A stretch of 64,000 nt of DNA from Hormiphora californensis (GCA_020137815.1 CM035354.1:6758001-6822000), one strand, 5' to 3'; shown: positions 1 to 64,000, counted from the stretch's first letter. Notes: generated from the sequence alone by a model not told the origin. Numbers and translations: made by a program.

Positions 1-1690
1 TTAGAGTTCCAGGACTCTAACTCAGTCTGTTATGTAATCAGTCACCGATAGTTATGTGAGCCGATAGTAATGTGAGCCGGTGTTTTTTCTTTATTAATTT
101 TTGTTCTATTAGGGATAAGTTGTCAAGGTCTTACTAGTATATTAACCGTTCAGATTATCCTTCAGTGACAGCAGCAGTTTCACTGCTCTGTCCCTGTCGG
201 ATATGGGCGGAATATAAACATAGTTATTATTATTATTATTATTATAAATCTTCCTGTAAAATATCACAATAAACTAAACTGTATGCATTATATATTTGTA
301 ATTTTACTCATTTTAGGTCCAATGAAAAATCGTACAACTTTGTTAAAGATAACCTAGATTTTACTGGAACGGAATTCCATAAACTGAAACTAGTTTCCGA
401 CAAGTGTTACCATCTTGATACAGCAATGTTGAACCTCTCTATGGGGCATGCCCTTGTGTTTACCCCTGCCTTCGACAAACAATCTTTGGACCTCATAAAG
501 TAAGGAAATAGAGATGTTGTTGTTTATCAGTGCTCTGGCAAGCGTAAACATTGTATTATAAGATCTACAATAATTGAAATAAAAATGAAAACTAACTAAT
601 ATTTTCAGGGAAATAAATGGAGAGGAAAATGTAATTGAGATAAGTGAGGAAGATTGTGTAACAAATTTTGTTCCAAACGCCATTCCTGTCCAAGGTATGA
701 ACCGCTAATTAATCAAGTCTTACACGATTTGACTTGCAATACAATTTCTGAAAACTCAATATTTCAGTTGGCGATAAACACTACATTGTGGGTATGGCAT
801 TCTCCCCTTCACTCCACGCAAAGCTGACCTCTCTGGGCTACGAAATAATTATAGCACCGTATCAAGAATTCAGAAAGAGTGGAGGAAGCATTCGGTGTTC
901 TGTGCTCGATATTGGAATCTGAGAGCTCATTCTGAAAGAACTTTATTGAAGGGGAGAAGTTCCCTTTGACTTGAAACTTGAACTTGAAACGTGTTCCCTT
1001 TGTGAGCAATAAACTAAGATGTGCGTTTTATTTTAAGTTATATAAGGAGTAATAATTTAATTTAAACAAGATTCAGTAAGCTAAGATTTTAAATGTGTTT
1101 CTTTACTTTAAACGAGCAGGACTAGGCCTGAATCATGTTTAACTAATTATATCATGACTACTGCCTACTGTCAGTGGACATCTTACATGAATGATATCGG
1201 TAGTATATGGAGGCCCGGCACCGTGTTGCATATCCACAGGATTGCGATACACATGCAACACAGATTAAGGTTGTGTGCGTGTGAGGTCACCGTACATGAG
1301 ACGCAGTAATCAGTATGCACTAAAAACTGCAGACTCTCGGAACGGTGCTGAACCACCACAGGACTCAGAAGAGGGGTTACTGCTAATTGGTCTTATCGGA
1401 GATACTGCACTAAGGCCTAGGGGTATCATACCCAACAAATTTCACTTACGTATGCGTGGTCTTAACTCTCAGTGTGGCACCTAGCTGTGCTTTTGATCGC
1501 CTTGGTGTCTCCTGAGTCTCAAAACGGGCGCTACAGCCAGCGCCTGTCAAAATAAAAGACTTGGCTTACGTTACAGGCCCCTCTAACAGGGGTGGGAGTA
1601 GATAGTGGTACCTATATAAAGTTGTGAGTTGTTATCGTAGTCTTACGGAGAGTAACTTACTACCGAAAGGCGAAATTTTAAAAATCAGAT

Positions 1691-1984
1691 AGGGATCCCT
1701 AAAAAAGTTCAGTATTTACACAGCGTTTACACAGTCTTTACACAGTCGTTACACCCAGTGCGCCCGCGCCGCTCTGGGTGTAAAGACTGCGTCTTTCGCA
1801 CTCGATTTGCAGCGTTTTCAGAAACTTTTTTCGCCGCAGCGCTCAATTTACCCAATTGTGCAGCACACAATCCAATATTTTCTTAGAAAAAGCCGCAAAA
1901 CGCAGCACGCGCCGCTCTGGGTGTAACGACTGTGTAAAGACTGTGTAAACTCTGTGTAAATACTGAACTTTTTTAGGGATCCCT
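1691..1984. mobile_element. MITE-like element (~295 bp) with ~70-bp terminal inverted repeats
   Basis: Left end agggatccctaaaaaagttcagtatttacacag...acccag is the near-exact reverse complement of right end ctgggtgtaacgactgtgtaaagactgtgtaaactctgtgtaaatactgaacttttttagggatccct; flanked by AT on both sides (alternatively TA with GGG ends). Confidence 0.8.
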
Positions 1985-2933
1985 ATTAAAAAAGTGACCT
2001 GAGCTGGTATTTTTACCAATACAATGCGGTAATAAAAATAGCGCGCGCTTCATTAAAATGCGCGTAAATTCATTGCGCGTTTCGTTTCGAGAATTGCGCG
2101 ACAGATAATTTCCAGTCAACGGTCGTCGCGCGTTACGAAGAAGTCCAAAAGAAGTTGCCAGTGGTTACAGAGAAATATAATGCAGTCATTCATTGCTGTA
2201 GCCTACATATATCCTGTCCTAATTGTGTAAGGTTTCAGTCTGAGTCGCTCACACTATTGTACAACTCAAAATACGAAATGAAGAACAGAGTGAGCGAGAT
2301 ATCAGACTGCTTTTCATGATGTTACATTTCATTTGACTGCAGATAAGAACATTTCTAAACTTGCTGATAAGACTGTTACCAGCAGCGAGTTGAAATGGGG
2401 AAGTAACGCTGAGCATATTTTATACGTACTTATTTGTCTCTCCTCGACAATCTGAACAGAACATGTATGGCAGTTCTCATTATCAGTATGGTTTAGATTG
2501 GTTCGCGACTTGCTAGGTTAAAATTCACAACATGATCAGTGGAGTTTTCCTTTGAATTGTTTTTGGAGTTAAAACTGGGCTAAAAACAATAATAAAATCA
2601 TTAGTTCTTGATCAAAAAGATGTTTTTAATATAATCTTACAATTCAGCTTCTTAATTGCTATTTTACTTTTTGCAGTTCTATTAGTAGTTTAATACGCCG
2701 AGATTAATATTAATTATAGGCCTTCACTTATAATCTTGTTTCACTTTTCATGCTATGCGAAACAGAGGTAGCTATTTTCACTGAGAAAAAAAACAGAAGA
2801 CGACACTTCTAAAAAGCAATATTCCCATCAGGAAAACGTCATGGTGCACATCATGTTTACCAGTGAAATGATTAACGTCGTTTAACTCTAAAACAAGTGT
2901 CTTTGTGTAATATCTCTAAGCTGCAGGACCTCT

Positions 2934-5900
2934 CTAGAAGAGTGGCTTTCGGCCGAGGACGTGATTGCAGCTGGGACAACAGTGGACAACATCCTTACAG
3001 GCATCAATACAGAACGCACAGATACACACGAACAGTCCTAGAGGGAGAGAGAGATGGGTGTTAGTTGAATTGTTCATACACGGACACAGTGTCAATCGAC
3101 TCAAGGTGTTAGTTGGTTTGCATTTTGTATCAGAGGTAGCAAGGGAGTAATCAGTGAGTGTAACATGGTCTTGTAGTAATTACAGGAGAAGGGGGGTTTT
3201 CAGGGGGTTGTAGTTACTCTACACGGGAGGTGCCATTACAGCAGAGGGTGCCCTCTTACACAACACTGAATTAGTGTGTAGGGACAACTTACCAATGACC
3301 CAGGTTCCGGTTCCGATTTCGTACTGTACTCTAGACTGAACCGTCTGAAAAAGGATGCTTCAGTAAGAAAATACAACTAATAAACGAATTAACGGGTGGG
3401 GTCTGAGAGATCCTTTTATCATGATAATAAAGAACGGGATGTTATATGCATTATACGAAACTCTAGAATTACATGCTAAAACGTAATACTTTATAAATTT
3501 CTAGATTTATAAATTTCTAGATTTAAAAAACCAGATCATCTAAAGAAAAGAATGGTAAGCAACTAAATAGCGACCAATGCATTAATTTTTCATTATACGT
3601 AGACAGTATTTATAGAGTACAACACAACAAAATTAGAACTAAGGCCACAGTTTTAATTTATTTCTAAGTTAACTTGTTGTTTATGCACAGTCATTCCAGT
3701 TCTTGTGTGTGTGTAAAATTACAGCAAGTATTTATAGAATCGTGTCTGTGTCACAACATAATGCATTATTATTGTTTTCATGGAAATGGTCAAATTGACT
3801 TTGTTAAGTATTATTTGGACAATGTTCCTCTTCTATCAGAGTCACGCAGTTCTTTGCACAAATCGATTTAACCATTTCCAGAAAATATTCACTTGGGACA
3901 AATTTATATTTCTGTTGACATGTTTTTCTGGGCGTTACTCCCGGAGGTGAACAGTTCTAGTTGAACTCTGGAAGTCTCCAGAAAGTTCGCTGCGGTTAAT
4001 GAGGGCAGTCCATGACACACAGAACAAGAACTGAACAGTATTCACACCTTCCTCTACTGCTAAACAGAGCTCTGTATACAATGTATGTACTGTCATGTGT
4101 GTATACAATGTATACATGCGTGTATACAATGTATACAATGTATGTACTGTCATGTGTGTTTGTGTGTTTGTGTTACTGTGTGTTTTGTGTTGAAGTAATA
4201 AGAATGTTTGTTAGCAATGCTGTGTGAGGTGTGTCACTGAGTAAATTATATCATTGCGCTAAAGTAAACATCAAGGTCATTCTAGCTAACTCTGTGACGT
4301 GTACAGATATCTCATATTTCCTTGTCACTCTCACTGATCAGTGATCACTCTTATAAGTATCATTGGTAAAGATTCTCGTATCTTGTATAATAGAGCAAAA
4401 TCAACTAAAATTAGCGTAAAATTCGTTTCTCAATTCTTTCTCCCCCTTCCATGTTCCCCCGTCTTCTTGGCATCTATCCAGGTTTGACACATTAGTGAAA
4501 TGGATTCTGTTAATCACTTCTGTTAATGACTGGAAAGAAATAGGATGAAGCATCACATGTGTAAATCAGTACATGTGTTCTATGAGGTGCTTACACTTTT
4601 GTCACAGCCAACCCCTACATAAAATTTAATGTATTAACCTCTACCAGACCAAATTAGTGTATCATGATCTGTGTACAGAGAGAGAATCATATAGGGTCAT
4701 GTACAGTTGTATCATGATCATGTATGTCATATAGAGAGAGAATCATAGAGACAACATGTACATCTGTACACTGCTTGTGATGTAAGATGCTGTTCTGTGT
4801 GTGTATGGCCGGCGTTCTTATAATAGAACAGGGAGAGAGAGAACACAGAAGGGAACAATTAGAGAGAATTAGAGAGAATTAGAGAGCATTTCAGAGCTAT
4901 GTTCTTGTGTGTGTTTTTAGAGAAACAATGTTACCCAGAGACAGTAACATTGGAGGCTTCAATGTATAGTAAAAGTGAAGGCTGAAATACACACAGACTA
5001 ACAAATACAATGAATAGTGTTTATTATCATTTATGGACTGTTACAGTAAACGACTCTTAGATCTTATTACTATTCAGTATAAAACTGAAGGCTCAAAGAC
5101 ACACAGACTAACAAATTGCTTGTCTCTTTTGTCAGACTAACAAAGTAACAAATATCTATCACACAGCTAATACATAATATTTAATAGTAATATAACACTT
5201 TACAATCGTGTGTTTCGCAACTGTCAACACTCTTTACTACCTGATACCGTGTGCGGCAAAAAAAAGGCCCCCCCTAGACCACCATAGTTGCCGATGTGGT
5301 GGAGAGCTGTAACTTGGCAGGGTTGCTCCACTATGTCTATCTTGATCCTGACAGAAAAATCAGAGCTCTAGCTCAAAATTCATTTTCATGAACGGAATGA
5401 ACTTCTCCGTTCCTTCGATATGAGACCCCCTCATCATTCAGAATTTTTTGCCCGTCTTTGGCTAACGATTATCTTTGTAATGAGACCAATTTGAGCATAA
5501 TCTGATTACCAGGAGAGACACAGTGGAGGGTTTTCCGACCGTCACTCCTGACATGTGATCCAGGCCCGGTCACGTGGTGAAAAGTGGGTTTGGGGTGCTG
5601 TTAACATGTCTCAATAACGGATTATTGCTCTCATATCCCTTGAATATCCCTCCACAATGCTCTCAAGTCACTTTGTGATGCTGATTGATTGGGTTCATGT
5701 CACCAGTTCTTGTCAAAGTTCTCAAGCGGCCCGTGATACGAGATCATTTCATCAAGGAGGGGCCATCTTGTGTCACTAATCAGCCTATCATCTCACATTA
5801 CACTAGCCAAGGGATCTGGGGTATTTAAATCTTCAAATGTTCATCAAAATCATTCCCAATCGTTACTTGCAATGCATTTTACACCCGAACAGAGGAACTT

Positions 5901-8625
5901 CATCTGGCTCAAGAAGGAAACCAACACCCTCTACCCCACCATCGAACAGGAGTTCTTTATCAAGTTTGGCCGCCTTCTTGAGCCAGATGAAGTTCCTCTG
6001 TTCGGGTGTAAAATGCATTGAAAGTAACGATTGGGAATGATTTTGATGAACATTTGAAGATTTAAATACCCCAGATCCCTTGGCTAGTGTAATGTGAGAT
6101 GATAGGCTGATTAGTGACACAAGATGGCCCCTCCTTGATGAAATGATCTCGTATCACGGGCCGCTTGAGAACTTTGACAAGAACTGGTGACATGAACCCA
6201 ATCAATCAGCATCACAAAGTGACTTGAGAGCATTGTGGAGGGATATTCAAGGGATATGAGAGCAATAATCCGTTATTGAGACATGTTAACAGCACCCCAA
6301 ACCCACTTTTCACCACGTGACCGGGCCTGGATCACATGTCAGGAGTGACGGTCGGAAAACCCTCCACTGTGTCTCTCCTGGTAATCAGATTATGCTCAAA
6401 TTGGTCTCATTACAAAGATAATCGTTAGCCAAAGACGGGCAAAAAATTCTGAATGATGAGGGGGTCTCATATCGAAGGAACGGAGAAGTTCATTCCGTTC
6501 ATGAAAATGAATTTTGAGCTAGAGCTCTGATTTTTCTGTCAGGATCAAGATAGACATAGTGGAGCAACCCTGCCAAGTTACAGCTCTCCACCACATCGGC
6601 AACTATCATGGTGGTCTAGGGGGGGGCTTTTTTTTGCCGCACACGGTATAATATCTGTTGGTAGGCTTGTATGTTTGTGTGTACTATGTTTGTTGTAAGG
6701 CGTCATGTAAGGAACTTGATCTAAGCAATATATGGTCAATGTTATTTTTGTCTGGCTCGCCGGCCAAAATTTTCCATCGAGCTATAGTAAATAGGCTACA
6801 ACCCCCAAGGTTTTACTCAGCACCTCAAAAAATTGAAAAATTGTCAAAACTTCATTATTGTGAAAACGCGATGTCTCTAGCTCAATCCAGTGAGGTGCTA
6901 GACACTGAAATATCCCGTGAGGTGCCCACGTGAGGTGCTCTTGATTTACAGGTATACCGTTTGAGCAAAAATCTCAAAATTTTCGGAAAAGCTAGATTTA
7001 TTTCTAACTCATCAGATGAGGTGAAAAGCTAAGACAATTTTACTCGTTTAGTGAGGTGCAAGCCGTTTTTAGAGCCAAAAGTTTACTCTTCAGGGGTCAA
7101 ATGAGTGAATAATGATTTGAAACTTGGTATATAGCAAGATTGGACAATTTCCCCCCTGATTTACCGAAAATTTGCTCTAAAAATTACTCAGCGAGTGAGG
7201 TGCAGACCCTCAAAAAATGACATATTTTACCTACTTCTCCAGGGCACCTCACAGGTTGAGTAATGACATTGGAGTCGATTAGGTAGTGTTTGGGGATGTC
7301 ATATGAGCAAATAAAGGCCACTTTTAGAACTATATACTCACTGAGTGAGGTGCAATTAGTGTTTGAAGAAAATACCGTTTTTTGGGTGCACCTCACTCAT
7401 TGAGCAAAATTTTTGGAACTTTTTTGGTACAAATGATGGTTTTGAGTCTACTGCAAGTATCTAGCTAGGAAAAGTCGTGAAACGTGAGGTGCTACAGGCT
7501 TAAAAGTAGCTGTAAGTATACAGTGTAACTTTAAACACCGTTTGCACCTCATAGATTGAGTAAGTTTGCTTACATATTTTAATAGGTGTTCATATTGGAC
7601 ATTTTTCAGCATATTTTCGAAAATTTTAGGAAAAATTATTAAAAATTGACAGAACAGCACATGCTTTTGCAAACTATGTCACCGGCACCTCACGAAATGA
7701 GTTATTCAAATTTTAGAGTTGTAAAAGCGATTATTATACATTTTTATTAATAAATTCGGAATATTTCTTTAATTTGGCATTATTTAGTTGTCCAAAAATG
7801 ACTAAATGTAAAAGTGTCCATTTTTCGAAGTCAAAAACGAACCAGACAAAAATAACATTGACCATATTGTCTCCAGGATCAATTGCAATATAATACAAAT
7901 AATTACCCCACATTGTGAGACCTGGCTAAAAGGCAACATTCCTACAATTTCACCTTGAATTTTATCATGTGTACGTCTGTCTGTATATATGTCCGTGTGT
8001 GTGAAAGGAAAGAGGCAATTTAGCATATACCTTTCTTGGGTATTGTACGCTAATTACTCACGTCAATAGAAATGAAGGCGTGTGTGTGCGAGAGAGACGG
8101 AATTACAGGGAGAGAATTATAAAGAGGGGAGAGAAATTCAAAAGGAATGAAATTTTGGGTAGTGTACCAGGTACGAATCAATGCCACTAAAGCACAACAA
8201 GCTACTTAAACTATCTTTAAGGAGGAAATAAAACGACTAACTAGAAACTTGACAATTACCTGTTGACATGCGGGACAGACCATCTGGACGGGATATCTCG
8301 TAAAGATGGGCTGCTGTACCACCACAACGGTCTGAGAATAGTATAACTATACGGGTTGATAATTGGTAATTATACAGGATAGTATTATAGGGTTAATTAC
8401 ACAGAATTTTCTGAGAGGAGGGAGAAGCAGTAAATAACTGATAAAACTGCTGAAGGTACTCTGGTATGTGATGTATTGATAACTAACCTGTCCACCAGCA
8501 GGTGGGTATTGTTGAGGGGGAGGGTACTGGCCACCCTGGGGTGGAGGGTACTGACCGCCCTGGGGTGGAGGGTATGGTCCAGGCTGCTTCTCGCCGTAGG
8601 GAGGTGGGGGAGGATTAGCGGCCAT
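2934..8625 (-). CDS. LITAF-domain protein (LITAF/SIMPLE/CDIP1 family), 4 coding exons: 8488-8625, 8260-8331, 3293-3344, 2934-3037
   Basis: Spliced translation MAANPPPPPYGEKQPGPYPPPQGGQYPPP...|TVVVVQQPIFTRYPVQMVCPACQQ|TVQSRVQYEIGTGTWVI-G|LFVCICAFCIDACKDVVHCCPSCNHVLGRKPLF*: Pro/Tyr-rich N-terminus with PPxY, then CxxC...HxCxxC LITAF Zn knuckle; GT-AG sites in compatible phases. Confidence 0.9.
5247..6646. mobile_element. Fold-back (palindromic) non-autonomous Tc1/mariner-like element, ~670-bp arms and ~55-bp spacer, TA target duplication, in LITAF intron 2
   Basis: ta|ccgtgtgcggcaaaaaaaagg ... tttttgccgcacacgg|ta; arms are near-perfect reverse complements up to 5917/5973; mirror-image ORFs 5770-6021(+) and 5863-6120(-). 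Confidence 0.9.
6734..7863. mobile_element. Non-autonomous DNA transposon with ~25-bp TIRs and ~12 internal TGAGGTGC/GCACCTCA motifs
   Basis: atat|ggtcaatgttatttttgtctgg ... ccagacaaaaataacattgacc|atat; the 8-mer recurs in both orientations between ~6820 and ~7695. Confidence 0.8.
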
Positions 8626-8860
8626 TGTGGTGTTACTATTGAGAGGAGTGGAGGTTAGTTCTGTTACTGTTTATCTGCAAGGGCTTCCACACTACGAACG
8701 TGAGAGGGAGGATGGCTAGCTATAAAGATATATTATGTATGTACGCGGAAGCATTAATATAGCTACCGTTTAAACGAGCAACGAAGAGTTTATAAAACAG
8801 AAAAAGGGCTCAAAAGCGGGTAAAAATGAATAAAACCCACTGATACTGAAAATTACAAAT

Positions 8861-9900
8861 AACAAGAATTATTGCAATATTTATTCATAATGCGGTGTTT
8901 CCCTGCCCTCCATCATCACACTATCACAATATCAAGGCTTGGTCACAATGTAATGTGAGATGCATGCGATGTGTACTTCTCAGGCAGGTCGGTAGAATTT
9001 CGACAGAATTTAGGGCAGGTCAATTTAGGGCAGGTCTGAATTTAGGGCAGGTCTGAATTTAGGGCGGGTCTGAATTTAGGGCACGTCTGATTTTAGGGCA
9101 CGTCAATTTAGGGCAGGTCTGAATTTAGGGCAGGTCTGAATTTAGGGCAGGTCAATTTAGGGCAGGTCTGAATTTAGGGCAGGTCTGAATATATTATATA
9201 ATACTCAGAGTGACTGAGAGTTAGTCAGATGAGAGTGAGTTAGGAGGATACAAATATTTAGGAATTCTTTGGGGAGATTTAATATTATTTACTTGTTACA
9301 ATAGTTATGGAGAGATATTAGAAGATAAGAATTTGGGTCAATGTTTTAGATGAGTAGGAATAGCGAGAAGCCGCGTACAGGGGATTGTGCGAAGTGCCGA
9401 GAGGAGAAGCTTCCACGTCAGCCTAGGCTGGCGTGGACCACGTGATCTGAGAAAGAGGTGATCAGGGAGCGAGATATGAGAGGAGAGAGTTCTGTTTTTA
9501 GGGGATTAGAATATGTCGCTAACTCAAACTTAGTAACGAGCAATCTAACCCAAACACTCATTTCATCAACCACCAAGTTCGACATCGCAAGTTAGCAGCG
9601 TCAACTAAACGTAACACGCTTCGCCGAACGGATTTTCTATAAGGAAACGTGCACACTGCACGGCTTTGTAGTTTCTGTCACAGTTAGCGCCGCACACAGA
9701 TTTGAGAAATAAGCGTCCTGACATCATATTTCATCAAAACAGTTATTTGATTTGATGAAGGAGCGCACTCGAGCGTTGTCAGGCGTTGTCCGTGACGGAC
9801 GGACGGACATTTAGTTAACCCCCACGATCTGCTGATTTCTAAACCCTGAATGATCTTTTTAGCACGTGTGTGCTAAAAAGATCCACCCGGGCAGGAGAAA
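8861..9900. mobile_element. Helentron/DINE-1-like non-autonomous rolling-circle element with internal tandem repeat
   Basis: Starts aacaagaattattgca; subterminal tttccctgccc (8898) pairs with gggcaggagaaa (end 9900); hairpin gatctttttagcac/gtgctaaaaagatc; (ggac)n microsatellite ~9797; homologous copy at 56209-56770. Confidence 0.7.
9007..9190. repeat. Tandem array of 15/17-bp unit aatttagggcaggtc(tg), ~11 copies
   Basis: Directly visible repeat. Confidence 0.95.
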
Positions 9901-10779
9901 TCAAAAGTGGTAGGTAAAAGGGAATTCGAGTATTTGAGAATACAGGAAGCATGTCAACTACGGGAATCGGGTTACAGAGATTTGTCTCGTTCCGGAGTTT
10001 CTCGAAATGAGCTCACTGTATCATGCCTGTATCATGTGACACGAGATGTATACATTTACAAGGTAAATGTTGAGTACATTCTCCAAGAACATTCTCCACA
10101 GCAAAAGATAATAAACAAAAATAATATTTTGATTCCATGGAATTCTGGAAATAAGAGTTCTCACAAAACTCAATAGACTTCTGGTAACTCAATTAGCTGT
10201 TTGCTTCGTAAATAGGTACAGCTGTATTATGCGACAAGTAAAAATATTATTCAAGGAGTAGGGACCTTTCTATTACCGGATTGATGGGTGTACCAACGAC
10301 GCACAAAGTCATATTATAAGAGACCAATTAGTAAGCAGTAGCTTTGTAATAATCCTCGCATATCACCAGAATTAGCCAAAATGAAGATTCCTCAAATTGT
10401 GTTAGTGTATTACATTGTATGAACACCAGTATACAATGTATACTGGTGTCAATCCAATCAGTTTCTCCCACGGGACTATAATTGCGATCCATAAATGACC
10501 TCTAGGAGAGTCACAGGAGAGATAAAGGAGGCTCATCATAGCATGAGACATTCTTAAACAAATTTAATACGGTACACAATGCTTCAGCTCAAAGTGAGCC
10601 AACACTCAGATGACATGAAAAGTCAGCAGATTATATTGTAGCAGCAAACTCACGATGAAAGCAAAACTTTATAACACAACAATATGATATTCATGCGTCG
10701 ATCATACTGGGGTGTCTCCTGCTACAGGATCCCTGAGACAGGTGGCCTTCTTATTCTTCTCTCGGTGTCGGGTTTGGAA

Positions 10780-10935
10780 TACCCAAACGAATTATCGCGA
10801 ATTTCGTCAATGTGATTATTGCAGGATCTTGAACGTATCTAAGGTCACTGCTGTGTTAATCTCTTTCGGCAATGTGTTCCATAGCCGAGCGGCCCTTACA
10901 GCAAAATGGCTAGTCTTCTTTGGTAGCGTGTTCTA
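10780..10935 (-). mobile_element. Fragment of CR1/L2-type LINE ORF2 C-terminus
   Basis: Minus-strand translation TSHFAVRAARLWNTLPKEINTAVTLDTFKIL matches the F..R...WN.LP......FK..L motif at the end of CR1/L2 ORF2. Confidence 0.6.
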
Positions 10936-11263
10936 TAGCTTTTTTATAACGATTTTACCAACCCCTGACCCCACTAACCCCTAAATAGTTTGGGGTGCCC
11001 CCCATCGCATCGACCCATGGTCACCCATGCTGGGGCCACGGGCCACAACTGATTCAAGGGGGGACAAGGATATCCAAGAGTCAAAGTATAAAAGGAACAC
11101 GTGTACGGGTGTACCATAACTCATAAGTATTGTGTTAGCAGTTAGGACACAGAGATAACCCCAACACCGATTGGCATCACTTTCCAACAGCCGAAGAGAA
11201 GCTGCCGAAGAGAGATCCAAGAAAGAAAAACCAAGACTTGAACTTTATTATGGTTCCTTATTA

Positions 11264-11798
11264 AGGAACCATAATAAAGTTCAAGAGCGCACCCCATCCA
11301 AGAGCGTACCACCTCCAAAAGACACCACTCGAAGAGCGCACCACATCAAAGAGAGCTCCCCATCCAGAAGATACCGCGCGCAGGGGACACCACGCGCAGA
11401 AGAGACCGCACGCGCAAATACAACGCCGCGCTGGTCTCTTCTGCGCGTGGTGTCCCCTGCGCGTGGTATCTTCTGGACGGGGAGCTCTCTTTGATGTGGT
11501 GCGCTCTTGAAGTGGTGTCTTCTGGAGGTGGTGCGCTCTTGGATGTGGTCTCTTTTGGGTATGGTGCGCTCTCAGGTGTGGTCTCTCTTCGATAGGGTGC
11601 GCTCTTGGGTGCTCTTGGAGGCTCTTGAACTTTATTAAAGTCGGATTTTTTGAAGTTGTCACCCCAAAATGACCGCGCATGTGAAATTTATCAATTTTGA
11701 CGCGCACACCACACGTTAACATGTGATGTGACGCGCAAAAACTTTCCGCGCACGAAAAGGGGGGTGACAACTTCAAAAAATCCGACTTTATGGTTCCT
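11264..11798. mobile_element. Palindromic MITE with internal aagagcgcacc repeats; right TIR interrupted by a second MITE
   Basis: TIR aggaaccataataaagttcaagagc vs gctcttgaactttat[insert]tatggttcct; internal palindrome centred at ~11420. Confidence 0.75.
11638..11788. mobile_element. MITE with TIR aagtcggattttttgaagttgtcacccc and TA duplication (copy 1)
   Basis: ta|aagtcggattttttgaagttgtcacccc ... ggggtgacaacttcaaaaaatccgactt|ta; removing it restores the host TIR. Confidence 0.85.
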
Positions 11799-12801
11799 TA
11801 TTCAAAACAAAAATCAAGAAGCTGCTTGAATTTAATTCATTTAGTTCGCGCGGCGCGGCAATAATTGTGACGCGCAATCTTTTTGTTATTTTCCACGCCG
11901 TGACCGCGCGGCTTTTAAATCGAAAATTTCAATTTTTTGAGGTCATTTTCTGAACTTGCACTTTTTGAACTTTTTCTCTCGCTGCTCTTGAGAAGCGCTG
12001 CCTTATCCCGCGTTTGCCAATCGCTGCTCTCGAGTATTCCGTCTTGACTCCCATCAATGCCACCAATGAGAAAATAGGAACCTCGGAAATGACCACGCCT
12101 GCACCGCCGACCGCGTGACCTGTTTCGACCAATCACAGCTCGGAACACCTCTTATGATGGACGGGTTACTGGCGGGCGGCGGCCATCAAATCTTCAAAAT
12201 AGACTAATCATAGACTAATCATGTTAAAACACTTAGCCTCTTTGAACTCAACCGCTTTAAAAACTACAATTCCTTGCCTAGAGCATATTCCAATTTCCAA
12301 CTTACAAGGACTGGAGTTTCCATAAAAACACGTTACACGAGTACCTCCTGGTTGGTGGGGCAATGCTGATAGCCACTAGCTGGTTGAACCAAAAAAGAGC
12401 TTTCAAAACAGATCACGCTGGAGTCCAGCGGTTTGACACTGGACAGACAGATTTCCGTTAAAGTTTAGTTATTCTGAAGTGTGGATAATTAAAGTAAAAT
12501 AGTATCAGCATGAAGTTGAATTTTACGATTCGGCAGTTCAGTTTAAACAATAGCTGATGATTTGACAACAATGTCAACTAATAGTAAAATTTTACAACTC
12601 GATTCCTTTGTTCATTGACGATAACATTGTTCCAGATCCCTGCCTTTGTTGAATCCATTGTTTCATCAAATTTTCATTACATACAATACACGAACATCAC
12701 ACTAGTAGTATAGATCGTCATTTGGTTTGTGATAAAAGGGCAGTGCCTAGTGTTTGTTAACAACTACTCACCATTTAATGCCACGTGAATAGCGAAATAA
12801 G

Positions 12802-16731
<3,930 letters not shown>

Positions 16732-18960
16732 ATATCCTCAGAATGGCCTCTAAATTTATCCAGAGAGAGATAATTTCGGGGACTTCAGTGTTCAACTGTC
16801 GTTTTTGTGCATGATAAAATTTTGTATATCTAGAGAACTCTCTTTTTTGCTGCCAGTATCTATTTATTAAAAGATGGGGAGAAAGAAAGGGAGAGAGAAT
16901 ATTTCAGTAGTGCAGAGTTTCTCACTTTTTGAGAGAGGGATTTAAATTTGTGACTTTTATCTCCTTTTTTGTGGATTCTAAAATAATTTAATTTAATTGT
17001 ATCTCTGTTTAGAGATTTTAGACAGAAAGAGAGGAAGATGGAGTATGTGTGTGTGTCTATATTTAATAGATTATTCGTGTGCATATATACAAAGTTGAAC
17101 CCTTAATTAAATCACTTTGTCGTCCGATGTTATCTACTAATGTCTGTTCATACAATATGGCCCGCACGATATTATCCGATTTAGGCCGATCAGTCATGCA
17201 TCAGCGTGATCTAGATTCATCTGTAATGGCATTAGCAGAAGATGGTCTATGTAGAAGCAACAGTACCACTGCCACAATGATCTTGGTAATTGAGAGATCA
17301 GTGACCGCAGAGTGGAACCCCTTGTTCCGGTCTCCCTGACTGTAACGCGCGGTGCTCTTTCACCAGTTCGTCTTATCAGGGAATAGATGCGCCGAGTGCG
17401 CGCGCGCTCAACTTGGACTCTTGAGGCGCCGTCACCGGGACGTCATCTTCACAGCTCCAGATCGCCACCGCACATATTCATTGGTGGGGTGAGTGCCTCT
17501 TCGGTCCCACTGTTTCTTGCATTAAACCAAACTGATAGCTTTGTCTGAATTAACCCACCAGGTTCGGACTGGCGTGGTTTATACTTTATTTGACAACGGA
17601 AATAGATACTTCCATACGGCATTCCGGATTCCCTTCGAATTCAATTCCACAATTCCAGGAAGTCATTAAAACACGATTGTTTGCGGAGTGTGACATGGCA
17701 TTACGCATTAACAAACATTAAATAACATTTTTTCACAGTTGGCGAAATTCATACACCCAAAATGGCACGTCTATTTCTTAAAAACCAAAACCTAAGTTTA
17801 AACTCATGCGGTACGGTGTATAGTGTGTATAATGTGGACAACAACTAGCAGGGGAGAGGTGTAATATATATATATTTGTGGTTAAAGCTGTATAAAGCAG
17901 TGCTCCACACGAACACTGGGCAGGTTAAGTTACCACAGATCTGTCCTGGAGATATCTCCCAATATTTAGGAAAAATTAGGGCTCTCTCAGGACAGACCTT
18001 CGGGTAACTTTTTGGGCAGAAAATAACTTACGGCAACACGTACACACACAAACACATGATAAAACTTGTAATATCTATATGTATTTGGGCGAGAGAGGGG
18101 GCTCGGTATAGTCTGTAGTAGGGATTCCCAAGGATGCAGAGTATAGATTTTACACCCCGCTGTGTTGTAATACAAAGCATGCAAGTCCTAGCGAAAAAAG
18201 GAGATAAAGAAAAAGGGGAGGTAAATATTATATATATAACTGATGGGGGACTCTCTGTTTTAACCCCGTATATTACCGATCTTTAAAAAAGGGACGGGGT
18301 GTATAATAGGGTGAAAGGTGGATGTCTCTGATAGAACGGTGGCAATGGCGAACAGAAAGAAGTGCGTGAAAGAGAAATCCCGGAAATATCACTGGTCTAC
18401 AAAAAACTAAGTTTACCATTCGTGTGTGTCGTTTGAATCAGACCCACTTGGGGCTTGTCTGGCGGCACCGACCCGATCTGAGCGCATTGTTTAAGGATCA
18501 AAATAGGGTCTGGCGGCGTCAGACAGCTCGGGGCCGACAAAACAGATGGGACGATGTGTAGAAGCATGAGGGTCCGTTATGAATCTATGTATTTACACAC
18601 ACATAATGATATATATATCGGTATATTGCCACCTGGGTACTTGTAACTGATAGCCAAGGATTAGGATTGAGAGAAAGAGGGGGATGAAGAGAGAGAGATG
18701 GTAAAATATGATGACGTGAGATGACGTCATTCGACTCTACCATTCAAGAACATTGAGAAGTGGGTAACATGCGAGAAGAATAATATTCTAGACCAACTGA
18801 ATGAACAGTGTGAGTGTTTAAAGGATAAAAGGGTTCAAAAATAGGAGGCATTGTTGTCTCATTTTCCTGTGTAATTATCCTCTCTTTCCTTCAAAAAGTC
18901 CGGAGAAAACAGGAAGGAGTGGTGGGAGAAAGAGAGTCCGTATGTATCTGATGGCAAGGT

Positions 18961-21900
18961 TCATGGGCTTTTCTTGAGCTCGTTGTTTATCCTGGAAAGA
19001 GAGGATGATTAGGCCTAGGAAACTGTTTTTAAAACCCTGAAATATTGTCAAAAATAGGATGATTAGGAAACTGTTTTTCACATCCCTGATCCCACGTCCT
19101 AACCCCCCTGTCTAAACTGTATAATTTCAATAGGTGAACCACTTACTGGTAGTTAATGAGGTATTTGGCGGTGGAGACGGCGTCAGGGGTTCCAGAGATG
19201 GTGATGGTTCGGGAGGGATCATCCCCAGGACTGCTAATCCGGATCTGCGCTTGGGAGAGGTCCCGGATCTGACGGATTTTGATCCCATTCTTTCCGATTA
19301 CACACCCAATTAGCTGAGAAAGAGAGATAGAATGTGTTAACAAGATTACTCCAGTGTTTCCACACACACTGTGGAATGTTCCGTTCTTCAGAATGCCTTC
19401 CATAGTTTGTGTGTGACTATGTGTGTGTGTCACATATATCGCGTCGCGGAGCCCAGGGCCGCGCGGTCGGCGTGTGTCGTGCCGGCAGCGCCGAGACTTC
19501 CACTTTCAATTGTGGAGCGGTCGGGGCGCGTTCCTGACATGTTAGTTCCGTGTATTGCTACAGCAGCTCTGAATCCGATTGGTATAGAAGTGACACTGAC
19601 CTCCTTTTGCACAGTCATCGTGTCGGTGCTGCTCTGAGTTGCGGTGCCCTTGGTAAAGGCCCCACTTGACATTGACCTCTGAAGGATACAGATATGGTTA
19701 GAATATCTATAAAACCGTGACGTCACGATGATTCATAATATGCTAATATTCTAATTTCTAATGTTATTCATCAATTCAAAAGGTAACCACAACATACCCT
19801 GGGTGGGTTTCCTGCCCCTTGGTGGATGATCCTCCCAGCACGTTGCATTTGAATGTGGCTGTTAACACGAAATGGAACGTGGTTCCCCTTAGCTGGATTC
19901 TGCAGAATCGAGTTTTAGACAAGGAAAATGAGAGGAAGGAGGGAGAGTAGAGAGAGAGAATACCCGGGCATATTTTTTTCGATAGAAGTGTCACTCCTAC
20001 CCAGATTAACTTCCTTGTACAGCTTAGCATTTAACCCAGTACCCGCATATTTCAACAAATTACAAACACTAAATACAACAGTCTCTCCCTCCCCTCACCT
20101 CGTGTAGAATGGCCGCCAGATAACGGACACACTCCCGAATATCAGTGGAAGCTCCGCTGACACAGATACTGCGGTCTGTGGAACCAAACAGCACCTCGTG
20201 ACTTATCTGAAAGAGAGAGGAGGGTAAATTAATGATAAGGGAATTATTATTAAATTTTGAGTAGCGGAAAATGATTTTGGGGAAACGAGGAGGGAAGCAC
20301 ATTAAAATGAGAGATAGGGATTACGAGCCACGGATGAAGACTCAAGAGACAGAGAGAGAAAAGATAGACTGGTGAGTCATATGCAGAGGTTCACGAATCA
20401 CGGGTTGATAAGGAGGGAAGCCTACCACACATCCGTCCGTCACCCCATATTATCCTGCATATTTAAGCTGACGTAGGATGGACTTATCATACATCAAGAC
20501 AAAGAAAGAGGGGAGGGAGAGAGAGGGGACAGAGAGATAGAGTTAGAGAGAGGGGACAGAGTGAGGGACAGAGAAAGATGGAGAGAGGGGGTTGTGGGAG
20601 GGACAAGGGATGGGAGCCATCATCCCAGCCTCGCTTATCACAAATTTAGGTGTTATATTAGTCTAGGAAATTTTGGACTTAAGTGTTGGGTTCCCAGCAG
20701 TAGCCCTCCAAAATTTGGCTAATTATATACTTGGCAATCTCACCAGGATTTGTGTGTTGGTTTTGGTTCGGAGTTCTTTAATTGTTTCCCCCTTAGTCCC
20801 AATTACAGCGCCAGGTAATTGAGTTAGGGAATAGGATCTCCAGTCTCACATCCTCGCCCTGCTCCGAGCTGTTTTCCTGGAAGAGAGATGAGGTGTGGTG
20901 AGTTGAACTCCAATACAAAAGTTGGTATATTATCGTCGGCTGGTAGTGATAGTTAAAGTGACTAGACGTGGATAAGGAGATGATGAAGCTATATAATGAA
21001 GACCATCCGGGCAATTTTGGAGAAGGGGAGAGAGGGAGAGAGAGAGGGAGAAGAGGGAGGACGAGAATAAAAAAGAAAAATGAGAAAAAGGGGGGGGGAA
21101 AGAAGAAGAGGGAGGAAAAAAAAAAGAAAAAAAAGAAGAATACAAACCCCCGGGATTTTAATAATAGGGGGGGGAATATATGAAAATTTATTAAACAGGG
21201 GCTCCCCGGCTAATTTTCTGTCTCCCTATCTCTCTATCCCTCCCAGGGTATTCTATGTGTGTGTGTGAGTGATGGTCGAAGTGTGAGAATATATTATAAG
21301 CGGCCTATCTCACAACTCCATACTCTTCCGGGCCGAAAATGATTGCAACAAATTGTTTTTAGGGTTTGTGTTGTCAACTTTTTTCCTCTTCTCTCTCCCC
21401 CTCCTTCTTTTCATTTTCCCCAAACCCTTTTTTTTTTAACTCATTTGGGGCTTTTTTTTTCCCTATCTTTCTTTCTATCTCTCCACCTGACTAAACAAAC
21501 AACAATCCCAGCCTATTCGTGGGGATGTGAAAATGCTAGAGCAAAACCCCACCCAAAAATTAGGAAATGATTAAACACCACCGCTGCCGCAGCAACAAAA
21601 CTCCATTTTGTTGCTGCTATACAAACAAGACAGGGAAGGGGAGAGAGAAAAAAAACAAAAAAGAGGAGAGAACGGGGGGGGGGGAGGAAAAGGGGGATAG
21701 AGAAGAGGGGGGGGGGGGGGGGGTTTTTTTTTTTGGGGGGGGCTGGGTTTTGTCGCCGCCCCAACCCTTGGGGTTGTTTTTTTTTTTGGGAAAGAGAATC
21801 CGTGTCAAGAAATGGGGGGGGCCCCCTTCCCGCAGAGAAACCTGGCCATACCACACGCTTTAAATTTTGTACCCAACTGTTACATTATGGATAACAAAAT

Positions 21901-24449
21901 GAGAACAACGTGATTTACAATGTTAAAACGTGATTAGATGTCAGTAGATTACAGATGGTAAAAGTATCAGGGGTTCCCCTAAAGTAAAGTACCCAATTTT
22001 GTACTAAAGGGGAAATTATAGCAGTCACGTTTTACACAATCGTTATACAAACTATATGTTAAATGGTAGGTACCTCTAATCTTGAGGCGATAAGTAGGGG
22101 CCCGTTTGTCCATGATTTTTTCCCATAGTACGTTTCCCCTTTTCCGGGGGCCCAAAATGGTTTTTTTTGCTTCTGAAAAAGAAAAAAATTTTTAAAAAAC
22201 AATAGGGGAACAAATTTTTGGTTTTTTTTGGCCCCCTGGGTCCCCAGGGCTTTTTTAAACAAACCCCCCCCTTCCCCCGGGGGGTTTTTTTTTTTCAAAA
22301 AACCGTTTCCTTTTCCCGTTTATATGGGGGCTGGGCCCCAAAAACATTAAAAAAACAAATTCCTGGGGCCTTTTTCCCAAAAACCCTTTCACTTTTGGGT
22401 AAAAGTTTTTAAAGGACGGCTTTTAAAAGACAAGAAGCCAAAAAAAGGGGGACCCCAAAAAAAAGGAGAGAAAGGGGCGAGGAGGGTTTTGAGGGGGAGG
22501 AAGGGGAAAAAAAAAAAAGAAGGAAAAGGGGACCAAGGGGGGGGGAGGGGAAAATTTTTTAAGACTTTTTAAAAGCCGTCCCCTTTTTTCCAAATTAGTT
22601 ATGAACCTGTTTTGAGTTAAAGGGGGAAAAGAACCCCCGGGTTCCGGGGGGTTTAAACCCACTTAGGGGCCAAATTTGGGAGTAATGAATTTGGTTTTCT
22701 TTTGGGGGTTTTTTAAAAGGATTTTTTGTTTACCCCCCTTTAAATTAGAAATAAAAAAAAATGTTTAAAATTTTTCGAAAAAACCTTTTGTTTTTTTTGG
22801 TTTTGTATGCACCGGTAAAAATTTTTTTAAGGTGACCTTCATCTTTTTATCCTTCTTCTTCTCTCTCCCTCTTTTTCTCCATACCCTTTATGCGTTAACA
22901 CAGTCACATACAAAGGCAGAACATATGTACACAGGGGGGGCATAAGAGAACAAAGAAAAAAAAGAGAGAGAAGAGAGAGATAGAGAGAGGGAGAGAGAGA
23001 GGGGAGAGAGAGGAGAGAGAAAAGAGAGAAAAGAGAAAGGAAGAAAGAGAAGAGAGAGAGAGCGAGAGAGAGAGAGAGAGAAGAAGAGAGGGGGAGAGAG
23101 AGAGGAAGGTGAAGAGAGAGATAGAGAGAAAGAAGGGAAGAGAAGGTTCGGGGAAATGTTGTCAAACTTTGTACCGGCTTGTCGTCCCTTGATCACATAC
23201 GTTGTGTAAATGTGTAAGTGCATATTTTTATTTGTAGAGAGTACATAAAGATAGAAAGAGAGAGAGAAAGAGACTCCCGCTCTCTACTGAGGGACATGTT
23301 GAACAAATCACGTGACCAGTCCGGCCGAATAATTTGAAAACACATTAAACGTATCATTTAATAGTGGATACTGGATTGAACATATATTATTGTATTATAT
23401 TTTCAGATATTTATAAAAACATTAGTAAATGTGCGAAAGACAGCCTAGTGTACTGAAGTACGAGTCGTGTATCCGTGTGCACAGATTTAATTTTGTGACA
23501 GATGGCGATGGTGCATCGAGTCTCGAGACGAGAATTTGAGGGGAGACATATTGGGGTGTAATGTAAGAGAGAAGAGAGAACAAAAGAGGGGATGGGTAGA
23601 AAGAGGAAGACGGAAAACATAGCAGCAGGCTGACAAATTTAAATTACCTATCGATCAAGGTCTGTCATTTCTATGAAACATTCAAACATTCCAAGAAATA
23701 TATAACGCACACATCCTGCTAAAGTCGGATTTTTTGAAACTGTCACCCCCCTGGGTATTTTCAAACTTCGTAAATGACTATAAAACCGGTTCCTGACGAG
23801 ATAGAGACTTGAAATTTGGAGGTTACGAAGATCTTGCTAAGTTCTTCCGAACCTCCAAATTTCAAGTCTCTATCTTATCAGGAACCGGAGATATGGCAAA
23901 TTTTGTTATTTCAGGGGGGTGACAGTTTCAAAAAATCCGACTTTAAATGAAGACGCCAAGTAGAGTGTAGACACTAAATATACAATATATTCATTTAAAT
24001 CGTTGACAGAAATAAAATTACTACTGCTGAACGTGTCCCGAAGTTTGTCGCAATTAAAGTAATACCTACATCTAATATCACTCGGTTATCACTAAGTTCA
24101 GTACTCACTTCTTCTCTAATGGAGTTTATCGTAGCCCCCTTACGGCCTATGATAGCGCCTATATCCTGAGGGGTTATAATTATTATTTAATTGCGAATGA
24201 GAGAGAGATGTTTAGTAGGGATGTAGTCCGCCAGGCGCGAGCCCCTACTGCCAACATATCATGTCACATATAGCATCTATCCTGAATAACTAATAAGTCT
24301 AAATCAAACATTGAGTTTTCTCTCTCTCCTCTATCTCTCTCTAGCTCTCCTCTAGCTCTCTTCCTAACTTCTTCTCGGCAACTTACTCTGGAGGGTAGGA
24401 GGAGTCGAAGGGTAACGATGCCACCATCTTCAATCGACTCGGGAAGCAT
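18961..24449 (-). CDS. Multi-KH-domain RNA-binding protein (poly(rC)-binding protein / hnRNP E-K-like); part of the N-terminal KH is unresolved in low-quality sequence
   Basis: Exons read MLPESIEDGGIVTLRLLLPSR (24449-~24387); EDVRLEILFPNSI(T)GAVIGTKGETIKELRTKTNTQIL (~20744-20876, 1-nt frameshift); ISHEVLFGSTDRSICVSGA (~20099-20206); LIGCVIGKNGIKIRQIRDLSQAQIRIS...RTITISGTPDAVSTAKYLIN (~19147-19313); last exon QINNELKKSP*. GxxG KH motifs present. Confidence 0.75.
20950..23150. other. Low-quality, homopolymer-inflated sequence (probable unpolished read segment)
   Basis: Dense long runs of G, C, A and T unlike the flanks; degraded (GA)n; adjacent exon frameshift. Confidence 0.7.
23722..23943. 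mobile_element. MITE with TIR aagtcggattttttgaaactgtcacccccc and TA duplication (copy 2), with an extra internal hairpin
   Basis: Same TIR family as 11638-11788; internal inverted repeat ccggttcctga...gacttgaaatttggagg / cctccaaatttcaagtc...tcaggaaccgg. Confidence 0.85.
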
Positions 24450-25090
24450 GGTGCACGCTATTCAGGGGAGGGGAGGCTAACACCCCGGGGGACGTGGTTA
24501 GTTAATTAATATCGTCGTTAATTAAGTTATTAATAATCGTAACTAACAAATAATTAAATATATTCATTTATAGATATTAATCAAAACAAACGTCAGCAGC
24601 ATATATACCATCACCATTGGAAAAAGAGAGAAAATGTATGAAAGATAAAAATAATAACTTAGTGTATCTCCGTCTTCTATAAAAATCAAATTCCCCCATT
24701 TTTGGTAATGAGATTGCAGGAATATAATGCGTTTGTACGTAGGATTTCTCTCTGGTAAGGTATGCATAAAATGTAACATAGAGCTATCATTTGTGTGATT
24801 CTTTCTTTCTCTCTCACACATTCTCTCTTTCTCTCACTCTCTTTCTCTCTCTCTCTCTTTTCTCACACTCCTGATCGTTCAATCTGCAACAGCGTCATCG
24901 ACCATCGTAAGAGCCCTCACAATTTATCTGTGACACAACGTGTGGACCGAGAAAGCTTTTACTCAAACTGGACACGACACTCTGCACACGAAACCCATGG
25001 GACAATGTATGGGCAATACAGATTAATAGGTAATAGAGACTGGGCAATACATCGAGACAAGATGGGAAGATGGATCATTGAGAGGGAGAC

Positions 25091-25162
<72 letters not shown>

Positions 25163-25165
25163 CGA

Positions 25166-25224
<59 letters not shown>

Positions 25225-25629
25225 GGAGACATAGAGAGGTAGATAGAGAGAGATAGAGAGGAAGAGAGAGAGAAAATGAACTGGGAGAATTATAAGTCGG
25301 TGACATAAACACAAGGGCCATCCAAGTAGACAATGGGATACTGAGGGGGGGAGAGAGAAAGAGAGAGTGAGAGTGAGGGAGAGAGAGAGAGGGAGAGGGA
25401 GAGAGAGAGAGAGGGGGGAGAGAAAAGAGAGAATAAAAGAGAGACTATTATTACTACTCTAGAGCTGTTTATTCTCGCACGTGTGCACTGTTAGAAGATC
25501 AAATGGAGCGAGGACATTGGAAATGGTGCAAACATCACACACACATAGAACCATGAGAGGTCTGCAGAAGATTCTAAGTTGAGTGAGGAACGAGAGAGAG
25601 AATGATGGAGAAAGAATGATAGAGAGAGT

Positions 25630-25670
<41 letters not shown>

Positions 25671-26123
25671 ACAGAGACACACAGAGAGGATAGAGAGATG
25701 AAGGCGAAAGGAATGGGAGAGAATTGCCCACATGGAATTAAAGCACTGGCGTGTACAAACTCACGACACTATAAGTGTATAGAGAGTTACGTGCTAACAA
25801 CAAGCAGAACAACAAACTGCCCACAAAGCCCCTTTCTCTCACTCTCTCACTCTCTCTCTCTCCCTCTCTTTTTCTCTCTTTACCTATGTCTCTCACATAT
25901 CTTTCTCTCTATCCGAAACCGTGTCTAAACTTCCCTTATTCATCCTCTCGAGGCTAAAATACCCTATTTCTACAATCAATGATACGAAAGCATGAGATTG
26001 TGCAAAATCAGCAGCCCCAGAAAATAATACCCTTCCCTGGCCCCTCACACACTCCCATCTCTCTCTCTCCTACTTCCCTCTCTCTATCATACTTCCCTCT
26101 TTCTCTCTGTGCTGGTAACAGGG

Positions 26124-26900
26124 TTAGCGCCTCACATTTGAAACTCGATCTCCCCCTCCAGCTCCAGGTGCGAGATGCCGGGACATTATCTTGGCCGCAG
26201 CTGACCTATCCACTAGAACGGACCGGGCAACAGCTGCTTTCAACCTTTCACATTTCACCATTACTGACAAGACATTGGATGTCACCGAATTTGGGGGCTC
26301 TCGACTGAGTTTTAGTTCTCCTTCAAATTGAGAGAAGATTTCATTTGCTGTTTGTGCGTCTGTCAGACAGAGAATATGATTAACAGTCCTATCCTCTTCC
26401 CGGACCTCGTAGCAGTTAACAGCACCTTGTCGGTAGTAAGATCTGAGTGTTCGTCTGATGATACCATAGCCAATACTCCGGGATAAGAGGACAAATGGAT
26501 ACTCCGTCGCAAAGTTATCGGGGAGGGAGTTATTAGTTCGTGTAAAAATTGTAAAATCACGATTAGGTTCCCTCATTTTGCAGTTTCTGATACCTGTTCG
26601 ATACTCAAACTCTGATTCTCTACTATCAAACTTCTCCTCTTCTCCCTCTGGTACATCAACTATCTTGATCCGAGAGCGGGGTTTGAATATAACAGGTCTC
26701 CGGTCAGGTTCAACACCTACTGAGACCGTCTGAAATGCAGGATGATCCTGGAGGGTACTGTGAAGGAGGAACCTCATTTTGGCAGAAAATGGCGGGAAAG
26801 TAACGGCTGTGACGTCATCATTACAGGAATCCTCAATTGATTGGATCTCCTTAACTAGGAGGTCCTTGAAACATCCCTCTAACACGTTATCGTCACACAT
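26124..26900 (-). CDS. R3H-domain protein, R3HCC1/R3HCC1L-like (258 aa, intronless)
   Basis: R3H motif FPPFSAKMRFLLHSTL...TVSVGVEPDRRPVIF; degenerate RRM-like segment; C-terminal DRSAAAKIMSRHL resembles the R3HCC1L tail. Confidence 0.75.
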   Translation of the reverse strand: MCDDNVLEGCFKDLLVKEIQSIEDSCNDDVTAVTFPPFSAKMRFLLHSTLQDHPAFQTVSVGVEPDRRPVIFKPRSRIKIVDVPEGEEEKFDSRESEFEYRTGIRNCKMREPNRDFTIFTRTNNSLPDNFATEYPFVLLSRSIGYGIIRRTLRSYYRQGAVNCYEVREEDRTVNHILCLTDAQTANEIFSQFEGELKLSREPPNSVTSNVLSVMVKCERLKAAVARSVLVDRSAAAKIMSRHLAPGAGGGDRVSNVRR

Positions 26901-27354
26901 ATATGGAGACTCCTTCTTGTTCCTTTAGCTCTGCACGGCCTAATTCGAAAGGTAAATATATATTTTTCGTGATAGTAGTATGAGTGTTTGTAGAGAGAGA
27001 GAGGAAAAGAGTTACTGAGAAAACAGTGGTGGTAGCTGCTGCGACACAGGGGAGAACACACAAACACACATGGAAGATAAAAACAAGAGCAGTGGACTGT
27101 GTAAAACGGAAAAATGTAAAATATAGCACGTTACAAAATCAAAATTAATCATAAAAACAAAGCCCTCCCTTCTTTACCAGCTCACTAATGGAGAGAAACA
27201 TAGAGCAAATTAGTCTCTCTAGGAGAGAGAGAGAAAGCACAAGAAAGAGAAGTTGAAAAACACACATATTCTACTCACACACACACAGAAATCATCTCCT
27301 CCGGTCCAGCCGGGGTATAAAACAATCTCTAGTTGTCATGGTTACAAATTCATC

Positions 27355-30300
27355 TCACATTCCTGCAGCAGGAGCAGCCTGATCATCAGAGACAGCTGGG
27401 TCGGAGGGGGCAGCAGGTAAATCCTCGAGATCAGTCCTAAAGAAGATCCTAGCACTGGATAGGGAATAGTATAACAGTTCAAACTCCTGCCTATACTCAT
27501 CAAGTCTCTTCATGGTGAGAGTGTTGGTTTGGTCCAACTTCACATCTACCTCTCCCCTCCTACTGCTTTTGCTCTCCTGCACGGCCTGCTCCTCCCGCCC
27601 AAACTTGTGGTTTACACTTTGGAACCAGTGGAGGGAATCAAAAGCGGAGTACTGGTCGAGCAGCTTTAGAATGTATGCTACACCCATACTAAACCCGTCG
27701 TCAGTGAAAGTAGCACCAGCTTTATTTTTCTTGTTGATTTTCTCCTTTCCATTCATCATCTGTTCCACGTAGTTTAGTGTCAGGGGTGGAATGATCATGT
27801 AGAAGTTCTTGAGGTGCTTGTTTTTCTGGCTCGTGAACGAGGGTGTAAACACATCTACCAGCATTTTAAAGTACTGCGTCCCCTCGGTCAGGTTTTTGGT
27901 CAAATTCTCCAGGACACTATCGAGGTTTGCTGCCGATTGGACGGTCTCTGGCTGAAGGCCCTCCTCTCTACATATTTCCTCCAGGTTAACAATGTAATCC
28001 AAGTCTGGAACAAACTTGATGGCATTAGCACATGCGTGAATGCCACCCGATCGAATCATCCGGATGTAGCCCATGGCGTTACCAATGTGAGTGATCAAAA
28101 TGCGAAACTGATCCAAAAATGATAAACCTTCCGGGGTGAGGCCTAATTTTCGGATACCCCGATTAAACTTGTCAGCACGATCGTACGGATACCGGGAATC
28201 CAACTCCTCCTTGTGCTCCTTAAAATACCTCGCATCCTTCAATAACCGGGAGTAGATGTGATCATCATAAAGAAATTGCGAGAATACAAAGAACTTCTTC
28301 CGCAAATACTGGAATGTGAAGTTGACTGTGGTGTTCATGATTCCGGTTCCGTGTGTCCTGATCGAGTTGGCAATGTGCCGAATATTGATGGTATTCAGGA
28401 ATTTGTTGTTGCTGCTCTGTTCCACAAACAGCTGGTTGTTCAAGTTGTACGAATACCGGGACACGAACACGTGTATATTTCTCATGATCTCCAACACATC
28501 GATACCCTGCTCTATTGTTTGACTTGGTAGGTGGGGCTCCAGAAGTTCCAGACTGTATTTTTGGGATGCGAGGTTCCTCATCGCAGCATAGCTCCTCCAG
28601 TCGTGAAGTGCAACTGTTGTGAGGTTGTAAAATGTGGTGTCAAGATAGAGCGTCACGTGTTGCTTTATGTCGAGGTAGCCGTCAAAAAACCGAATCGGTG
28701 GGGCTTGAAGCAGTGCACGGATGTTCTTCAAACCAACTTTGAAAGGGTTTCTGTCATCCAGCTGGAGGTGAGCGTGAGTGGAGAGCCGCAGGTCTGTCTC
28801 AATCTCAGTGCAGAGAGGTGACAGGATTTCCTGTTCGAAAAACTCCCGTATATCCGAGGTGAAGTGCTCCAGAGGATCAGTATCACTTGGTAAATGTCGC
28901 ATCATAAGGATGGGTGGTCTACAATCAGAGAGGGTTGCAAACAGGAAGGGGAGGTCACCTGCCAGGGAGGGATTAGTGTACACGTGAGACAGGTAGACCT
29001 GTACAAAGGTACGGTGCCAGTAGATAATGGAAGTATCACACGCCTCCCGGACTTTCACCTGATACTCAGTGATCACTTTAATCCGCCGGAAAATGTTGAT
29101 AAACATGGCGTAATCGTCCGAGGAGAGGACCATACGGTTCTGCTTAACTATCTCCAGGGCCAACTGACAGACGACCTTGCGAGGGGTATTGCAGCAGCCG
29201 TTCATGCACTGTTGGATGAGGTTCAGTGCTGCAATGACATCCAGACTCGAATCAGTGTACTTCTTATCTTGGGTCAGCTTCTTTTTCATGTCCTCGATAG
29301 TTTTTAGAAGTTTCAGCGAGAATTGTTGGTTTAGATGTGCAGATGATATAGAGAATATCTCCTCTCGCTCGTAGAACATACATTCGATAACCTTGAGAAG
29401 CTTGATGAGCTCAATACAGGATAATACCGTGCTCTTTGTGATTGGTTTCGCCAAGTTATAATGCATATTCAAAAGGAGACACACCGAACTGGAAATATTC
29501 CGAGCTAGTACCAGACCATTTGTAACGGACGCACAAACACTTTCCAGACCTGCCTGAACTGAGGTTTCAGTTACCACTGAGCTATCGTTAACTTGGACCG
29601 CCCAGGATGCCACATGAGCCCGGAAATTTTCAACATCTTTCGGCAGAGACTGGATGGCTAGTTGGAGGTATGATTGCCGGGCAGTAACTACCGCTGTATC
29701 CATTTTCTTGTCCACCATCTTGTTTGAGAATGGCAGGGAGCGTTTTAGGAAGCTGTTTAAGGAGAGCATAATTGTCCCGTACATCTGGATGAAAGGGAGC
29801 TTCTTATGTAAATCCCATATCTGCCGAAACGATTTCCTATCCTGGACATGGAATGCGATACTGTGGAACACAAACAATGTAACCGGGGCGAGGAGCTCAA
29901 ATTGTAATTCCCTGTCCTTAGAGCTTGTCAGCGCTGAATCATATGTAGAGATCATTGAGGTGATTGCATGCTTCATTTCTTGCTGTAGACCAGAGGACAG
30001 ATTGTTTATTTTAAACCGCATACAGTTCAGAAACACCCGGCCATTAAATAGCTCCGACTCTAGAGCGGTGAGAAGTTTGTCGAAACTTCGCATTCGTTTC
30101 TCTTCAAAGTTGAACTGCTCTGATTTGTGAACGGACCGGAGTATAGACCGATAGAGGCTCCAGTGCTCATTGAGAATGTTACTGTTCTCAATGACTTCGT
30201 CCAGTACAACCTGAAGAGAGAAGAGCGTTCCCAGGGCCTCGAACACAGTGTGGAAATGAACATCCTTCGTGACGATAGATTGGGCAACCTTTTCCTGGCC

Positions 30301-30777
30301 ATACAGGGTGTCCAGTTGGGTGATTATATTTGCTGCTACCTCCTTCGAACGGGTTATGAAGCATCGCAATTCTTGAAGGAGAGGTAGAATTCTGCCAATC
30401 ATTAATTGAGCTTCACCTTTAGGAAGGTTCTCACAATCCTGCCTTTCTCCATACATCACAAGGGGAGGGAGGAGAGATGAGAATAACTGATGTTTCAGCT
30501 CCCTTACTTCCAGGCACAGCGAAGTGAGGACCATTATAACTTTGTTCAGGCTACGGTTGTCAGTCTGAACTAGATCGACTAGATCAGCATTTTCGTGGGG
30601 AGCGAGCTGGAGTGTCACCGGTTTGAGAGTGAAGTCCCATAGCCGGTTGAACGCTTCACTTTTCTGTCCTGAAACCTTGAGGTCCAGGTCCTCTGTAAAT
30701 TCTGCATAGCTTTTCAGGTACTTCTGACCGAGATTTTTGACAACGGTCTCGTCATAAATTTCAGCTTCGCTCAGCAT
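27355..30777 (-). CDS. WASHC4: WASH complex subunit 4 (SWIP/KIAA1033), intronless, ~1140 aa; ATG at 30777 (the ORF-track start is a TTG)
   Basis: Conserved blocks [102 protein letters not shown]. Confidence 0.95.
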   Translation of the reverse strand: [1140 protein letters not shown]

Positions 30778-31173
30778 AGCATCCTGAAAAGTGTCCAATT
30801 TAAGGTTTTGTACTTTATTAGACAATGGTCACTCAAAAGCAACTGATTTAGTGTAGTAGTAAACTCTGAGCAGTGAGTGGGACAGTCGCGAGACGAAACG
30901 GAAACAAAACGTTTGTTTTGACAACTTTTTTGTCAGTTTGTGAGTTTTAAAATTTCAAGTGAAACTTTAAAACGCGCGGATATGAAGGTTCTTTATGCGC
31001 GTCCTCTATTTGCGCGTTACATTTTACCGCGCATTGGGAGTATGATGAGTGTTATCGCGCGTTCCACTGAGTTGGAAATTCCAATGCTGACTCCGTGACA
31101 CATATCAAACAGTGGCAAATTATATTAACTCCCATATAATATGACACAATACATACTGTAATACAACATATAG

Positions 31174-32706
31174 TTAAGCATTGTTCTCGTACAGATCGGG
31201 TGACATGTTAGCAGTACAGTAACGCCTCCTCAGGGCATAATGCCAGTAGGGCAAACACCGTGTCCGACAGAGCGCCGTACCGGGGGGACACTTACAGAAA
31301 CCACACGACCTCTTACACAGCACAGGTGCAGTGACACTCGGACAACTACACGTCTTGATCACGTCCCTACAGGAGCAGACAGAGCAGGAATACGGGCAGA
31401 CCTCTCGGAACCATTCATTGACAGCACACGACTTAGGAGCGTAGGTAGGACACCAGGTAAACTGATCAGAACAGGCGAACTTGGGGGACTCAGGGTCCCT
31501 TTCCCCGGATATGGTGTTAAATGAGGGCCATAGAACGTCAGTGGTGACACCACAATTACCTCTGGGAGATGCTCGTGGGACGGTGAAATAACCACCATCT
31601 CCCCACAGGGTGCCCCAGGAGTTTTGGATGAGGAAGGTGGAGGGGGTGTACCCTGCAATCACCACTGCATGGTTGTTCTGCTCTAAACCACCAGTACAGG
31701 AACTATCCAGGAATAATCCTCGTTTGTATTTAAAGAGGGAGTCAGGCGCGAACATTCCTGCGCTTACAGGGTGTCGTCCAACTGCTGAAATTATACCCTC
31801 CACTGTTCGAGCGGATCTGGTTGACTCAAAATATCCCGTTTTGGTTGCAATGTTTTCAGGGTCACTCAGTACCATTTTCCTACAGGTAGTCCTGTAACTT
31901 GCCATCATGTCCGTAGCAGGTAGGTTGAGAGGATAGGATTGTTGGGAAACAACCTGATTGTGTTTGATATACCGGTAAGCGTCTCCATACCACCCACCAG
32001 CAGAACACCCAGAACTACGGCCCCTAGGAGGGTAAACACAATCCACCATCTGCTGTACTGACATTCTTCTGTGTACCCCAGTTTTTAGGTAGTAGTGGGC
32101 CTCAACTACAGCGGTGGCAGAGAAAGCCCAACAAACCCCACATTCGCCCTGGTCAAGAGGCGGGGCCAGGACACCACGCTCCCGCCAGTCAACTGAAGTG
32201 GAAACAGGGTAGAGAGGCCATCCAAAATGAGACCGTTCCACAGATGAGACCTCTTCAACTATCATAGAATCAATACTGTCTTGGAGCTTGTTTGGTGACT
32301 CCTCATCAACAAGCCACCTACTCCTGTTGTACCCCAGAAATCCCTGCCTTTCAGCTTCAGTTCTATCTGAAAAATCGTTGATCCCTTTAACCCACGATTC
32401 CTGTTCATCAACATCACCACTACTAGTCAGGACATCCCGGAGATTCTTGATGAAGATCCTAAATCGTACCCTATTCTCATCCTCTCCGTTGGATTTCCGG
32501 CCATACATTTCCTGGTATGCTCGGAAGACCATGGGGGCATTGTCAAGTAGCTCCATTTTTGTCTCCTCGGATAGGAATTCCATTTTGCTGAGAAGCGGTT
32601 TTAGAGGGCTGAATTCTCGACGCAGGTCAATAACCAGACCGTCCAGATTAATTTGAGCCGAGCTGAGTAGGACCGGGAGAAACAGGAGGATGACGGTGGG
32701 AAGCAT
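31174..32706 (-). CDS. Secreted papain-family (C1A, cathepsin L-like) cysteine protease with I29 prodomain and C-terminal ShKT-like Cys-rich domains (510 aa, intronless)
   Basis: Signal peptide; ERFNIN-like (ENRVRFRIFIKNL) and GINDFSD prodomain motifs; catalytic QGECGVCWAF, NHAV, QNSWGTLWGDGGYF; C-terminal CSDQFTWCP...CPYSCSVC and CRD...CKRSCGFC. Confidence 0.9.
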   Translation of the reverse strand: MLPTVILLFLPVLLSSAQINLDGLVIDLRREFSPLKPLLSKMEFLSEETKMELLDNAPMVFRAYQEMYGRKSNGEDENRVRFRIFIKNLRDVLTSSGDVDEQESWVKGINDFSDRTEAERQGFLGYNRSRWLVDEESPNKLQDSIDSMIVEEVSSVERSHFGWPLYPVSTSVDWRERGVLAPPLDQGECGVCWAFSATAVVEAHYYLKTGVHRRMSVQQMVDCVYPPRGRSSGCSAGGWYGDAYRYIKHNQVVSQQSYPLNLPATDMMASYRTTCRKMVLSDPENIATKTGYFESTRSARTVEGIISAVGRHPVSAGMFAPDSLFKYKRGLFLDSSCTGGLEQNNHAVVIAGYTPSTFLIQNSWGTLWGDGGYFTVPRASPRGNCGVTTDVLWPSFNTISGERDPESPKFACSDQFTWCPTYAPKSCAVNEWFREVCPYSCSVCSCRDVIKTCSCPSVTAPVLCKRSCGFCKCPPGTALCRTRCLPYWHYALRRRYCTANMSPDLYENNA

Positions 32707-32805
32707 TTTCAGGAACCTGGCTGATGGAAACAGATCTGCAAAACGATGAAGAAACTAGAAGGACAAACAGCGATCAACCAGATTTCTAACACTCCTTGCC
32801 AATTC

Positions 32806-32940
<135 letters not shown>

Positions 32941-33307
32941 ACCCACCCTGATTGGGTGAGATGTTAGAAATAACATCTTAACCCATCATATATCCAACCA
33001 ACAAGCTCACAACGCACACAGAGAGATCTCAGCTGTGTGGCGACTGCCAACCACACCTTACTAAGTACACATAACGAGACAAGATAAACAACCTTGTTAG
33101 ATATAACAGGGAGGGAATACATAACAGGTGACATGATATGATAACTTGTTTATCTTACTAAACAAGTCTGAAAAGGCCATGGCTTCAATGAACAAGGTAG
33201 AAACCGTCCACCGATGATCAAATTAAAACTACCGATTATAAAAGTTGTAAACGGAGAACGGGAACAGTAATAACAACAACAATATCAGTCAGAACAGGGA
33301 ACAGCGG

Positions 33308-36300
33308 TCATTTGTTTTTCTTGAGAGTCCGTTGTTTCTCTCCAGATACTACTATCTGCTCGTCTGTTGAGAGGCCCTTTCTTTTTCGGGCTGCCATCAT
33401 GTAGTCGTGGGCAATGTTACCTAGAGGGATAGGTAGTTGGTTCATAATGCCATTGTTGATGGACAAATTTAAAACAAGAAAGACACCAAATTTTGTGACA
33501 CCAAATCACGTGACACCTACCAGAGTCTCCTAGTTCCCCAAAATGAGCCAATTCCTCCTCTGTTGTGGGAACCCAAAACGGATCCTCTTGCAGTGTCTGA
33601 GAGATAACGTAATTAAAAGACAAGCAGATAAAACTCTGTAAGGAGATGAGAACCACAAGAAATCTCCAAAAGAAGAGTAGAAATACGCAACACTTGCTCT
33701 ATTTACCTCCCAGTGACTAAAGACTAGTTGGGGCATCGCAAAACCACTCGTTTTCTTCCTGATTTCCTCCGCAAACCCAAGACTTTCTGCCACGGGGAGC
33801 ACTGCAGCAATAAGGAATGTTCCTGAACCTTCTTTCAGCTCTTCGCTCAGTACCCGGCCGTGCCGTTTTGCTAATACACCATACACTCGACCAAGGACCT
33901 CCGCCGTGGCCTGAGAAAGGTTTGTTTTATAGTAACTTAGGATACTGAGAGGGCCTGAGAAAGATTCGTTCGTTTGTTTTTTGTAATTACGTTTTAGGAA
34001 CCTAGGATACTGATACTATCAGTGATAGTCACACTGATACTATCAGTGATAGTCGGGAGACAGAGAGAGAGAGAGATAGGTTTCAGTTACTGATTGTAAT
34101 CAGGAAATTGGTTTGTGTGTAAGGAGTGTGTGTAACTGATGGGTAAACTATATCGATAGGATGAGCCCATCTTATACGAGATATAAAAGATGAGATGGGT
34201 TCATTATAGCCCCCCTCGGCTCTCTCCAAACAAACTCTACCTAATGAATACCTGTATTTCGCATTGGTACATGGCGACCATGAGCCGACAGGGCTGCTTC
34301 AGGAAAGACTGTCTACAACATTCCTTTACAGTTGACACAATTTGACCAGATACGGGACGCACTGAAATATACATCAATATTTAGAGAGGGTATTAGCATA
34401 ACCCTTGAATCCTGTCAGGCTGCCGTGTATAAACCGCATGTGTACATTATACGCCCATATATAATAGGGTACACTCGGGTGATGACAGGTGTCCAAACTC
34501 CAAAACGGGGGGGGGGGGGCGTGTAATGAGATAATATGTTGTTTAAGTAATTAGTTATTATTGTAAGTAATTGCAATAATCTCAATTATAATAATCAGGA
34601 GAATTAGAATTGTTACAATCAGGGGTAATTAACCTTCTTTTTCGCGGTAATCGATGGCCCCAGTCCACTCTGACAGTACAAAAGCTACAGCAGACATGGG
34701 TTCCTCGCACAGCGGTCCACTTGATACAGCCAGCTCGAAGCCTCGTATGACACTCCCCTCAAAATCCCAGAGGGTACTGAGGTCTCTGTTCTCACTGTCA
34801 CTTCTTGGCCAGATAACCGGTCTGTCGTACCTGTAGAGAAGGAGGATGGTGTTAGAGAGTTTAGAAATTACCTCTTGTAGGAGAGGGACGGATGGCCAGG
34901 GGTTGTATTTTTTACATTGTGGAGGCATCCAGCAGCTCTGGATCTATTGTGTAGGGCTGACGGCACCGTCCGCGGTAGAGACATGTGGAGGGGGTGACCC
35001 CTGTGGTGATCTCACGTGATTCAGAGTTTGATCAGGCATCTAGTCGACTCGAGAATTTACAAAGTAAACAAATTCAGATGAGTACAATTTTATGCCAAAA
35101 CGGTGTTTACTTTGTAAGTTCTGAGTTGTCTATGCCTGATCAAACTCTGAACCACGGGAATTTCACCACAGTGTCTCCTCCTACACGCATCCAATAGCTG
35201 ATCAATAAACTAGGAAGTTAATTTCCTGGAATTTCTTACCCTGGTATGTTGTTGATGAGAATATTGGGCCCATTTTTGTGGGGTCCAAAGCACATGATCT
35301 TTTCAATGCACTCATCCACAGGAATTCCCTCCAGGTACTCCTCCAAAAACAGCTTGAACTCCTCTATCTTGAAACCTGGGGAGATGTATGAGCTGTGAAA
35401 GAGTTCTTTCTCTCTTACAAGTTAAAACATAAAAGGCTTTTAAGGCAGGGCGCTCAAATTTTAAGTTTATGCAATAAAGGGAATAAATAAAATAGCAGCA
35501 TAAAATATTATCAACTCTTCTCACCAGTGTGGTCATCAATTGGTGCTGGCGTGTGGGTGGTACTACCCGCAAAGAGGGTTGAGTTAACGAGACACTTGAG
35601 AGCGTTAACATTGTCAGATATGAAGTTAACAAACTCCTCAGGAAGGGAGTAGGCTTGGATGGTGAATGTCATGACTTTGTCCGGTGTCGTTATGGTGTGG
35701 TGAAACTGGTCGGACATGTCACCATCGCCACTTGATATCACCTACAGAGGGAGGGGGAGGTGTTAGTAACCAATTGATATCAACTAGAATAATGGGGGGT
35801 TTGACTGAAGACTCTATCTCAGCGAGTTGGCTTTTTAGCGTCTTTTTTGATGCAAGTTCTAGAATCACCCACTTTCGAAGATTCGAGAATAATGGCATGA
35901 GGTATCTGTAGTAACGCAAATCGCAATTACATTGTCCTCCAGGCGCTCTATGATACTTGATACATTATTTTGTCTCATATTACACCTGACTTACTTAAAA
36001 GAGATCACCGTTCTAGACGTTTTGCTTTGAGTAGCTCATTATATCCCGTGACTGCGCCAGACCGTGCCAGGCCATGGTACTCAAGAATCATTTCTACGAC
36101 AAATCATATAATCCTCCCAAATCGTGCTTTGAACATAAAATTTATAGGGGCAATGTAATTCCTTCACTACATGATACTAATAGGTCCACCCTACCACCAA
36201 ACGAAAGTTTACCAACCAACTCCATGTGGGGAGGTCCGATAATTGGCCTTAATTGACACCTGTATTTTCAGCCTGAGGCCAAAACCATAAGTACCCTTAA

Positions 36301-39300
36301 AATAGGAGTAGAGACAAATCTGAGGGCACTAAAGTGATCAGCGTCCTCGCATTAGTGGGGGTAGGTGGTGGAATTAAGTCTCTATCTCATCTGGTTAATT
36401 AGATAATTGGATAATTAGATATGCGCATAACCGTATTTTGGCTATATGGCTATAGCCACTTAGGAATGGTTTAGAGACGTTTCATCAGTGTCAATTTGTA
36501 GGCAAAGGCCAAGTTATGGGGGGTCGACGTCAGGCTTTTAAGCTCTATCTTCAACCGTTTAGCCGTTATTTGGCTTTAAAGGCACTCAAAATGAGCAAAA
36601 AACGGTAAAAAGCCCGATTTTGAGTACCTTTAAAGCCAAATAACGGCTAAACGGTTGAAGATAGAGCTTAAAAGTCCGACGTCGACCCCCCATAACTTGG
36701 CCTTTGCCTACAAATTGGCACCGATGAAATGTCTCTAAACCATTCCTAAGTGGCTATAGCCATATAGCCAAAATACGGTTATGCGCATATCTAATTATCC
36801 AATTATCTAATTAACCAGATGAGATAGAGACTTAATTCCACCACCTACCCCCACTAATGCGAGGACGCTGATCACTTTAGTGCCTCAGATTTGTCTCTAC
36901 TCCTATTTTAAGGGTACTTATGGTTTTGGCCTCAGGCTGAAAATACAGGTGTCAATTAAGGCCAATTATCGGACCTCCCCCATGGAGTTGGTTGGTAAAC
37001 TTTCGTTTGGTGGTAGGGGGGACCTATTAGTACCATTTAGTGAAGGAATTACATTGCCCCTATAAATTTTATGTTTTGTCAAATTTTATACACGATTTCG
37101 TCGGATTAATACCAGACTTTTACAATACTGATCTCTTGCCTCTTGGTTTGGAATTGTTAGTAGAAATACAGTTGCTATCTACTAACTCTCTGATTTTGCG
37201 ATGAGCTGTTGTTTATTTACAATCCATAATTTCAAATAGTACCTCAGAGAAATTGTATTTGCCTGTCGAGTTCTCCCTAAGGATCTATTCCCTATCAACC
37301 ACAGTGCAATCCATGATTTCAATAATTCCAATATTTTGCAGCATATGCTAGCATCATGAACGGCACTACTGAAATCTATGGAACATCAGCACAATCTATC
37401 CCTCTGGCAATCTACTGCTTCATCGCTACCTTTCTTGGTATCACTGGTAACGGACTCGTTCTGTACTCCTCACTACGCTACGATGCCATCAAAATGGATC
37501 AAGTGTCTCTGGATTTTGTTAGAAACCTAGCTCTTGCGGACATTCTCTATACCATTTGTGTTGCTTTACCCCAGTTTGTATCATATGCCACTCGCCGCTG
37601 GGTCCTGGGACCAGTGTTCTGTATTTTACAGGGTGAGATTGGCATGCTAGCCGGGGCTCTCAACACCCTCACCGTCTTTGCTATCTCGGCTTACCGACTC
37701 AAACTGGTCATCTCGCCCTTCCATCAGACTTCTCTCCGAGCAACCCGGATCCTGATTGGCTTCATTTGGTTGCTGGCGTTATCTCCCATAATCCTAGTTG
37801 AGTCCTACCAACTAGCAGTTACTTTCAACCCGTACAACGGGAGGTGTACCCTCGGTGGTGTTTACAAGCATGAAGAGGCTAAAGTACCCTTTATGATACT
37901 AGTCGGTATCATCGTATTTTTACCTCTGTTCGGGATCATCAGTATTAATTTCGTGCTGTTGGGGGTCGCTCTAAGGCTAAACCATGGATCTGGTAACAGC
38001 GGTCCAAGTCGTGGAATCAACTTTAAAGCTCTTCTGGTTATCCTGGCGTTGTCTGGTCTATTCATGTTAAGCTGGGGTCCCTATCTTGTTTACTCATTTG
38101 TTAGGATAAAGATTAAAGTGGTGTCTCATCATTTCGCCTTAGTTGCTTACAATTTCCTCCTCCTAAACACCTTTGGCAACCCCTTTCTCTACACTTTCAC
38201 CAACAAAAGATTCGGCCGGTATGTCCGCAGTTTGGTCTTTGGTTTGGTCGGGAAGCGGGAAGTCGTTAGCAGTCAGGAACCCAGCACCAGTATGGTTACT
38301 CAGAACCTCTCGAGAAAAAGGAGCAGTAGAACGACGAGCTTGTAAACATATTCTTAGTGATCAATAGAGCAAACTTTAAAAAACAAGCGAAAAGATTCTC
38401 CAATCTCCATTCTCCATCTAAAGAATTACATTGGGGAGAACATCAGATTCTTTTGAAAAGAATCTGATGTTCTCCCCAATGTAATTCTTTAGATGGAGAT
38501 TGTTCTTGCATTTTCCGTACAATGAAATCGAAATGGGGTAGTCGTACTCAAATGATATCAGACAATGTGTGGTTAACCCTTTGAGTCCCATAGGAAAAAT
38601 ATGTCCCAAAAGTTTGAAGTGCAACTTTTGAAGAGTGTCACTGGAATGATTTAATTTTTGAAGATTCTGTAGAAAAATGTGTTTTAACCTGACTAATTAT
38701 GTTAATTTTGACCGCCTCTAACTATGTATTACCTCATTCAGTTTGTCAACTTTTGGTGGAGCTATGATTGTCTCCCTAAAACTGACTAGGGGCGGAGATA
38801 CCTTGATATCGATCTTACTAAACCTGCGGGGGTATATAATTTAGCAGGGTTTATTCTCGATCATGTCATAATGCTATAATGCACATATACAGCAGGCATG
38901 TGGACAGGAGGGTGCGAGATTATCTAAGATAAGAGGGGTAAATATCTATGAGAATATGTTCTAACCTTGTTTTTAGGTCTTCTAAACACCGTTCTAGATG
39001 GACCTCCCCACTGGTACAGAGAACTAACTCTCCTGTTTCCAGAACACTGGTCTCCACACACGGGTCCGCCTGGTTCAGCAGCTTCATTCCTGTACACAGG
39101 GGGGATATAGTTGTTAGAATTCTACAGATGGGAAGGGAATATTGATTGGAGAGTGAAGACTGAAGCGTAGACATATATGATATGTTAAAATAATTCCACT
39201 TCTTCTTTTCCACTTTTTTTCTTCTTTTCCAGAAGAGAAAGAGGGGCGATGTAATATACGTTTGTGGTCGGATTTCTCTCGTCCGTGTTTTTGAGTGATT

Positions 39301-42300
39301 TGAAGTGGTAGCGACTGGAGTTTTGCCAAGAATTTAAGGCAGCTGGCCGGTTCCAACTGAAGTGCCATTGAAAAGTCACGTACCCATGATAAGACGGGGT
39401 ATTTCGATGGGATTGGAAGGTTCCACTGCCACCCTCAGGACGGGAGTTTGCCAGTGTGCCATCCCGTGGAAAGGTGGGCAAAACAGAGTGTCGGAAATTG
39501 TTGCACTTTTCTGGATAAGATCTTGTAGTCCCCCTACACCACAGATATTACCTGGAAGAGAGTGAGATAAAAAAAGACGGAGTGAATGAGAGCGAAAGAC
39601 ATTATTATATAGAGAGCGTGAGTGATAGCAAAACAGCGAATGATATTATGAGGAAGAATGCCCCATACCTGCGGGAATGGATGGTACCAGCTCTAGATCA
39701 TGGCCCATTAGGAGATACGTGGCACCCAGAGCTACCTTCCCCACGTGCACATTGACTCCATGGGTACTCCGCTCCTGAGTTGCTATCGTCCGGGGATCGT
39801 GTCGTGGACCCAGTACAAATATCTGATGAAAGTATGAGGAATAATAGAAGGAGGAATAATATTATCGTGTTGAATGACAGAGGAGAGCTAAATGAGATCC
39901 ACTAGTACTGCTTTTAGTTTTGGTAGGGACTATAGCAATGTATATAATGTGTTGATTTAGAATGTTCAGGGGTGGGCTTCGAGCACCATGGTTCATTATT
40001 GTGAAATGTGAATAAGCTTGCCGTGCTTATTATATTTCCTGCCCAACCCTGTGGGACAAATGCAATGGCCCACGATACGTTTATTGCTTCCTGTGTTCGT
40101 ACTACTATATTACATGTGCGGATTCTGCAATTAATAATTGTACCATGCACAGCAGAATATATAATATCTGCATATTATAAACTGAGCTCCATACCCCCTT
40201 CTATCTTTTTATCTTTCTCTCTCCCACTCTAGCTAGCACAATATACCCCCTTCTCTATCTCTATCTTTCTCTCTCCCACTCTAGCACAATATACCCGCCC
40301 GCTATCCAAACTTCCCTCATAGGTCTCAGTGACAACAGCTGCTCATACAACAAATAAAGTGTGTGAAAAATATTTGTGATATCATACGCGTCCTGTGCTA
40401 AGTGATGGGGATATATCCCATGTCGGATGTTGTCTGTCTCAGATGCAGTGTCGGTATACTAAATCTGGTTGTCTGTCTGTTTGTCTGCCTATGTCTCTCT
40501 GTCTGTCTCTCTGTCTGTCTATCTGTCTGTCTGTGTCTGTTTGGTGAGTGTATGACAGTGTGTACCTGCTTCCCGGGTTCAATACGACCACTGAACACTC
40601 TGCAAAACGCAACAAACACCTCCTTTTCCTTCTCTTTCGCCTCGTCTTCTTCTCCTTCTAAACGGGGACCCAACTCTGCAAAAACACATATATCTTATAG
40701 GATAAGTATAATGGAAGATATAAACAAGTCATCTTGATGATGCAGACGTATTATGGGGGAGGGGGGGGGGGGTTCAACCTAAAAATTTCCATTTCCATTT
40801 GCCAAAATCCGGGTATCGATGGAAATTTTTAGAAGTTTTTAGTACTAAAAATTTCTAAAAGTACCTAGACCGCACAGAATTACAATACCAACTGCACCGA
40901 GACCTCACTGATACTACTACGAGAATGTTGTGATACCCGGTATTCTCCCATGTAGACCCCGTGTAGACCCCATGTAGACCCCATGTAGACTCCGTGTAGA
41001 CCCCGTGTAGACCCCATGTAGACCCCATGTAGACCCCATGTTATAGACCCCATGTAATTTGGGTGTGACGGTGAATCTTACTTTTAGTATATAATGCGAA
41101 AAGGGGTGAAACTTGATCCACCCAAGCATGTTGAGTAGGCTGATCCCATCAGGAACTGCATTGTGTGTGTGATGTAATCCCCCTTATCCGATAATCGAGA
41201 GTGATAGATAGAGATAGATAGATAGTTAGAGATAGAGGGAGGGAAAGAGAGAGTTAGAGATAGAGGGAGATACTGAGAAATAGAGAGAGCAACGGGCCCT
41301 TTTCGGCTGAAGGCATCCTCTGGTAGTTGTAAATGGCACGCCAATCCTATTTTAGTACAATAAAGACAAGAAAATATCGATTTAAAACTATTTCAGCAAA
41401 GTACCAGCATATCATCTAATCTAACAACTCTCGCACAATAAGTTCCGATCATTGTTCGCAGGAGTGTCCTTAGGGGCGTCTATACACAGCGATACACAGC
41501 GATAGGACATGTTGTTGGGCTGCTATTCCCCTGCTGGGAGCCCTATTGTGTCGACAATGAAACGTGATTGCTTCAATATTTGGTCCACTGCAGACACACT
41601 GTTATTCGCCGCTTGCAGGGCACTCTATGGCACTTTCGTCTATTCCTGTCTATTCCTGTCTGGCGGTGCGCTCAGATGGGGTCGGCGGCATTCTACCAAA
41701 GCTAACAATCCATAGCTTCATTGGACGAGACCTACAGCTCCACATTATAATGTTAGCTACGGAGTTTAACACCACGCTGTGGTTATAGCTGTAGTTTGCC
41801 AGATGGAAGTACCAGAACCAACCATCCGTTGGACCATCAAAAATATTGAAAAATGGTGTCAAAATCTGGGAATTCGGTAGTTGACTGTTGACTAATGCCA
41901 CGACCCAGTAGAGAAGGATGGGGGTGTTAAAGAAAATGTAAATACCAGTTAGAACTAGGATGGTGGTTGTAGCTTGATTTCGAATCATATCACCGGAGGT
42001 TGACGCCGCCCTATTGGACCACAAGGTTACTATGGTTACCCCACAACTCACCGGCATCACTACCATGGGAACAATAAATTGGATAATTTCGGCTGCGCTC
42101 ATGTAAACTCCATACGAGTTGTTTACAGTGGTGCCGTTAGAATAGGATTCCACACATTCCGCAAACTGCCAGTTGTACTCAAATGTTGACCCGAACCAAA
42201 GAGGGATGGTGGACTGCACTAGTACCAGTACACTGTACACCACAATGGTTGCCATGACAACTCGAATTCTGGGTGGTTGGGAGAATGGTCGAACCAGGGA

Positions 42301-45300
42301 GTAGGTGCGGGTGATACTAAGGACTGCAATGTTAAAAATAGATGCCCGTACTAGCGATCTCCATCCGATTGTCCAGAGGGTACAGCCTAGACCGTCACTT
42401 AAAACAAAGGCTGGGCTTTTTGTTTTTCGGCCCCTCACGTAAATTATTGCTACAGGGATGTTCCACAAGATGAGCAAGAAGTCCGTGAGCCACATTGCAC
42501 GGTAAATACTGTAGCTGAGAGTCCGCTCCTTGGCAACACGCAATAGGAAGTAACCCTGAAGAGTGGCAGTGGGTAGACCCACGATACATGTGAAAAGAGC
42601 TAGGATTGTTAGTACTACCTCTCCGATCTTGATTCTCAGTGGGTCATCAGGGGGTGCCTTGGAGGCAAAGTTAGTCTGGACCCAATCAAAGTAGTCCATG
42701 CTGGAAACTTTGTGATACAAATGTTAAACGAATACAAGAGTTATATAACAAGCAAGCAAGGAACAGTTAGCCAGGAAAGAGATACTAAGCTAAGGGGAGA
42801 GCTTTATGAAGAACGGGTTCTATATATAATGCATTGTGATGAATATCTCTTTCTCTCTCTCTCCTTTTCTTTATCTTACCGGCTCTCTCACCGGGCCGAA
42901 CGCCCGGTGTGAGCTAAGCTCACTGAGCTTACACGAGCCCGAGCGACAGACAGCGTAGTATGGGATCTTTGTAATTTTAGTCATGTCTAGTCATATCGAC
43001 ACAGAAAAAACTTGCTCTTTCTCTTTGTGTCATATCAAGACATCAAGATTTAAAATTGAAGTAAGCACCACTAACGCTAAGAGCCCTAATACAGTATTCA
43101 TCCTCCTTTTCTCATTGTAATTCATATTCAAATACTGTGCAGAGGAAGAACTGCAACCCCAGTTGTCAACAGACCGTGCTTGGGGCGCACCCGGTGGGTA
43201 CGCTAGTTTCTAAAAAATATTTTTGAATTTCATTAATTTCCATTCAAAAGTATACAACATATGACAAAAACAACGGGCCAAACATCCAAACAATGGGATC
43301 TCTCCACTCCAAAACTCAACATCGATAACAACTTCACAACATTATCACCAAATACAAACAACATAGAAACATACAACCAGAACATGCAAATCATCAGAAA
43401 CGATAAAAAACAATACACTGCTATACAGATGGGTCGAAGGACGAAAACGGTAACACAGGAAGTGGCCTAACTATAGAAATGGAAAATGACAAAATAGAGG
43501 ACAAAACCAAACTACCAGAATTCTGCACAGTATTCCAGGCAGAGCTAATAGCTATTACTAGAGCAGCTGAGATCATGAATGAAAAAAGAATTACAGATAA
43601 AATAATATATATCTGGAGCGACAGCAAATCCTCCGTCGACGCACTCGCATCCATCAAGACCAAGACTAAAACAGTCAGTATAGCAATACAAACACTCAAC
43701 AAACTGGCAACAAACAATAAAGTTACAATCGCATGGATCAAAGCACACATAGGCATTCCAGGGAACGAGAGGGCAGACGAACTAGCAAAAGCAGCAACGA
43801 TCGATGGAAATACAAGATCTTGCCCACCACCATTCAGTCAGGTCATAAAAGAGCTCAAGATATGGACAACAAGAGAAACTATCAAAGAATTCGAAAACAG
43901 TGGTGGGAAACACACCAAGCGGTTACTCGCAGACACCCAAAATTCATATGAAACAAGGACGGAACAGTACATGATAACAGACACACAAACATACAACAGA
44001 ATAACAAAGCAAACGAAGGACCTTATGAAAACTCGACAAAGTATCAGAACAGCCACTCACATAATAACCCAGCATGGAGAAAACAACCACCATCTAGGCA
44101 AAATAGGAAAAACACAAAACGAATTATGCACATTATGCCAACTCGAGGAAGAAACGGTAGAACATATTATTTGCAAGTGTCCAGCGATAGCACAAAAAAG
44201 GGAAGAACTCTCAGGAAGTGCGTACCTCAGTGATATATATTCAACACTGAGAAACAACCCACTAAAAGAAGCAATCGACATAATGCTGTTGTTCCTAAAA
44301 CGAAAGAAATTAATCATAAACGACACAGAAGACTAGAGATCCAAACTACCAACATAACCATAACACACAAATTAAACAACAATCAAACAAAAATTAACAA
44401 ACACATACCTAGAAACCAGTACAACAAAATCAAAAGGACGGACCGCAATGTGTACAACGACATAGATGCACGCAATGCAGCGCATCCCCAAGACGACTGC
44501 TGCAACCCCCCTCTCACCTCCCCCGCAGCAGTCGCCTTTCCCCACCAGGGTTATCCCTCCCCATACCCCTTCCCATTACTAGTCGGCCCCACAAATGGGA
44601 TCTCCCGCCCCCTCATACCTCACGGCCATCATTAGCGGTGCTGGTATCACTAAGTGATTGGCCCTGTGCGTAGGGTCCCCAACAGGGGTTCACGCCCATG
44701 GCAACCGCTCTTATCAAATCAAATCAAATCAAATTCATCAAAAATTTCCAAAAATTTCCATTTTCCATAAATTTCCAAATAAAACTCTAAAAATTTCCAA
44801 CTTAAAATTTCCATTTACCAAAAAGTGGGTATCGATGGAAATTTTTAGGGTTGAACCCCTCCCCCCTTTATATTAACTTGAGTTAAAGTTATAACGCTAA
44901 ATTACCTTGAGTTAGTTCAGGGTTAAAATTAACACTCAGTTTCTGCTGATTTCGTAACCTCGCCGCGTCTCTCCTCCTCTCAATCTCAGCGTCGGTGAGT
45001 GGTCTGTGTTTGTTGCAGGATATGTGATCGGGTAGCACACTTATCATCTTGCTAACGTACACAATAACAGGGTCATCCTCACCCCCGCTACACGCCCTGA
45101 ACGCTGCAAGTTAATCAGTGTTAAGAGTGGTGTGGTTACTGGTGACGTCATAGCACTGTCTGGCGCCGCCGACCCGATCTGAGCGCACTTTGAGAATCAA
45201 ATTGGGGTATGGGCGCCGCCATACAGTCATAGCACGGGTCCCTTAGCAGTTAGCTACAGCAATTGCTGTGCGGGACGCAGCTGTGTGCGAGTATTTTTTG

Positions 45301-48300
45301 TTTGTTTAAAACTTGATTTATAAGTGTTTCCACCCAAAATAGTTCCACCCAATAAAACATATCGTAATGATGACGTCTAGTTAGATTTTGTAAAACCTTG
45401 TTTAACTTGTCACAATTGTAGTAATGATGACGTCATAATATACCTGATGTTAGAGCCTGTGTTTCCCGGGGTAATTGTTCGATACTAGTGACTCCGGAGC
45501 ACAGTAAACTGTTGATCTTCTCAGAGCTGAGGTCCAGAGGAGAGGGGAGAATCTCACATGCCATGTCTGCAGGGGAATTAGAAGAGAGTTCGAAGGGGGA
45601 TTAGTAGGGAATTAGATGGGGTAAATGGGAGGCCTCTAGGGGAGGGGGGGGGGTAGATGGAGCATTACAAGAAGGGGGTAGGAGCAGCGTTAGATTGGAG
45701 TTGGACATGATTTACAGGGGATTCGAGGGGAATTAGAACCATCTAACTGGCATTGGAGAGCTAGTCACCGTTGCTAAAAAGCATCAAGGAGTGTTTTTTT
45801 CGTTCGCACAGTTTTAACATTTAACTCCATTTACTGGGCGTAATTTATAAACGTCACTCAGTACACTCGTAAAGGGTAATTATGTGAACATTTAATGGCG
45901 TACTGAAAGTGTGATGTAATGCCACGGAGAGAGAGTTAGCGTAGCATTTCATTCAAGTGAAGTTACTGTATTTACCTAGAAGTGCGCTGGCAATGGGTAT
46001 CCAGGCATTAAAGACTGCGAACAAGTGAACCCTGTAGTCTGTGCTCCGGGCATCACGTGGTGCTATCTTTAGCTTTAGTGACGTCACTATCTGATCGATC
46101 TTATCGTTGTTCCTGAAGAAGTCAGGAATAAGGGAGTTGTATGAGGGGTTCCGTGTTAAAAAGTATAACGAGAATCGGACTGGTTTAAATGATCGAAATA
46201 GCTAAGATTCAATTTCTTCATACCTTTGTAATAATACAGCCTTATAAACATTCCAAATACTCTCCAGTATGAAGGTAACAAACAGCGGCCTCTTCCCCTT
46301 CTCATACGCTCCCTTCTGGATCTGTTTCGCTTTGGTATTCAGGTGGTAATCACCCCACAGGGTCTTCTGAAGTACATCCTTTCTGATTCCCATTTTGGAT
46401 TGGTAGAGCGATGCAAAGGTTGAAACCCTGAAACCCCATCCGTCTGAAGCGCTGGCAAACGCCACGTTGCCCTTTTCAGGGGAGAAGTAGAGGTTTGAGT
46501 CATCATTTTCTTCCAGATCCAGGCCACTTGACCAATCGTAATAAGCCTTCCCATCTGAAATGGGTATATAAAAAGTGAAATTCTGAATCAGACATTGGAA
46601 GATATTTATCAAGCTTTGATTATCCTCCAGTGGCAGCATCAGCTGTGCTGTCCCTGGGTGATCTGGGCAGGATACAAGTTTAGATACTATTATCATGACG
46701 TGAAACTAACCTTCATCAAACTTGTCCTCAGTAGGTTTTTGAGATGAGCCGCCAGTGGAGGAGGCAGGGGTAAAGCTGTTGTAGCCCTTTTCCATTACCT
46801 TACTGGAGTGCAACTCTCCCACTTTACTATTAACCTGAAGCGGCATAATGAATGATATTATATCGAGATCCAGTAAATAGCCAAATAGCATTAATTGCCC
46901 AGATTATAACCGAATGGAATTTGAGCAGAAGCAGTATAGACCTCCTGGTAAGTATAGCAGCTTAGTTTAAAATAACGAGGTAATGATGTAGACTCATCCT
47001 GGAGACAGTAAGAAAATGGGCCCATAATTAGATAATGGGGCCCTTAAATAGATAATGGGGCCCTTCTTAATTAGATAATGGGCTATGGACCCTAGGCCCA
47101 TAATACAATACTAGCCACTACCTTCATTACCTGTTCTAGGACCCTCTGAAGGTGCACGTAAGCCTCATCAGGAGATAGTTTCATCTCTGTAATGAGTCTA
47201 TCACACTTGTTTAGAATCAGGGTCGGTTTGATGTGCTCCGTCCACGCTTGTTGGAGAACTGTGACCGTCTGGGGGCAGACTCCCTGAAAATGTGTATGTG
47301 AGAAATTGAGAAGAACAATATATCACTTGATAAGTCCATGGAGTAGTACGTTGAGGAGGGAGAAAAGAAGAAGTGCGACATGCGGGCGAAAAGAAGGATA
47401 GTATTGTTTTGCGTGAACCTGATTACTGATGTGATTTCAGAGGCTAGACTTCACCACTGCATGAAACATCACACTACTATCCCACCACCACCTGGCTATT
47501 TATTCTAGGTCTTTTGCTCTTTTTTACCACGGACTACAATACGTGACGTGACGAATCTGTAGCCTGACTACAATACGTGACGAATCTGCAGCCTGATGTG
47601 CATTATTCTCGAATTTGTGATTGTATTGTGTTCAACATTATCTTTGTTTTCAACATTTTCTTTGATAATCGCTCAGCTCCGAATTCAACGGTCAACCTCA
47701 GGCTTTTTGAATCTTCAAAACCGTTCCCTAGTAAATGTTGACAACAGCAATAATAACGTCACTCTATGACTCATTTAAGCCTGCATTTAGCATGAGCGGT
47801 TTAAAGTGGATCGGGAATGCTACCTTTGACATCAAAAACCTTCCCGATGGTAACTGTTCCGTTTTTGGACTGTTTGAAGATGATATTTGCAATATCACTA
47901 CGGTCCGATGGATATGGTCTGGGACATTTCTAGTTGCACTTCTGTCATCCCTGGTTGGCAATGCTCTTATTTTCATGGCAATACAACAGCGCTCTATCCG
48001 AGTTTCCCGTGTAATGACAACTGTGATTCTGCATATTGCAATATCAGATGTTGCCCAGACACTACTTAGCATCCTCCCAATATTCATCACCGTAGCAACC
48101 GATAGATGGGTCTTTGGCAAGTATTTCTGTTTGTTTCAGGCGATTTTCCGGGATGCCCTAACCAATACAGGCACGTGTTTGGTATCCCTGCTTAACGCTA
48201 CTAAACTATTCTCCCTCCTCTTCCCACTCCGAGCTAAGACCCACTCTGGCAAACTAGGACACCTAACTTCAGGGCTAGTCTGGGTTTTGTTCTGTGGGGG

Positions 48301-49460
48301 CAGGTTGGTGTTCTATGTTTCGACCTCGATTGACACATTCGTGGAAGTTAATTTTCTACTCGACATGACTTGTGATGGTGTGGTTGTCCAGTTACTACCC
48401 TACAAAGTTCTCACATCACTCCACGCGGTGGGGCTACTGGTGATCCTTCTCACCACCCTGGGCGTGGTGGTTATAGCCCTGAGGAGAACGAGGGTCAACT
48501 GGCAGGGTATTGTAACAGTGGTGGCGGTATCAGGCCTGGCTACAATATCATACACCCCTGAGTTGTGGATTAAAATGAAAAACTTCGATGGGAATGAGCT
48601 GGAAATCTATGAAAATCAGAAAACGCGTTGGATCATTGCACACTTGGTAACTTATCTGAACAATATTGCAAACGCTCCGGTGTACTATTTTAGTATAGCG
48701 AGTTTTGGGGAGTTTGTCCGGCAGAAAGTAGAGAGATTGACTAAAGGTGGACCACAACAGCAGCAGCAGCAGCGGCTTGTTATGTTCTAACCCTCTTCTA
48801 CATTTGTAGAGCGTACGGAAAGAGGGTCCAGCAAGGCAACCAGCAGCAGTAGCAGACCAACAAATAATTGTCATACCTCAACAACATCCACGACAACGTA
48901 ACTTCCGTCGCAGAGCCTCACTGCAGTCGATACCTCTCCACTGAAGTCAACGTGACCAGGACTATCAATTAGGTTCAGTAGAAAATCTTCTCCACCTGTG
49001 GGGGAGACAATGAGTTTTGCTTCGCTATCAAAAGTAGACAAGACACATACCAGTACTTCTAAGCGCTTAGTAGGAGTAAAATGTTTCCAGAAAAAAAAAT
49101 GTGTGAGTGAGTTTGATGATGTCCATACCGTATCGATGATGAAGAGATATTGCGCTTGATTTCATTGTTATTCCACGAGCTTTTTCCTGTGTCAAATTAT
49201 CCAGATAACGCAGCTGAAATAGGAAACGAAGAGTTAGGTAATTTTAATTGAAATATAATTAGGTGTGATGTGACACCATTTAGCGAGTGTCATGATCAGT
49301 GAAGTACCTTTCCTGCGAGCCTTTGTGAAATGATTCCATTGCTGGCGATCAGGGAGTCTGCAATAGTTGTTTTCCCGTGATCCACATGTGCCAGAATACA
49401 GAGGTTTCTAATATTCTTGGTATTTTGCTGGAGAATCTTTAATCTACCATCTTCCGTCAT
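33308..49460 (-). CDS. EFL1: Elongation factor-like GTPase 1 (EFTUD1/Ria1), ~21 exons; introns 3, 9 and 14 host nested GPCR genes
   Basis: Exon 1 [51 protein letters not shown]; [12 protein letters not shown]; [24 protein letters not shown]; NKCDRL; [20 protein letters not shown]; [12 protein letters not shown]; GPLCEEPM; [11 protein letters not shown]; [12 protein letters not shown]; ends [10 protein letters not shown]. Confidence 0.95.
36132..37075. mobile_element. Fold-back palindrome, ~460-bp arms and ~24-bp loop, in EFL1 intron 14
   Basis: aacataaaatttataggggcaatgtaattccttcac ... gtgaaggaattacattgcccctataaattttatgtt; arms nearly identical; centre 36592-36617; termini degenerate, no clear TSD. 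Confidence 0.85.
37356..38345 (+). CDS. Rhodopsin-class 7TM GPCR (329 aa), intronless, antisense within EFL1 intron 14
   Basis: N-glycosylated N-terminus, GN in TM1, LALAD in TM2, [12 protein letters not shown] (DRY-equivalent), SWGPY, NPFLY. Confidence 0.9.
   Translation: MNGTTEIYGTSAQSIPLAIYCFIATFLGITGNGLVLYSSLRYDAIKMDQVSLDFVRNLALADILYTICVALPQFVSYATRRWVLGPVFCILQGEIGMLAGALNTLTVFAISAYRLKLVISPFHQTSLRATRILIGFIWLLALSPIILVESYQLAVTFNPYNGRCTLGGVYKHEEAKVPFMILVGIIVFLPLFGIISINFVLLGVALRLNHGSGNSGPSRGINFKALLVILALSGLFMLSWGPYLVYSFVRIKIKVVSHHFALVAYNFLLLNTFGNPFLYTFTNKRFGRYVRSLVFGLVGKREVVSSQEPSTSMVTQNLSRKRSSRTTSL
40947..41056. repeat. Tandem 11-bp repeat ccccatgtaga/ccccgtgtaga, ~9 copies
   Basis: Directly visible. 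Confidence 0.9.
41650..42699 (-). CDS. Divergent rhodopsin-class 7TM GPCR (~349 aa), intronless, same strand as host EFL1 (intron 9); ATG at 42699
   Basis: Seven hydrophobic segments; WLTD (TM2), ECL1 Cys, SITRTY (DRY position), ECL2 Cys, FNTP (TM6), [10 protein letters not shown] (TM7). Confidence 0.85.
   Translation of the reverse strand: MDYFDWVQTNFASKAPPDDPLRIKIGEVVLTILALFTCIVGLPTATLQGYFLLRVAKERTLSYSIYRAMWLTDFLLILWNIPVAIIYVRGRKTKSPAFVLSDGLGCTLWTIGWRSLVRASIFNIAVLSITRTYSLVRPFSQPPRIRVVMATIVVYSVLVLVQSTIPLWFGSTFEYNWQFAECVESYSNGTTVNNSYGVYMSAAEIIQFIVPMVVMPVSCGVTIVTLWSNRAASTSGDMIRNQATTTILVLTGIYIFFNTPILLYWVVALVNSQLPNSQILTPFFNIFDGPTDGWFWYFHLANYSYNHSVVLNSVANIIMWSCRSRPMKLWIVSFGRMPPTPSERTARQE
43245..44733 (+). 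mobile_element. 5'-truncated non-LTR retrotransposon (RNase H + CCHC knuckle; I/Loa/R1-group-like) with (CAAAT)n tail
   Basis: CYTDGSK...[10 protein letters not shown]...IWSDSKS...[19 protein letters not shown] (RNase H); [18 protein letters not shown]; frameshift in A-run ~43405; tail caaatcaaatcaaatcaaat at 44715-44734. Confidence 0.9.
47735..48790 (+). CDS. Rhodopsin-class 7TM GPCR (351 aa), intronless, antisense within EFL1 intron 3; C-terminal poly-Q
   Basis: GNAL (TM1), IAISD (TM2), [12 protein letters not shown] (TM6), [10 protein letters not shown] (TM7). Confidence 0.88.
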   Translation: MLTTAIITSLYDSFKPAFSMSGLKWIGNATFDIKNLPDGNCSVFGLFEDDICNITTVRWIWSGTFLVALLSSLVGNALIFMAIQQRSIRVSRVMTTVILHIAISDVAQTLLSILPIFITVATDRWVFGKYFCLFQAIFRDALTNTGTCLVSLLNATKLFSLLFPLRAKTHSGKLGHLTSGLVWVLFCGGRLVFYVSTSIDTFVEVNFLLDMTCDGVVVQLLPYKVLTSLHAVGLLVILLTTLGVVVIALRRTRVNWQGIVTVVAVSGLATISYTPELWIKMKNFDGNELEIYENQKTRWIIAHLVTYLNNIANAPVYYFSIASFGEFVRQKVERLTKGGPQQQQQQRLVMF

Positions 49461-49939
49461 AGTTTCAACCTTAACCTAATCAGTTATAACTTGTTAAATC
49501 TTACCACGATCCAAAAACAATTTTGGGGCCATTTTAGAGCTTTCGATTTCGCCTGATTTTCATTTTGGCAGCATAAAAAATATTACGACAGGATTTAGGA
49601 TACCTAAACATTCCATTGCATGACATTGCCCATTGAAATTTGATGTAAAACGAGGCGAAAGAGGTCGTTCCGTCTTTTTTTCGTAAAAAATCAAAATCTT
49701 GACTTTTAAAAAATAGACAAGACGATTTCGCGAAATTTCGCGCGGCGCTCGTTTGCAAATGCAAGGCAAAATCATACAATTTCGCGCGCTACAACCAATG
49801 CCTCGCGTTATTACGCCAAAAGACGCCGCGCGGTATAAAAAACGTCGTGTTCACCCGACGTGTTTTTTTCGCCAAAACGGAAAATCCACCCAACTTTTGC
49901 ACCCGAGTCACGTGATCGCCTCGAGATAGTTGATGTGAG
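49461..49939. promoter_or_regulatory. Bidirectional promoter region between EFL1 and NDUFS8
   Basis: Divergent ATGs 480 bp apart; CpG/CGCG-rich cluster (tttcgcgaaatttcgcgcggcgc, tttcgcgcgc), CCAAT and cacgtg elements. Confidence 0.7.
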
Positions 49940-51027
49940 ATGTTAGCAGCGGTGAGAAGTGTCAAGAGAGTATGCCAGGCATCATCAACTCGACTTATGG
50001 GGAGTTATTGTAAGTTGAACGGTCGGGAGACCTTTTTTTAGCAATGCAAGGTTGACCGACTCAGGAACGGTCGGAATAGCTATCTGAATAAATATTAATG
50101 GCTAGCCACTAGTGACTAACCATTGATATGGCTGGCCCACATTTATCATACCTTTCACTCCTCAGATCCTGCAAACTATGATGACTCTGAGGTGCCGGAG
50201 AAAGCAGCTAAATCTTTGTCCCAAGTCTCTGAGGCAAACTTCACGACTTTGTTCATGATGGAAATGGCCCGTGGTACTGCAGTGTTATTCAGTTACGGTT
50301 TCAGAGAACCCGTTACGATCTCATATCCCTGGGAGAAGGGACCTCTTAGCCCTCGATTCCGAGGCGAGCACGCTCTCCGGAGATACCCTAATGGAGAGGT
50401 AAGAACTTAAATTCAGGAAATATGTAGTTTACTTGTTTAACCTGACCAGCTGTCAAACTGATTCTCGTGCTACCTTTAAACCACCCCTTCCCCCAGGAAC
50501 GATGCATTGCCTGCAAGCTATGCGAGGCAATTTGTCCAGCCCAGGCCATCACTATTGAAGCTGAGGAAAGGGAGGACGGAAGTCGGAGGACAACCCGATA
50601 TGATATCGACATGACCAAGTGTATTTTCTGTGGATTCTGTCAGGAGGCATGTCCTGTTGATGCAATTGTCGAGGTAAAGACAATTTCCTCGCCTGAAGAA
50701 CTAGCTAAATCACCAAACCACAAGACCAAGAACAAAGATTGCTGAAAACTCAACTAGTTGTACTGCGTGAACAATGTTCGATAGTCAACACCTTCACTTC
50801 CTTACCTTGTTAGATAGTCATGGCGTATTCCTAATTTCCTTGTCTAAACTACTTTTCCAGCATCTCCATCATTTAATCAGTCCAATTTCCTCCAGGGTCC
50901 CAACTTCGAGTATGCTACATACACCCACGAGGAACTACTATACAACAAGGAGAAATTACTGAATAATGGGGACCGATGGGAGAAAGAAATTGCAGCTAAC
51001 ATAGATGCGGACTATCTTTACCGATAG
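49940..51027 (+). CDS. NDUFS8: NADH:ubiquinone oxidoreductase Fe-S subunit 8 (TYKY); exons 49940-50009, 50166-50398, 50498-50673, 50896-51027
   Basis: Presequence-like exon 1; [25 protein letters not shown]|[18 protein letters not shown]...[18 protein letters not shown]|GPNFEY...[13 protein letters not shown]. Confidence 0.97.
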
Positions 51028-51234
51028 AGTGAGATCATTGTTTCTCTCAGTAGAGAGATGAGTACCCACTACCCAGTGACCCTTATGATCAAGTTATGAT
51101 GCGAAGAAACTGTTTTTTGTAGTTCCTATTTATTGGAGGCGTCGTGTAAATTATTAAATCGTCGTGTTTGCTTTTCACCCCCCACTTTCCCACCCCTCGC
51201 AAACAACTAACACAACTGTCTTTTTGTTTCTAGA

Positions 51235-51600
51235 ATGGAAAAAGATGAGGGAGGTGGTCCCATGAGACCAGGGAAAAAGAGGAAAAAGAAGAACAGAGAA
51301 ACAAAACTTCATCTCACCTTCGACGAATCAAAGCGGGTCGACTTTCTAACGGGCTTCAGGAAACGTAAAAACGAGAGAAAAGAGAAAGCAAAGAAAGATA
51401 ACGAGAGAATTTTGAAGGAGGCACGAGCGAAGGTGAAACAAAAGGCCCGAGATGAAAAGAAAAAGAAACTGGAATCGATCATGGAACAATTTGAAAAGTT
51501 AAAACAGAGTGGAAAGGACGATTTGACAAAATTTGAGTCAGAGAAACAGGTTTTTGAGGATGAAAATACGACAGTGACTGTTGCTGCGATTGACATTTGA
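51235..51600 (+). CDS. NOL12: Nucleolar protein 12 (Nop25/Rrp17 family), 121 aa
   Basis: LTFDESKRVDFLTGFRKRKNERKEKA Nop25 motif; Lys-rich coiled coil; C-terminal TTVTV. Confidence 0.85.
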   Translation: MEKDEGGGPMRPGKKRKKKNRETKLHLTFDESKRVDFLTGFRKRKNERKEKAKKDNERILKEARAKVKQKARDEKKKKLESIMEQFEKLKQSGKDDLTKFESEKQVFEDENTTVTVAAIDI

Positions 51601-51792
51601 AATGCAGAGACGTTTTTGCTATTAGCAGCAGGTTGAGTTCGAATTATAAAAGAGGGTATTTGTCTTACTAATGTAAACTGTAAGGCATGTTTTACTAATT
51701 TATTGACCAGATTTACTTCCTATTTAACTTATTGTTTTTTACGGTACTCCCCTTCCTACCCTCTAACCTTACATGTTATATATCATAGCATC

Positions 51793-54700
51793 ATGGCGAA
51801 GGTTATTAAAGGAACTGCGGTCGCTAAGAAGGTCCGAGAGGCCCTACGTGATGAAATTCTGGAAATAAAAGAAACCAAACCTGAATTTACACCCGGTCTA
51901 ACTGTCGTCCAGGTATAGCACCGCTTGTACTTAAATTAGTTTAACCAATTTAAATAAATATTTGCACTGGACATAAGTGTATTCATGTATTTAGTAAGTG
52001 TTTTCACTATATGCATCTCAAACAGAGTATTACATATTCAGGTTGGTGATAGGCCCGACAGTAATGTTTACATTGGCGCTAAGATCAAGGCGTGTAAGGA
52101 GATTGGAATCGAGGGGACCCATCTCAAGTTTCCACCTACTACTACAGAAGAGGAGCTGGTGGGAGAGATTGAGAGGCTGAACAACGATCCTAATGTCCAT
52201 GGAATCATCCTACAGGTATTGTGGTGTTATGTGTGGTTCTTCATTGCGATTTGGGGGATATGTTGGAGGGTCCGGGTCTTAAAATGGAACTAGGAGAAGG
52301 AATTCTAATTTCTAGTTTCTCCAGTGTCTTGAAACTCCTCCAAATATTTTTCATCTTTTGACAACAATTGCTATATATTGGGAGAGTTGCATTTGGCCCC
52401 TAGCTCACACCTACCTGATTTGATTTGATCAAATCAAACACCTACCTACTAATGACTAAAGTGAGGGTACTGGACTGTCGGGTAGCAGGTGGGTGATTTT
52501 AGAAGAATATAATATGAAATTGTGGTCAAGACTAGAGATAAGGGACAAGGGCCTAATTGAGAACAGAGCTACTGCAGAGACCTGGTTGAAAATGAAATCA
52601 TTTTATGCAAGGACTAGATTCATCTAGAACAAATCTCATTCCCTTTACACATCATTTCCCAAGGTACCTCTGGACTGTAACACTGGTATTGATGAGGCGC
52701 TAGCCACGAACGCCCTGGCCCCCTCTAAGGATGTGGACGGGTTGACTGATGTGAATGCTGGACGTTTGTCCCGGGGAGACCTTAAACGGTGTTTCACCCC
52801 CTGCACTCCATCAGGTTGGTGGTGATCGGTTTTACAATTTAACACTTGAAATAGATGCAGCAAAACAGTTCTGGGCCATTTCAAAATTCAATCCCATTCA
52901 ATGTGGATCCCGGGACACAGCCAATATATCGAGTATTCTTTCATTTTTGGTTAATTATCGGGCATTCCTGCGAGTTTTGACGTTCCCAGACGAGGCTGAG
53001 GAAGTCTGGGGCTTTTAAACATGACTCGAGAACTATCTAACCAGTTTCTAAGGAATCTTAATTCCACGAAACCACGAGTGGTATAACAGTTAACTATGTT
53101 GCCTTGTCTGCAGGTTGCATGGTGCTGATTGAGGAGGCTGGAGTCGATGTGAAGGGAAAGAATGTCTGTGTCGTGGGACGGAGCAAGATTGTGGGGGCAC
53201 CAATGCATGATTTGCTGCTGTGGGCACATGGCACGGTGACAACATGTCACTCCCGGACCCCCGATCTCGGTAAATTAGAGAAAGAACTTTTAGAGGAGGT
53301 ACGTGTTATTATAGCACGTGCCTTGAGCCAAGATTCGTGCTGTCAAGGTTCTTGACAGGTGGATAATAGCTCTTTAATTTCTTCTGGAAAGTTCTGTAAA
53401 TTTCTATGATTTAGGAGAGTAGTATAGAGACACAAAAAACAGAGCTAATTTGACATGTTGCTAAGAGATGGTTAGGAGATACAGTAGGTTTATGATTGAG
53501 AGATAGTAAAGAGATGAGAGATAGCTGCCACGTGCCCATTTCTTGTGCCAAAAATCATGCTAAGGAGGGTGAGAGAGAGGGGGAAAGAGAGAAAAAGAGA
53601 GATATACCAAAAATAACGCCTTTCTTTACCAAGAATATTGGAGCCTGCAAGACAATTTAACTCTATAACCCTATTTTTCTCACATGCCTTCTTAAACCAC
53701 TTCCTCTGGTAACGTCACCGCTAAAAAAGCAAAAATCAAAAGAAACACTTTTTAGCTCCTTTTCTTTAGTTTGATGGTCAACTTTAGCGAATATTTGCAG
53801 TTAGAAATTATAATCTAACTAAGAAATTTAAGCCAAATAATAAAACCACACTCTCTCAGTATTTTTCAGTGATCTTATATAACACATTCCCTCCACACCA
53901 GGATACCACATCAAGCAAGCAGACGTGGTTGTTGTGGCCGCTGGCAAGAAGGAACTGGTAAAGGGAGACATGATTAAACCGGGTGCGGTGGTTATCGATT
54001 GTGGTATCAACCCCGAACCCGATGCAACTAAGAAAAGTGGTGTGAAGTTGTGGGGAGATGTTGAGTACGGAGCTGCAAAGGAGGTGAGAGATATAACACT
54101 TTATTTTCGAACTCTATATTACACCTCTGTGCTAGCTAGACAAGGTTTCGAGGGGCTAGTATTACAACCATATTCACTTCACACAAAAAACACTTCCTCA
54201 CAGGAGGAAAACAGAAGATGTTTGAACAAATAGTATGACACTTATACACCGTATAATGGCTAAAAAGGTTTTTCACACAAACAGCTTAAAACAGCTTTAA
54301 CAGGTTACCTGGGTCACTAGGTCCATCACACAAAAACATATCAAAGTTTGGAGAGATACACCTTTCTACGAAATGTTCCCCGCCGATCAATGATCGGCGA
54401 TCATCACATAAAACTTCTCGTAAAATAGCTGTCCATTCCTTCTCGGCATAAATTATCATATATGGTCCAGCCGTCATCAAATATCAATTAGTGTTTAGGC
54501 AACAAACTGTCTAGTCCATGTGCTATTATAAAGTCAGTGTGTCTTTGTCAACAGATTGACCTCAACAGTGTGTCGTTGTCAACAGATTGACCTCAACAGT
54601 GTGTCGTTGTCAACAGATTGACCTCAACAGTGTGTCGTTGTCAACAGATTGACCTCATAAAAACTGTTGCAGTGGGTATCTTATGTCCGCTACTCAGCAC

Positions 54701-57184
54701 CCCTACTTGATGTTCAAAGTTTACTGCACTGTTCGTTACAATCATCCTCCCCTGGGCCAGCCTCCTTATTGTCTGGCGAATATTATGGTTCCGGGAGATG
54801 AGAATTAGGGGATTCAGTGCACTGGTAACCATGGGAACGAACCCAAAAATAATGTCATGAACGCTCACCTGCCATGGTGAAATGTACACAAGAAGGACAA
54901 AGAAAATGGAGCTGATATAGGGAATATTCATGAGTAGAATCGTGGTACAGCCTCGTCTGGTTTGTTTCTGATTTGGACATTCCTTGTTTGTGGTGTTTGC
55001 CTCCTTGTTATCCTTGCGTGGAAAGTAGAGGTAGATAAAGGTACTGAAGGAGAAAATAATGCCGGTGAGACAGTGCAGGGCATTCAACCAGATGCAGATA
55101 TTACAAAGGGTAAAGTAGAGACTTCTCTTTGTTCTGTCAATCTGTTTTAGAAGCAGGATGGGGATGTTATTGGCGCTCATGATCGAGGTATAAATGATGA
55201 AGTACACGACAATCCACCTCTTGGGGATGCGAATAAAGGGTGTTATAATCTTCTTAAACCGGGTAGCTGCAAGGAGGGTTGTTCCACACTGAGAGTAACA
55301 CCCCGTGGTACATGCAAATACCCGGGCTGTCTCGATGATGAACAAAGATCCAGACACCAGCTCGCCCTTCATCATGTACACAAAGTAGACCAAGGGTGCA
55401 AAGATACATGTCAGGGTGTCAGATATAGCGAGGGATTTAAAAAGAAATGTTGTAGCCCCGTTCTTCCTGCTCTGGTGGTTGTGTAGGATAAGGAGGGGGT
55501 TGAGGGAGGTTGAAACTAGGAAGCAGCACAGGAGAATTATACCCAGGGTATAGTTGATAAACATGTCGGTTGTGGTGGGGGTGTACTGGATGATGGTTAT
55601 GTTTTGTTTCTCCTCACTTCCCTTGTTGAATAGTTCTTCATCATCCACGTTCACCAGTTTCCAGAATATCAGCATTTTAGTCAGCTAGATCGGAGTTTAT
55701 ATGGGGTGGTGAATTCTTAGAACAATAAACTCACTTAGGAGATAGGGCTAGGATAGTAAAATCTAAAAGCAGTGAACTAACTGAGAAAGTAGGGATAGTA
55801 AAATCTAAATGCAATAAACTCACTGAAAAAAAATAGTATAGAGATGATAAAATCTAAAAACCATAAACTCACTTAGGAAATAGGGACAATAAGATCTAAA
55901 AGCATGCCATGTCACAGAATTCTTGGCACACTCCACATAATGCTCGCACTATATTATATCTGATAAGGACAAAGGGATGCCACACGTGCTTAGAACATTT
56001 ATACACGTGAACAGTCTATATTATAGCTGTTGCTGAAGGACAATGGAGAACGGATATGTTTATGTGTTTCCGAATAGACGAGAGTGTAATTATATTGACT
56101 CTAAAACATATATTTGGCTACATAGCGTTTCAAAAGATTTACTAAATAAAATATACTGTCAGACAAATAGAATGCTGTGAGTGCAAAGTATCATAGTGGC
56201 AGGTTACTAACAAGAATTATTGCATTATGTATTCATAATGCTGTGTTTCCCTGCCCTACCGTTTCACATGTCAATGACATTGTCACTGCCAACAGGATCA
56301 AGGCTTGGTCGATAATGTAATGTGAGATGCATACGATCTAGCTGTCAGTATACTTCTCACATAGCTTAGAGTTAGCTAACTCCCAATCACATGACACTTG
56401 CTAACCAGCTTTTGACATTCCAACTTAACTACTTATCTAACATCTCACACTCGACTCGCAAGATGAAAATGTGTATGTAACACACGAAACGCGCGGCAGA
56501 GCATTTCATGTTTTGTTGAGTGGCGCGCGCACACACGTCCGTCAAACTGTGTCAATGAGGTGTTTGATGAAGGAGTAGCTCGTCACTGTGTGCGCGGCTC
56601 TAGTTGCTACACCGTTGCCCTCGCAACGAAAGTGTGACCAAAAAATGTCCCTCTACCGATTAGTTAGTATACCAAAATGTCGTTTTCGAATTCTAACCCT
56701 GCTATGCCTTTTTACAAAGTAAAAAGGCATCCGGGTGAATGCCTTCGGCATTCACCCGGGCAGGGAAAAAATCTTTCTCTCACATGACGGGTGTACTGGC
56801 TAACCAGGGCTGTCTTGGGTGAATAACTCCCCACCATGATGTTATATCTTGACAGATAGGGGTATAGACAGCGGGGGGAAATGATACCAATGGTATGATA
56901 CAACTGCAATAGTATAATGTAAAAACAGATGTTGAGTCAAGGCGGTATACGGGTTGAATAAAGAGACTTCGTTTCGAGTGGCCCCTGTGCTGGTTTGGTA
57001 GTCCGAATGAATAACGACTTGTCGGTTTGAGCGGGTTGGAGACTGGAGAGATCACGATTACAAAAGTTGAAGTGTGTGGAGTTGCTGCGTGAGAGATTCT
57101 CAGCTCATCTGGGGGGACCATCTGCGGCAAAATATCTTTGTCCTTTGACTTGTATATAAGGTCTTTGTTCCCCACTCTCTTTAA

Positions 57185-57269
<85 letters not shown>

Positions 57270-58362
57270 TCTCTCTCTCTCTCTCTCTCTATCTGCCCTC
57301 TCATTTTATCTCTAATGACCGAAAATTTCGAGGTATTCATGAACGGTGCTCTGTGACTACGGTCTACGCACTAATGCAAAATTCATAACTTTGGCGAAGC
57401 TAACTACACGTTTGACGTTGAGCTATCTTAATCATGCATGAAGCTCCGCCTCTCTCTCGCTCTCTCTCTCTATCCCCTTCTAGCTGTCCCTCTCTATATC
57501 TAACGGTCATTATCGAACACCCAATCTTCCATTACATTAGTCAATTATATAGTGGTCATTTGCATGAGATACTATTGTCACCCCCGGCCCCCCTCCATAA
57601 CAAGACACAATTATCCAATGTGATAATAGAACAGAGTATGTTAGATAAATTATTCGTTATTGCTAGCAGAAGTCAATCATCAAGCTCAGAAATGCTCAAA
57701 TTAAATTATCTATTGTAATATAACAACAAATCTAACCGACTTATGTCCTAACTCACAAATGTTATAATTACCATGATAGTCCATAGCATATAATAACGTG
57801 TTCAGTTTATTAAAAACACACATATTTCCCCAGGTTGCGGGATACATCACCCCTGTCCCTGGTGGTGTAGGACCCATGACTGTGGCCCTGCTGATGAGAA
57901 ATACTGTCACAAGCGCTAAGCGAATGAATGGTAAGGGAGAGGGGTAGAGAGAATAGAGATAGAAACAAAGCTCTGGCCACATGCACAGCTATATAATGTG
58001 GTGAGAACAAAAAGCTTAGTGAAACTTATACAGGCTGGGTTAATTATAATACAGGCCTCATGAAAGAGAGGGGGATAATGAGATAAATAGGAAATTATAT
58101 TGTACCAGGCGCCAGGATACCAAAGGACGGCAGTAATGTCGAAACAAGTTGAACTTTACAATATTAATGCATCTATAAAGGTCTGATAAAAAGATACGTA
58201 AAACTGCATACTTTGTGACAAAGATTATTATGATAGCTGTAGACAAGGATGTTGTTCAGATGAATCTTACTTCATATCCGTTTATCTGACAAGTGATACT
58301 GTTCATATACCTGTAGTCTCTCTGTATCTCTCTGACTCTCTCTCTCTCTCTATCTCTCTCTG

Positions 58363-58413
<51 letters not shown>

Positions 58414-59486
58414 ACCTTCATCTCTCTATAAATATATGCCAAAATGGTTAGGTAAGGTCATCCATTATAATGATAATCGGACATCATAATAATATAAAGT
58501 TCCGTGCATTTGGTCTATCTTGCTCTCGAAAGATCTTATCTTGCTCTAACTGGCAGAATTAAGCGATATTTGTTTGATATTATCTCGAATTATCGAGCTT
58601 TCTGATAATGTAGGGAGGTCAGAGAGGAATGTGTAAATGAGGTCGGGTGCTAACTGCTAACCTAGACTCGATTTCGACGGTCGACGTAATGGGCCGCGTG
58701 AGAACCATAATTCAAGATAGCATCAAACAAATGTCGTTAAATTCTGCCATTGAGAACAAGATCTTTAGAGAGCAATATCTCAGATCTACCTAATATGCAA
58801 ATGAGGAGTAATATCAATAATTGTATTGTAGTGTGGGGCAAGCTGTGATGTTAATGAGATAGTACTGTAGTAGGGAAAATAATGAATAGTTATCTTACAA
58901 CACCTTTTGTACTTAGAGATATAAATATTCGCCACGTCCTATGCAATAGTACATTATAGGACGTGGTGAATATTTATATCTCTAAGTACAAAAGGTGTTG
59001 TAAGATACCTATTCATTATTTTCTCTACTACAGTACTATCTCATTAACATCACAGCTTATATTATAAGGGCCACTTATTCATTTTTTATCAAACAAGGCC
59101 AGGTTCTAAGAGCAAAGATCGGTGGATAAAGAGTTAAACAGAAATGTCGCGACTTGAAGCTCTATTAGAGATAAACCGTGAGAATATGTCAAGTCATGAC
59201 TTTTAAATTTATTATAAGTAGCTGGGCGCTGGCTCTAAGATCTGACTAGTGGTTCAAAAACTAAATGGCAATGAAAAAAAATAAAAACGAGAGGAAGGGA
59301 TATTGTTGGCTAGTGCTGGGTTATTAGGTGACAGCTGTAATAAAATGAAAGAAACAGCTGTACCATACCAATTAAGAGTAAAGATGTAACAGCAGAACAA
59401 ATTACCAACTACCAAAAATGATGTGGCTGGGATCATTTACATTATAATTCTCACTACCTACAGCCACGACAAATGCTAAGATCTGA
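51793..59486 (+). CDS. Methylenetetrahydrofolate dehydrogenase/cyclohydrolase, MTHFD1-type DC domain only; exons 51793-51912, 52042-52215, 52664-52813, 53114-53270, 53902-54082, 57834-57930, terminal exon uncertain (59464-59486 or 59791-60105)
   Basis: [94 protein letters not shown]. Confidence 0.88.
54547..54656. repeat. 31-bp tandem repeat (~3.5 copies) overlapping the GPCR stop codon
   Basis: Unit tgtcaacagattgacctcaacagtgtgtcgt. Confidence 0.9.
54641..55675 (-). CDS. Divergent rhodopsin-class 7TM GPCR (344 aa), intronless, antisense within MTHFD intron 5
   Basis: Seven hydrophobic segments; LAISD (TM2), ATRF (DRY position), NIPY (TM6), [12 protein letters not shown] (TM7). Confidence 0.85.
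   Translation of the reverse strand: MLIFWKLVNVDDEELFNKGSEEKQNITIIQYTPTTTDMFINYTLGIILLCCFLVSTSLNPLLILHNHQSRKNGATTFLFKSLAISDTLTCIFAPLVYFVYMMKGELVSGSLFIIETARVFACTTGCYSQCGTTLLAATRFKKIITPFIRIPKRWIVVYFIIYTSIMSANNIPILLLKQIDRTKRSLYFTLCNICIWLNALHCLTGIIFSFSTFIYLYFPRKDNKEANTTNKECPNQKQTRRGCTTILLMNIPYISSIFFVLLVYISPWQVSVHDIIFGFVPMVTSALNPLILISRNHNIRQTIRRLAQGRMIVTNSAVNFEHQVGVLSSGHKIPTATVFMRSIC
56209..56770. mobile_element. Helentron/DINE-1-like element, second copy of the 8861-9900 family, without the tandem array
   Basis: aacaagaattattgcattatgtattcataatgctgtgtttccctgccc...atcaaggcttggtc...aatgtaatgtgagatgcat; terminal hairpins atgccttttt/aaaaaggcat and ccgggtgaatgcc/ggcattcacccgg, then gcagggaaaaa. Confidence 0.72.
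58520..58776. mobile_element. Degenerate MITE-like inverted repeat
   Basis: tggcagaattaagcgatatttgtttgat...ctcgaattat vs ataattcaagatagcatcaaacaaatgtcgttaaattctgcca; outer ttgctctc/gagagcaa. Confidence 0.6.
58840..59058. repeat. Near-perfect ~220-bp hairpin (~100-bp arms)
   Basis: aagctgtgatgttaatgagatagtactgtagtag...ccacgtcctat / ataggacgtgg...ctactacagtactatctcattaacatcacagctt. Confidence 0.9.
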
Positions 59487-60555
59487 TGATCCATTTAAAA
59501 AGATGGCATGTTTGTGTGGTTAGTGAGAGGTCAGCCGGGGGCAGAGAAGTCTAGACAGTGCCAAGTCTTACCTTTTCCCCAGTACTGACTCTTTCTATCT
59601 CGTAGCTCTTTTTCACTAGCTATCTTTCACTAGAACAACTAACTTATCAAAACGCAATTATAATGAGTTTATAAGATACTTTTAGAAATCAATCAAATTC
59701 ATTCTTGTCAAAAATAAGGATTAAAAACTACAACCAATTCAAATCTAAAGATAATTTTCTTAAGCTAATAATCTACAACTGTTTCTTTAGGAATAACGTC
59801 CCCCCACAAGCCTATTCGAAGCTATTCGACAATGGCTGGTAGGCAATTTTCACCGACTGCCCGAAGTTATTCAACTGCTGCATCTCTTGGTCTCAGGTAA
59901 ATATGATAATTACATATATAATAGCCTGAGAAAACGTCTACCAAGAGTTAGAGTAGAAAAGAAAAGAAAAGCGATATTCATTTAGATTGTCATGAAATAA
60001 TTATTTCCTCTGAACTTCTGACTGACAGCTTCACCAGGAAATGCCATGTTTCACTAATTTCAACTTTCTATGTCCAACAGAGCGCTTCGTTTCCTAAAGA
60101 AATAGATCGAGGAAGGTGTGACAGTTAGAGATCTTGCTTCCTACGTGGTACGGATAACTGGGGAAATGGCAGTTGCCCCTCCTAGATAAATGTCAAGCGG
60201 AAAATTGTGAATTGTGAGATTTCCCATTTTTAGAAGTTTGAAGAAAGGGAGTTATAAAATATATCTAGAAGTAGCTTATGTGGTGTTATGAATGTTTTTA
60301 TTATCATTGTATCAATGCATGGACACTTTTTAAAGCTGAAAATTTAATTCTCGTTTTTGCTGGCAGAATGTTTTGAAGTTTTTAAGCGAAGGGGTTTTGT
60401 GAATGTACAGTCCTTTTTATGTCAGTTTTTATACGGGTTACAATATATACACTTTTTGGTAGGTTTATTAACAAAACCACTGTCTTTTATTCGACTTCCC
60501 CAGAGGATTAATTACTCCTCCACTGATCATTGGTCCCTAAATTACTCCAGAAACA

Positions 60556-62025
60556 ATGGCAGAGGTGGTGTCTATACTCAGTAGTGGAGAAGAGGATGAA
60601 GAAGGGAACAAAGAGACAACAGACACTGATGAAATATCAATACTAAAAGAATCTCACTCTTCAGACAAGGATAGTTGTTCAATTTGTCTAGGTGCGTTCA
60701 CCAATCGCTCCTTTATTAACGAATGTTTCCACGCCTTCTGCTATTATTGTATCCTACAGTGGTCAGAGGTAGCCCAAACATGTCCCCTGTGCAAGAAATC
60801 GTTTACTAAGATAATCCACGATGTAACATCGATAAGAACCTACAAGGAGACCATCGTGCACAAGTCTGAGAGAGCGGTGCAGATACCACACACCGTTAGG
60901 AACAGTTTCAGACCCATTGTTAGGTACCGGACTACCCAGAGGCAGGAAGATGAGGAAGTCGAGATAGAACCTGATAATAATCCCCCAAATCCACATCCCC
61001 CACGGCCTTTACGTCGTGAGAAGCGCCGCCTGAAACACCGGCCACGCGACGAAGAGGAAGTCAAGTTCCTAGAAGATCGGTTGAAGATCTACACGGAGAA
61101 TCAATGGGCGAAACCCCTCGTTTTGGAGACACATCGTCGCCTCCGTCGAGCATCACCGACATTTTATGTGAATTTTGAGGGTGCCAAACACCGGTTATTT
61201 CAGTTTATCAGATGCGAGTTGGAAGTGTTACTAAACGATAATGCGGACACCGTTTACACAGTCATCGAACGGATATGGAAACTTCTCGACAAATACCCTA
61301 TAAAATCAGATGCCTTTCACAGAAAATGCAAAACCCACCTGGGTGATAAAACTGGGCACTTTTGCCACGAACTCTACATGTTCGCCATTAGTCCGTATGA
61401 TTGGAAGAGCTACATGAGAAGAGTCCAGTATGGTTCTGCACAGAGGAGTAGATGGGATAGCAGCCCTGTACGGTATATTGGGGGAGGGGAGGGAGACTGT
61501 GTGATTGCTAATGTACCCTGGGATGTCGAGGAGGAAGGAGCGAGAAACAAACGGAAAACGAGTGACAGCTCAGTGGAGATAATAGAACAAAATGGTCGGA
61601 TTGGTTTGACTAACACTTCACCCATCGTGCTAGATGAATATGATGTTACACCCGTTTATATTGATCTAGACAACCTTCCCCCTACACCAACACACCAACA
61701 CACAGGGGATACATCGCCTCAACTCTCCATTCTCTCCCCAACACCAGCAGCAACAAACCTAACTACACCCTCCCTAACTGGGCCGTATCCAACAGAGGAT
61801 CATACTCCTACTACTACTACTACAGATAATGAGGTCTCCAAACGATCTCCAACTGGATCTCATGCCCCCAAACGATCGGTTACCCCAGACTTTAGTTCAT
61901 CTGGGAAGGGTAAAGAAAAACGGAGGAAAGCTGCAGTGGTTGTAACACCAGATGTATCGCCCATCAGATTGCTAATGGATGATACAGAACCGTGTTCTTC
62001 TAAACATATTAGTAGGGCTGACTAG
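60556..62025 (+). CDS. TOPORS: RING E3 ubiquitin ligase, Topors-like (489 aa, intronless)
   Basis: C3HC4 RING CSICLG...CFHAFCYYCILQWSEVAQTCPLCK; HRLFQFIRCEL and HFCHELYMFAISPYDWKSY..VQY blocks; SIM-like VEIIE and PIVLD. Confidence 0.85.
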   Translation: MAEVVSILSSGEEDEEGNKETTDTDEISILKESHSSDKDSCSICLGAFTNRSFINECFHAFCYYCILQWSEVAQTCPLCKKSFTKIIHDVTSIRTYKETIVHKSERAVQIPHTVRNSFRPIVRYRTTQRQEDEEVEIEPDNNPPNPHPPRPLRREKRRLKHRPRDEEEVKFLEDRLKIYTENQWAKPLVLETHRRLRRASPTFYVNFEGAKHRLFQFIRCELEVLLNDNADTVYTVIERIWKLLDKYPIKSDAFHRKCKTHLGDKTGHFCHELYMFAISPYDWKSYMRRVQYGSAQRSRWDSSPVRYIGGGEGDCVIANVPWDVEEEGARNKRKTSDSSVEIIEQNGRIGLTNTSPIVLDEYDVTPVYIDLDNLPPTPTHQHTGDTSPQLSILSPTPAATNLTTPSLTGPYPTEDHTPTTTTTDNEVSKRSPTGSHAPKRSVTPDFSSSGKGKEKRRKAAVVVTPDVSPIRLLMDDTEPCSSKHISRAD

Positions 62026-62313
62026 GGATCGGTAAACAATAAACATATTGGTAGGGCTGAATAGGGGTTTGCGGTAAACATATGAGTAGGGCTGCAATTA
62101 GGGGACAGGGGTCGATTTGTTTATGAAACTATGGGTTAGTATATATTGAGTTTTTAGCGCTGTTTGCTATCTTGTTTATATATTTCACATCAAACAAATT
62201 TACATGCAATGACCGGTGTGTTTTATTTTAACTCCCCCTCCAACAACCTATCACATTAAGCAGTAAAACCTAACACTCCCTATCTCAAATATATAGCAGG
62301 AATCCATGCTTCA

Positions 62314-63730
62314 ATGCTTCGGCGGCTAGTGAAGAAGGAAAATGTTACTGAGATTATTAAACAAGTGGACGCTTTTCCCAAGGTATCAATAGCGAGCAAG
62401 GTGTTGAACAATAGCTGTTTTATAGTGCGGACAGGGTTTGAATTCCTACTAAGAGAAGGAGAGAGAGAAAGACATAGATGTAGATGGGTAGAGAGAGTAA
62501 AATAGAAGCAAGACACACAGGGAAAACCTAGCTGTTGAGGTTATAGTTTCGCTAATCGATTAGACATAGGTCAGTTCAACGCACGGCTGCGATAGACATA
62601 GGCACGGCTGAGAGACATATAGTAGGAAAATAGAGAAGTAAGAAAAACTTAGACACTGTAAGGAATGGCTAACCGCTAACAAATCCATTAACAAAAGCTC
62701 CAGGTTCAGCTTTCTTTGAACTGTTCATATTGTTAAATCTAACGGGGGGGGGGGACATGTTAATTGTTAATAAATCACCTCTTTTTTTCGATTTTGTTAA
62801 TTAACGTTAATTAACAAAATTAACAAAATTAACAAATGCTAAAAGACTGTTCTTATTGGTTAATAATACGACTTTAACTGGTTTAATTTTATAGTTTAAT
62901 GAATTATCTAACACATATATACCCAAACAAGGCCTTTTCCGATAACCAAAGTCCGACATACAGGTTTTTTGGCTCAAAATCGATAAAATTCCAAGAGTTA
63001 CAAATATTTCAATTTAGCGTATAAAATCTCATTCTAACGTAATTTTTAAATTGGTAATCGATTCTTTGGACGTAATAAGATGATGTACAACGTTTCTGTT
63101 GAAAAAAGAAATAAAATTTTCCCAAAATCAATTTTTGGTCAATGATTGAAAATTTGCTTCGCTACAAATCCTTGTGTTTTTTTAGAAAAATTGATTTTTG
63201 GGATATTTTTCGTTTTAAGGTAAATTCATGAGTCTTATTTAGTTTTTAGGATGCGAAAATGTGGATTAGTGTCATTTGACTTCAATTGCGGTTTAGTTTG
63301 GCTAGTATTTATTAACATTTACAAAATGGAATAAATCGCTGTAGAAAAGCCGTAATAGAGGTAGTAGGGGTATGTAAATCGTACAGAATGAACAACTTTG
63401 CTCGCAGAACAAGTGTTAAATACTAAAAATACGTGCTAAAGGGGATTTAGATGACATAAATGGCATTTGTTAACGTTTGTTAACTTATTGTTAATTTGTT
63501 AATAAATCACCTGTTTTCTCGATGTTAATATTAACAAAGTTAACAAAATTAACATGTCCCCCCCCCATCTAACGGGACGAGCGATTCAAAAATATTTTAA
63601 ATTCGCAACTATTTCAGGTGGATGATAATTATGTGACGACAAACTCTTTCGGAGGGCTTGGTGACACTTCTCTGTTGGGCGGGTATCTCTCTCCTTCTCT
63701 ACTCAGAAATAAGGGACTTTCTTACACCAA
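62314..63730 (+). CDS. ERGIC2: ER-Golgi intermediate compartment protein 2 (Erv41-like), first two exons (62314-62382, 63618-63730); continues beyond the window; 1-nt frameshift near 63655
   Basis: MLRRLVKKENVTEIIKQVDAFPK|VDDNYVTTNSFGG(L)VTLLCWAGISLLLYSEIRDFLTP: ERGIC_N DAFPK motif plus TM1. Confidence 0.8.
62746..63566. mobile_element. Mutator/Foldback-like non-autonomous element with 9-bp TSD in ERGIC2 intron 1
   Basis: atctaacgg|gggggggggacatgttaatt ... aattaacatgtccccccccc|atctaacgg; subterminal ttaacaaaa repeats. Confidence 0.88.
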
Positions 63731-63963
63731 GTAAGTATTGCTAGAAACCCAATAAAATGAGACGCACGTCTGCCTGAGGGGGAGCCTGATGGTATCTCCT
63801 CAACATCAGACTCTTCAGATTCTGTCTCTTGGTACTCTTCCGACCCCTCTTCCTCGTCCTCTAGGATGGTCCCTGTACCGTCCTGATCCCCGTCAAGTGA
63901 CCGGGAGTAATCTTGGAGTCGCTCGTTTACCCACAATGCGTCACGTAGCAGGACATCAAGGTC
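63703..63963 (-). CDS. Possible terminal exon of an antisense gene nested in ERGIC2 (acidic tail)
   Basis: Acceptor catttcag then open frame DLDVLLRDALWVNERLQDYSRSLDGDQDGTGTILEDEEEGSEEYQETESEESDVEE...; no family recognised. Confidence 0.35.
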   Translation of the reverse strand, partial: DLDVLLRDALWVNERLQDYSRSLDGDQDGTGTILEDEEEGSEEYQETESEESDVEEIPSGSPSGRRASHFIGFLAILTWCKKVPYF

Positions 63964-64000
63964 CTGAAATGCACATGGTCATTGTCGAGAGGTACTGACT

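Follow-up and report, generated by a model that had tools for sequence, protein, structure and literature searches.

In Pack-MULE-like capture, the internal sequence of the element is replaced and usually fragments are taken. To our knowledge, the route by which nested genes enter introns has not previously been shown. Nested intronic genes are unusually many in ctenophore genomes, where about half of them are TE-flanked, and 2,357 were counted in Hormiphora californensis (PMC8527503). Capture of host DNA bounded by a hairpin and CTAG is described for Helitrons from maize, for the bat elements Helibat and HelibatN3, the latter pair with the NUBPL promoter, and for Helraiser (PMC4778049). Helraiser requires its 5′ end (LTS), which is also retained on capture, whereas the 3′ end is dispensable; 5′-truncated Helitron copies were also noted in bat genomes (PMC4778049).

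The GPCR gene described here lies in an intron of EFL1, within a window of 64 kb that comprises the whole stretch of H. californensis DNA analysed. Both genes are encoded on the minus strand, and the GPCR is thus a parallel nested gene of the kind counted in PMC8527503. While that study reports counts only, the present case resolves the insertion boundaries and a likely vehicle, and, with boundaries defined to the base, it can be tested as an example of nested genes arising through relocation of DNA. The host gene was identified with a single exon (46202-46696) as search query, which matched EFTUD1 (5anb_K) with E=2e-41 compared with ~1e-13 for EF2. Its intron of 4,365 bp (about 40676-45040, minus strand) is flanked by exons in minus-strand ORFs, and its limits are predicted from splice motifs in the sequence rather than from RNA. 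The earlier note on this DNA had described the intron as almost filled by one segment; a single TIR-bounded transposon copy (40755-44868) occupies 94% of it, and the intron minus this composite measures ~250 bp. The proposed nesting also holds, with the TIR element inside the EFL1 intron, and both a gene-bearing cassette and a LINE inside the TIR element.

The cassette (40861-43206, plus strand) is an insert of 2,346 bp that combines repeat debris with one complete gene. The 11-bp tandem array CCCATGTAGAC recognized in the earlier note was confirmed at 40947-41056 (plus strand, 9.7 copies), and its sole weak genomic match is an unrelated intronic array with a 28-bp period. It is followed on the plus strand by a terminus fragment of a dispersed repeat family “B” (41073-41135; at least 30 copies of 85–95% identity, whose boundaries were compared) and by a GA-rich dispersed repeat of tandem structure that occurs at dozens of loci with ~80% identity (41197-41289). 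On the other side of the gene lie 84 of the 105 bp of a dispersed hairpin mini-repeat, which is 5′-truncated here (42880-42963, plus strand) and has sharp ends in 308 first-look candidates. Because this hairpin belongs to a separate 105-bp repeat with sharp ends of its own and does not form the end of any longer element, a short hidden Helitron at 42874-43206 was rejected. No family-level match exists in the genome for the cassette’s first 336 bp, and only for 41658-42697 do paralogues exist, the cassette ends having been searched separately. The genome contains the cassette just once: a second copy, a parent element or a donor is absent from the assembly, where the closest match does not exceed 87% identity.

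The complete GPCR ORF that had been reported within the insert is intact and intronless (41650-42699, minus strand; 349 aa plus stop). It belongs to the rhodopsin type, as the Pfam family 7tm_1 matches it with E=7e-15 and 55.6 bits against a curated cut-off of 30.5. The gene unit, comprising core promoter, 5′ UTR, CDS and 3′ UTR, extends over 41320-42862 on the minus strand and can be aligned to a paralogue on C3 (L029). This homology extends over the region of a TATA-like box in the core promoter (42822-42829, minus strand), which argues that the old GPCR duplication was DNA-based. Retroposition was rejected because the homology reaches beyond the transcript into the upstream TATA-box region and because the cassette has no tail.

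At its right edge, the cassette carries a Helitron-family 3′ terminus (RTS; 43162-43206, plus strand), a hairpin plus CTAG followed by T, which matches the nearest subfamily at 43 of 45 positions. The hairpin-CTAG end itself (43185-43206) is the sole such site in the 64-kb window and occurred in 0 of 100 shuffles. The identification of this motif as a Helitron 3′ end proved correct, as it is a true family terminus: the cassette’s 3′ end is common to at least 14 other copies ending in …GCGCTAG, 13 other copies end identically before T, and CTAG|T terminates 13/14 family copies. Canonical copies (n=8) are 303-331 bp long (~320 bp) with the head TCTCTATTATAA…, one of them having GC for the first TC. 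A flanking A precedes six of the eight, and the remaining two adjoin the 3′ end of an upstream copy. With two 3′ hairpins, no target-site duplication (TSD) and head-to-tail arrays, the family that supplied the cassette’s 3′ end is a bona fide Helitron. The enzyme RepHel is also encoded in the genome by many long ORFs, with 22 matches to Helitron_like_N, at least 15 of which lie in open frames of 1,000-3,500 aa.

The right edge of the cassette is the last base of this terminus, which makes rolling-circle machinery the most likely vehicle. Only ~15–20 such termini exist in 110.7 Mb, and by our own estimate the chance of an insertion boundary meeting a Helitron terminus to the base is ~1e-6. The mosaic of a host gene and repeat fragments, as known from gene-carrying Helitrons, argues for the same vehicle, and so do family members reduced to the RTS: 6/14 copies consist of the 3′ end only, two being 5′-truncated and four sharing just 42-100 bp. 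On the other hand, the family’s 5′ end (TCTCTATTATAA…) does not occur in the window at up to three mismatches, and the cassette starts with GTACC, i.e. with GT rather than TC. Together with the unmatched first 336 bp, this contradicts the idea of a complete Helitron. The cassette retains 45 bp of a ~100-bp conserved Helitron 3′ region, and its hairpin, perfect in the family consensus, contains one mismatch, and its fold is not more stable than that of shuffled sequences. The missing LTS, the short 3′ region, the mismatched hairpin and the lack of a second copy or donor all count against a Helitron vehicle, and with the head missing the vehicle is likely but unproven. The earlier proposal that the receptor arrived as mobile cargo after the TIR element, then described as a MITE, therefore stands as far as insertion into a TIR transposon is concerned, whereas the Helitron part has to be weakened: a Helitron was probably the vehicle, but in a non-canonical way and without its head.

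The cassette resembles known Helitron captures in that host DNA is bounded by a hairpin and CTAG, in its position between A and T without a required TSD and in its mosaic content. The 3′-end-only copies and head-to-tail arrays of its Helitron family fit this likeness. Yet known captures keep the LTS and contain mostly gene fragments, whereas the single-copy cassette has no LTS and carries a whole gene with its promoter. With respect to Helraiser the pattern is opposite, since the LTS is kept there and only the 3′ end is kept here. The 5′-truncated Helitrons of bats are similar in retaining only the 3′ part, as do two clear 5′-truncated copies of the cassette’s own family, but a full-length GPCR-carrying parent is not found in the ctenophore genome. 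The composite also shares with Pack-MULE-like TIR elements the presence of foreign, gene-bearing DNA between intact TIRs. It differs from them by a clean insertion into the host element at the cassette site and by a transposon terminus that belongs to the insert itself.

Among the alternatives, the first assumes that the filling occurred in situ. A canonical ~320-bp Helitron would first have inserted at A|T in the array. Its 5′ end would later have been broken, e.g. where RepHel nicked the LTS and then aborted, and the repair would have copied in 2.3 kb of ectopic sequence with the GPCR, leaving only the last 45 bp of the Helitron in place. Canonical elements are of the right size for this, and such a repair would account for the exact 3′ junction, for the equally exact 5′ junction with the host element and for the missing LTS. 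It would also account for the short filler-like sequence GTACCTAG at 40861-40868 (plus strand), which is a near-copy of the cassette’s own last 9 bp and includes the A variant that is private to the cassette in comparison with 13 other 3′ ends. This sequence is possibly templated filler. Copying from a template, however, should leave a donor, and nothing above 87% identity exists in the genome. Moreover, no trace of a canonical element is left in the 300 bp that precede the 45-bp end. We consider this in situ repair quite unlikely.

A second alternative does without Helitrons and turns on the 9-mer tttctaaaa, which is present on both sides of the cassette (40852-40860 and 43207-43215). A linear or circular fragment that by chance ended at a Helitron remnant could have been taken up at a staggered break, with the 9-mer as a 9-bp target duplication. 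The identical 9-mers, the non-canonical 5′ end and the single-copy status would all agree with such an event. The two 9-mers, however, correspond to consecutive repeats in the host element’s 10-bp array, which yields them without any duplication, and the unit count (four before the ATTAATTTCC unit) agrees with no duplication as well. Hence the flanking motif noted earlier is real but probably not a feature of the insertion; from the sequence, the pair is better explained as neighbouring array units than as a TSD, although the array also permits a 9-bp TSD reading. Since this alternative additionally leaves the base-exact meeting with the Helitron terminus unexplained, we regard it as very unlikely. 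What is solid is the insertion of the cassette into a transposon: host-element sequence continues uninterrupted across it, from one 10-bp unit to the next and with no loss, and this continuity on both sides indicates a simple insertion at a point flanked by A and T. The nesting inside the TIR element, combined with a cassette edge at a Helitron terminus, thus indicates that the GPCR came by DNA insertion into a transposon.

The element that received the cassette is a non-autonomous TIR DNA transposon with both TIRs intact and many dispersed copies. Its inverted termini, already noticed as bounding the segment, comprise 33 nt with 85% complementarity (40760-40792 and 44835-44867). The left arm (40755-40860, plus strand), with a G-run TIR and the start of the 10-bp array, matches more than 40 scored copies at 98–100% identity; the left array continues at 43207-43243 (plus strand) in alignment with family copies, and the right arm with the C-run TIR follows at 44733-44868 (plus strand), as placed by the TIR pair and the family alignment. 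Each arm has more than 100 genomic matches. The earlier note had reconstructed a ~270-bp MITE (281 bp when rejoined) and had expected uninterrupted copies throughout the genome, but no such family exists: intact copies measure 875-1,259 bp (n=8) with a unique core of ~450 bp, and no genomic copy has 54-244 bp between its termini. For this search, in which the control worked, the arms served as separate queries, and the middle piece of 37–39 bp was left out as it falls below the search minimum of 60 bases.

Considering that both TIRs are intact and that multi-kb inserts also occur in other members of the family, the cassette, perhaps together with the LINE, might have been loaded elsewhere; the TIRs might then have carried the 4.1-kb composite, with the GPCR as cargo, into the EFL1 intron. 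Target-site duplications argue otherwise. All eight other copies inspected are flanked by direct repeats, with a perfect 6-bp TSD in six of them and 5 bp certain in two, where the last base merges into the G/C run, whereas the copy in the EFL1 intron has no 6-bp TSD (flanks TATTAT vs TTTATA). The composite has no second copy either, and no autonomous partner was found, as the two long copies tried as candidates contain nested inserts and no transposase. Transposition of the loaded composite is therefore an improbable explanation. Less credible still is a native GPCR between two independent TIR-element insertions, or an assembly chimera: outer flanks that form no TSD are what ends from different insertions would give, but the two arms break at one consensus point, in adjacent array units and in the same orientation, the cassette stops at a transposon terminus, and the right junctions are spanned by a short-read contig. 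This contig, from the source individual, crosses 42640-43273 with one difference and covers the junctions between cassette, host element and LINE. In a second individual, the unique right part of the cassette is present and identical at 303/304 positions.

The second insert in the TIR element is a 5′-truncated non-LTR retrotransposon (LINE) at 43244-44732 (plus strand), which the earlier note had recognized as splitting the element and had placed at ~43245. It contains an ORF with RNase H and zf-RVT domains (43479-44336) and ends in an ATCAA-repeat tail, the RT domain itself lying upstream of the truncation point. Its relatives form a nested series with a common 3′ end and 91–96% identity, and 40 copies stop at the same 3′ position with the ATCAA-repeat tail. 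By these RT-associated domains and the series of 5′-truncated copies, the element is a non-LTR retrotransposon. At the LINE site, ~0.5 kb of TIR core plus the right array are missing in comparison with two family copies (L007, L011), and the EFL1-intron copy has thus lost its core at this position.

Returning to a Helitron as the probable vehicle, we propose the following course of events. An EFL1 intron of ~250 bp would first have gained one non-autonomous TIR transposon of ~1 kb, and later two insertions would have occurred in the AT-rich 10-bp arrays of this copy. The first would have brought a genomic piece of 2.35 kb, with a promoter-bearing intronless GPCR and repeat debris, between A and T. 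Helitron rolling-circle machinery, presumably RepHel, may have cut at the terminator (RTS) and thereby created the right edge of the cassette. The 5′ side could derive from a 5′-truncated derivative of a gene-carrying Helitron, or end joining could have closed an LTS-less end, perhaps adding 8 bp of filler for which the tip of the RTS served as template. In the second insertion, the 5′-truncated LINE would have replaced the core of the TIR element. The locus points to Helitron ends being used in a non-canonical way, without an LTS. In a tentative and rather unlikely specific version, the terminator by itself, in the absence of a canonical 5′ end, was enough to bound and deliver an entire host gene with its promoter. 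If true, such RTS-anchored capture would be the opposite of the LTS-anchored read-through of Helraiser and would have made a same-strand nested gene out of a GPCR that formerly stood free in a ctenophore genome; if recurrent, it would explain in concrete terms how some of the ~1,100 TE-flanked nested genes of this genome arose.

The suggestion that Helitrons explain both the nesting of GPCRs and the expansion of their family was not borne out. Of five GPCR paralogues, four are intact and the one on C3 is frameshifted; the nearest have dS≥0.2, and no end of a Helitron or of the TIR element lies within 1.5 kb of any of the five. A neighbouring nested GPCR has no such flanks. No other copy with both cassette boundaries or with a GPCR was found when the cassette ends were searched as the earlier note had advised, and 0/14 loci carrying the 3′ end encode a GPCR. 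The C3 paralogue was rejected as donor, being a frameshifted pseudogene with dS 0.24, no closer than the others and free of Helitron or TIR-element ends. Paralogues at dS≥0.2 and with no such ends nearby point to relocation and not to family expansion, and the outcome would be an old GPCR gene moved into an intron rather than a new duplicate. The case thus gives no support for Helitron-driven expansion of the GPCR family. Compared with its intact paralogues, the GPCR shows dN/dS of 0.33-0.65, and its private amino-acid changes are fewer than those of the pseudogene, a difference that is significant with one of three outgroups. In one putative RNA run, 0 contigs fell on the GPCR. A metagenome scan for the orthologous EFL1 locus in relatives returned nothing, and a protein database search for relatives yielded only two EukProt matches, one of which agrees with another paralogue at 94% identity. 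Read contigs of another organism, termed B, include GPCR sequences of ~90–95% identity, closer than every paralogue within the genome; read contigs were too short to reach across the junctions. An iteron link based on TAGAC was rejected, as alignments of the cassette’s 5′ region with two longer Helitron-family variants (L052, L056) were not above shuffled controls. These two variants are rich in GTCTA/TAGAC iterons, and TAGAC occurs both at the start of the cassette and in its 11-bp array.

A complete GPCR gene has been inserted into a transposon within an intron of EFL1; the window occupies C5:6758001-6822000 of the genome. One exon of this minus-strand host gene matches EFTUD1 with E=2e-41 and EF2 with about 1e-13, additional EFL1 exons are legible in the flanking sequence, and the splice motifs read there give an intron extent of about 40676-45040. 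A composite bounded by terminal inverted repeats (TIRs; 40755-44868) occupies 94% of the intron, which therefore measured about 250 bp before insertion. The composite holds the 2,346-bp cassette (40861-43206) with the 7tm_1 GPCR reading frame (41650-42699, minus strand) and a 5'-truncated non-LTR element (LINE; 43244-44732) with an RNase H/zf-RVT reading frame and an ATCAA-repeat tail, belonging to a nested series of 40 copies with a common 3' end and 91-96% identity. Three DNA runs give a very high-copy repeat of ~35 bp just outside the intron (45156-45189) a summed contig depth >30,000, and loose ends are numerous at either edge.

The earlier note proposed that the receptor entered as mobile cargo. 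The insertion is solid; for the vehicle, we hold with moderate confidence that a Helitron-type event with a non-canonical or degraded 5' end is most likely. The final 45 bp of the cassette match 14 other genomic loci, and 13 of these have the identical end, hairpin-CTAG and then T, which bears out the reading of this motif as a Helitron 3' end. Eight of the 14 are canonical elements of 303-331 bp which start with a TCTCTATTATAA... head (in one copy GC replaces its first TC), carry two 3' hairpins and are often arranged head-to-tail. A flanking A precedes six of them, the other two abut the 3' end of an upstream copy, and no target site duplication (TSD) was found at the canonical copies. A 5' end at the expected distance is missing in the remaining six (two are 5'-truncated, four have only 42-100 bp in common). 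At least 15 RepHel-type long open frames are present in the genome. The family is a genuine Helitron and the right edge of the cassette is its terminus to the exact base; with about 15-20 termini in 110.7 Mb, a chance match with an insertion boundary is estimated at the order of 1e-6. At L055, L059 and L061 the head-to-tail junctions are exact, TCTC directly following CTAG, and a deletion junction at L056 connects a 3' hairpin with position ~17 in the 5' end of the following copy. In L052 and L056, longer variants of the family, about 25 GCGTCTATAAT-type iterons precede the conserved 3' end, in L056 about 300-1000 bp upstream of it; L052 has inverted TAGAC motifs further 5'.

On the left side the picture differs: the 64-kb window contains no 5' end of the family, and the cassette starts with GTACC. 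Helraiser requires its 5' end but can dispense with its 3' end (PMC4778049), whereas the cassette keeps the 3' end without the 5' end. The first 8 bp (GTACCTAG) nearly repeat the final 9 bp (GTACGCTAG), both having an A that is not in the other 13 copies, and could possibly be filler copied from that tip when the 5' junction was sealed by end joining. Of two less likely rivals, in-situ filler capture would account for this near-repeat and for the exact right edge, and capture of a non-Helitron fragment would suit the missing 5' end but leave the base-exact right edge unexplained. No other genomic copy with both cassette ends, or with a GPCR, was found. At the insertion point, copies of the host element read ...AAAAATTTCC AAAAATTTCT AAAAATTTCC..., and by this comparison the 9-mers flanking the cassette (tttctaaaa) are most simply adjacent units of the host element's array. 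A reading without duplication gives four units before the ATTAATTTCC unit, as usual in the family, with insertion between A and T; a 9-bp TSD is possible but would not be needed to explain the 9-mers.

Arrival of the GPCR as cargo of the TIR element is a less favoured alternative; the cassette does lie between the element's termini, and it ends in the terminus of another family. The inverted termini (33 nt) are real, as the earlier note had seen, and each arm has >100 genomic matches. All eight intact copies (875-1,259 bp) combine G-run/C-run TIRs with subterminal arrays of a 10-bp unit (AAAATTTCYA), enclose a unique core of about 450 bp and lie between direct repeats; the TSD is a perfect 6 bp in six, and in the other two 5 bp are certain where its final base runs into the G/C run. 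The supposed ~270-bp MITE family was not recovered: no family copies with 54-244 bp between termini exist in the genome (a control search works), and the rejoined form is thus a deletion derivative. In the window copy the core is missing precisely at the LINE position and the flanks do not match (TATTAT vs TTTATA). Both of its homopolymer tips (40755-40772, 44851-44868) have symmetric A/T interruptions, G5-A-G12 and C4-T-C6, and it may have arisen by recombination between two copies. Two independent copies of the TIR element, an unlikely rival, would likewise have unmatched flanks. The arms diverge 0-5% from the family consensus. Host-element copies at L073 (C2:3661400-3666360) and L071 (C13:4379500-4384300) have reached 4.7-4.9 kb because other sequences are nested in them, among these an RT-bearing LINE from a different family; given such multi-kb inserts, the AT-rich arrays are frequent landing sites. 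A second G-run-TIR family with (AGCTTTTTTT)-type arrays (L051:2340-2930) has a parallel architecture.

In whole-genome searches only the GPCR coding region of the cassette has paralogues, at five loci with 81-87% nucleotide identity. Outside it the cassette is a mosaic of 86 unique bp, an 11-bp array, a terminus fragment of another repeat family (41073-41135; TATATAATGCGAAAAGGGG..., at least 30 copies), a dispersed GA-rich repeat, 84 bp (42880-42963) of a 105-bp dispersed hairpin mini-repeat, about 200 bp with two weak matches (72-78%) and nothing else in the genome, and the final 45 bp of Helitron 3' end. At L044-L048 the terminus of the 41073-41135 family leads into GATCAGATCACCCC-type tandem arrays. 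The mini-repeat has a perfect ~13-bp hairpin and sharp ends, and a first look gives about 300 genomic candidates; one copy (L051:1479-1584) sits between GTCTAGAC iterons. The GPCR gene unit (41320-42862) can be aligned, TATA-like promoter region included, to a frameshifted paralogue on C3. Because promoter sequence is common to both, the old GPCR duplication was DNA-based and retroposition is ruled out. This paralogue (L029, C3:7341935-7342956), at 87% the highest in nucleotide identity, is now a pseudogene carrying numerous frameshifting indels, and it keeps promoter and UTR homology.

The cassette GPCR has dS values of 0.21-0.50 against all paralogues, and no donor copy was found in the genome (110.7 Mb in 45 contigs); the receptor is accordingly an old gene that was moved, or whose donor has disappeared, and not a fresh duplicate. 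Against the four intact paralogues dN/dS is 0.33-0.65. In the one putative RNA run, no contigs fall on the GPCR. Read contigs of a second individual match the unique right part of the cassette (303/304 identity). GPCR contigs of a related species are 90-95% identical, exceeding every in-genome paralogue, which indicates that an orthologue exists there.

The idea that this mechanism generally explains GPCR nesting and family expansion is not supported: no Helitron or TIR-element ends lie within 1.5 kb of the five paralogues, nor at the putative nested GPCR next door (47735-48790); termini of the cassette-end and host families are found nowhere else in the window. Three more intronless reading frames of 329-351 aa (37356-38345, 47735-48790 and 54641-55675) are located in introns of EFL1 and a neighbouring gene. 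The second has no Pfam match; for 7tm_1, 54641-55675 scores below and 37356-38345 above the cut-off.
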